Positions 1 to 64,000 of a DNA stretch of 64,000 nt are shown in pieces. Source of the stretch: Polymyxa betae A26-41 (lineage: Eukaryota; Protista; Endomyxa: Phytomyxea); assembly GCA_003693705.1 (NCBI GenBank), contig RBZT01000672.1, positions 1 through 64,000 on the forward strand, written 5' to 3'. The notes beneath the pieces were generated by a model, which was given only the letters and a program-made list of their open reading frames with translations, was not told the DNA's origin and did no database searches. The stretch's first letter is position 1; each line of letters opens with the position of its first letter. Position numbers and translations under genes: made by a program.

Positions 1-1049
1 CATTCAAAGAGTAGAACGTGGACGCAGCAGAGAAATCAATATGGCCACCAGAAGCGCGGGCATTGAGCTCGACTGGAGAGGAGCTCGTCTGCGAGGCAGC
101 AATAGCTAGAACCTTGATTAGTGTGCTTTCAATGGTCCAGCTCCCGGTTGTTGTAATCAGACTCGCTTCGCTTGCGTCCAACTCAAGGAAGGTACCACCA
201 GATGACAATCCTCCAAGATGGAAAGCCCGAGACGCTGTGGAGCCCAGAGTAATCGCTGATGCTCCGGCTTGTATACTACTGCTTGGCATTAACTCGATGT
301 CAGAGGCGAATAGAGTTATCGGTAGTGATGACTCTATGAGCATATCAGTATTTGAATTCAAAGTAAAAACGCCCGTTCCGTCCGCATTGGAATCAGCCAA
401 AATGGAACAAAATCCATTCTCAATGGTAATGTCTTGGTCGATTGAGATGGATGATGTGCTAGTAAGTTGAAAATGGCCTTTAACGTAAGATGCTGTGTCA
501 AGGATTGTACTCATAGTTATCGAATCAGCTTGCAAAGTGACTGAAGAGTTGGATTGTACATATTCTCCTATATTTAGGTCGCCAACAGTAACTTCGATAT
601 TAAGATTGTCATTACACTGAATAGAAGCATTGGTTGTAACGCCTGATCCGGCAGAAATATCTAGCGTTGAGCCAACTTTAACCGCTTGATGTATATAAAT
701 GAAAGTATCGGCCTGTAAAGTTAACCCATGCGATTCTGTTCCTTGACCGATGCTGCTTGAGACTGTTAATGTCCCATTTGAAGCAATTATAACATCGCTA
801 GTAAGCATCGCATTGCTAATAGCCGATGCACTAATTGTCGCAATAGTGGGACCCGAAGTCAAAGAAATTGTAGGTAAAAGATCATCATTGTTGCCAGACT
901 CTTGTATGATGATGATATTAGAAGAAGAAGCAATTTGTAATGTGATAAGCACCCCTACTTAAACGAATTTTAATGCAACGAGATTGTGACGCTGAAATAT
1001 TTTCACCATATACAGTCGTAATTAGGGATCGCAGCGTTAATGGTTTCAT
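1..1049 (-). CDS. Secreted Ser/Thr/Ile-rich beta-helix/adhesin-like protein, 5' part (runs off window start)
   Basis: ATG at 1049 and a 52-nt GT-AG intron (1006-955) give MKPLTLRSLITTVYGVLITLQIASS (signal-peptide-like). The frame then stays open to position 1 with alternating beta-strand patterns (GTLTVSSSI, GDLNIG, ADSNADGTGVFTL). Not in the ORF track. Confidence 0.75.
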
Positions 1050-2271
1050 AACGGCAATTACCACCAATTGACCGACAGGATCAGATGGGGTCGCCTTTGT
1101 AGGCAAATTCGAAGCTCTTCCAGCAGCCAACGAGTAGACCAGATGGTCAGAATAAACAAAATATACATCTACTGTACAGCGGTCGACATCAGAATGACAC
1201 TAATTCGATACACATATGTAAGGCCAGAAACGTGAAACATCGTTGGATAAGAGGGCTGCGGCGCGAGGCCAAACAACAATGGCATTGAAGATGACGGTTG
1301 CGGAACCCCGAAAGTGAGCAGCCATTATGGGTCTTGCAATCGGATGCCATTTAGCCTTCGAGCATACGCTGTGCAGTTAACAGCAGAACAGAAATGGAGA
1401 TGATGCACCAAAACAATGCGAATCCCGTGCTAACCAAAGTCGACGTGGATAAGGAATCTGAATCCGCTCATGAAAGCGTTGGCGAAACAGACGCCGCATA
1501 TACATTGCGATAAGAAAACAGTAAGAATTAGCGAAAAGTTATCTGCACAATCGCGTGTGTGCAAACGGCGAATTCAGATTAGCTATGCAATATATCTGTC
1601 GTTCTTGAATGTTTATTCGTGCTGATGTCGGAATCGTTATTGCAAGAGTAACGCGCAGTTTTGTGAATAGTTTGACTTTAATGACCGAGTTAACAACAGC
1701 CTTAGTGGTTAACGACATCGATGGTCTGCAGTTGAAGCAGAAAGGCGTTATTGCTGGATCGCTTTCAGGTTTGTAATTCTGGAATAATAATGCCGCAGCT
1801 GAAATTATACTGTAGACCAAAATCTAGATTCTGATTCGATTCGGGCGAGAGAGTTTACTGCTTCCGTCGATTTTCTGGACGTCTCTGTCGCTCCTATTGT
1901 CAAAATTATCGAATATGAACTACAAAAGGCAATCGATATTGTCAGTCATGAGAGTGATCTCCCGACATCGGCTAACCAAAGCTCATTTAGCACTGAATGC
2001 CTGGAATCCCCTGCTTTCTAATCATTCGCCCGGAACAATTTCTATGTCAGCTTTACTATAATCAGCCGTTTGTTTCAAAAAGAAAGTTTTTTGTTGATCA
2101 AATGTGTATAAAGACTATTTTGAGTCAAAGACGTTTGCTGGTGTAATGAAATTCCGACGAGATTGATACGCAAAAGCTCTGGAATGCCGTTAAGAAAAGT
2201 TCGTCGTAAATCGTATTTTTGTGAAATTAATCGGACTTTTGTTTCCGAAAACATTTGTCATTTCAAATGTG

Positions 2272-4623
2272 ATGGACTCTTCACTCCATTGCATTAAAAC
2301 ACTGCAACGATTATTGCGAGACAAAGGTGATCTGAATGCAATTAGCGATTGTCTCCAACGCCTACCCTTTGATTCTAGTGAATCAGCGACCTATACATCA
2401 TTCGTATGCGACCTCATTTCGTCCATTCAATGGCTTCGCCTTTCTCAAAATTGTTTTCAATTATGTACCAAACACATCCAGCATGTTCCATCCTCTACCC
2501 TAATTCAAGCATTTCATATGCTGCTGTTAAAACACGATCTCGATCAAGGCATTGTTGTTGACGCTGCTGATTTATTTATTGAGCTATTTCTACAAGATTC
2601 TGCACGATTTCATCAGCTATTTTCTGACCCTTTCGTGGATAAACGAAGGATTAGCTGCTGTGCTCTTATTGTCAAAGCTCTTGCTGCTCTGCCTACAATG
2701 TTTGCCAACGCAGGCCAAGGAATCGTGCGTCCTGAGTTGGCACCACAAGCATTCTTCTCCAAATTTTGCACGTATGCAGTTAGCTATCTCAAGAAGAATC
2801 ATTCTGCAAATCTTTTTATGATGTCAGTGATCGCTAAACTCGCACGTTCCGGATCGACAGAACTAATCGTAGCCGAGCTGGTAAACTCATGTTTGATACC
2901 AAATGAAGCTTGGCAGCTGGTTGCTGTTTCTGAGTATTGCATCATCTTCGAGAAGACTGCCACTTATGGTCTCAATTCTGCCTGTAAACCCAATCGAGTT
3001 TTGCAAACTTTTCTGCCGCAGAACATAGTGAACGCCCATCCTTCTCTAATTCGCACAATATCAAGGTTGTTTTTAGATAAGACTCTAAGCAAAAACTCGT
3101 TGTATGCTCTCGTTCTATATTTGAGCCAGCATGCTGACCGTACGGCATTCGTTAATACGTTCGAAGAAATCGCTTCAGTTTGGTCTGCAACGTCAAAATC
3201 TAAGAATCTTTCAATTATTCAGCAAGCTTCTTTATCCCAAGCCGTTATCCTCTTTCTGGAGAGATCGACTCAGACGGAACTCAATGCATCTTCTACGTTA
3301 GTGAGCCAAATTCTAAATGGCGTCCAAGATCGGTTACGCTCACCAACAGCTGATATTCGTATCATGGGTATGCGTGCCGGCGAAGCTCTTTCGTCAAGAT
3401 TAACTCCTGATCAGCCATTGATATTTACCAATGAGGAAGATGAGGACGGAAGTGTGAACCAAGAAATTCATGTCGATTTCGGTCTGGGTTTAGATTTATG
3501 TTTGTCATATTTTGAAGAATCGTCTTCTTCAAATTCACAAGAAAGCCAGGCCACTCCACCAGTTAGTTCTGAAGCTAACGATGTCTCGTGGATACACGGC
3601 GACCGACTCCCGGATGACGATGAATTCGAGACTGTCAAGGACAAACTTGACATCGCTGTTGCTCATGGCGCTGATGACGGCATCATGCCACCTAAACAGG
3701 TTCCTGCTCCTCGCTTCCTTCGCGAATGTCTGGATTATTTAAGAGAGAAAAAGCCTTTTGATTCTCGTGAATATTTTGAATGTGCGTTGGAGAGCATCCC
3801 ATCAGTGATTCAAGCTGAACCCTACGACTTGCGATCTCTTTCAGTCAGCCTTGCTCTTCACATTCTGAATCTTCACAATAAGTATGCCACTGCTCAGTTC
3901 GACTTTCTTCAAAGGAAAGCATTGGTTGCAATTGCATCTTCTTCTCCTGATAATGTAAGCCCACAAATGATCCGAGCGTTCTATTCGTCCAATTTCACCA
4001 TCAGCAATCGTCTGCTTGTGCTTGACGTACTTGCTGATTCTGCCAAATTTATGTCAAAGCTTTGCGCTTCGCCACCGTCTATTGAACGGGGTGATGGCGC
4101 CAAGCTACTTCCCATTCGTGAATTGCAGCCTACCTCTCTGGAGATTTCTGCACGGATTGAGAGCAAGACGCGTCGCTGGGGTCGCCGACAATATGAGCCA
4201 ATTTTGGGAATCAACAAGTTTGCCATATATGCGGATTCACTCCTATTCAATCTTCTATCACCACAAGAGGAAATACCGTTTCGATTATATACCGATGACG
4301 CTGTTGTGTTGGTTCGTCTCCTTCATGTTGCCGGCATTATTGTGGAATGCGGAGGCGTTTCTGCCAGCTTCAAGGCTAGTCTTGATAATCTTTTCAAACT
4401 TCTGTGGTCGGTTAGAGGACATGAAACTGTTTCGGTTCGTTTGGCATCACTCTTTGCACTGTCCAGGATATTATTGTTTCAAGGCACATTTGTTTCTTTC
4501 ACAGAAGATGCCAAAAAATTTACTGACGTATCAGAATGGCTACACGAGGCATACAGTCATGATTCAGAGTCTGATGTTAGGAATCTGGCTCTATTCTCTA
4601 TTAGGCTTTTATCAAATAGATAA
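2272..4623 (+). CDS. TEL2: Telomere length regulation protein Tel2 (TTT complex)
   Basis: Intronless ORF with ILNGVQDRLRSP..IRIMGMRAGE, PRFLRECLDYL, FYSSNFTISNRLLVLDVL and KTRRWG motifs typical of Tel2/TELO2. First ATG at 2272. Confidence 0.9.
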   Translation: MDSSLHCIKTLQRLLRDKGDLNAISDCLQRLPFDSSESATYTSFVCDLISSIQWLRLSQNCFQLCTKHIQHVPSSTLIQAFHMLLLKHDLDQGIVVDAADLFIELFLQDSARFHQLFSDPFVDKRRISCCALIVKALAALPTMFANAGQGIVRPELAPQAFFSKFCTYAVSYLKKNHSANLFMMSVIAKLARSGSTELIVAELVNSCLIPNEAWQLVAVSEYCIIFEKTATYGLNSACKPNRVLQTFLPQNIVNAHPSLIRTISRLFLDKTLSKNSLYALVLYLSQHADRTAFVNTFEEIASVWSATSKSKNLSIIQQASLSQAVILFLERSTQTELNASSTLVSQILNGVQDRLRSPTADIRIMGMRAGEALSSRLTPDQPLIFTNEEDEDGSVNQEIHVDFGLGLDLCLSYFEESSSSNSQESQATPPVSSEANDVSWIHGDRLPDDDEFETVKDKLDIAVAHGADDGIMPPKQVPAPRFLRECLDYLREKKPFDSREYFECALESIPSVIQAEPYDLRSLSVSLALHILNLHNKYATAQFDFLQRKALVAIASSSPDNVSPQMIRAFYSSNFTISNRLLVLDVLADSAKFMSKLCASPPSIERGDGAKLLPIRELQPTSLEISARIESKTRRWGRRQYEPILGINKFAIYADSLLFNLLSPQEEIPFRLYTDDAVVLVRLLHVAGIIVECGGVSASFKASLDNLFKLLWSVRGHETVSVRLASLFALSRILLFQGTFVSFTEDAKKFTDVSEWLHEAYSHDSESDVRNLALFSIRLLSNR

Positions 4624-4650
4624 TTTATTTGAATATTGTTTGCCCATGTT

Positions 4651-6849
4651 TCAAGTGGAAACTTGGTCAGGTGTATTAGTGTGAAGTTGAAAGTTCCTAT
4701 CTGTCAGGTTTAGCCAAAACTTTTCTGTATCGCCTACATTCCTGTAAATGCCAACTGATTTGTCACGAAATTGTCTAACAGATTTACCAGTGAAACTTAA
4801 GACAAGTTTCTCTGAAGCTTCGATGAACTGCTTTTGAAGTTGCCTATATTCTTCTAAAAACGAATCTGTCCGCCATCTCCTGAGCACTCCACATTAGAAA
4901 GCAAATTTTGTTCAATGGAATCAGAATACCATGCTAACTTTGTGGCGTTGGTATCAGAACTCGGCAAATTGTTCATGCTACAGTTTTGATTTTCTTGTAC
5001 CTTTCCTTGCTTTGACCCGACTGGTAGGCTTAAAGCAATAAACTCCCTGGATCGTTTCTGGGTTTTTATATTCATTTGGGAGACTGGCAGGCCTCCTGAG
5101 CATTTTGTAGGTTCTACAGGCATGCTCGAATTGGTTTCCCTGTCCCGATTTGTGCTCAGAAATTTCTCCAGTATTTCTGTTGAAAAAGCTATGGACGCTT
5201 TCCGAACGGGAGCGATGTATTCTTTAGGCAACTTATTTCTCTTTAGAGCACCAAGAGCCGGCCGGGCTTGTACATGACACAATCTCACTTTTCGTGTGAT
5301 CATATGATTAAGAACTGAAGGAAAATCTGATCCCGCTCAGCCTTGAATCTGTTGATCAAACTACAGACCAACCTGATCGTGCGAACTCGACTACAATCTG
5401 GTTTATACGTTTTTCTGTACATTCAAAGAGATCTTGGACGTTAGAGACTTGCATCGTTAATGCAGAAGAACTTCGGTTCCCTTTGAGATTATCAGTCAGC
5501 TCACATGACGCAGAGACAAAAGAGGTTGCCTTTGGTCTCAATTATATCAGTATATCGTAAAGCTAAGACTATGGGATCTGTAGACATATCCTCGTTGGCA
5601 AACTGGCACTAAATGCAGACTCAGATGTTCAGTAATTACACCGAACTGAAAACCCACAGTGATGGTGACGTCGCTCAGATTGAAATCCACCCAGACAGGA
5701 TATCCCAGATCTTTCTTATCTAACAGAAGTTTCTTTGACAGAAATGAGGTCACCCTAGTTCACATTCAATATCCTGGAGTTCCATTGTTAATCTGCAAAC
5801 GTGGATAATGCGAATTTGGAACGAATGTCGTTTGCAGTATTAATCCAAGAGCGAATTCTCTGAACAGTCAACTCTGGTTCTTTGTCCATTCTTTCAACGA
5901 TTGACATTAAAGAACTTGATAATTGTATCACTTGATTCGATTCTGCATTCTGCGCTTCCAGAATTCCATTGCAAACTCTACTGCAAGTCGTTTTTGATTT
6001 TGAAATCATCTTCAATCGGCGAAGCTTATGAATTATTTTTAACAGCGCCTGTTTCAGTCTAAGACGTTAATCGTCTCTTCGACCTGTAATACCCACCTCG
6101 ACCGTATTCGCTTGAACAAGGAAATTTCCACATTCACCAATAAATGATCCAGCAAGAAAGCAGCTTTTTCACTTTAACAAAAAAGAAAATTGCATAAAAA
6201 TCAATTACGTTGCATCATCGCCTAAAATGAAATGAAAATGCTGGAGTAATTGCAGTTTCGACGATTTGATTCGACTACAGATTGAATCGGTCTGTATTCG
6301 GTTGAGCCTAATTCAGAACGAACAGAAACCACTGATTACCAAAATGGAAAACGTTTCTGCGAAACGGCGAAGAAAATGGGCATTATCCTTTGCCGTTCTA
6401 AAGAGCGCATCGAGCAGAATTCGTCCCGATTCCGTTGCCAGTGTCCGAAACAGTGTATCTGTAGCAACCAATGTATCCGATCACCCGAGAGAATCTGGTT
6501 AATCTCACCGTTTAATTCAGCCGGACCACGTTCATAAAGTGCTTGCAATAAATCCAACATTGTGTTGCACAAAGCTGTATAAAGATCGCTTTTCGCTTCG
6601 GCCATTTCCAGCAACCGCTTTGCCAGCTGCAATTCGAAAAAAGTGGATTTTAGCTTCATCCATCTCCATTACCTAGATTCTTACAGTTATCAGTTTGACT
6701 AAATCTTCAGCAAGGAAGCTTGCAACATGATCGGAGTCCTCAATTGAGCAAAGAAGATCCGTCAGGCCCAATCTAATCTCGGAAAGTTCGGTTGGCGTCA
6801 ATGCAGAAGACGCCAGTGCTTGGCTCGACAGCTGCGTCAGAATCGGCAT
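4651..6849 (-). CDS. Multi-exon SYCP2/Red1-like meiotic axis protein (putative)
   Basis: Helical N-terminus. Spliced core IRSWINTAN...STVTSFLSKKLLLDKKDLGYPVWVDFNLS resembles the recalled SYCP2 segment RIFLNLVN...VFTF...LDKYEL...FWIDFNLG. Low-complexity middle and helical/coiled C-terminus. Confidence 0.55.
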
Positions 6850-7099
6850 TTCAACGATTAAGACCAGCAGACAGACAGAAATGAGCACTATCTAGATCAG
6901 ACCATCTGTCATCTCACATGAAGACACGTTTCAACTACAACCTCATTGGCAACGTTACTATAGCGCAACTCAGGCCTCACTTTCAAGGCTATTCAGTCCC
7001 AATAGTAGTTAATTTGGTAATTTCGAATGAAACCCAACTCAATAAATACGACAATCCGATAACTTTCTTCTCTATTATTAAAAACCCGGAAAGGCGTGT

Positions 7100-7832
7100 T
7101 TACGCCTCCATCATTGCCTCATCTTTGACTACCACAACAGGGCAATGGGCATGATTCACGATGTATTTCGAGACGCTTCCTTTTCCGACTAAGGTCAGCA
7201 TGGCGCCCTTGAATGCCCCAATGTTTCGCTTGCCGACAACCACATCTTCAATTGCATGGCTGTTCACCCACTGTATTAGTGTATCCGCTACAGATCCGAA
7301 TGATTGCTCCAGTACTCTTGTATGCACTTCCCATCCATCCGGTTTAACTTTAGATTTATATTCTTTCATCACCTATAGTAGACATTAACCGAGGCCAACA
7401 ATTCGAGAACTAGAAGCAAAATACCTGTTTGGCGTCGTACAGTATCGACTTTCGACAACGTTCCAAAGCTTCGAGTTCGGCTGGAACAGCGGCGCCTATA
7501 AGTGAAGCATATTGAGCACCAATCACGAAACTGGCAAGGTAATCACTTCCTAATCCACCCATGGTTGGGGTCAAAATCGTGCTTGGTGCAGGAACGCATG
7601 ACACGAGAATGACGACATCTCCAGGCCGAATGAGATTATCCTATGAAGCATTCAGATTCAGAGACACGATCGAATTCGCCGAATCGACTTGAGCCCAAGC
7701 GAGCGCTTGATGGGAGGGCTTATGGTTAGGCTCTGGAGACACAAACACCACCACTGTTCGATGATGCTGATGGTCGGTTTCCTCCTGAATGTCGCCTGTT
7801 GAAGGGGCTGCTTCGCGATCTTCTGATCCCAT
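7100..7832 (-). CDS. Universal stress protein (UspA domain), copy 1
   Basis: Spliced exons; C-terminal DVVVGKR...GSVSKYIVNHAHCPVVVVK USP signature. Confidence 0.9.
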
Positions 7833-8190
7833 GATAGGTGCAATACTATATCGGTACAAAACGCTTAATAACGGTGTCCGGATCCGTACAGAACGCGCAT
7901 TTACTGTATCATTGTTCAGGCAACATGACCGCAAGCGAGACTCGCTTGTCCCTACCAGATGTATTCGACGATGCGAACTATTTCGATGGTAAACTACAAA
8001 ACAAACTGCAAGGAAATCCTAGTGCGAGATTATACGAAAGAGAAGGCGAGCATTCGAAGGCGAAGACGTTTACAAGCAGGCAGGATCATGAAAGTTTTAT
8101 TTGGCGGCCAAAAACGTGGTCAAAAAAGGAGGAACCAAAAAACCAGAAGAGTTAGGAGGAAGATCGCGGATCGTCCACAACACAACTCAG

Positions 8191-8923
8191 TTAAGTCTGT
8201 TCGCCCGGTTTTACAATAACCAATGGACAGTTGAGATGTTCGGCTAAATAAGATGAAACGCTCCCTTTTCCTGCCAATGTTAGAACAGCCTTCTGCAGTA
8301 ACCCTAACTGTCGGCGGCCAATAACGCCCTGTATACAATCACGAAAGTTGTGTTGTGTCAGAATACTACATGCCTGGTCGATCTTCTGCTTATTTGCCCA
8401 TGCTGCCAATGTTGCACCAATTGTTGAATAGGTTTGCTCCAGGATTTCAACCTCAGCATTGAATCCTTGTCGTTGCGCGTCTTCCTTATACCGATTCAAA
8501 GTCTGCAAAATAGTATCATAGCTTGCCGTTTGCATGGCGTTTTCGACCTCTTTGGCAGCGTCGATATCTCCCTGATTCTTTTGTTGCAGAACGCTAATTT
8601 CTAAGGCAGCCGAGGGCGATGCTATTGCAACCGATCTTAATCAGTAAGTACTAGAATTTGGTGTGCTTACAGCCGATAGCCCCAAGTGCTGGCAGGATAT
8701 TATCCACAAATCTACTCGGAACCTGACAAAGGTCTTATTACCAGGATAGTCAGTTGTCAGCTTAAAAACCAACGACGGTGACGAAGACAATAGTATCGTT
8801 AAGTTTCAGAATGTAACTCTGAGCCCATTGCCATGCATAGCGGGAGTTTGCATGATCCCATTTTGGGTCTACGAAGATCATCATCTGCCTGCCATCACCA
8901 TTACTAACATCATCTCTCCCCAT
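8191..8923 (-). CDS. Universal stress protein (UspA domain), copy 2
   Basis: MGRDDVSNGDGRQMMIFVD...AWQWAQ start; C-terminal VIGRR...GSVSSYLAEHLNCPLVIVK. Confidence 0.9.
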
Positions 8924-9034
8924 AGTGGAAATGATGCGCTCTGACTACTTACGCCGAACTTCATCCTCAATTTTCTAAGCAGTGAAATACCTTCACAGCA
9001 ACCACAAGAAAATATCTTTACTCAAAAGTGAGAT

Positions 9035-9420
9035 TTATTTCGCCCAGTGCGATTTCGTTCTCATTTTAGAATATTTCGCTTTGGGTGCCTCGCTAGTTTT
9101 TAGTCGTGAATACCATTTGCTATCCTGAGACGACTGCTGCGTCCTCGGGTCGGCGTTGTCGCTAAAGCATTCTGCATGGTATCGCATCTGGATTCGAGCA
9201 CCACGCCTTTCTGCTATCAATTCACCCAGGACAGAAATGGGCTTCTTACATTGTCGGCAGATATGTCCCAGATCACTTTTTAAACACTCGCGTTTTCTAA
9301 ACGACCCTATTGAAGCTTTATAAATACATGCGAACATATAACAAATCCATCAAACAGACAGTATTGATCGTCATTCGTTGGTATGGATGCCGGCGAAGCA
9401 CTTGAACGCTCTTCGCTCAT
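9035..9420 (-). CDS. Small zinc-finger protein (CxxC...HxxC, PARP/LIM-like finger)
   Basis: CRQCKKPI...RYHAECF; ATG at 9420 with one probable intron. Confidence 0.55.
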
Positions 9421-9751
9421 CAGCAAGACATGTACATAAGCCCGGGCGGGCCAACGGCTCTTGCCTTTCTGTGACGAAAATATACTTTCGATCGGTTTCT
9501 TTCACGAGACATTTATGCAACGAACTGGGATTCCCTTTGTCCGAAAACACAATCTGAACCTCGATATGATCTTGTAATCATTAAAGGCTTAGAAAAGTTT
9601 CAGTAATGAAAGCTCGAGTTTGATCTCGAAGAGTTGTGGCCTCTCTGTTATGAAGCAGGTGAGAAGCTATACAGGTAACATTGACTGACGAGCCCCTTTC
9701 AATCTGTTGTAATCTCACTTTCAAGTATAGCTGACATCTTTGCATTCAAAG

Positions 9752-11877
9752 ATGACACAAGATTGGGCAGCAACAGCTGACAAAGCACTGGCAAATGGCG
9801 ATTATGGCCTAGCTAAGGAGGCCTACACCCATGCCATCGAACAAGCTGAGGCGGTGGCAGATTGCAAGCGCTATACTCTCTATGCCAATCGAAGTGAAGC
9901 CAAATACCGAATGCAAGATTATTCATCAGCGCTGGAAGATGCCGAACGCTCGGTCTATCTGAAACCTTCGTACGGGATCGGGCATTTGCGTGTTGGCAAA
10001 GCCTTGGAGGCACTCAAACAGTACCAGAATGCCTGCGAAGCCTATAAGCTTGGGCTGATCCATGATGCAGCGAGTCAGAATCTACTTCAAGCCAGAAATA
10101 AGATCTCTCAATTGATTGAAAGGATGGAGACTGAGAAAGAAGCGCCTGAACACGAATCGCTATCACCTAACCTTAAGACGTTTCTGAGATGGCTCAAAGA
10201 AAAAGGCGCAAAGGTTCAAAACGTGGCGATCTGTTTCTCTCACTCTCTCAGACGTTTTAGTTTCCGAAAGTTGCCATTTCTGAATATGGAGATGAATATC
10301 GAGGCGTTGTCGCGAAGAATACCATTCAGGGTGACGAAATCGTGATTTCGGTTCCAAGGAGTCTCATGATCACATCTGAGAACGCCATTCAGTCATCTAT
10401 AGGACATGCCATCATACAATCAGTATGTGATGAACAATGTGCTTGCTATCGCTCAATGATTGCAGGGCGTGGAAGTAAAAAGCAGGCATTCCTTCCTTGC
10501 TGCATTTCTGTTGCAAGAGCGCTCACGGCCAGAAAACGATCCCTCCCCTTGGGCTCCATATCTTGACGTCCTGCCTGAAAAGTTCGAAAATATTCCTCTC
10601 AACTTTTCACGAGAGGAACTGTCTTATTTAAAAGGCTCTATGGCAATCGATAAGATTGAGACACGAATCGAGCTGTTGAAATCTGAGTATAAGAGGATAG
10701 CTAATGTAATAATGTGTAGCAGTATCGTTTGCACAAAATGATGTTGTGGCAGTCTGTTCCTGCATTCGCTCAATTTTCCTACGAGGAATTCGCATGGGCT
10801 CGTTGCGTTGTGATAACAAGAATATTTGGGGTGACCGTAGATGGTCGGAAAACGGAAGCCCTTGTTCCATTAGCTGATTTTCTCAATCACAAAAGGCCTC
10901 GAGAGGTGTTTGTTTCTAACTATTCTTCCAACTTCCTAAGCGTTTTTGCAGACTGTTTGGCTCTACGAACCCGTATCAAGTTGTTTTAATATCACCTCAT
11001 TAGGGACGATCAGTAATGGGATGCAGGTGAGACCATTTTCGGTTGTTATCCCTATATTCTTCATCTTTGATTCAGATCACGGATTCGTATGGTCGGAAAT
11101 GCAATTCACGGTTTGGTGATCGCATTTCTGAAACCAAGCTTGCTGACATCTGGATAGGTTCTTTACGAATTATGGCTTCAGTATTGAAGACAATGATGAT
11201 AATGAGGCAATTATGAGGTTCGCTTTAGACCCTAGCGACCCACTACTTCATCGAAAAGCGCTATTCCTTCGCGAAGATGGGCCGACGTCAGTTTATTACT
11301 TGTAGGAAACTTGGCATAATCTGAGTATTAAAAAGGACCGAGAAAATCTTCTCGATACCCGCGAGCGTTGGCAAAGATGCTGCAGTTTCTGAAGTGATGG
11401 CATTCCTTCGTCTAGCTGCCGCTAATCACAGTGAGTTTGATCAAATATGCGAGGCTACGATCCCAAACGTAGGGCACGACATCTGTTATGCCTTCTTAAA
11501 CTTAACCAATCGTTTCGCAGTTAAAGAGAATACAGCCTATCAATTGCCGAAATGAGCAAGCTGCGTTGTATCTTCTAAAATCTGGTTGCCTATCGGCGTT
11601 ATCAGATTTCGAGACCACTCTCGAAAATGATCACTTACTATTGGACGATTGTACGCTGACTCCAAATGTCAGGAATTGCATCGTTATGCGAATGGGGGAG
11701 AAGAAAGTCCTTAATTTCTTTATCGAATTTGTGGACGATATGGTCCCTCTTTTGTCCCTCCCAAAAATTGATATAAATTGGGTATTGAGTCGCTGCCAGG
11801 AGCGTCACTTCTCTGGAGCTTTTGACGTATACATTGATTCTGTCATTGTTCCAATAGTGAAAAATGATCCTTCATAA
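9752..11877 (+). CDS. TPR + SET-domain protein methyltransferase (SETD3/Rubisco-LSMT family)
   Basis: N-terminal TPRs (LYANRSEAKY, GHLRVGKAL). SET motifs WAPYLDVLP, ALVPLADFLNH, SYG..N..F.NYGF; C-terminal LSMT substrate-binding-like region. Confidence 0.88.
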
Positions 11878-11973
11878 AATAATAAAGATGTATGTATATT
11901 GTCTAATAAGAGAAGCCCGGTTCGTGGATGAGACGCGGATGATGTATATTATCAATTAGCTTGGAAGGTTTTT

Positions 11974-12267
11974 TTACGGGCCTTGAGACTTGTGCAAATA
12001 GGGATAAAGGAGATGCAGGACAAACACAATGAAGAGAATGAGCAGAAGCAGAATTGAGAGACGTGCCAACATGAGTACAAAGCTGCGCTTGAGATTCTCA
12101 TTGTTATATCCAGTAGCAATGATAATGGGTCCTGACAGAATCGACGATTTCCGCGCCCGCCTTGGCGTTTCTTCAGCAAATCGATACAGAACATCAGCGT
12201 TTGGCTCAGGAACTTGATCGCAAGCCGGTTTCGAGTAGGTCGCCATGGTCGCCGATTCTTCCATCAA
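11974..12267 (-). CDS. Small hypothetical single-pass membrane protein
   Basis: 97-aa ORF with C-terminal hydrophobic helix LSILLLLILFIVFVLHLLY. Confidence 0.45.
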   Translation of the reverse strand: MMEESATMATYSKPACDQVPEPNADVLYRFAEETPRRARKSSILSGPIIIATGYNNENLKRSFVLMLARLSILLLLILFIVFVLHLLYPYLHKSQGP

Positions 12268-12404
12268 TGAATAGAAACCGCAGCGAGACTGTGATGTCAG
12301 CAGCCATATCTGCTACTGGGCAGACTCAGTGATCATTGAATACATAGCAGGCGTTATAGATCCTATACAAATCTATACCATGTAGTGACATTCGGAACAG
12401 AAAG

Positions 12405-13857
12405 ATGGCTTTAGAGGAGATTCGCCAGAAGTCTATTTTTAGGTCCGATCGCACTATTTCTGCAGTCGCTCTGAAATGTTCAAAAGAGAGGCAGCGCAGC
12501 GCAACGGCTCGCTTTCACCATGATTTCCGACTCGTCCAAGAGCGATGTCCTTATCATCTGTACTGGTGGCACGATCGGTATGTTTGAGAATGACGATGGT
12601 GCCTTAGAGCCGCGCCCAGGAGCGTTCACGGCTATGCTGCCTCATGTGTTCGCTTTCAATCAGTCGAGGCTGCCGAAGTATGATGTGATGGAGTGGGAAC
12701 CCTTGATTGATAGTTCCAATATGCGACCACAATTGTGGAAGGTTTCCGTCCTCTCTCGTATTCACTATCGAGGTGCCTGATTTTCCTGTCCAGTTGCTGA
12801 TTAAGCAAATTCGTGACAATTATGACCAGTACAGCGGATTCCTGATATTGATGGGAACCGACACCATGAGCTATACAGGTTGGTTTTGTATGATGATATT
12901 CGTGCTCGCCATATAATGTTGTCTTGACAGCGTCTTGTGTCTCCTTTGCATTCCAGAATCTCGCTAAACCAAGTATGTCGCTATTAACTTGCTATAATCG
13001 CCCCTTTCCAATCTATTGGCCACAGTAATCTTCACTGGATCTCAGATACCTGTCCATCGTGCGTATACCGATGCAAGAAGGCATCTAACTATAGGACTTC
13101 TTGCAGCTGGTAATCTCTGTATTCCAGAAGTCTGTATGTCGACCCATAATCAACATCATGCTGGTTTTCAGCTGTTTTGTTAGGCCTGCTATTCGGTGAG
13201 AAACTTTTCCGAGGGAATCGAACGAAAAAGAAGGATAATTGGGGTGCGTCTGCTTTTGAATCCCCGAATTGTGCTCCTCTTGCTACGTTCGGCGTCAATG
13301 TTCATCTTAGCGATCATATGCGAACCATGCCGAGGAATCCACTTCGCGTGTTCGACGAAATTTTTTCCAATATCATGGTGGTGTGGTTGGTCCCTGGATT
13401 TGACGATACGATGCTCTCGCGGTTGGCCCCAAAAGATGATGGCGAAGAAATCGGCATTGTATTGGTTTTATATGGTGCCGGCAACGCTCCTAGCCACTCG
13501 AATCGTTCATTTATCCAGGCTTTGGTTGATCTCAAAGCAAATCGGGCTGAAACTGTAGTAGCCTCACAATGTGAGTTTGCCTTATGCTTAGAAATCGGAT
13601 CTTAATCTTACATTTCGAGTTTAGGTAGGAAAGGCAGTATCAATTTGTCGTCATACGCTACTGGAAAGCAGATGTTGGATTTGGAGCTGATTAATGGTCG
13701 TGATATGACCATTGAGGCATGCGTCACAAAGCTATCGTTCCTGATGGGACGAGGTTTCCGTGGTCAGAAACTGAAAACATTAATGGAGACAGATCTTAGA
13801 GGCGAGCTGACTCCAAATTCTGGTCATGTACCGTATGGTGAAATGCGATGGGAATAA
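12405..13857 (+). CDS. L-asparaginase type I (no ankyrin tail)
   Basis: Catalytic motifs TGGTIGM, IDSSNM, GTDTM, TGSQIP, RGNR, YGAGN and DMTIEACVTKL across about 7 exons. Confidence 0.93.
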
Positions 13858-14024
13858 ATTCCTAACTGATTGTTTAATGGGCGGCTTAAGTCGACATATT
13901 TTTACAGTGCACAAGGAGGACAGCCATAGATTAAATGTATACTTGAAGAATTTGGGAATAACCTGGTTTTTTTGCTGCGATTGTTTCCTCATTAGCCCCA
14001 AACACACGCAACGCTGTTTTTATT

Positions 14025-17000
14025 CTAAATTTTATGCAATCTGCAGTAATTCCCATATTTGGATTTGTTCTTGCAACGCGTCCCATTTTTAGTTTGGCCT
14101 TGGCACCTACTATCTGTTTCATTGCGATCACATGGTACATTCGATTCAGGTCCGCTTTCCGAGATCTCGATGCCAACAGATTTCACTTCGGCGACCGTTT
14201 CAACTTGAATGTCATCAACATTCACTTGAACGGCCGATTCTACTTGAATATCATCAGATTTCACTTGAGCGGCCGTTTCAACAGATTTCACTTGAGCGAC
14301 CGTGTCGACTTGAATGTCATCAGATTTCACTTCATCAACTAGAACATCATCAGATTTCATTTGAGCAACCGTGTCGACTTGAATATCATCAGATTTCACT
14401 TGGGCGACAGTATCGAGTTGAATGTCGTCAGGAGCACATTTCTGGTCCACGTCCTCAACAAAATTGAGATCTACAAAGAGAATAGGTGCAAATAAACATG
14501 CGATATTTAATCAACGTACCGACGGCATTAGCCTGCAGTGCACTTAAATCAATAATAGAACCGTCAGCCTGGACGGCTACAGCATTCAGATTCGCATTGA
14601 TTGTCAAACCTTGAAAATCAACCTTGTCTGCAACCGTTTGTGAAGGCCCCCTAAAATCTTAATTTGAATCGAACGAAATTGCGAACCAATCCCAACTCAC
14701 CTCTCAGCATTGTTGCAAGGAAATCCGGTGCTTTTTAAACCACCAGGATTCAATTTAGGATATGTGATGTGATCAACAGGGGGCTCTGAGGGCAAAGAAC
14801 TCGCTGCAGTGCCGATGCAAGAGAAATCACATTTCGTGTCCTCTGCACGAGGTAAATTCAACAATGGATTCATATGGCGTAGTAGAAAAGAGTCTGCATA
14901 CCAATGTTGGAAATTACTTCCGGAAGTGAACATGGATCAGCAACTGGGACAGCAGTATCTTCAACAGCGATATCGTCGTGCACAGGTGCCTCACTGCCCA
15001 ACATTTAAACAACAGAGCACAGTGTAATCATCTCAACGCACATCTGTTCAAGCTTGCAAGAATATTCAGTGTGGACGCCTCCTTCTGCGTCATTCTCAGT
15101 ATGAGCTTCTTCTGGAATTTCGGTTGAAACTGTTGATCGGATATTAACTAGGAGTGCCAAAAACAGGAAAATTTCAAACCTGCATCGTTCAAATCAATTT
15201 CGTTCCTCGGGTCGGTTGCAGTAGCATCATCGCCATGATTCTGGTCCTCTGCATGAGACACATTTACAAACTGAGTCTTAACGAATGAGAAAGGCTATCA
15301 ACTCCGCTTACCAGCGTCCATAAGTGCATCAGAGCGGTCAATTAAATCAGCATCTGGGACATCGACAACATTGTCATTCTCTTTGCCCACAGAATTGTCA
15401 TTAGTAATGTCATTTTGATTTTTTTCATTTGCAATTTCGTTTCTACAGCTTGTTTCAAAATCCTACCAGCAGTCTAACCACTTCACAAACCTTTCTTCAT
15501 TGATGAAGGCAGATTCGGTATGGATGGTCTTGGATACGCCAAGGTCAGTGTGAATATGTTCTTTGATTGCAGTTATGCAGGTGTCAGGAGCTGTAAGTCA
15601 GATATCAATTAATGCCATCAAAGAAGACAATGTCCAACTTGTTGTAAGAACTCCAGGCTCGATAGGATCAGCAGACTCAACTATGTAGTTAGAGCTTGAT
15701 GCAATCTCGATATCCACACAATTCTGATCTTCCACATTATCTGGAACTAAAAAAGCTTAAAACAGCGTAAGCGAAAAACGATCAAAGTCAACATACCGGC
15801 AGCCACAGCTGCATCAGAATGGATAATCAAATCAGCAGCTGGAACAACGATATCATTGAAATCCTCATTGACCAAAATGTCTCCATCTTCAATTTTGTCG
15901 GCCATTGCAGTGAGCGTACTAGAATTATGGGTTAGAATTCAGGAAGAGTTGCAGAATTTCAGCATCACCGCTCATCATTCTCGCAAGGATGTCTATTGTG
16001 GATGATTTCTGTAGTGTTAAGCTCCATATGGGTCTCACATTGCATTTCAGTTCGATCTGTATCAGGTACTGAACAGACACCATTAGTCAGCATCGTTGAA
16101 CAATATTATCGCAAACCTGCTGAGTCCGTAACAGACTCGTTTGCTGAATCTTCGACACAATCCATCGGCTTGACCAAGGACACGGGATCTGCTGCATTAC
16201 TGTTATCCACAGATTGAGGGTCCTCAGTACCAGAAGCAACTAAACGATGAGTTTGGTGAATATACGAAATGGGACCAAAGCTACCAAAATCTGCATACCA
16301 GCAGGAAGAACCGGATCAGATTCAATGTTCGAATCCGTTTCAGCAACGACGGCGTCATTGACATTCCCATTGATCACAGTATCATCATTGTCCAACTTGT
16401 TGGCGACATCCGGAATCATCACACTACGATTTCAGTGAATACCAGAAAATTGACCAGTTCATGACACTCACATCTCATTATTGCAAGCAGATTCAGACTG
16501 GAGCACTTCGAAGGTGTTAAGCTCAGTGCCGGTCTCCTCTTGTACTTCAATTTCAGGCACTGTAGACCAACGATCAAATATGAGCGACAAACCAAAGAGG
16601 ATTTCAACCTGACGATTCAGATTGGTTGGCTGAAACTTCGACTTGATCAACGGGCGTGGATTTGCAGGTGGAATCCGTCGGTGCATGGACATCAACAAAC
16701 GGGTGATCGTTGGCATTGTTTAGCTCTAGAAATACGTTGATTACTGAAGGAAAAAGAAATGCGAAAATCTGCATACCAAGGTCCACAGCCGATCCAGAAT
16801 GAGTAGCTGAATCAGGAATGACAACGACAACATCGATCGCAGCCTCATTGACCACAGAATCTTCATTCTCAATCTTGTTAGCGGCACTTGTTATGGCCAA
16901 ACTACAGTCTGTAATTAAAGCGCCATGGGACCAGTTTAAGAATTTCAACTGACCTCTCTCCATTGCAAGATGCTTCAGTACGGATGATTTCTGTAGTTTG

Positions 17001-18590
17001 AATTTCAGCAGGAGAGCCTTCTTCTTGGATTTCTGTTAAGCATACGCCACTATTGGAGCCTAAAAGTCACACATGAACTCGCAGAGTTAAGAATTGCAAA
17101 CAAACAGAACCTTTAGACTGTTGCGTGAGCTCGGAAAGACGACTCGCGGCCGTTGAATTAGTTGAAGTAAAGTCCTGAAGAAGTTGTCGACGAGGCGTAT
17201 GCTGAAGTCTTCGCTTAAGCGACTTCCGCACGGACGTTGGCAGGCGATTTGGAGACAAAAGAACTCGAACATTGTGCTTCGAAGGAGTTCGAGGTGCTGC
17301 CGATTTCAAAGCGATAGGAGAACCGGTCTGGGCGGCGTCTTTATCATCCGGCTTCGAGACCGGCTCTTCATGAACAATCGGAGCAATTTCAACATCAAAT
17401 AGTTGAGATGGAATGATTTCTTCCAATTGGTCCTGGGACTCAGCGAGAACCTCTTCGTTAAGAAGGTTCTTTTTACGAATTGAAGGCGAGGCCTCCACTT
17501 TTAACGAGGTCCGCTTCATGGCAGCTCGAGCAGATGACCGGACAGAGAACAGCTTCTTGGTCTTCCCAATTACAGGTGACAGATAGCTTGGCGTTTTTTG
17601 CTCGTGAGCCTAAAACGTTTTGGAAAAGGTCGAATTACTCGTTTGTCATTCTACCTTCGGCGTGTCTGGGACGATGGGAGTGCTCTCAGCCGGCACAGCA
17701 CCATCCTGGGCAGCGCTTAGAACTTTGGATTGACGAAGCGACGACCGGGGCGTCCTCTTGGACATCTTCGGTGCCCGAGCAGACGAAGGGATATCGGATT
17801 TCCGTTTCTTCTTGGTTCCTGGAGTGAAACAGGAATTATTCTCATCGGGCTTGTCTTTTGCGATTGTTTCGACAGTTCGATCTGAAGGATTCTGATCGAT
17901 AGGCTGGTTTTCAATGTTTTCCAAATTCTCTATCCTGTTCTCGATCGCATCAGAAAGCTCCTTTGGATGCGATTCTTTGTCAAGACAGGGAATGTTATTG
18001 GATGCGAGAGATTGCTGCGATTGTGCAGTTAGATCTGTCAGTGCAGCTGGATTCAGCAAACGTTTTCTGATATTAGCAAGTGAGAAAGTTTCAGCAATTT
18101 CAGGGCCTGAAATGAACAGCTGTTTAGCATGCAGATTGCTGATAGGTGATCACATACAATATTCAAGTCTAAACCAATTGTTGCCGATAGTGAACACATT
18201 ATTATGTCCAACAAACGAATTGTCGTGGATCTCTTTCCCATTTAAGTAGGTTTTTGTGGATGCATTCAGGTTTTTTAACCAAATCAGACCGTCGTCGTCT
18301 ACCGTCAATAAAGCATGCCTGTCCGAAACGTTCGTTTTCTGAATGCGAACTTCGCAGCTTGTGTTTCTAGTAATCATTAAGGTTGTAACAATACAGATTC
18401 AGCGGGATTCGTACCTACCGAATGTCACTTTTCTCTTATTAATCACATATTTGAATCCTGCATCCAGAGCTCAGAACATGAAGGTCACTTGATGAGGAAA
18501 TCACTAACCATCAGTGCCCTCAGGCAATATGATATAGATAAGGCTGGCAAGAGTGGACAGATTAGCTTTGGATTCTTGGGCTTCCTTCAT
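14025..18590 (-). CDS. Large FHA-domain protein with repetitive disordered body and C-terminal CCCH finger (Ki-67-like architecture)
   Basis: N-terminal FHA (TFGRNTSCEVRIQKTNVSDRHA...TYLNG...FTIGNNWFRLE), then a basic S/T-P-rich region, many short acidic exons, 13-aa repeats and RCQGQTKNGTRCKNKSKYGNYCRLH. Continuity inferred from splice signals. Confidence 0.7.
14176..14430 (-). repeat. Coding minisatellite, ~39-bp unit (13 aa QVKSDDIQVDTVA), about 6 degenerate copies
   Basis: Repeated agatttcacttgagc...cttgaat.tcatc units visible directly. Confidence 0.92.
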
Positions 18591-18686
18591 TTGAATCGCC
18601 AATTTTCGGGGTAAAATCCAGGGCAGCGACCGTCGTCAAGATTGCAGCAGGTCAATCGGCAAATCGAACGAAGGATTTATCGAGGA

Positions 18687-18703
18687 AAAATTGCGCGCCA
18701 AAA
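18687..18703 (-). promoter_or_regulatory. E2F-like site TTTTGGCGCGCAATTTT upstream of the FHA gene
   Basis: Matches the TTTSSCGC consensus about 100 nt upstream of ATG 18590. Confidence 0.45.
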
Positions 18704-18891
18704 TACAGCTTCACAGAGTTGAAAATATCACGATTCATCTCTGTAAAATAAAGAGCCCTTGAGGCACCGCGAGCTATTTAACCAGCGTACAGTTTGTGTG
18801 GCGTTGGATAAACTCCAAATTCACTGAGCTTTCTAAGAAATCCTATCTTTTATATGAAAGTAAAGCATTGTTAAAACATTCGCTGTAGGTT

Positions 18892-20023
18892 TTAGCTGGA
18901 CTCAGAAAAACGCTCGTTCGAGACTTTGGATTGCTTGATCTCACGGTCTAGATACCTGTGAAATTGCTGAATTATATCCTGCTTCCTAAACAAGCATACA
19001 AAATTGTTACATTTTCGGCAACATATCAAATGGGGACCATTGCCGTTTCAGTTTCTCGACATCGTCGGCCGTTTGGTATTTTCCAGAGTCGTGATAAGAG
19101 CGACATTTCAAAGTGCCGATTGTGTCGAAGAACACAATTTGGGCAATTCTTCGCCCAACCACCAGTGGGATTGAATAGTTCCTAGAATTGTTGGTGATCT
19201 CCATCGTCCATCTATTTACATATCCAATATCGCCCCAACCTATATACCGTCATTACTTGAAGCGAAGCAAAAACAAGCGGTAAGAATAACATACCAGCAC
19301 ATTTGCAAACTTCAATGAAGTTTCTTCCCATACTGCTTCGGGCCTTCATCATGGTCGTTACCGAACCACGTCCTCCAATAAACTCTATCCGAGGTTAAAC
19401 ATCAGCAACTTTAACTAAGATGCGATTTACCATTGGTATGGCCCAGAATTGTTTCTCCAGGACGAATCCAGATGATCTGGTCATCGGGGGAGATGTTCTC
19501 TAATTGCATACCTGTTCGTCGCATCCAAAGCCCTAACATATTAAAAGCATAAGTGTGAAATCCGGCGACTGCCAGAACGTACCAGCTGCTTCAGCAGTTT
19601 GAAGCTGTTGAGCGCTCCAAACTCGGTCTACCATAGATTTGCTGTTTTACGATTAGAGATTGTCATTTCAGAAATCGATGCATTCGACCTATAGGGATTA
19701 TAAATACCATCGCCTGGCTCTGGCACCGCCTCTCTGAAATAATATTGTCCTATTACATTAATAAGGTAGGCGCTCAATAACTACAATCGTTCTAACCCAG
19801 TGTGACATCATAAGAGCTAGTCGATAGATTTTCCATAACGAAGGGCTCAATTACTACAGTGCCGGCATCCATATTGCTCAGAATCGCCTTTTTCGCAGCA
19901 ATGAGCAATGGAGCGCTCACAGAGCGGGATAATTACAGCATCAGAAAGCAGCGATTTGGCAATGATTTGTGGTTCCTGCTGACAGCCCTCTGGCTCTTGC
20001 TGCCTCTGAGATTCGTCATCCAT
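18892..20023 (-). CDS. dcd: dCTP deaminase (trimeric dUTPase superfamily)
   Basis: Spliced: LLSD, SYDVTL, IRPGETILGHT.EFIG, KARSSMGR, AGWGDIGY..RWTMEI, RIAQIVF, GKYQ. Confidence 0.88.
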
Positions 20024-20441
20024 GATTGTCAATAAGAGAATGATTGTGAGCGCAACCTCTCCATCCGTGAACCCTCTTCTCCTCCTTCAAATCAATCTGC
20101 CTTTTTCAAGTGATATCATCGCTCGCTTGCAAGTACTATCAAACTGTACTTGTGCTCTGCTTCGTGAAGACCTGTGGATGTTTTCTGCCTCGTGAAGATT
20201 GCATATCTTGGATTTTATTGCAATATGCGCTCAGCAACGACATGAATGTCGGCCGATATTGAATCATGAATTCATAGAATAATGCTCGTCAGAAAGGTAT
20301 TACACGATAACTACCCAATCCGAAACAAAGTAGTGATGCCGGAGTCGGTCATAAGGAGACGATATGTTCAAATTCAAATAGCGTGCGACAACATTCAACT
20401 TTATTTCATTAGTTAAATCGTCGTGCTCAATTCTCAATATA

Positions 20442-21279
20442 ATGGCTGAGAAACCATCGCTTCCATCATCTTATCATCTGCCTGAAGTATGGTCGGAACC
20501 TGAGCAGAAACAGTTCACTATGTTTGGAAACAGTCCAACAGCTGGACCTCGACAGCAGTTAGACCTGCCTCGAGGGCATCATCCATTGCAGCTGTATTCG
20601 TTAGGCACTCCAAACGGCCAGAAAATCACTATTTGTAAGAATCGCTATAGAAATTGGTATTCGCTAACTTCTCGAAGTGCTGGAAGAACTCGGCCTATCA
20701 TTTGATGCCTGGAAAGTCGATATAAGGGCCGGCGATCAGTTCACTTCTGGATTCTGCAATGTCAATCCCAATAGTAAAATTCCAGCCATGATGGATTATT
20801 CGCAATCGCCGCCATTGCGAATCTTCGAATCCGGCTCGATTCTGCTCTATCTGGCTGAGAACAACAAGAAGCTGATTCCGACCGATCCTGCCAAGCGTGT
20901 CGAATGCATGAACTGGCTGTTCTGGCAGATGGGTACTGCCCCATTTCTCGGTGGCGGATTTGGACATTTCTACCATTACGCCCCAATTCGTATCGAATAT
21001 GCCATCAATCGATTCGCTATGGAAACCAAGCGTATCATCAGCGTTCTCGATATGCATCTCAATGGCAAAGAGTATGTCTGTGGTGATGAATATTCCATTG
21101 CTGATATCGCGATCTATCCCTGGATTAAATGTTTGCAGACGGGATATAACGCGACTAAGTTCTTAGGTCTAGACGAGTATAAAAACGTCAACCGATGGGC
21201 CGAGAAACTGACAAAGCGAGACGCCGTCCAGCGCGGAATGAACTTCCAATACGAACGCTCGATTAAAGATAAGGCTTAA
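20442..21279 (+). CDS. Glutathione S-transferase, Nu class (YghU/YfcG-type disulfide reductase)
   Basis: N-extension with PTAG...LPRGHHPLQLYSLGTPNGQK, then NPNSKIP, FESGSIL, WLFWQMG, GGGFGHFY; one intron. Confidence 0.93.
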
Positions 21280-21334
21280 AAATGCTAATTTCATGAGTAA
21301 ACAATTTGATGCCTAAAACAGTTGATTTTTTTTT

Positions 21335-22291
21335 TCATTGGAGCAGGTGAGGATAGAATGTGTCCCAGAATTCTGACCGGATCAGATCGTCGTGAATGAT
21401 TCGTGGCTGTTTCAGACGCGCCGGCTGGTTCGCCTCGAACCTTAATACAATCGATCCCTTACGGAACATGGCTGGTTCGTTATTGTAATTGACACCAAAC
21501 CGACTGAACAGAATATCGTTCTTATCACCCGAATCGGTTCCTAAATGGCATCGAGCTCTCAGTGAAAGGGCATGATAATGACGACCTGGTCTTACCCATC
21601 AAGGTATGTTCGGCTTCTGTATTTGTTTGGTTCCCTTGTTGAATCAATGCCCAGAAAGTCGTGTTATACAAGTTGTTGATATGGCAATCAGCTTGCCTCC
21701 ATCGAAAATAGTCCTGATTCCCAGAAATTTCAAACGACTCCGACTTACACTAGATCAGATTCACCTTCAGGTTCTCATCGCTTGGATACAGAACGATTCG
21801 ACCATCGAAGGTTGGGACGGATTTTAAAGGTTGGCCAGCAAAGTGTTCGGGCCATTTTATCACATAGCTACAGAATTAGGACACGAAAGAGCATTTCCAG
21901 TTTTAACAAACCTGGACGAGAAAATTGAAACGATTGTAGAAAGGATTTTGGACGAACGCCTTTGATAAAAAGATGACTTCCGGTCAATGACAAACGAGTA
22001 TTCATCAGAATGGCCGTAAGCCAGTACAACGTCTTGAAAATCGCTCATGACTTGTACAGCACATGCATTCATCAGATTTAAACCACGAATGTCATTCGGT
22101 TTGGTAAATGCATGATCAGTAGAAAATCTGTTCGCACCAACCTGACGTATCAGACAATGTCTGTCATGACGAATTATAGGTCATCACCTATGGAACGATC
22201 TACCGTCAATTCGAACCACAATCCATGCATTCTTCAACAGTGAATCGACTTGCTCGAAGTTGCGAACATATTCGAACCGTGATTTGGCCAT
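21335..22291 (-). CDS. THG1: tRNA(His) guanylyltransferase
   Basis: [56 protein letters not shown]. Confidence 0.96.
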
Positions 22292-22347
22292 CGAAAACAG
22301 AGATGACTCGAAAACAGTCAGAAAATTGCGCGTGAACCATGGACAAT

Positions 22348-25300
22348 TTATATTGACAATTCACATTTAATCTGGGAGCCTAGAGTTTGTAAACCGTCTA
22401 CTGACGGATCCGATGCTCTTCTTGAGATCGACGCCGGCGCTTTCTTATTAGTTAATGTTGTTGAAACTAGATCGGACTCGCTAAATTGCTGCCGCTCTAA
22501 GCTGTCTGACAAGGATCGACCTCGTACATCTGACACCAATCTGTTTGTTTTTGTCGTCAATTTGGTTAACTGACAAAAAGCGTTTTCGCACCTTCTGTTT
22601 TCCATCACCCATCGACTCATGATTAGACGGGCCTGCCGATATCCCAACATTCTGATTTCCTCGTATTTGTGATAATCAAGCAACAGCACAGATCCCAATT
22701 CAGGACGAATGTATACATCCATTAGCTAAACGTCTGTCAGAAAGATAATTAAGTAGTAAAAAAGCAGACCTTGTCATTGAGGAAGCCTCGAACGTTTCGT
22801 GAATTATTGATATAACTCAATGCTAGAACAATATCAGCAAATTTGGGAACTTTTGGGTGATTCCCCCAAGGATATAGGAAGCGTGCGATCTGATTTGTTG
22901 TCATTCAGTATTGTAGATGATAAAACTTCAGAGCATCTAACCTTTAACCATAGCAGCCACCAACCAGATAATGCAACGCCGAAATCGTGAATTCCTCTGA
23001 ACGCAGACGCCTTGTTTTCTACATCGACGGCAATTAAAATATCTGGATTGAATCGGTCTCTCATGATATCGACAGGAAGATTATCGACGTAACCGCCACT
23101 ATAAGCATTGTCATATAATTAACTGAAAATTAAAGATGATTCTCAAATCGACTTACTCAATCAATACGGCGCCATCGACATACATTGGAGGAAGATATTC
23201 TATAACCGTCATACTGGAGCGAATAGCTGTCCATAGAAGACCTAGCATTGTGCGCTTTAAAATTGGATTCGCGATATTAGCAGCATTTGAGCACCTTCCG
23301 TATGGATTTTTATGTCTGATTCGGTGAGATTGGTGGTCACACAAAAATATGGAATCTAACACAGATGAGAATCGAAGAATTCGAACAGTTGCAATGTCCT
23401 ATACCCATAAGTCCTAAGAAAGTTTTAGGCCATGACATAACGATGCAAATATCGTACCTCAATTCTGGTATCACCGAAATACTCATAAATGGCAGCACTG
23501 AACTAAGCAAAAATTAGCAGCAGATAAGAATCGCGAGGTAGATTGCGCAGCTTGCCTTGTATCCAGAAAAGTAGGACATTATCGGAAATGTTGCATCCTT
23601 GAGTAGCTCCATCACCGAGCCCATTTGAGCAGCAAATTGTTTAACCTTACAGAATTACTATGGATACGACAGTTCCGATTGCTATGACATACCTGTTCTT
23701 CCATTGCTAGCTGCCCGTGCATGGCAAAGAGACCTGCCATAAAAGCGCCCTGAGAAGTTCCACCGATCATATCGACTGGAACTTGTAATTCATGTAAAGC
23801 CTAAAACAAATTAGGTGAACAGATACATGAGATTTGAGGCGGACCTGCATTGTTCCCATATGCGATAATCCACGAGCTCCACCACCGCCTAGGACAACAC
23901 TAACAGCACGACCTGATAAACATCGTGCCAAGCGTCCATAATCAGCAGTAGAGTTCTTTCGAACATGGTGAAATGCATTCAGCGTGCGACCTTCAAACCA
24001 GAACCTGGTTCCTTTCGGTCTAATTCCAACTTAGCATCAGCCGAGACAAGAAAGTACATTTCAATACAGTTTGACGTCATCGTTGTGAAGCAGAACAAGA
24101 TCTCGGTTGGCTATATTATGGTCTGTAGTTTGCCATAGTAAAACCGTTTCGCGATCACAGATAATTGGTGACGATGCCGCATCTCCGACAATCAATATTT
24201 TATCAGCCTGGCGAACAAAACAGCGAGCCCATGTAGTTGAGAGCGAATCGGGAAGTGAAAATATGAGAACTTCATGGGTTTCCTCCAAATCATTTAAAGC
24301 ATGTGTGATTCGAGACTGGTACAATCCTATCCTGGAACATCAGCGTGGTTCAGCAAAACAACCGATAGATTACTTTCTTCAGAATCTGAGCCACATGGGT
24401 GCTCAATATGACCGTCTTCCGATGCCTTCTCAAAAATAATTTCGCGATTAACGTGAATAGCAGACCTGCAGTAATATCAGGACATTATGTCCCAGTCAAG
24501 AGACAATCGCATACTAACCCATAAAATTTTAGCGCGTTGGCTAATCGCTCTACGAAATGATTGACTGGCACATCGGGCCCTGTCGGAATCACCTAACAAG
24601 CATCAGGTCACCTGCCTTCTGATAAGATCATTTTTTCACCGCGATCGTAGAGATCTTAGATAACGGAGCAGTATGTGATGCAGGCTTCGTACCGAGTTCT
24701 CTTAGGCGCCTTGCTGGAAAACATTTAATGAAAAAAAAAAACAAATTTAGGATCACATACCAATAATGGAAGAGAATCGCTGAAGACAGAAAGGATACTG
24801 AACCTGAATATCCATAAACGATTGCCGAGAGACTCGAACTATTTCACAATCACGAACAGATATGCAACTCGAGCCTAGCCAACCATTAAATCGCGCATGG
24901 CAAGACGCCCAAAACCCTACTATGATGATGGTCGCCTGATAGCAACGACAGCTCTCCTACAGACTCACCACGAGACGCTTCAAGCAGCGTCTTGGTAACC
25001 CCATCCGGCCTACGTGAAAAAACACGCAGACGACCGCTTACAAGAATGTAGCACTCGTCTGCGCGGTCTCCTGTTTTAAAGAGCAGTTTACCAGCAGGGA
25101 CCCTTTCAAGTGTAAGTTCATCAAAACGTACGCGAATGCTATTCAGGTACCAGCATCTTTCAAAAGCAAGTTCTTCAAACTGACGCAGCACAGGACAAAT
25201 AAGATCTTCACAAATTAGCATCACCAGTTTGACAATGGTAGGGTCCGGATGATTGCTAGAAGACCAGCTTAGAAGGGTGAACATAGATGAGATCACGTAC

Positions 25301-26878
25301 GTGAAGTAAGAAGTGGAGACAACGGCGATTTCACATGTCGTTAGACAGCGTGCTGTCTCTTGATGAGCACAGCTGGTCACAAATGACATTCCACCAAATA
25401 CAGATCCCGCACCAATTTCCTTCGAACCGTATCCGACCGCAGGCTCAGATCCTGCATAAATGAAGTTAGAGTCAATCATCCTCGAGTAGTTGCCCTAAAA
25501 CCTGTTAAGATAGGCCCAGTTTTGGCATCACTGATTGGAGGACGCGGGATTAGGCACATTCTTCCTTTTTTCAAAATGTAAATGTTCCGCCTGAACGTAG
25601 TTGAATGTTCGTAAAGCAGTTGTCCTGCTGCAAGCTCAATGGTCTCCAATTTCGATGCGATGGCTTGCAAGTCTGCCGCGTTCTGGGAGCCATCAACAAA
25701 ATAAGAACCAACTCGATCCTAACACAATTTTAATTAGCTCGAAACAGGTAGGTATGAATCTGTACCTGTTGACATTCCGCAGACCGTTCGGGAATTTGCA
25801 GGAAATCCCTCAAAGCAAAATGGGCAATATACCAGTTCCTTGCAATGGAAGTCCGAATAAATGCAAGGATCCAGGCAGAATGCGATTCGACAAGAGCCGA
25901 AAAGAATGCTCTGGATATATGGACAAGCTCCACTACAGTGGACGGTCAGTATCAGCATGGGATCGGGTAAAAAGACGTAACCTTTTGTATCGGCTTTGTA
26001 TGTTGCAAAACGAGTCGAGTTGCACAGCATACTGAGATCGCCAATCAAATCTCCATATCCACAGCGGTGAAAAGGAGTTTCGAGGTTTTCTCGATAAGCA
26101 GAAACAGAGCCTGCGTTTGGTCAGTCATGAAACACTTTTGAAAACGTCACTCGACCTTCCAGGACGATGAACATTCCTTTATCTCCCAGCGCATCGCCAC
26201 GATGAATTAACTGTTTTCAATCAGTTTTTGGGCTGAGAAAAAAGTGGTATAACATACCACTTCGCCACTGTCCAGATGCACCCACTCAATAAAAGTCTGA
26301 TACAGTTTGTGAAATTCCTCATATTCGATATGGCAAGATATTTGAGAGAACGCAGCGAACACGCGAGACTCTGGTGTCATCATCACAGATTTCATTACTT
26401 CGTGTACTTCCTGTGGACGACCAATCGTTTCCATCCGCTCAAAGCCATCCTCCTCATTAATGACCTGATCGCACATCATAAAAAGTTGCAAGTTTCAATT
26501 CAAAACCAATAATTACTTCTTGTACGTTCAATTTATTTAAGAAATCAACTGTAGCTGTAGTGATTTCCACATTGCCTGCCGTTCGTCTTGGCTTTAAAGC
26601 CTTTTGAACCCAGTATTTAACCACAATGTAAAACATTGCTGATGACACTAATACTAAAACAAGGACAATCTGGCCCCATTTCAATTCTAACTGTAGATTG
26701 ATATCGAAAGTTGCTGAAGTCCACTTCGCAACCGACCTCCGCCTAAGTTCCGTTAACCCAACCCAAACGCCAATGCCCTTAGTGGCTACCAGTAAAGCAT
26801 AGGCGTGGCTGATGCCAGCATGACAGCGACCACTGCAGCCGCCCACGTCGGCCGATTTGTGACCGTTGAAAGCGACAT
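22348..26878 (-). CDS. NTE1: Neuropathy target esterase / lysophospholipase (cNMP-binding domains + patatin)
   Basis: N-terminal TM segments and cNMP domains ([14 protein letters not shown]). Patatin motifs [13 protein letters not shown] and spliced DGGYVDNLP. Confidence 0.92.
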
Positions 26879-27093
26879 GACTAAAGCGTTAATGACGATC
26901 AGAGCTGACTAAGAGCCCGGTAACACAGACTGTCATCAAGTCTCATGACGCACTTGTCTAATCTTGATCAAAGAATGCTCCATAGCCAAGGTGCAATGTC
27001 AACATTGCAGTACATAGCAGATCCAGAATTATGTTTTTACATCGATCAATCTATATGAATCAACTGTTCAGACGATTATTCTATAATATTTTA

Positions 27094-30002
27094 TTAAGGT
27101 AGATCTGAGAATTGAGATTGTCGGGCTTTGCTTTGGGCATTTTTAAAGTTTCGGTAGACAGACCTGATGGCCTGATAGTCTTCTGTAGAATAAGATCCTG
27201 AATGCGAATTGATATATCCTTCAAGATCGGATTCTTTCAGCAATTCCCAAAACTGCCGAGCAGGCTCTAAGCTGACTTTCTGGTTTGGTAATAAACCTGC
27301 TAGATTTTGCTGCAATGCGAAAACTACGACATACATCAGTTTGAAAATGAAAGCAACATCACCACTGCTTACTATTCCTAAGAATACGAGATTGCCCTTG
27401 CCTGTTGATAAGCTTGTCCTTCATTGCAGCAGCATTACGAATCAAGATTAAATTGACAAGATACGGCAATGTGCCCAACAGATGTTCAATTGATGATGCC
27501 TTAGGCACCAAGATAGGAGAAAGCGACTCCTCAGCTGTTACGAGACCTTTGTTTAAATCAATCACGAACTTTTCAGCTTCAGATGAATCATCTCGGGATA
27601 TATAATCGCTCGAGATCATGCCGCTCAAAAAATAGAAACAGTGACAGTGAATCTCAATCCGGAGAAGAAAGCGACATTTTTCTGATAAATTTTTGAAACC
27701 ATTCTCAATATGATCTAGCAATTTAAACACATTTTTGGTCAGTTCTTGAAGACGGTTTAAAATCCATAAGAGCGATTCACTAAGCAGTGCGATCATGACC
27801 CATTGTTTAGCATCAAGGAGAAGCTGGCCCTGATCTAATCGATCCAAATGGTTCAACAACCGATGATAAATCGGTTTTTCCATTCCAAAAAATTCTCCTT
27901 GGCTGATGCCGCTGTTTCGGTTATAGAGTGGATCACGCCGCAGGATCTCAATAATATTGATATCGGAAACTAGCGAAGCTGAATAGGCCCCGAAAGAGAT
28001 TTCTTGAAGCTTCAAGCGATAATGTTCCAAGAACCGTGACATGATTGAAATTACAATTTCTTGGAGAGCATTCTTATCGTAAGGCAGGAGAGCGTAATCA
28101 CCCTATTGTTGGCAGATCAATATAGCTGCTTGCATAAAGACCAAAAGAATCGCTTACCATGATTCGTTCGACAACCTCAGAGACTTCCACAGCGCTGACG
28201 GATACCCATCCATGAGTAGTACGTTTACTGTCATGGACATTGAATGCATAGGAATCAGCAAATACGCTATCGACTTTAATGTTGGAATCAGCTCGGACAC
28301 GGGGGATGAACGAGGTATTAACATATTGCAGAAGAAGGCTCTGCAAGATGTCACCTTGATATTTACGTTGAACGACACCCAACAAGGCGGCGTGATCTAT
28401 AAATTCCATGACAGGCCGGTAGATCGCTAGAATGTTTTCAGGATGGGCCGGTATCCACGTCTGTGATGATGTTTCTTGCTCATCGGATATGGCCGCAGCA
28501 GATTCTGTCGGATCGTTTAGGCGAACGGTAGTGACGCAGCTGTCAGCGAAAGAGAACGACAGCTGGGTTGATGCCGTCTGCCACGATGGGAGATTAACTG
28601 GCGAATCTTGGCGAATGTTGGACATGACCGTCCTTCCTGATGATTGTAAGCAGGACAGTACTGTGCTCCATATTTCATTCTGCATCTCAAACCACACTCG
28701 AACGATGCCATACGCCTCATCAGATACAGGTGCATCTTCCAGTTCTGAGAGGAGGCGGCAAATAGTGATGTGTGTCGGCAGGATGTCTTTGAAAACTGTA
28801 AAGATACGGCTTAGGAGCTCAGTAATAATGTCGTATGCCCAGGTAGAGCCTTGGCGATGCGTCATTTGAGGGCGGGGCGTTTGGGAGTATTTATCCTTCA
28901 ACGCATTGGTCTCAGTTTCAATGATGGATCTCAGCGCAGGACGAATTCGTTTTAAAAGCGTTGTTCGGGCTGCTGGTAAACGCTGAAGCCGATGCAGAGC
29001 ATGTATCAGGAGCGTGATATAGGACTTGTGGTCCCGATATGGACATTGAATATATTTGATAGATGCCTCCTCCAACAGCAGCTGATGCATAACCGCATCG
29101 ATGTCTGCAGAACGCTTGCTTAAATCTATATCAAGGCTGCTTTTAGGAGCTGATTCAGAGCCAGACTCAGAATCAAGCAGGTGGTCTTCAGAAGGATACG
29201 TTCGCAACATTCCTTGTGTTTGAAAGGAATAGATCTGAGTGTCAATCTGTTCGAGAAGATCAGTTGAAAGATGGTTGCGAGTCTCCAAAAGGCGATCATG
29301 GATGTCCTTTAAGCCAGCGATATCCTTCAAATCATCTTCGAATAAAGCAACCACAGCACGATTAAGAAGTACAACGGAATGAAGGTATTGGCATCGGTCG
29401 AGGTATTTTTGCACTAAAGACGGGATGGATGCCATTTCTATCACTCGATCCATGATCTTAACTGCATATTGCAACTTCAAATTCTCTGTGTGCAGGGCAT
29501 ATAAACGCTTTTGAGTTCGATTCTGGATCAAGCGGCGCGCTTCAGCGGTGCCCTCCTCAACTTTAACGCAGTGCTTTTGGCATGCAGTAAACGAGCCCAG
29601 AATCGTTGTGAACGTATTTGTAGACGTGTTGAATCCTGATAGCCGCTTAATAAAAATATATCGTTTGTAAAATCTCTGATACCTTTGTGGTACTTATTAA
29701 CAAGGGCATCCTGAGCCGAAAATCAGCAGGATATAGTAAAAATCAACGATTTTTGGTACTTACGACTGCATCCTCAACAATGTCAAGCCAACTGTTCAAT
29801 TCCTATAGCATCTATTGAATTACATATAACCGACTATTTTGTATTTTCGTACTCTAGGATCCCAATCGAGGTACTTGAACGGGCTAAATGCATTCGCATC
29901 AAATACGTCACTAGGGATGCGCGCTTTGGCAAGCTGGGCCAATACGTCATTGACCTCGACATAATCAGCCGAGTTCTGGCTAGCCAAGGATCTGCTGGAC
30001 AT
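27094..30002 (-). CDS. SEC8: Exocyst complex component Sec8/EXOC4
   Basis: N-terminal LVNKYHK-GFN..T..F..IL coiled-coil; C-terminal LRIEIHCHCFYFL and ALQQNL motifs. Confidence 0.85.
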
Positions 30003-30234
30003 TGCGGTCGCCTTCTAAGTCTCTTCGAATATGGAAGTGATAGGCCAGCCTAGTGATCATTGAACGATCTTTCAAGGACAAGGTTGCGCGTTGTTCAGAC
30101 TGAAACGTGATCTGTCTTTTTGTTATATTGAGATCGCATAGGATAAGACGCAATTGACACTATGATCAAACGTATTGCCTTTATTATATATAGTTGAATT
30201 AAGCTTGCCAAGCAGGCTACTAAATGACTGCTGG

Positions 30235-31797
30235 TTACCTATCAGTTCTAGATGAACGAACTGACGAATAATGCAATCCGAACTTATGCCGCATATGCTT
30301 CAATAGTTTTATATCGTCTCGTTCCAAGAGAATGCCTGACGAGAGTTTTTCTAAAGAATTCAGTACAACGTTTTCATGCATTCCGCATCGCTGACCTCGT
30401 TCTTGAGTTAGGAACGACCGTCCTGGCGTCTCCGGTATTCGACTGCACAGCATCGTCGCCATAACACGAGTCTTTCGCTCTTCAAAGAACTGAGCCAAGG
30501 CGGCACGAGGCAGCGGCTCATGACGAGGGTAGACCCGACACCATTGACCGCGACGCTCGTATTCACCGTCTGTATCCACGATTACCGATCGTTTCGTCGG
30601 CGTAGCGGAGGACGATCGAATTGTCGATGTCACTCCGACCAGAGAGAAAAGATCAGACAGCATTGCTGTCTTCACTTCCGTATCTAGTTTCGACGATCCT
30701 GTTAATGTTGGGCTGCGGTTTACCTCCAGCAGCCATGGATGCAATTTTCTATCCAGCAGCACTAAACCGAACTGTTTAGAATTTTAATATGACAATGTTA
30801 TGTAACATACCATCAAAACCGAATAATTCGAAAAGCTGTCCGACTCGATTGGGTGGGACGTGATGCTGAATTGCTGTTGTTAGCGAAGCATGGCCACAGA
30901 TTATAGTTTTGGCTATCAGAGTTTCAATTGCAGCTTTCACTCTCTCTGATCGTTCAGGCCCTAAATGCTCCCAAAGTCGTGATAGTCGACGCTTATGGCC
31001 GTCCTCGCTAACGTCGTCATATTGGGGATGATGACGATTGATAGCGACGTTAGTCAGATGAATGAAGCGATTCGATAGCTGATCAGGATCGATGGTATAA
31101 GGTTCTGTAGCGAATCGCATTAATCCTTGTTCATGCCAGTAAATACGTAATGGATTAACACAAGCCACGACAACATAGAGACGTAGGTCGAATTTACGAC
31201 CTTCAATCAGATACGGTCGAATATATCGCGAGACAATCGCATTGCTCTTCAACAAGGGTTTCTTTCTGGAGCGAATAACGCGAATATCGGTTCCCTTTGA
31301 AGCCATCAGCTGATGTATGTGAACAAAGATCTCGTTTGTACCTGAGAGCCTGCTGCTGGTTTAACAATCCACAGGCTATCAGGCTTTACAGCCATCGCTT
31401 CCTGAAGCGCTTCACATTCTGAAGGCAGAAGGAACGTTTTTGGCACCAACGAGCCAAAATGAGCGCTTCCATATCGTTTAACCATGCGTCTGATATTAAT
31501 GACCAGAGCGTCTTTTCTAGTAAGCGTCTGTGATGCAGGAAGGCGATTGACGAGCTGATGGACAGCCAGCTGTTTGTAAACGTTCAGGGGAACGCCTCTT
31601 GGACTCCAGAGGACTCGCCATGAGACACGCCCTTCAGTACAATGCAGGCCTAGATCTGATAGAATCTGTTTAACCAAGCCGGACCCACGTCCCAGCACCA
31701 GACAGCGACGGGATTGTGAGACACTTTGATCAGCAGAGCTGGAACTAATCTCAAAATCCGACCGATCTGATTCCGATTCCCCTTCTATTGGAACCAT
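30235..31797 (-). CDS. Tubulin-tyrosine-ligase-like protein (TTLL4/5-type polyglutamylase)
   Basis: LTRKD, WIVKP, KFDLRLYV, GLMRFAT, HLTN, FELFGFD, PWLLEVN.SP. Confidence 0.93.
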
Positions 31798-32057
31798 GGT
31801 TCAAATGCAATTACCGGATTCGAACAGGATCGTTTTGCCCTACACGAATTTCATCTCGAAAATCTTCCTGAAACTGCACCTGTCTACAAGCACTCCAGGT
31901 CATATCCTCAAATTAAATGAAAGGCAAATGTTAATCCAGGTTGATTAAAGTGTCGTTCTGTTGCATTCTGCTTGGATAGAAACTGTCACAGAAAATCTGA
32001 GACGGATGACCACGTCGGATCGGACTTAATCGCTCATTCATCAGGTAGACCTTAACA

Positions 32058-32319
32058 ATGTTCCAAGCCCAAGGACAAGTTCAGACTGGACCATTCGGTT
32101 CACTGCCCTGGGCGGCTGCTAGATACGCTCGCAAAGCTGTCAGACTGGCACCATGGGCGCTTCCCGGTTTTCTTCTTGGTGTTTGGATGGTAGAGCCTGC
32201 CGTTTCTCAAGAAACCCGCTATCGGTAGGTTGATGTTGGGATTGTTTAATGAGGTCTCATCAAAAGGTTTTAGACTTTGGACCTTGGGACTGTATGGAGG
32301 ACCTAAGACGGAAGAATAA
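32058..32319 (+). CDS. Small single-TM protein, possibly cytochrome bc1 subunit QCR10-like
   Basis: MFQAQG...RLAPWALPGFLLGVWMVEPA...; GT-AG intron 32225-32273; about 70 aa; absent from the ORF track. Confidence 0.45.
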
Positions 32320-32555
32320 AAGAGCCATGGAGCCCCCCGGCGAGCTGTCGATCGATGATCAACAATAAAAATATTGATTATCCATTTCTGTGGTTTCATT
32401 TCATAATTTTAGCTGTTTGTATAATGTATTTTTTATGCAAAGCATTGATTCGTTGTAGAAATTGTACAGGTTGGGAATATTCTTACCTCGTTTGAATCGC
32501 CATACGGAGTTCGGTCTAGGGTGTTAGTTGTCATTGTTATTGTTATAATAGAGCT

Positions 32556-33101
32556 ATGACAAACTCATCTACTCAGACCATCGATCAGACTGTTAAATTT
32601 CGTGCCCGGCCTCAAGATCTTTATGAGGTTTCTGATGTGTCATCTATTGGTATTGAAAGTGCTGACTGTTCCATAGGTTCTAACGTCAGAGAAAGTCATC
32701 ACTGGTATGACCCAGGCTAAGACCGTATTGCAGCCGAAAGAAGGTGGGTCGTTTAGCTACTTCGATGGGCAAATCACAGGGACTTTCAAGGAACTCGTTC
32801 CTAATGAGAAGATGAGGTTTTCTTGGAGGATGAAAGAATGGGAGGACGGCATCTTCTCTGATGTTGTTATTAAGCTACATTCTGATGAATACGGTGTCAC
32901 CACTCTGGAGCTTCACCAAACGTCTGTCGCTTCGTTCTGTCGATTCATCAAAACCATTGTTTTCTGATATCTTGCTGTAGAGGCATTCCCCAGGCTGATA
33001 AGTTCGGTCATCACAGCATCGCACCCAAAGTCGCTGAAGGATGGGAGCAACACTTTTGGGATCGAATCAAGAAATATTGTGGATTCGAGCACCGGGACTA
33101 A
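32556..33101 (+). CDS. AHSA1/Aha1 C-terminal START-like domain protein (stand-alone)
   Basis: FRARPQDLYE, GGSFSYFDGQITG, WRMKEW, LELHQ, GWEQHFW; 3 exons. Confidence 0.85.
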
Positions 33102-33457
33102 ACCGTCTCAACTTTATGCCGCAAATAAAAACCTTAGAAAACCAGTTCGACACTCTTCTCATCATCTGCGTTCCCGATCGGCCACATCCACATCCCTCTC
33201 TCTCTTATCGTCTCATCCTAATCACCCAGCCATGCTTCAACAGACCCACCAGCCACCAGTGTGGAAACATGACTTGCCTGCCTGTCGTACGGGTCCCCAC
33301 ATTCGTTACCTTTGAAGTCCTGTGTATGAGTGAGACGAGTCCCCCCATCTCATTGATCCAAGATTGATGACCCTCAGTTGATCGCATTCGTTAAGATAGA
33401 GAGCGGGTGCCCCTTGAGACCCCCCATTAACGTCTACGCAGGCATTGATCCCCGACC

Positions 33458-34226
33458 ATGAAGTATGCCGTCGGGTCATTCCAGAATGCCATCGTCGATC
33501 TGTCCAGGCAGCTGGCGCATACCCAGCTGCAATGCGACCAGGCCGAGAAGCACAACGCTGGACAGCATGCGCTGTCGAAGGAAGCGCGACAGTCTGCTGT
33601 TCTAGCCAAGTGTTTGGTGGAGTCGGAGACAGAGCTGGCTCGCTGCCAGGCCGAACTAGCTCAAGTGAAATCGCTGTTAAAGCAGTACGCCAGTTGCTTC
33701 CAGAAAAATGCCGGCGTTAATCAGAAAGAGGAGGACTGGAATTCTGACGGTGAGAACGCGTTAAGGCTATCAGGGATGTTCGAGAAGGGTTTACATGGCG
33801 ATGGCGAAGCCTCAGATGAATGGATTAGCGCAGATGAGGCTCTTGAGAGTATAAAAAGTACCTCAGATAATGAATTATTTGAGGTATGTTGCTCTAAATG
33901 TTCAATGAAGATGCGCGAAATGATAACAGACTATGCAGAATGATGTGCAGAATGCAGATGAGCTAGGTGAAGAAATGACGCCATGTCTTTTAGAGGGTGG
34001 CGATTTTGACGAGGTCACCGAGATACACGACCCATTTGGAGACAACGCTCTCTATGAAACATATGTAAACGATGACTGGCTGGTAAAGCACAATCAGAAT
34101 TTATTCCAGCAATCTTACAGATTTCAGGGACGACGATCATCGTGTGCATTGTCTTTCCACGACCTGGATGAAAAAATAACTGTTCGCAAGTCAAAACTGC
34201 GATCTTTGTTTCGCTTGAAGTTTTAG
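33458..34226 (+). CDS. Hypothetical coiled-coil protein
   Basis: Two ORFs joined by a GT-AG intron near 33884-33938; heptad-like N-terminus. Confidence 0.6.
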
Positions 34227-34283
34227 CTTTCAGGTTGCCCAATATTTGGTTTAAAATTAGCTATCTATAAACAAACGTATTAT

Positions 34284-34934
34284 TTATTCACAGGAACTGT
34301 CGTCAGAATCCGAGTGAAGGAAGAAATCGTCGTGAGTGTCAACATCATGGTTTTCGTGATCAGAATCATACGGGACGTCTTCCTGATCATCTTTTTTCTT
34401 TTCAGCAAGTTTCTGTAAGATTCTCTCCCGAATGCGCTGGATTTTCTTATCAGCCTTCGGGTCTTGTTGATCAGATTTAACAAACAGCGAGATGTACTTC
34501 TTGTTAATTGGGAAATGTTTCACATAATATACATCATTTTGGGCTTGTTCAACTTTTTCCTCAAGGTGTTTCCTGGTATCATCATCAGCTGTTTCCGACA
34601 ACGTCGCCAGAGACTTCCTCGCTTTGTCCAATTTGCGTTCAGCTTTTCTTCTTTCAAAGAACCTAATTGCTGATGTTTTCTTATGCCTTTGGCGATATTT
34701 CTCCAATCGCTGTGCCCTTTGTATGCGGGCTTCAAGCTCAGCCATTTGCTGCTCTTTCGCTTTACGAACTTCCTCAGGCAGATCCTTTTTGTTCAACAAT
34801 CTTTTCAGGCTGCGAATCTGGTTTTTGAACGAAACGCGCTTGGGCGCTGTTTCGCCATTGGACTTATCAATCTGTTTTTTAGGCCTATGTTTATCTTTCG
34901 AGTGTCGGTTGTTGCTCTTGAATCCAGGCGCCAT
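34284..34934 (-). CDS. EFG1: rRNA-processing protein Efg1
   Basis: KNQIRSLKRLL, IRFFERRKAERKL, YYVKHFP..KKYISLF, acidic tail ending DDFF. Confidence 0.92.
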   Translation of the reverse strand: MAPGFKSNNRHSKDKHRPKKQIDKSNGETAPKRVSFKNQIRSLKRLLNKKDLPEEVRKAKEQQMAELEARIQRAQRLEKYRQRHKKTSAIRFFERRKAERKLDKARKSLATLSETADDDTRKHLEEKVEQAQNDVYYVKHFPINKKYISLFVKSDQQDPKADKKIQRIRERILQKLAEKKKDDQEDVPYDSDHENHDVDTHDDFFLHSDSDDSSCE

Positions 34935-35028
34935 GAATTTGAAAAAATTGATAGGAAAGCTCTAGCGATCAATCAAGGGCTAGTACCATGAATGTCCGCC
35001 ACGGCGTTTCCCGTATCAAAGTTTAGCA

Positions 35029-35918
35029 ATGTCAGAATCTGACAATGATGCCAGCGTGCAGGAACACGCTGACCTCGTGCAGCAAGATGCAGAATGTGTG
35101 GCTAACTCGAATGAATCTGATCCAGATTACTGGAAAAAGTTCGAAGAGCGTGCTAAGAAGCGTGGAGTTGTGTATTTCAGTCGTATCCCGCCCTTTATGA
35201 CGCCGCACAAACTTCGAAGAATGTTCGAGCAATTTGGGGAAATCGGTCGCATATATTTAACACCAGAAGATGCCGCTGTGGCTCGCCGCCGAAAGAAATT
35301 TAAAAGTTTGGGGAACTTAATTTACGATTTTGATTGGTGCTAAAATCTGTCCCTTAGAAAATACCAGAAAGAATTATATTGACGGCTGGATGGAATTCTC
35401 CAAAAAGAGCGTCGCCAAGCGCGTGGCAGAATCATTGAATAATACCCCGATTGGAGGAAAAAAGAGGTCTAAATATGCTGAGGACATCTGGAATATTCGC
35501 TATTTGAAGGGTTTCAAATGGCATCACTTGACAGAAAAGCAAGGTAACTTTCAGATGCGGCTTGAAAAGATCAGCTTCGGTGTTTAAATGCTGTAATAGC
35601 GCTGGAGAATGCTGTGCGTTCTCAGAAGATCAGAAATGAGGTCGCCGCTGCCCGTAAGGAGCACGATTTCATTGCCGAAAAGATTCAGCAAGCGAAAGTC
35701 ATTGCTAATATCGAGAAGCGGAAGGCACAGGTATGGCACTGTTATAATCACTCAAAACTCTCAAACTGGTTTGTTTTCAGAAACGGCAGCGCGACGAGAC
35801 TGATGAGGTTGGAGCTCCTGCTGTGTTGCGAACGTTTAAACAGAGTACGTATATCGTATTGTTTGCTATCTTTACTGAAAATGTTGCAGAGAAGCCAGTT
35901 ATAACAAGTCAGATCTAG
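35029..35918 (+). CDS. ESF2: Pre-rRNA processing protein Esf2/ABT1
   Basis: GVVYFSRIPPFM, GRIYLTPED, GWMEF, IGGKKRS, WNIRYL.GFKWHHLTE. Confidence 0.95.
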
Positions 35919-35963
35919 TTGTCTCTATATCAGAACCGAAGATCGTAATAATATATTTATTTT

Positions 35964-38900
35964 CTAGCCTAATTTGAAGTCGTCTTCATACTTTGAGGTA
36001 TTCAATGATGTCTGCCTCGAGATTGATATTGAAGCCTGCCTCGAGATCGATATTGAAGCCTGCCTCGAGATCGTTGGAGTCGCCCCTTGCCCTGCAGATT
36101 GTGACTTACGTTGACCTCCTTCGAATTCGAGCTGGGCCACTGGTGGAACAGTGGGCACCAAAGGCGTAACGAGATCTCCTCCTCTCAGTGATTCATTTCT
36201 CATTAGCTTGCCTCGTCTTAACATGTTGGCTTCGCTTGCCTGACGCACTGCTTGGGCTAGGAGACGGGCACGGCAGTCCTCCTCACCCATTCGGCTGCCT
36301 TCCATCATTCGAGTCATTTCATTCAGTTCACGAGCCATTAGCGTCGAACCCTGGCTCAAATCTTCGATAAAACGTGTTGTTCGTCGGGAAAGGTCTTCAG
36401 CAACGTTGCGAGATTTAGCCACTTCCTCTTGCAGCCGAATGGATAAAGTATCGACGGCATCATACAGCTGTTGTTTTTCGCTCGCTGACTCTGTCGCCAG
36501 ACGTCGCAACTCGTTCTGCGTTGTTCGAAGTTTAGAACGCAACTCGTCAACAACAGCATCTGATGCGCCTCGATGCTCTTCAAATTTCTCGAAACACAAT
36601 TGCAGTTTTGCGCGGTGCCGATCTTCCAAAGCATGTAGGCGTTCCTCTGCTTGATCACGTTCTTGTGTTAGTAGATCAGCGAGGCGTGTCTCATATTCAG
36701 TTCGTAGTTTCGAAGAAAGGCTATCGTATTTTTCCTGCATGCGCTCAAGTTTAGCCTTCCATGTGTTGGCCGTATCAATGACTTTCTCTCGCATTGCTGC
36801 CAGCCTTCGCTGCATCATCGCCAATTGCTCGTCTGACATATCCGGGCGCTGGTAGGTTCCAATTCCCATAGGGCGTTGTACATCAGCAGTGGGAATATTG
36901 TCCTCATTGCCTTCCGCTCTAATGCGATTGATGCGCGATGCGGTCAGGCGAGGGAATTCTTCGATGTTAACTGGAATTGGCAGTATTCCGGAATTACGAG
37001 ATGCTTTCACTAAATCATCAATCTCAATGCGTCTCCCGATAGCAAGCTTGCCAGCGTTCCTATAACCAGTTTAGCTATTGTCAAAACATCACTCTGATTC
37101 AATCTCCTACCTGTAAATTTGTAATAAACGGAGTTGTGAATCGGCAGCGCTTTGATCAACAGTTCGAAGCATTACTTCGAAGTCAGTTAGAGTTGGGGCG
37201 CCCTCTTCATCTTTGCCAAAGCTTGTTCTATATGAGTCTGACAGTGACGTTGTCAGACGTTGATCTTCATTCCGTAACAGATCCCAGATTGTCTCCAGAC
37301 AGTCATCAAGATCCATAAATCGTTCGATGCCTTTGTATGCGGCCCTTGATGCTCCTGTAAACTGCCTCGCTGTACTTAATGTCTTTGATCGTGCCTGGAT
37401 TTTCTGTAATGCGGAACTGAGCTCGGCTTCAGGCAGATCTCGGAAAAGCCGCTTTAAAACTTCAACAGCTCCCGGGACATCAATCCAACATATGCCTTCA
37501 CTGTTGTCTACAGCAGTCTCAAATGGACCGCATGCGTAAAACCGCAAGCCTTCATGGGCGATCAAAGCCGCTTCTGTCACCCGGGACATGTCATCACTGA
37601 GGTATCTCGAGAACAGACGCGCTCGAGCGCTGTCTGGGCGATACGAGACGAGATTGTGATACAGATCGAGCAGATCCAGTTCGACGCTGCAATTCATGAG
37701 AATTATCACATTAGTTGGAATTCAAGCCTAACCTTTCTCTTTGACAATGTTGTGATAGATAATAATCGTAGACCATTTCTGCAAATGATAGACGAGGTGT
37801 CGAAGTTTGAACTGAATACACATCGTAGTCGAATCTCGCCAAAGTAATGTTCCCGAGCCACCGATGGAATTTCTGTAATGAAATGTTCTGTTGAAAATAC
37901 GTTTGATAGGTCTGAACGAGAGGATTAGCCACCATGTAAGATAGCAGACATTACTGACCTCTGGAGGACATTGAAACAATCGCCGAAGTTCAATCGGCAA
38001 GGCAGCCAAGTTTTGGTTAGTTCGATCTGGAAGAGGTTTTTCGGCAGTGTTTTCAGAAGACTCCTTAGAGATTTCAGCGATTTCGGTGAGATTGTTGGCG
38101 ATATTTCCAAGATCTGATGTTTTACGACGCGATTGCCGACCTCGAATTAGACTTTGAATTCGAGTGGCAGCGCGCTGAACGACCTCGTTGCCTTTGATAG
38201 ATGCCTCTGGATCCGATTTTTGGGTTTCATTCTCATGTACGACCGAGTCCATTTCAGAGGATGATCCCAGAGTAGCTCCGTTCAGCTTAGTATGGGCAGG
38301 CAATTCGCCGCCGAAGCGTTCATTTGCAAAGCGCAGGTCCAGACGTAAATCGGCAATGGCAAGATTGGCGGCATTTAAAGACGCTTTCGCGGTGTTGAGC
38401 TGCTGCTGAGACTCGTTGAATCTAACAGAAAGATCATCTAGCGCACATTGCAATTGAAAAGTCGTCTGTTCTTGTCGATGAATGACGTCGTCTCTTTGCT
38501 TGACGTTCTCGTCCATTTGATGCTGCAGATCGGTCAGCATTTCATTGCGTTCTAAGACGTGTTTTCGAAGTTCTTCGCATTCATTCCAGATCTCAAGGCG
38601 TTCATCAGTATAACGCTGCAGTTCCGATCGCTGATTATCAACAAGCGCCATAATGCGTTCTCTGTACATGTTCTGAGCAGCGTAAACAGCCTGCTGCTCA
38701 TGACGATCAGCGATCGAGCAACGAAACCGTCTGTCGCGATCGATAAGGTCTGCCAACAGAATGCCTCTCTCGGCCATTTGTCGACCGACTTGACGGATCA
38801 GGTCGTCAATGGCGGTGGCGACCACTTGGACAACGTATTCGTCATCGGCCGCAGCTTCCAGTTTCTGCCTCAACCACGACGATAGAGATTCGACTTCGTC

Positions 38901-39503
38901 CCGGTAGGATGGGTCTGGAATTAGAGATCGGCGACGTCGCCTAATTGGCGGCGTTATTTGTTGGAAAAGCGATTGTGGATCTATTAGCGCCCTCATCTTC
39001 CGTATAAGCTGGGCAGAGTCCGATCGTGGCAGTTTCATTACGGGACGAGGCGATACGCCATCATTCGCGATCTTGCCTCGAGCTGTATCATTTGGCTGAC
39101 ACCCTGGCGCGATTCGCGCCCCGACGTTAGAAGCTCGGGGAGAATCGGAAACAGCGACGACATTTTTTGGAATGGAGGATGGGCGAGGAGTGGAGGTTGG
39201 AAACTGCAATCCCCATGTTAACGATGTTGTGTTCTTATGATGTAGCCGCTCTGTTGCAGGAGAAGGGGCACCTTCTGTCTGGACAGAAGATGGGGCCGCG
39301 CGAGCTGTGGTCGCTCCAGGCACATTTCGTGACTGTTGAAGAGATAGGCGAGGGATCGGAATAGGCCGATGTAATACAGTAGCAACAATCGCATTCTGTA
39401 CGCACGAGTCGTCAATGGATTCTGGAGGATCGGGATTTGGAGAATACGGTGGTGGTGGTGGACGACGAGCTGAAAGCCTTTCGACATGCAGCCCAAGATT
39501 CAT
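35964..39503 (-). CDS. Axonemal dynein light-chain-domain, IQ-motif, coiled-coil protein
   Basis: DDLIRQV...AERGILL (p28/DNALI1-like motif), IQ motif ATRIQSLIRGRQSRR, long coiled coils; 4 exons. Confidence 0.7.
36008..36073 (-). repeat. 24-bp coding tandem repeat (ISRQASIS, about 3 copies)
   Basis: tgcctcgagat.gatattgaagcc repeated. Confidence 0.85.
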
Positions 39504-39613
39504 TCACGAATTTGTCATAAGCAATCTTTGTTGGTTGCAACACCAAGGAGCTCGGCTTAGCTGTACGCGAGAACGATCTTCGTATTAGATAGAAAACTCA
39601 CGCTAGATGTTTA

Positions 39614-41529
39614 TTATGATTGATCGGACGGCGCCGCTTCAGTGTTAGCAGGAGCAGCAGTATTGACAGGAAGCTCGACTTCCGACTCTGATTCTTTAAT
39701 ATACGGCAGTAAAAAGTCGTACAGCTCCTGTTCGTTCTGAGATGTTATCTGAAAATACCGAGGGGTCACTTGAAGTTACGCTGGAAACATTTCCTAACCT
39801 TAATAGAATTGATGGAGAACATTTGTTTGATCTCATTATAGGACTGTTCATCAGTGGAAGAGCAGATCAAATTAACAGCGATACCAGGACGACCGAATCT
39901 GCATACTTATTAATAAGCCTGGCAGTATTCACAAAACCAAAACAAACCTTCCGGCACGTCCCGTTCGATGATAGTAAGATTCGTGGAGGGAAACACCGCG
40001 AATGTTAGGAATATCGTAGTTGACAACGCATGCGACTTCAGGGACGTCGAATCCACGGTTTAGAAGATCGGTAGTCACTAAAACAGATGTCTCCAGTCTG
40101 CGGAACTTCTCTACAACTGCATCACTATGTGCAATTTAGCCGATGAAACACATAAAGCATAAAAATGATCGATACCGTTCTTCAACAGTGACTTCACCGT
40201 GAATCAATGACGCCTTGTAGCCTTTAGCCTCGAGTTGCATGGCCAAATCAGTTGCATTGCGTCGCGTGTTAACGAAGATAATGGATTGACCGATGTTCAT
40301 AATCTTAAATAGGGCACACATAATGCCGAATTTGAAGGCTGGCGTCGAGCATGGAATTTCAAAATGCTTAATGTGAGGCAGGGTAAGGTTTTTGACACTG
40401 ACAGTGATTTTGAAAGGGTTTGGAGAAGCAATCTGTGAAAGTTAAGCAGCAATGTTGTTAAATACGAATAAATCGGAACCTTCATGGCGTATTCCCGTAC
40501 ACTTGGAGGGAACGTAGCCGAGAACAACATGATATGACATCCTCGTAGATAAGAAACAATCTTGCTGGTGTCAACTCCTAAGCCGGATATTTGCCTAAAT
40601 CGCATATTGAATAATCCATTTCCTCTTCACGTTTTAAAATCGTACGATCCGGATTCGTTTAATTTGATCATTTCATCAGCTTCGTCGATGACACAAGTCT
40701 TAATATTGGACAGATTCAACACTTTAGAACGAATTAATTTCATCAACGATCCAGGTGGACCTAATTGAACATGAAAAACAGGCAACTCTAAGTGTTATAA
40801 AGGCTAAACCAATAATGACATGCTGATGTAATTCGGTGACATTGGAGACAGTGTCTGGAAGCGCCGTGAAGACCTGAACGCTTGTGAACTGAGCTAAGTG
40901 TTTAGTAACTTCAGCGTTCTGCTTTGATAGTTCACTGAAGGCAAATTAAGAAGGAAAGGCAGCTTCATGTAAGCATTCTTACCGAGTTGGACAAATAACA
41001 ATAGCTTGTGGAATGTTTCGGGATTGATCAACGCGGTTCAACACAGCCAAAACGAAGGCGGCTGTCTTGCCGGTTCCCGCTGGTGCCTGCGCGATCAAAT
41101 TCTGGGGACTACATAAAGGCTATTGGAATCGATGGCGTTTGATCAGAATAAAACCTCACTTATCAACGAGAAGATGGGGAAGAGCTTTTGATTGAATCGG
41201 AGAAGGAATGGTCCAGTTCATAGCATGTACACCTCGTAATAGTTCCTTTTTTCTGGTAAAATTTGAGCAGATATAATTGGCAAATACGGCTGTTTTACAA
41301 AGGAAGAGCTTCAAAAGTTTCAGATGGCTTGAAATCATGAGTGGCATCGGATAAACGAACTTGTTGACGTCGAATGTGCGATAACGATGAGTTCGAGTCT
41401 ATAAAATTGGGTTAGGTGAATGGATGACTACTACTCGGTTCGTTGGCGTCGGATACCATCGGCTCGGGCCGGGCCCTGATCGTTTGACGGCGGCAGCGCG
41501 CCATTGACGGGTTCTACAGTAGCAGCCAT
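39614..41529 (-). CDS. DBP5: DEAD-box RNA helicase Dbp5/DDX19
   Basis: PSPIQSKALP, NLIAQAPAGTGKTAAF, DEADEMI, FSAT, IGQSIIFVNTR, spliced HRTGRAGRFGR. Confidence 0.88.
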
Positions 41530-42100
41530 GACGGAGGAAGGACCGGTCGTCGAACGGAGCTGATGGCAATTCAACTGACTGAATAGATAAAACGACGACT
41601 AAGGAATGTCAGCGAGAACTTTCAACTAAAGCACGGACTGCGTCCTGTTACAAATGATCCTGTTAGAAATGACCCCATTGGCACATTGATCCCACACTGA
41701 CAACAGAAAGCATCATTGTTCAGTCGCTGGCTCGCAGTCAAACAGCCGCCTCTTCTATGCATATCAGTTTTGTATTATACAAATTGTTATGAACATGGCA
41801 ACCCTGGCCATCTACGAGCTTGCAAACAAATTTGAAAGTACAAAACCATAAATTTGTCCAAAAAAAACCACCTTTGTTTTGTGACAGCTAATCCAGGCCA
41901 TGCAAACGGGTTTTTCGCAGATGCTATGCTAGGCAATTATTGATGCTGAATCCATCAGAAGGTTCAATGAAGTTTGATAATGTAGCTCCAGAGAGCATTA
42001 GCGAAGTGGGCTTTTAGAGTATCCGATCAAGAGACTTTCTACGATACCAAAAGCGAGACATTGTTACAAGAAATGAAAGGTGTATTGATCAAAAAAAAGC

Positions 42101-43368
42101 TTACTCATCATCTTCGTCATCCTCATCACTTTCTGCAGCTTTAAGCCAATCGACAAAGACTTTGCCACGCTGACGCATCTCGTCACGATCAAAATCATTG
42201 ATACCAGACGAAGTATTAACAGAAGAATCGTGCCAATCGATAAGAACGTCCTCACTAATGACATCGTTTTCATACAAGGATTGAAGAACGAGTGCAGTTC
42301 GTGGAATCAAATTCGAAGGATCCGAGCATATCATCTGTTCGAAACCGGAAAACAGACTCTGTTCTTCAGCACGGTTCTTGGCGTAATGACGCAGCAACGG
42401 CGCATGCTTCTTGATTTGTGCAGGCAACGAACGAGGATCCGATGTGTCAAGAAGGGCAAATAGCAAGATACCCATCTTCTGGACGGTAGTTAAGCCTCGA
42501 GAAAGCTCCAATCGACGTAACTCGGAGACGATTTCTTGATCAGTTCGCTCTCCATTGTTGACGAACGCGCGGAGGATTTCTTCAGCAGAAGCATTGGCAG
42601 CGACGTTCTGATTGAGCTGGACGGATTCGATTAGCTTCTCAATATCGGCAGCTTTATCGCCGTTGATGGCGCGATCTTCTTGCATACGAGCTTCACAAGC
42701 TGCTGCTGACGTATCGGTGTACCAAACTTCAGTCTGGGCGTCTTGAGCTGGAGGACTGACGGCATCCTCAGCTTTAACACCATCGCGTTCTTCGTCCTTA
42801 GATTTCTTGCTACGTTTCTCCTTCTTTTTATCCTTATCCTTGTCGCTCTTATCGTTGGAAGACTTCTTCGATTTGCTCGGAGGATTCTTGATGATATAAA
42901 CTGAAAGTTTGTGAGTGTCACCAACACTTGCTTGATGGCCGCAGGCAGCACAATCTGCACGAATCTGTCCTTTTTTGACTTTCAGTCGAATCTCTGGCAG
43001 CCGGCAAGATACACTCGGGCACAAAACATAAGTCTCAATGAACTTCTCCAATACCCCCTCGATAACGGAAGTATCATGGGATCCATTAACGACTAAAACA
43101 TGCTTAGCATTTGCGTGAGAAAATGGAGAAATATGAGCTTACTGGCAACTTGCCGAGCCTCGTCGTATTTGGACTGTGCCCCAAGTTCAATTCCGAAGAA
43201 CTTCGTGGGATACGAAGGAGTCATTTTTAAAGCGTTAGCGACATCGAGCATATTGGGAATGACGGTCTTGATACCATTACCACGCCCTTCGATCTTCGTC
43301 GTGCATCGTGGACGCTTGTATCGATACGAGCGATCGTTGGGATCTCCACCGATGTTGATCTCGGCCAT
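42101..43368 (-). CDS. EIF5: Eukaryotic translation initiation factor 5
   Basis: YRYKRP..KIEGRGNGIKT, KFFGIELGAQ, zinc finger C..C/CAACG, C-terminal W2 domain. Confidence 0.96.
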
Positions 43369-43819
43369 GATGAACACGAATCAGTGATAATAGAATTAGG
43401 TAAGAAACTGGCTTTGATCGAAGAGGCAAGACTAATTAACGTGACAGACTTTCGAAGCTTGTGTCTATCAATATAACTTTCATCAAGTGACGAGTCGAAC
43501 ATGCACGTGTGAATGCTGTTCAGAGCTGGATTAGAGGACAGCAGAAGGAGCAGGGAGCGAGAGTGGACACGACAACACAGGATCCGATCAGGGTCCAGAC
43601 GAAAGCGCGACTATTGGACGAGGCCTGGAGTGGTGAGGATTAGAAGCACAAGTCCGGAGGCGGACTTGGAGCGCAGTAAAAGAGAATAGATAGGGAACGC
43701 AACCCACTGGTACCGTCAGCAATATTGGGAAACCGCACAATTTTCTCAGTAAATCTTTGGAAGCACGCGCAGCCCTCCATTGTTTCACTGTCGCGCAGAA
43801 AACGATTGTTTGACTGTAG

Positions 43820-44446
43820 GTGGGAACTGGTGCTGCCGTGCGGGGTTCCGGATCCATTGCTTGTCGTCTTGATACTTTACGTTCATCAACAGCGATGCCG
43901 ACTCCAGCATCGTAGCCGCATTTTTTTTGACAGCAAAGGTACGCTCGATTCCGGACTCTTTCTCATTTCAAGCTAAAAATGGTGAGAACTCCGAACGCTT
44001 TTTGTTCACCATTTGCTGTTTATTGTTTATATAAAATTGTATTCCATGACCCACTCGCTTTAACCAGTAGTGAACGGAGCGTTGAGAACGAATAATTGGG
44101 AGGCTCTTCCATCTCCTTATGTGACGTTTGAAGCGATGATCGAAGCTATATATGAATAATTTCACCCGTGCCAGGGACTTCAAGGTATTCCGGAGGACTT
44201 TTTCGATGGGCGAATCAAGAGCCCTGGAATGCTTCTCACTGCGTGGATGGTTTTACAGCTCCACGGGAAAGGGATCGTACCTGAAATGTTCAGGGTCCAT
44301 ATCACGTATAATTTCCTACAATAAGCTCTCCTATGTTGCATGCAATCGATTGTAGGCTACGGACGATTATGAGGAACAAACGTATACCATACGGGATATT
44401 GCGAGCTCAAAAAACTTCTTCTGTGTTGTCCTTCTCGATAAGTAGG
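43820..44446 (+). CDS. Possible small multi-exon gene of unknown function (start not resolved)
   Basis: Consecutive GT-AG-bounded segments join in frame (...NWEALPSPY-GLQGIPEDFFDGR...EMFR-ATDDYEEQTY...VLLDK*). No family recognised. Confidence 0.3.
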
Positions 44447-44985
44447 CGATGCAGTTGTTGTCAACTGAATTCTGTATTAGATAGATCAGCTAAAGTCGGA
44501 GGTTAGCTCGGACGCCGGAGGGTTTCCAGTTCATCGGACAAGATTAACAGTCGGTTCATCATTATACTGCGTAAAGAACACAGTTTCTCCACCACAAACT
44601 GAGCTACCCTTAGTTCGATGCACAGGCTGACAGCAGTAGGAAACCGCAATGCATGCAGGCACTGCGCTGCTGAGCTGCTGTCTGGGGCTGCGCTCATGAC
44701 ACCGAAGGTTAAACAGCAAAGGGAACTGTCAAGATCCGAGAACACAGTAGTGATCGGTTTGCACTCTTATGTGGCTCTAAAGCCTCTATCTCCCAGGCAA
44801 AGCCAGAAATCAACTTTCAACTGTCGTGATTATCATTTTTTGGAGAAATTGACGGAAATCATTCCAAAAAATTGCGTCGATATCAGTTTTATTGTTCATG
44901 CAGGAATCGTTTGAAACAACTGGACTAGAATATCGTAATGGCATATCCAAATGTTGAAATGCCATCAATTGCTGGATTAGCGGTT

Positions 44986-46439
44986 TTATTGTTTTCGATG
45001 ATTTTTGGGTTTTACTTTCAATGTTAAAGAATGTTTCGATATGGCGCTAGAATTGTTTTCAAGTCGCCAATCAAACTTTCGAATCATTTCGTTTAGTACA
45101 AGCTTTACGAAAAGCCTACCCAGTTCAGCGCCAACGCAATCACGTGGTCCAGCACCGAAAGATGCAACTTCCAGATTCCTGGGCGCGTTCTCTTTTGAGT
45201 GCCAACGTTCTAGCGAGAAGTTGTCGTCATGCTGCGAAAACATCGTGGACATTGCGTCTAATCCAACGAAGACCTGCCATTCTGAAACATATGAATTGCT
45301 CTATTTCCAGCTGTCGTGATTCATACTTGCGGGAACTTCAATTTTAGTCGACGTAGAAAACGGAATCTTGACTACACGGCCGCTAATGGGGACAGTTGGA
45401 AACAAACGCATCGACTCCTTGACGGCTGCATTCAGCATTTGCTGCTGTTGGAGGACAGAATAGTCGGTTTCGCTGAAATCCTTTAGAAATGTTAATTCTT
45501 TAGCATCATTAGCCAACAACAGCAAACCTCCTGTTCTTCTCGTAGTTGGCTGACTATATCAGGACGTTTAGCTAACGTGTGAGCAGCAATACATATCGTG
45601 AACGATGTTGTTTCAAAACCGGCAAGATTTGCCAAAATGGTCTGCGATATGATTTGATCGTCGCTTAAGTTCCCATCGTTTAAGAATACTGACAATAAGC
45701 CTTCACCATGACCGCTTCTTCGTCGCTTTTGTATCTCATTATCAACGATCAGACGAAGTTGATCGCGTGCTTTTAGGGCTTTTCCAAAACTCGTCCAAGG
45801 GATGTCCAGTGGTAGAGAGAGCATCCCTTTGTTGAATGTCATAAAGAGCGAATATATTTCTTGTCGAAAAGTCTCGTTGTATTCTCCAAAGACGGCGAAT
45901 TGGCTTAATGTAAATACAATTTGCCGTATACGAGAGGCGACTTCGATTCCTGTATGGTAAGGCCAAGTCTCTAATTCCGCCCGAATCAACGGAATAGCGA
46001 TCTTGGTAATATTCTTTAGTGCTTCCGGTTTTGTCAGAAAATAAAATAATCGTCTATGCGCCTTGTGGACTTCACCATGTTGCGTCAATAAAGACCCTTC
46101 CATCAGTTTATGGACTGGCTGAATCAATTGCATGTCAACGATCTTTCCTTCCCCAAGAAGAACAAGTTTAACATCCGATACGCTACTCAAAAAGATGGTA
46201 GGATATCCGAACAGATGCGTTCGAAATGTAGGTCCAAATCTAGCATGCCGCTGGCGAATGAACCCGCGGATGTCCATCACGAACTGTAATGTTTCGCCAA
46301 TGAACGGCCAGCCAGCGCTGCCTGGTGCCTGACATTGCAATCTCCAGTACCATTTCCATATGACATGGACTATGATGGCAGAAGCAACGATAAGCATCAA
46401 CATGGTGCAGACAGCAGTAAACGAAACGTTAGGCGTCAA
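44986..46439 (-). CDS. Cytochrome P450 (CYP26/CYP120/plant CYP85-clan-like); exact start uncertain
   Basis: TM anchor, PGSAGWPFIGETLQF, FRTHLFG.PT, I-helix AGFETT, ExxR (KESMR), heme motif FGAGPRDCVG. Confidence 0.93.
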
Positions 46440-47089
46440 CGCATCCCAAGTTCCAAACCCTAATGAGGGAGTGTTCAGTCACAAACGATGTAGGTAGGTA
46501 TCGTCATTTTTGTTAAAGTGATAACAGTGACTATCAAAGAGAGCGTATACGCGCGCATCAGGATTACTGCTGTGCTCAGTGCAAATACAACTACCGTGTA
46601 TAGCGAAGAATCAACCGCGTCGGGCGTATCCATTATGATATGTACACATGTAGCACGGGGTTTTGTAACGTAATACATTTTCGATCAACAATGGATGCTG
46701 CAACGCTACTTGGGGGCCATGAGACCCTTGCAGACATTGGGTTCTATGTGGTAGGGTTTATCGTACCTTATCAGTGGCCGCAACTGCTTTCAGAGCTTCT
46801 AGATAATCTCTATCTCTTTTAAGAAACAGTCAAATCGCGCATTCAAGATTTGTTTGTGTGCTGTGTGTTGTACGCTTCCGAATCTCACGAATACTGGAAT
46901 AGCATAGACCAAGTATGCACTTTACTTCTGAAATGGCTTGGTGGCGCGAAAGTGGCTACTTTGAGTCGTGAATGAATACCCCTAACACTGTCAAATATAA
47001 AACAGGCAAATGATAGATGATGCGACAAATGATACAGAGATATGCTGAAGCTATTTATCCATATTTTTAAAGTAGCAAGTTGCCTGACA

Positions 47090-48733
47090 CTAGAAGCATT
47101 TTCCTTGAATCGAAACCCCATTTGGAATGTATGGAGTCTCGACACCTGTTTTCACGTGCTTCATTCGAAATTCGAGCAGCGGTGACAAACCCTCAATCGT
47201 CGTTCTATTAGCTTGGTAGCCTAGCTTCTCATACGCCCTCGATATATCCACATTTCGATTCATGACATATGCGGTCATTGGCGAAGATCCCATTGCAATC
47301 ATTCCTGTGCTTGCAACGATTCTGCCATTCAGGCAAGTTAACAGTGTATATGGCTCTGGTGTTGAAGACACTTGCTTGATAGTGATCATAACATGGTCCT
47401 GGGTGAGGGCTGCTCCTATCTCTCCCACATTGAAAGGAGACTCTACATGTTGTATGGGCTTGGGAGGATCCACCTGCGGTGGGAGCGTCGCCACAGATGC
47501 TGGCGATGGTGGTGGCGTCGGTAAAGGAGCGGGAGCCGGGACCGGTGCAGGAATTTCAGTAGCCGGTGGTGCAGACGGTATTGGTATCTCTATCGCGTTC
47601 GTCACGGTATGATGCATGGGGTGCTCAGACGCTGGTGATAGCCCAATGACAAGATGAGCAGCTGCTTGCGACGGCGAAGTCGCCGAGTTCCGTTTCGATG
47701 GTATTCGTGCGATAATTGGATCCGACTCAGATGGGAGCGAGTACAAACCGGTATCTTCAAGAACCTTGAACTTTGAGGAGCCTTTTCGCTTGGCTACTGC
47801 AGCTTTCAAAGTTTTCTTCCATCGGCGGATTTCGTCAGGAGGGGTGCCTTGCATCCAGCCATCAAAATAGGTGAGGAGATCAGAAGCCGCGATCGAATAA
47901 GAGTTCAGCTCGATTGGCATTTCAACCACGTCCTCTGGGTAGACGTAATTGTCATGCACCAGCTGCCATTGGAAAAACAGTCGTTCTGTGTTCATATGTA
48001 GACTCCAGAACATCTGTGAAACATCTTATCATCGTCTCATTAAGACATATTGAGGTCTCTTACCGGATCGAACGCAGCTACATCGATATAAGCTAATACA
48101 CCTCCCAAAGTGGTATGTGCAAAATTGTGGCAATCTTCCAGCGCAGCAGTGAAATTTTTGAAATCATCCACAGCGAATGAGGCGTAATCTTCTTTCTCAG
48201 CGACCTGGACATGAGGGTATGGCATGGATGGAGTTCGTAGCGTAGTTGGCCCAGGATTATCGATCGTTCGAACATTCTCAGGTAGGAACACCGAATGTAA
48301 TGGATTCAGAAGCATCGTTCCATTTCGACCTTTATAGAGATCATCTGAAAATGCTGCAGGAATGGTTGGCTTTCGCCAATCCCAGTAGGGAATGGGGCAG
48401 CCAATAACCATTTCCATCACACTCACCTGAGATGTTCGAGATTAGAGTGTTTTGACTGACTACAGACGATTCACTCACATAGAACCGATGCCATAACAAG
48501 AAGGCGGGTGTGCCATGAACACAATAACCATTCGACTCTGGGTTCGACATGAGTGGCATTCCATGCCATCCGGCCACAGCATAGAACGAGCCATTATCTA
48601 GTGCTGCTTGAACGAGCTCGCGGTAAGATAGCAGTTCTTCTGGCGTTAATGATTCGATGCTCTTCCGTCTTGTTGGCGGTCCTGCTAGGCAGATACCACA
48701 GGTCAGGGCTACAATAAACCAGGATATCAGCAT
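47090..48733 (-). CDS. Secreted tyrosinase (type-3 copper) with Pro-rich linker and C-terminal domain
   Basis: Signal peptide; CuA HGMP..CVHG..FLLWHR; PYWDW; CuB HNFAH...AAFDP-MFWSLH; 3 exons. Confidence 0.93.
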
Positions 48734-48849
48734 TGTTCGAGGGGTTCAAACTTCAATAACTCTTTCCGAAAGATCGCTTGACATATCGAGACACGCCCTC
48801 GCCGTTTCGGATTGACTCACCCGCATCGCTCTCAGTCCAACAACGGTAG

Positions 48850-49780
48850 TCAACATTCCGAGTGACGTCTGCGAAATTGGTATATAAACGCTGTATTAAG
48901 AGTTTCCAATAAGTGACGATTGATGAGTAATGACCGTAGACAGAGCAAAGAGACAAGATTGTAGATCTTAGAACTCAAAGTATCATTATCAACTTCTTTA
49001 ATATTCTGAGCGAGCAAACAGTTCAAATAAGCAGAATTCTTTGAATTTTTTTTATGTTTTTTTGAATGCTTATGATGAATGGGTCTAAATCTGAAACTTT
49101 GGCAGGCAAACGACTGAAACATCAAACGTCTACCCCAATAAATAGTTCAAAACAATTGTTGAAATGTTGGGGAGACAGAGACAAAATCTGTTTCAATACA
49201 CTTGATTTCCCGCATTGATATGTGAATGGAGGATGGATGCGGTCCATCATTGCTTGATGATATCTCGCTGAACGTGAGTGATTCCGATGAATTGACAGAA
49301 ACTGGTTGATGGTCTTGTCTTTGTCTGGGCCGGTACGAACCACAGATCCCGTCATACCGTCCCTTGAATCTCCATGGTTCTTCGTTCTTCTTTGTTCCTT
49401 GGCATGTATCGTCTTATCGTTCGCATGGAGTGTGTTGCCAGCAGAAGTCAGTTTCTTGTTCTCTCTGCATCTTGTTACTTTTGGCAGTGACGTCTAAACA
49501 ACGTTTTTCACTGGGTTCTAAACTCGGGATTATCAACGACGACATCACCATCAAGGTCAGCGTCATCCACAATGAAAAAAAATCTGAAACAACAGAAACA
49601 TAGTCATCGTCATCAGAATACTCAACAATCAAAGAACATCTGATAATTGAATAGGAATTATTGAATAGGAATAAAAAATAAAATTATTGGCAATCAAATT
49701 TTTAATGAACTCAGTAAACTAAAATTAAAACTTGAAGAGTTATTTATCATGTTAAGAAAGTTGAATTAAGGCGTTAGTTC
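48850..49780 (-). pseudogene. Decayed ORF fragments with AT-rich flank, possible transposon relic
   Basis: Successive minus-strand ORF pieces in shifting frames without clear splice signals; 49620-49780 is strongly AT-rich. Confidence 0.25.
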
Positions 49781-49979
49781 ACGTCGTTAGAAGCCATTTA
49801 GCGACCTTGATTGTTATCTTGAAGATCCTCAAATGGTCAGTAATCGTGACGGGTGAACAGACTATCGAATGGGAGGAAAACTAAAACAAAGAAAAAAGTT
49901 TTGCGCTGCCTCGGGGGCGTAGATAGTAGATACTTCGTACACCTCACATAGCTGCCTGTTGTTGGGCCAAGAGCAAATC

Positions 49980-50793
49980 ATGGATTCAGGTTAAACTTGC
50001 TATTCATCTTCTCTGTTCCGGCTTATTGGTCGTGTTCTAGAGAGTGATGCTGCGACGTCGGCACAGCAGTCCGAAGAATCATCAAGGCTTGAGGTAGTCA
50101 GGCGTGTGTCGTCTCCAGAGACGAATCGCCGCTCTACGATCGAAATCGCAGACCATGAGAAGAACGACGTCAGTGATGATTCCACAGATGACGATGTTCC
50201 TATCATGTCGCTGAAACGTTCTAGAGAACCTGAAAATCCTTCCAATGAAGAATCTGGTTTGATTGCTTGCTAAAATGTGCATATTCAACTAATATCTGTT
50301 ATCAGGAACCGTTGTTAAAACAGCCTCTCAGAAAAGAAAGTTGAAGTTCAGAGCGCTGTCACCAAACTGGAAGACGGAATTCTATGAAGGTCGTTATCAT
50401 GAAGCGAGGCTGAAAGAACTCTATGCCATTTCCTTAACTGGCCAGATCGAGTATTTTCGATATTTCTTCGATCGTCAGAAAAGCCATGGGCGGCCATTTC
50501 TTCCTGGGAATCGCCAACACGACGATATGCATTATCTGGATCTGGCATTTACACGTCAATTGCCGGTTCAGTTAGATCAGCTAATACCCGGATTAGAGAT
50601 ACAAGAAGAGATTCGAATACGTGCAAGCGATCTTGCCTATCTGTTCGCTGAGCAGCGTAATTCGTCGGTTGACAATTTTTTAGCAAAATTCGATTATGGG
50701 GCGCTATTAGCATTGGGTCTGCTTATTCGCGAATATGCCAAAGATCTTATTCATCCTATTTTACATGATCTATTCTATAAACCTGTACGATGA
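49980..50793 (+). CDS. Hypothetical protein with Rrn10-like (UAF) C-terminal motif
   Basis: Acidic N-terminal exons; C-terminal FDYGALLALGLLIREY resembles the recalled Rrn10 DE.ALLA.G.L.EE motif. Confidence 0.45.
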
Positions 50794-50873
50794 TGCACTT
50801 TACTTTTGAATTCTTTTTCGGAAAGGTACCGTGAATGGGCTGTACCTGATGATCGTCGTTCCGGTAAATAGAC

Positions 50874-52628
50874 ATGGGAAGACCCACAGACGCTGACAAC
50901 AGCGAAATCAGCAACCATCGTGTCGATCTTTCTAACCGAAAACTGAAGTCAGCTGAGAACATCGCTGTAAGGCAGCTCGAACAATGCTGCATTTGATCGT
51001 AATCCTCAATTCAGCTGAGAAATGTTCGCCACCTGAACTTGAGCTTCAACGAAATCAGCAATATCAAACAGCTGCCTCTGACGAATGACATCCGGTTCCT
51101 GGATCTCAGCTATAATGAGATCATGGATATCAGCGGTCTAGATCGGTATCTTGATGATCTGCAATGCAATATCATACTGATTGTGATCTATAGAGCGTCA
51201 GGTTTAAGGACTTTACACCTGGTTTGTGACATCTGCAACAATTCAGCTTGTTATTTCATTGCCCATTCAGAATTCGAATAAGCTCTCGACTGTATCCGAG
51301 CTGGCTCATTTATCCAATCTATCCACGCTTCGATTACAGTCCAATCGAATCGAATCGTTGTCAGAGCTACCTCGATCGCTGACGTCGTTGGATGTCTCCC
51401 ATAACAGATTACGAAACCTTGAGGTAGATTATGCCCGATCGGCGCCAGACCTATCGATTCACTGATGGCAAGGGCTGTCGTCGTCTGAACCAGATCCAAT
51501 GGCTGACCGCCACCAATAACAATATCGACGATATCGCTGCATTGGCGCAATGTCATCAGCTCGAGGATTTGCAACTTGGCTGCAATATGATCGCCAAAGC
51601 TGCATGTCTATCGAATCTGGAACGTCTTCATGTAGGTCGGTTGAATATGGTCAAAGCCTCCTATTCATCATTGATACAGACTCTATCGTTGTCGAATAAT
51701 CGTCTTTGTAATGTTCGCGATCTTCCATCATTGCCATCGTTAACACATCTCTATCTCGATGGAAATCAATTGCAAGGTTGTTGTTATGTTGGAAGCATTC
51801 TGATATCGATAATCTGATCTTCATCGTTTAGACATTTCTGCTATTAATCTGCAGTATCCGAATTTGATTGTTATCGATGTATCACGAAACGATCTAAAGG
51901 ATTTGAACGCCACCTTGAAAACGCTCTCACTCTTGGCCGATCTCGACGAAGTGAATCTTGCTGACAATCCCTGCTGTTTAGCAAGAGATAATATCAATGA
52001 TCTAATCATAGCTCGTCTTCCAGATCTATCTGTTCTCAATACGACCAGAATCAAATCATCGATCCTGGTCGAAACGCCTTCTAAGCGCCGTCCTACATCA
52101 CTGATTTGACAGTTTCAGGCGGAGGGCGAAACCACCAGCCGGGTCAATGACGAATCTGATTCTGATGAGGACCATGGGCGACAACAACCTCGGCCGAAAT
52201 CCGTCCAGGCTGAGCAAGCTCGTGTTGCTGATCTTATTAAAGAGACAGAATCATATCTGGCATCATGCCGTGTTCGGGTCGGCAATATATTACAGTCAAG
52301 TCGAGCCTTGATTGGTGAAGCTCTCGTTAACCAACAACCTGTTAATGATCTCATACCAAATCGGGTGAGTAGTGCAAAACAAAGGATTCCACATACAGCG
52401 AAGCGAACCGATCGAGCTGTATCCGCTAATTCCCTTCTGTCGAGGTCTCGATTAGCAAGTGCAGATCGGTTAGTAGATGTATGATGGCGTTGATTCAAAG
52501 AAACTGAACCCGTTTCTAGGAGCAATCAATTGATGTATTTGAAAGCACCGAAAGCCACAAGAGCACAGGTGAAGAAACCAGACAATCGAGTCATACAAGA
52601 ATCCCTCCCGAGCTTATCACCAAGTTAA
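50874..52628 (+). CDS. SDS22-type leucine-rich repeat protein
   Basis: Repeated LxLxxNxI units (LDLSYNEI, LRLQSNRI, LSLSNNRL) and LRRcap NPCC...LPDLSVLN. Confidence 0.85.
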
Positions 52629-53363
52629 TTGTCCAGTAGACATTTTTATAATAAAAAGTCGGTTGAAATGCAAGATTGACTTACAGCCAACTGCTGTTCT
52701 GGAAGACTTTGTATCATTTGCTAATCGCTTTACAGAGGTTCCGGTGACAGATGTCCACGCCTGCATCAGCTTTCTGATCTCAAGCTGTTTCATAACGCAT
52801 CAATAGAAACAGTTGCCATTGTCCACTATCATATGGTAGTCTGTTATAACGACAATCGTCCAGTTTCGGCAGCAACACAATCCTGAACTCGAGAACGTTT
52901 TGTGGACCTCAACCGGTACGTCAAGCTTTCGGCTGTATGCTCTGAAGAGGCTTCCATCGGCCTGATCTCTCGTTCTCAATGAGCCGCCAGACAGTATCCT
53001 TCGTCTGTCCAATCCTAAGCTTAATAGTCGTCTATGAATCAGGGATAGCTACGACAGGCTCTATTCATCCAAGCACTGCAATGTTCTGTCAATGTGCCTG
53101 TTTCCACAGCTCTCACATCCCTCCCTACCTGTTGCAAACAGCTGAGAACGCTTTCAGTGAGATCAACCTCGACGCCATTTTCAAGTTCTCCTAGATGGAC
53201 TGAAGACGTCAAGATTGAAGATTTTCTTGCTTGTGACCCAATTCATTGGACGTTCATGTTGGAAATTGCATCAGGTTTTGTACGGTACCCTGAACTATCG
53301 ATCGAGTACTGCACAGTTCCAATCAGAGTTAGGCGACATATTTGACTAAAGAAACAAAACTTC

Positions 53364-53906
53364 ATGGCATCATCATCAGCATCATCATCGTCGTCGTCGT
53401 ATCAAACCGGATTCATATCGCCATCAGATTATCTCAATGATTATCCCGAACAGACGCTGCTTATGTGCGATGATTTCGATGTTTTCTCCCAAACGATGTT
53501 TCAGCTACCTGTTCATGGAGGGGTGTCGCAGCAATCGCTTCTTGATCTCAGAAGCAATGAAGGCAGGAAGGGTAGGCAAGATCTCCGTTGCCGCTTGCTA
53601 AACGTCATCGCAGGAAATCGACATGCCAGCTCCTGTAAAAAAAGCAAGACAGGCACAGCGAGCGATAAGATCGCCAAGAAGATTGAACGGAAGGATCAAC
53701 ATCGACGAATCGAGCATCGGCGAAGGCAAACCGAGAAGAAGATCTTTGATGATTTACGACAGATTCTGAATGCAGAAAAGAAAGATCGAGTGGCAGTTTT
53801 AGCAGACTGCCTTCTGATCGTTCAACATCATCAGCATTTACAGAGGATTCGACCGGATCTGTTTCGGGAGAGTCAAGAACCGATTGAAGGACAAATCGAG
53901 CATTAG
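53364..53906 (+). CDS. bHLH transcription factor
   Basis: Basic helix RKDQHRRIEHRRR..FDDLR and helix 2 DRVAVLADCL; intronless. Confidence 0.8.
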   Translation: MASSSASSSSSSYQTGFISPSDYLNDYPEQTLLMCDDFDVFSQTMFQLPVHGGVSQQSLLDLRSNEGRKGRQDLRCRLLNVIAGNRHASSCKKSKTGTASDKIAKKIERKDQHRRIEHRRRQTEKKIFDDLRQILNAEKKDRVAVLADCLLIVQHHQHLQRIRPDLFRESQEPIEGQIEH

Positions 53907-54192
53907 CGGTTTAAATATATAATCGAATATAAGTTCCCAGTGGCTTCTATCAGATAACCTTTGGACAAAATCTTGCTGGGAATAGCACTGATATACAGGA
54001 TAATGAAATAATAATCAAAAGTGAGAAATTTGGCCAGCGTTATCTTACTCAAATTACGGTGTGACAAATGAGCACAATGGGGAGAAAATCTTTCGATAAA
54101 AAATCATAAAATGCGAAAAGGCCGTTCTGCGTGAGTTCTTTGTCATCTCCAGCCGAATTCATTTGAAAGAAACCTGGAGAAGAAATCACCCA

Positions 54193-54697
54193 ATGGAAGT
54201 GTCAGGTGTTGCGATCATTTGCTGATTCGGAACTGAAAATCGCATTCAGATTGGCGAAACCTGCGACTGTTTTAACCAATGCTGAAGTACTAGCTGCTCT
54301 TAATCAAGTCCAGCAGACGATCAGACGAAACGGCAAACTTGCTCTGAATTTCAAACTGCAAAGCAGCGAATGGGTCGCCAATGAGGTCAGGAAGTTTCTA
54401 AAATCTACAGATTGTTCCAAACAGACCCCCGAACATGTTACTCACTTTCTGGATCGCTTAATTGCTGTTGTTCACAAACCGTTTACGAGGTGACCAGATT
54501 GGAGACATCTCGTGGATGGTTAACATTGGAATTTCAGGAACGAACTCGTCCAGTTCGTTAATTTGAGGCCGACGAGCGTGGTCGAAGTTCATACAATGGT
54601 TGATGATTGTGATGGACGATTTACAGAAGAGGAGATTATGCAGTTACTGGATATTATAGCTACAACTCTGCCACAAAGGCCAAAGAAATTAAAATAG
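54193..54697 (+). CDS. RPC9: RNA polymerase III subunit RPC9/C17
   Basis: LTNAEVL, EVRKFL, spliced ELVQFVNLRP.SVVEVH.MVDDCDGRF.EE. Confidence 0.88.
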
Positions 54698-54718
54698 TTT
54701 TATATTCTAGCAGTTGGT

Positions 54719-55717
54719 TTACTTTTTCCCTTTCTTTTTGCCTTTCTTTGCCGATTTTTTTCCAGGCGATTTTCTGGTCTGAAGCTCGGCCCCGATTACT
54801 TTCACCAATTCAGGTGATCCCAGATGGCTTAATATCAACTTCCTGATGTGTTTTGCCTTTAAAACAGCTGATAGCAATAGGCTTACACTTTCATCGTTTA
54901 GCAGATTTCCGTCCAAGTCGATTTGTGTGAGAGTTGGATTGCCAACCATAACCTCTGCTATAGCCTGCATGGCATCAACGTGTGTCACATCTGTGCAATT
55001 ATTTGCCATATTGACGACTTCAAGAGTTCGGCTATTAATCAATCCATCGGCCAACGCTAAAATACCATCCGAACCTAATCGGTTTCCTTCAACATTCAGA
55101 GAGCGCAATCGCGAGTAGGGTCCTTTCAGAAGCTGGGCCAGCGATGACCCAGATCTGGACGTTAATGACCCAAATGATAGATCCAGAGTTCGAAGATTTT
55201 TGTTCAATGCTGTTCCAGGAATCAAAGCGGCTACCGCATCATCATTTAAAGTGCAATTATGAGCAAGAGAGATAGTTCGAAGAAATTTGCTTCGAGATGA
55301 ACGCAGAGATGAGCTTAAAGCAGATGCAGAGACGCAGCCAAAACCACAATTGTGAATCTCTAATTTCTGTAGCGACGGTATATAAACGATTGAATTACAA
55401 ATCTCAGCGCATCCAGCGTCATTGAGATGAGCATTCCAGAAACAAACCGATCGTAGCTTGGTGTAATAAAAATCGTGAATAACGTTGCAGAGTTCTCGAA
55501 CGCAATCAAGACCAACAGGATCGCCAACCACAAGTTGTGTTAAAGGCTGTTCCGGGGGTAGCTCGAGAGCTTTAATAATCGGTAGTGCAGCATTTTCAGA
55601 AATCGCAGCAGAAGCAATACGAGTTTTAAATTCCTTCATCAGGAGTGAAACTGGAGCTGAAAACCCATCATATGCCTCGACAATTTTCGCTTTAGATTTA
55701 CCCTTCTTCGGCGGCAT
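54719..55717 (-). CDS. RNI-like leucine-rich repeat protein, probably ciliary
   Basis: LxxLxLxxN repeats; Lys-rich MPPKKGK and KKGKKKGKK termini. Confidence 0.8.
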   Translation of the reverse strand: MPPKKGKSKAKIVEAYDGFSAPVSLLMKEFKTRIASAAISENAALPIIKALELPPEQPLTQLVVGDPVGLDCVRELCNVIHDFYYTKLRSVCFWNAHLNDAGCAEICNSIVYIPSLQKLEIHNCGFGCVSASALSSSLRSSRSKFLRTISLAHNCTLNDDAVAALIPGTALNKNLRTLDLSFGSLTSRSGSSLAQLLKGPYSRLRSLNVEGNRLGSDGILALADGLINSRTLEVVNMANNCTDVTHVDAMQAIAEVMVGNPTLTQIDLDGNLLNDESVSLLLSAVLKAKHIRKLILSHLGSPELVKVIGAELQTRKSPGKKSAKKGKKKGKK

Positions 55718-56072
55718 TGGCTTTGTGAGATATTTACAACAACACGCGGTCTATGACAAAAAACTGCCATTTTCAAATCCTTCAAAATAACAGTGACTTC
55801 GCGACTTATTACTTGACAAAATACATTTGACTGATCGCCATCCGTCTCTTCGGGTTCCGTCAGGATTCCGTTCTCAGTCGGCCCTAATCATCATCTTCAG
55901 CGAGAAGCTGTTTCGATCCTGGTCTAGACAAGGCTTTGTCCATTGAGAAAGAGAAGAGAGGCCTCTCTCATCAGTAACTTTACTGACTTGAACCTGACTA
56001 TCAGAGGCACCCCTCCCACCCACTCCCCCCCATATCAAGTAGTCCCTATACAGCCCTGTCCTATTATCCCAG

Positions 56073-56891
56073 ATGATGAATTCCTTCAGATCACATAATC
56101 GGATTCATCAGCTGATGGCACATTCGGCATCCGACGATTCCACCATCACGCCCAATGTCGTAGCCGCAGCGCCAAGACGGGAGACTGTTGACAATCTCGT
56201 CACTCGCGAGCTCGAGCCCAGCGATTTTGAACGCGGGTTTGTGAAATTATTGGGCCAGGTACGAGAATGATGCATCGAAGGCTATTTAGGTTCTCACTGA
56301 ACATCTCTTGTAGCTGACAACGGTCGGCGATATTTCCAAAGAGGTTCATAATGTTCACAACGATTGCAATCCACGTAAATCTGGTTCAGGCCTTTATCAA
56401 GCGTTATACTGAATTGAAACGCGCTGGTGACATGTACAAGGTAATACAAGGAATCATCGTGGAGTTTTAGGCTCTGACAATATGAAGATTGCAGTGATTG
56501 TTGATCCAGTTGCTGACAAAGTCATTGCGTGTGCGACCTTAATCATGGAGAAGAAATTTGTCCATGGCTGTGGTGTTGTTGGTCATGTAGAGGATGTTGT
56601 AAGTACAAAATTGTCATTTGATTGAACACATTCGGAAGCTTACCGATGGTTAGGTCGTTGATTTTACATATCGTAAGAGAACCTAACCAAGGATATGAAT
56701 CTATAATTAAACATGTTTTAGGTGGCCGTAGTCTAGGACTGAGAGTTGTAGATCAACTGAAAACATGGGCGGAAGAGGCAGGATGCTACAAAATCATTTT
56801 GGATTGTGCTGCCCATAATGTCCCATTCTACAACAAGCTCGGATTCGTTAAAAAGGAAGAGCAAATGGCATTCTACTACAATAAGCATTAA
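56073..56891 (+). CDS. GNA1: Glucosamine-6-phosphate N-acetyltransferase
   Basis: LLGQLT.VG, EKKFVHGCG..GHVEDV, GCYKIILDC, FYNKLGF. Confidence 0.95.
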
Positions 56892-57013
56892 TCAGATCCA
56901 ATAAATCTAGCTCGTTTGCAAACGCTCTTGCTCTTGATAGTCTATATGACCGTACAGTTATATTTTACACAAAGCGATAAATAAATATTGATGTAGATAA
57001 AGACCGTCTCCAA

Positions 57014-57533
57014 TTATCGAAAGAACTGTTCCCTTCGTCTTGCCCTTCTCCTTCCAAAGTGCATACGCCGATACGCTTCTCGAAAGTGCAACGGTCGAAG
57101 AGCACCAGTATGCCTCCACTCTTCTTGAACTTCAACAGTCATCCGAATCAGTTCCGAAAGGAAGATCTTGCTTATTCCACTCATAATAATACTAGTTACT
57201 GGGGAGGGCTTTTTGCTTGTCCTCAGCGACGTTTGCATGACCATAGATACGTGGCTCGGAGTCAGCCTTGATCTAAAATATGCTTCATATCGTAGCATTT
57301 GCGAGGCCGTTAATTTATAATAAATTGTCCTGAGAAACTATAAAAACCAACACATAATAAACAGAATGAACTAACTTTCGCTCTGATGATGATCCTTCAG
57401 AGTAGATCAGCTCTGATGGCAGCAGTCTGTTCGGATCATTTTCGTTTTCCTTTTCGGCACCAGTCTTATCAATTTCAGTAACCTCGATAGACTCCCGACT
57501 AACTAATTCCCGAGTGCCATCAATATTGGCCAT
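57014..57533 (-). CDS. TAF11: TFIID subunit TAF11
   Basis: RYEAYFRS, MSGISKIF, GALRPLHFREAYRR histone-fold signature. Confidence 0.88.
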
Positions 57534-57880
57534 AAGTGAAGTTGACACTCAAGCTTCAGAATCGCTCCATTAATGAACGCGCCATTAATTTCCAGCTCCA
57601 GCCAAATCAAAAAATTTGCGCGAAGTTGCGCAGATTTTTCGTTATTCAAATTTTTGGAGAACACGTTTCGCTGGCTCCATACGAAACATGGTGTAGTAAT
57701 ACCGTTCGTCTTTTTAATCATGGAATGTATAAGACTGTTAAAAGCGTTGGGCTATGGATTGAGTTGGATCGGATTTAACTATCGTTGATTCTCATCAAGT
57801 ATCAACAGGCGGTGCTGTTTCCTATGCACATGGTGTAAGGAACACAAATGGTCACTTTAGGTGACAAAAAAAGCGTTGGG

Positions 57881-59515
57881 CTAGGATGGTCCCTCATGAT
57901 TATAAGTACACAACCGATCGCTGAATTCCAGCAAAAGTTGAGCAATTTCTTGCCTGGTGATGTTCTCAGCCCACATTATCTCCTCGATATGATGCTCGCC
58001 GTTAAAATAAGGCATAAGCCTACCAAAAATGAGGAAATTAGTCATTGTTCTCACCAATATTCGACCTATTAAACAATTTCTTTAGCTTGGAATTTTTTGT
58101 TGTTGCACATGTCAGATCGGGATGGATCTGAGGTGAGGTCGAAAGATGCCTAAATCCTGAGGTAGAGTCGATCGACGACGAATAGATTTTAGGGCTTGGT
58201 CCAGGTCCCACCGACAACGATACGCTATGGTCTGGAATCAGCGAAACGTACGTATGTAATAAGATGAGGATCGAATGACGTAATAAAAAGACAATCAGAG
58301 TGACAATTTGATGCTGAGCAGCTTGACCTAACCACCAACTGTCAGAATTTGTTTAAAAATTTCAGAAAAGATTTCGGGCACCCAAAATTCGCAAATGTTC
58401 TTCGAGCCGATTAGGAACAGCGAATCGTGACACTTGATCGGGCAATCCGAGGGTAGGAAAGGACACTTCGAACGCCTCACAAACGCTGCGACTCAGCACG
58501 GCATCTGGATTGATCGTGAGAACCGAATGCTTCGTTAATGTATTCTGAAATGACATCTCAGAAACACAATCGATCCTTCTTTTAAAGACCAACCATGATC
58601 CGAGCTTTACGCCATAGGACGAGATGTGCTGCGATACGAAAGACATGAGATATCGGCATTCCCAAATCAACGCTCAGATCGCGAAAACTCTTCATTGGAT
58701 TCGCAACACGAATCAAGCGACGAAGTGTGGACGATGCATCGTCGGGTAATTGATCCAGAAGGTTGTCAGCATCCTCGAGCAGCAAAATCGTACGATAAGG
58801 GCGAAGATTCGATTTCAATTCGTTCTGATTGCTGACGCCTTCAGAGATTCCAACATGGATCCTCCCATTGATCTGAATATTACGAAGTGTGTGTCTGGCC
58901 AATGCCTCACAGATCTCGTTCAGCGATCTGGCAAGACTCGACAGTTTGAGCTGTATGTTTGCGTCTTTCTCATGCTGGTCTCGTAATTGGGAAAGAATCG
59001 CAACCTTCAGCTCATTAGACGATATCTCAAGTTGTAGCATAATATCCTATACCGAGTCGCTTGCGAAGTTCCTAACGATCTATCAGAAGGCGTAAATATG
59101 AATGAGCAAGACACAGAACCGATGGGACTGTTCGTGAAGAAGAGCGAAAGCCAGCTGTGGAATGGCATTTCGTGCCATTGAATGACGATTGGGTTCATTT
59201 ACGGGAACCACAGCGACAATATTGAACTTGGTCAAATGGTCATCTCGAGATGCATCCAGAGTAACCGGCCACGATATAAATTTCAGCGAATCGATGGTGA
59301 ATTCTATAGGCAAAATCAGATCCTAATGAGTCTAGATCTTGTATGATCAGACCCAACAGCTGATTGCATAAGACGTTTTTCGGGCAGCAGATACGAGCTA
59401 TAGTCTGTGGGCTGAGGTTCAGTGGTAGTGCACTTCCTGATGGATATGAGCAGTAATAGGTAAGTTGATTGCCACGATCAGTTAATGTCACTAGCAGCAT
59501 ATAGTACTGAGCCAT
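57881..59515 (-). CDS. NPRL3: GATOR1 subunit NPRL3
   Basis: CPK..LCNQ, FNIV, LRPYRTILL, RIAAHLVLW.KA; spliced LLRHSILILLHTY and PYFNGEHHIEEIMW.ENI.R; stop at 57881. Confidence 0.9.
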
Positions 59516-59780
59516 GACGTCGCCCTCTTAGCTACTCATATGACTAATCATGACTGTCCATCAAGACATATAGCTTCAAGGATGTAAAAATCCGTGCCAA
59601 ACTCCTTTCACAAAGTTGTTGCTCTCCAACAGCAGAACTTAATTTACAATACACATTCTATATGCTCCTGCTACGGGTAACAAAGCTGCCTTCCTGTATG
59701 AATGTCGATATAATCAAAACGATAAATGTTAGCGATATTCAGGAAAGTTTTCGCATGTGCTTAATGTCATCATGAAAACT

Positions 59781-60185
59781 TTACTTGGAATAATAATCTT
59801 CATGCATGCAAGGGTCGAAGGAGAACTCCCTTGGAGTAACAGGATTATAACTAGGTGGATCGCGAAATTTCAGATAGGCGAAAAACCCAGTTAAGGTAGC
59901 AAACATCGTTCCGAGCATAAGAGTGGTGGGTAGATGGTTGACGTTCTCATGAAGATCCAGGGCGGGTTCAGGAGCAACACCATCGTCCCAGATGAATTCG
60001 TGATCAGGTGGCAGCTATTGATATGTCATTAAAAGGGCTGATCTTTCAGATGCCAGACACATTACCGGAGCAGATTCAGCAGGCAAAGCGGGGAACATTT
60101 TCCTTAGCGGATGCTGCTCGGGCGTTTCATTGGTGCTGAGCTGACGACCACGAACCGCCAGCCGCCGAAACACATTCCGTATCAT
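59781..60185 (-). CDS. NDUFB8: Mitochondrial complex I subunit NDUFB8-like
   Basis: Arg-rich presequence MIRNVFRRLAVRGRQLS; EFIWDDGVAPEPALD; TM then DPPSYNPVTPR. Two exons; absent from the ORF track. Confidence 0.7.
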
Positions 60186-60522
60186 TTCTTTTGAAACCAG
60201 GCGCCAATAAATTGGATTGAATCTAGCAAATTTATAGACTTAGCAGAAGGTTGCGCCACTTTATATGTGGTTTGTGGCTCTGGTACAGTACATTGATATC
60301 GAGAGTAAATGAATTGCAAACGAATGCCAGATTGAATCTCATACAGAGTAGTATTATATTAATAGAGTTAATGAGGGATGTTTAAGTAGAGATATACTGC
60401 AAAGATCGAATTGTTAGATTGTAGGGGCTCTTGAAAAGATATGAGAGCAGTTGATTGCAAACTAATCAAGACCCAATTCGCGTCATTACATAAGCAGGGA
60501 CGCTTGACAAAAATGCAGATGT

Positions 60523-60924
60523 TCAATACATAATTGGAACAGGACCTTCTCCTGAAGCAGATGGTGCAGGTGCCATCGGTATTAGTCCAAAATCCAGCTC
60601 TGATAAAACCTCGCTTGTTGGAATTTCAACTTGATTATCTCTGTTAGCTTCTGCATTTAGAGCTACGATTCCATTGTGTAAAACAGATGCCGTTGACTGC
60701 AAACTAGCTAAGCGAGCCATGTGGACTTCAATCGTGTTATCGAGTAGTTTCATCTGCATACTTAATGAGCGCTTAAATCGCTCGAAGCAAATACACAGTT
60801 GTCAAACCTGGTAGCGAAGATATTCGGCATGTTCATGGTCAGTGCCTTTTTGAGAAACTCGTCGACGCTGTTGTTTGGGAGTCTCGATTCCGGGTCCTTT
60901 CTGATCGGGGCGACTTCGACGCAT
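60523..60924 (-). CDS. Small coiled-coil protein, possibly DASH-complex Dam1-like
   Basis: Spliced MRRSRP...TPKQQRRRVS...LSMQMKLLDN...LASLQSTASVLHNGIVALN. Confidence 0.4.
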
Positions 60925-61380
60925 GATTACACACAATGTTTACGAGCAAATCCAAACGATAGACGGTCAGAAAGTCAATAAGGCCAGGTGTATCAAGATG
61001 GACATGGTCAGTGGCTAGCCATCGCTCTAAGCACGAATCACGTCAAAAACCTCTGGAGCGTCACACTCATAGGCAGAAAACCCAGCATTTGCTGTGATAA
61101 AATGAAGTGAGAATTGTCCATCCATTGTCACAGTGAGTAACCGTAGAAAAAATTTCTGTTGCATTCAGCATTCCATGAAAGACAATGGCAAAAAGTGAAA
61201 ATTAAATGAGGAATTTTAAAAATGGGATCGCAGCCCACCCCTAGGTTGTGAAACCCACCCGTGCTTTTGGTTGTCAAGATTTCCGCATCATAGCGGAACC
61301 CTCAAATCTTTCTTTCCAGGGAGGGTGTCTGTGTTCAGGAAGCTTGAAGAGTCGTCGCTTCCTGACATACATCTACTCTG

Positions 61381-64000
<2,620 letters not shown>

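Follow-up and report, generated by a model that had tools for sequence, protein, structure and literature searches.

The window, a 64,000-nucleotide stretch of DNA from the beet-root parasite Polymyxa betae, a plasmodiophorid (Phytomyxea, Rhizaria), carries one expressed minus-strand gene whose 1165-residue product very probably belongs to the Ki-67 family by homology. The reading that we favour, and hold to be probable, is that the product is a short acidic Ki-67 orthologue, the only one in P. betae, acting as a two-ended tether between nucleolus and chromatin. The features of the gene, all on the minus strand, are as follows.

13992..18676: whole transcript, from the 5' end of the longest contig to the poly(A) site
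18590-14025: coding sequence (ATG at 18590, stop at 14025; 22 exons, 1165 aa)
18158..18551: FHA domain, very probably of the Ki-67 family (aa ~14-111, exons 1-3; Pfam, PDB, reciprocal matches, profile, tree)
18367..18414: phase-2 intron (intron 2) splitting the Arg codon of the FG-R motif, at the same position and phase in relatives
17111..17825: basic patch (aa 206-428; net +20, pI 10.5), with a KKKRK NLS-like motif and most of the S/T-P sites
14520..17059: acidic spacer (aa 429-1017; net -102), five three-exon modules plus a partial sixth
14195..14431: acidic minisatellite of 39 bp (13 aa) in the last exon, six DDIQVxT-like units
14028..14105: basic C-x9-C-x9-C-x2-H finger (aa 1140-1163), DUF5763 by Pfam profile match
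13992..14024: 3' UTR of 33 nt, with AATAAA directly after the stop codon

Public sequencing runs confirm that the locus is a single expressed gene. About 60% of the locus words are present in five runs, a pattern expected for spliced RNA. In each of four runs, from two studies, one spliced contig of ~3.6 kb crosses the locus; the introns missing from it have CT..AC ends. The contig from run X1 is 3608 nt long, exactly the length predicted by the 22-exon model, and that from run X3 carries a poly(A) tail at 13992, just past the AATAAA. All 21 introns are of the GT-AG type, each 45-63 nt, and their removal leaves one uninterrupted frame. Among the splice joints listed, 14 of 15 fall in this gene, and its remaining exon borders were derived from contig offsets. 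The transcript evidence consists of assembled contigs rather than single molecules, from runs that carry no RNA label; they were taken as RNA because both splicing and polyadenylation are seen. A split of the locus into two genes is rejected on the single spliced contig per run, and nothing in the contigs speaks against one transcript. Searches were run exon by exon, and the joined model was kept for the scripts on frame, length, composition, motifs and repeat self-similarity.

The neighbourhood contains several further genes. An expressed, intron-containing asparaginase gene (window 12520-13877, plus strand) lies tail to tail with the Ki-67-like gene, the two poly(A) sites being ~115 bp apart. 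Directly upstream on the same strand is an expressed, spliced dUTPase/dCTP-deaminase-like gene (window 18890-20030, minus strand; weak Pfam dUTPase match), followed by a glutathione S-transferase gene (window 20442-21279, plus strand; Pfam GST_N and GST_C). Putative cytochrome P450 and tyrosinase ORFs, judged by eye, lie at window 44986-48733 (minus strand).

The original prediction was of an N-terminal FHA domain resembling that of Ki-67 by either homology or convergence. Exon 3 matches Pfam PF00498 (FHA) at E 3e-9, and in a PDB search with this exon human Ki-67 was the sole match at E<=0.01. A Styela 'Ki-67-like' protein and a mollusc protein bearing PP1_bind are among the single-FHA matches of highest identity in a set of 1.84 billion representatives. 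A profile built from exon 3 and three environmental relatives, excluding animal-labelled sequences, ranked human Ki-67 first (E 4.8e-13), with 3.7e-6 for the FHA in second place; an earlier profile containing animal Ki-67s was set aside as circular and replaced by this one. In the reciprocal direction, the P. betae genome has at least 11 FHA loci, and of these the gene is the best match for both the mollusc (E 4.8e-14) and the Styela (E 4.3e-11) Ki-67 FHA. From an exon-3 alignment of 70 columns, whose Ki-67 rows had been picked for resemblance to the query and which contained no animal MDC1 or TCF19, IQ-TREE gathered 19 Ki-67-like rows in a single branch (97/93) that excluded 10 paralogues and 24 other FHAs; there was no robust grouping with another family. 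The phosphothreonine-binding G-R, S and H are retained, as is the strand CEVRIQ, which matches CDIRIQ of Ki-67; the Asn of the S-T-N loop is replaced by Thr.

Independent evidence of ancestry, separate from any sequence score, comes from the intron that interrupts FG-R. The same position and phase are found in the mollusc Ki-67 gene, in Styela (tunicate) Ki-67 and in the environmental genes L001, L002 and L021; among animals the comparison covered mollusc and tunicate genes. The motif is uninterrupted in all eight scorable FHA paralogues of the P. betae genome (two more were unscorable), and one relative, P0126, is intronless within its contig. Because reciprocal best hits, tree and common intron all agree, the FHA is read as homologous rather than convergent, and a chance resemblance to Ki-67 is rejected. 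An intron held in common with animal Ki-67 genes is also evidence that Ki-67 predates the split between animals and SAR.

The nearest relatives (L001, L002, L027) are FHA fragments on contigs of 0.8-2.9 kb whose C-termini fall outside the contigs, and their identity as phytomyxids is a guess. Homologue searches and metagenome scans yielded no full-length orthologue from Plasmodiophora or Spongospora, at most short fragments, a blank that carries no weight given the word and length limits of those searches. One of them carries an RLSFGP motif ~70 aa past its FHA (L002:560-600), similar to the PP1 motif of Ki-67 and not found in the Polymyxa protein. On a metagenome contig, a Ki-67-like gene encoding 2041 aa (L021:1288-10126) stands head to head with a Rad21/Rec8 cohesin gene. 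A fish-like Ki-67 (P0076) has two FHA-bearing N-terminal segments, at aa 1 and aa 1020, probably through tandem duplication or a fused gene model.

The basic region with CDK-like sites that had been noted behind the FHA is present, with TPK at aa 260, TPSK at aa 370, SPNR at aa 381 and TPRR at aa 400. Twelve of the protein's 14 S/T-P sites lie within aa 200-450, and three of the 14 have the full CDK consensus; published Ki-67 proteins have from 8 to over 200 S/T-P sites, a range that includes this count (bioRxiv 10.64898/2026.06.18.733134). The patch at aa 206-428 may correspond to the CP domain of Ki-67. No PP1-binding RVxF motif was found after the FHA and there is no PF15276 match; regular-expression matches occur only in the FHA and at aa 983, within the acidic body. 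The PP1 motif is also missing from several published non-vertebrate Ki-67s (bioRxiv 10.64898/2026.06.18.733134). By composition count, 67% of the post-FHA residues are disorder-promoting and ~2% are aromatic. The R/K ratio of the protein is low (39/63).

The body is acidic rather than basic, as originally described: aa 429-1135 have a net charge of -124, and the whole protein has a pI of 4.45 and a net charge of -103. The accompanying description of a repetitive, low-complexity body stands as to repetition and falls as to simple low complexity, since the body consists of five three-exon modules followed by the 39-bp minisatellite. Each module spans ~100-115 aa with intron phases 1-2-1, and exons 6-20 make up five degenerate copies. 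Equivalent exons and introns of the modules are ~60% identical, against 50-56% in shuffles, and local alignments that include the intron flanks give exon-pair z values of up to ~20-28 against shuffles. The exons and introns of the modules were duplicated together. Six repeat exons of the spacer returned no Pfam match. Since the repeats of vertebrate Ki-67 sit in a single exon (PMC8354752) and those of Polymyxa have no Pfam match, the latter most likely arose separately.

The small terminal CCCH domain was likewise recovered. The last 35 aa score 27.1 bits against DUF5763 (PF19067), marginally above the gathering cut-off of 26.3; the finger scores 26.3 in the genome scan and 23.3 with the whole last exon. 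The last 33 aa have a pI of 9.9. Weak matches to the MCM10 zf-primase (PF09329) and HGGxSTG models both fall below cut-off, and the nearest PDB match is the finger of MCM10 (E 1.3, weak). A single-sequence fold (pTM 0.33) gave no structural match. The fingers of DUF5763, WRC, MCM10 zf-primase and HGGxSTG resemble the Polymyxa finger in their C-x9-C-x9/10-C-x2-H spacing and basic turn. WRC is the only one of these with demonstrated DNA binding: its C-x9-C-x10-C-x2-H finger binds zinc and DNA (10.1101/2025.01.03.631214). The likeness to WRC is one of motif spacing, an analogy: Pfam gave no WRC match, and the Polymyxa finger has T-R-C in place of W-R-C and a second spacing of x9. A literature search for the term DUF5763 found it in no paper, and the family is without known function.

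What places human Ki-67 at the border between chromatin and nucleolus is a pair of regions that the repeats must keep apart: the basic CP patch and, at the C-terminus, the LR domain, which binds DNA (PMC13144362). The same order of basic patch, spacer and basic end in the Polymyxa protein is the reason for proposing the same tether. RNA and nucleolar phosphoproteins would be bound by the FHA and basic patch; the polyanionic body of ~700 aa would form an extended spacer or brush; and the terminal CCCH finger would take over from the vertebrate LR domain in binding DNA or chromatin. The protein would be nuclear and amphiphilic, both linking nucleolar material to chromatin and spacing the two apart. 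CDK phosphorylation of the ~12 sites in the basic patch may cancel its +20 charge in mitosis, and dephosphorylation at mitotic exit may restore RNA binding. Cell-cycle control is assigned to the patch because the spacer is negative without phosphorylation and has only two S/T-P sites. With CDK sites clustered in the patch of a protein that is always negative, the switch would act on RNA binding and not on spacer charge. Human Ki-67, for its part, shifts from +113 to -67 upon CDK phosphorylation (bioRxiv 10.64898/2026.06.18.733134).

The tether is weakened by the absence of a PP1 motif after the FHA and by the failure of Pfam and motif searches to identify a NIFK gene in the P. betae genome, a partner that had been proposed as a check. 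It is further weakened by the behaviour of the acidic Drosophila Ki-67, which in human cells stays out of nucleoli; that protein still reorganises chromatin and retains a basic C-terminus (bioRxiv 10.64898/2026.06.18.733134). The main alternative is a true Ki-67 orthologue that works on chromatin only, in the manner of Drosophila, as a heterochromatin organiser or a histone-shielding polyanion outside the nucleolus. The pI of 4.45, close to the 4.54 of the Drosophila protein, the missing NIFK and the Thr in the FHA loop all suit this alternative. A distinct basic, S/T-P-rich patch lies where the nucleolus-binding CP domain is expected, however, and the CEVRIQ strand has been kept; we regard a chromatin-only role as unlikely.

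The origin of the finger bears on a further alternative, in which the protein is again a Ki-67 orthologue, the finger is a recent mobile-element pick-up of minor or no function, the basic patch binds chromatin and the acidic body is a neutral repeat expansion. Elsewhere in the genome, DUF5763 matches occur only in a decayed dispersed repeat, intergenic and AT-rich, with three copies.

48970-49660 of the window: first copy
G000:C239:200-1315: second copy
G000:C648:49630-50730: third copy

The copies are 64-70% identical in DNA, and each contains two tandem DUF5763-like CCCH fingers with stops or frameshifts. The repeat may be what is left of a transposon or a virus. Between its best finger and the one in this gene, identity is 41% over 29 aa. 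Most DUF5763-like Atlas clusters are viral, with scores under 0.9, and in five full-length relatives the last 60 aa lack Cys. It is possible that the finger was captured from a mobile family. Against a functionless pick-up stands the preservation of the finger: it keeps all four ligands and its basic residues, and it sits at the very C-terminus of an expressed frame, whereas the repeat copies are decayed. No DNA-level similarity was found between those copies and the finger. Derivation at the DNA level from the extant copies is rejected on this ground, and the pick-up alternative as a whole appears improbable. Convergence on Ki-67 by another FHA scaffold, either an MDC1-like DNA-damage mediator or a protein with a kinesin-type FHA, is largely refuted and very improbable: the MDC1 layout is likewise FHA plus long repeats, and Foldseek with the exon-3 model puts kinesin-3 FHAs on a par with Ki-67, but a fold search does not distinguish FHA families, Ki-67 leads even there in identity and TM-scores, sequence, reciprocal matches, tree and intron all favour Ki-67, and the protein has only five S/T-Q sites and no BRCT match.

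Cruciform division is the defining mitosis of plasmodiophorids. The nucleolus persists through it, elongated at right angles to the metaphase chromatin (PMC4815078). Ki-67 shapes nucleoli by anchoring chromatin (PMC13144362), and the two observations make the gene a named candidate for this peculiarity. A role for Ki-67 here is speculative. In its most specific form, a finger from a mobile-element or viral family would have replaced a disordered, chromatin-binding tail, and Ki-67 would hold the chromatin ring around the elongating nucleolus, a scenario that we consider improbable. Irrespective of such a role, the gene gives Ki-67 a full-length rhizarian member whose transcript is verified; Hondaea, the sole published SAR member, was flagged as possibly incomplete (bioRxiv 10.64898/2026.06.18.733134). 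The layout offers a natural test of the amphiphile model, with a spacer of opposite charge and an anchor that would be small, folded and cleanly deletable, and the protein could serve as a proliferation marker in root parasites.

Comparison with known systems changes two parts of the original prediction, which took Ki-67 to be mainly a vertebrate protein and the locus to be an undescribed system. Homologues have been identified in invertebrates, fungi, Thecamonas, the amoebozoan Dictyostelium and the stramenopile Hondaea, and a protist Ki-67 with an acidic body and a near-identical profile is already published (bioRxiv 10.64898/2026.06.18.733134, June 2026). Table 1 of that preprint lists Dictyostelium Q54WT0 (1032 aa, pI 4.36), Hondaea A0A2R5GIG2 (1139 aa, pI 4.24), C. 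elegans Q9N3H4 (1115 aa, pI 4.47) and Drosophila B7Z0I8 (pI 4.54), with Daphnia A0A162DAV5 acidic too. As in Polymyxa, these acidic proteins have an N-terminal Ki-67 FHA, a length of ~1030-1165 aa (except Drosophila), a pI of 4.2-4.7 and few S/T-P sites, and the PP1 motif is absent in Dictyostelium and C. elegans. Net charge per residue is -0.088 in both Polymyxa and Dictyostelium and -0.098 in Hondaea.

Vertebrate MKI67 shares with the Polymyxa protein the FHA family and the order of FHA, CDK-site basic patch, long repeats and basic C-terminal end. The Polymyxa protein differs in being one third as long, acidic instead of basic and without an RVxF PP1 motif. Its repeats bear no relation to the Ki-67 repeat and occupy 16 exons, against one exon in vertebrates (PMC8354752), and it ends in a CCCH finger where MKI67 ends in the LR domain. 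The preprint covers no Rhizaria and says nothing of a zinc finger, and the literature search found no rhizarian Ki-67 record and no paper linking Ki-67 with Plasmodiophora. What Polymyxa adds to the known family is a rhizarian member, the intron evidence, repeats built of three-exon modules, and the terminal finger.
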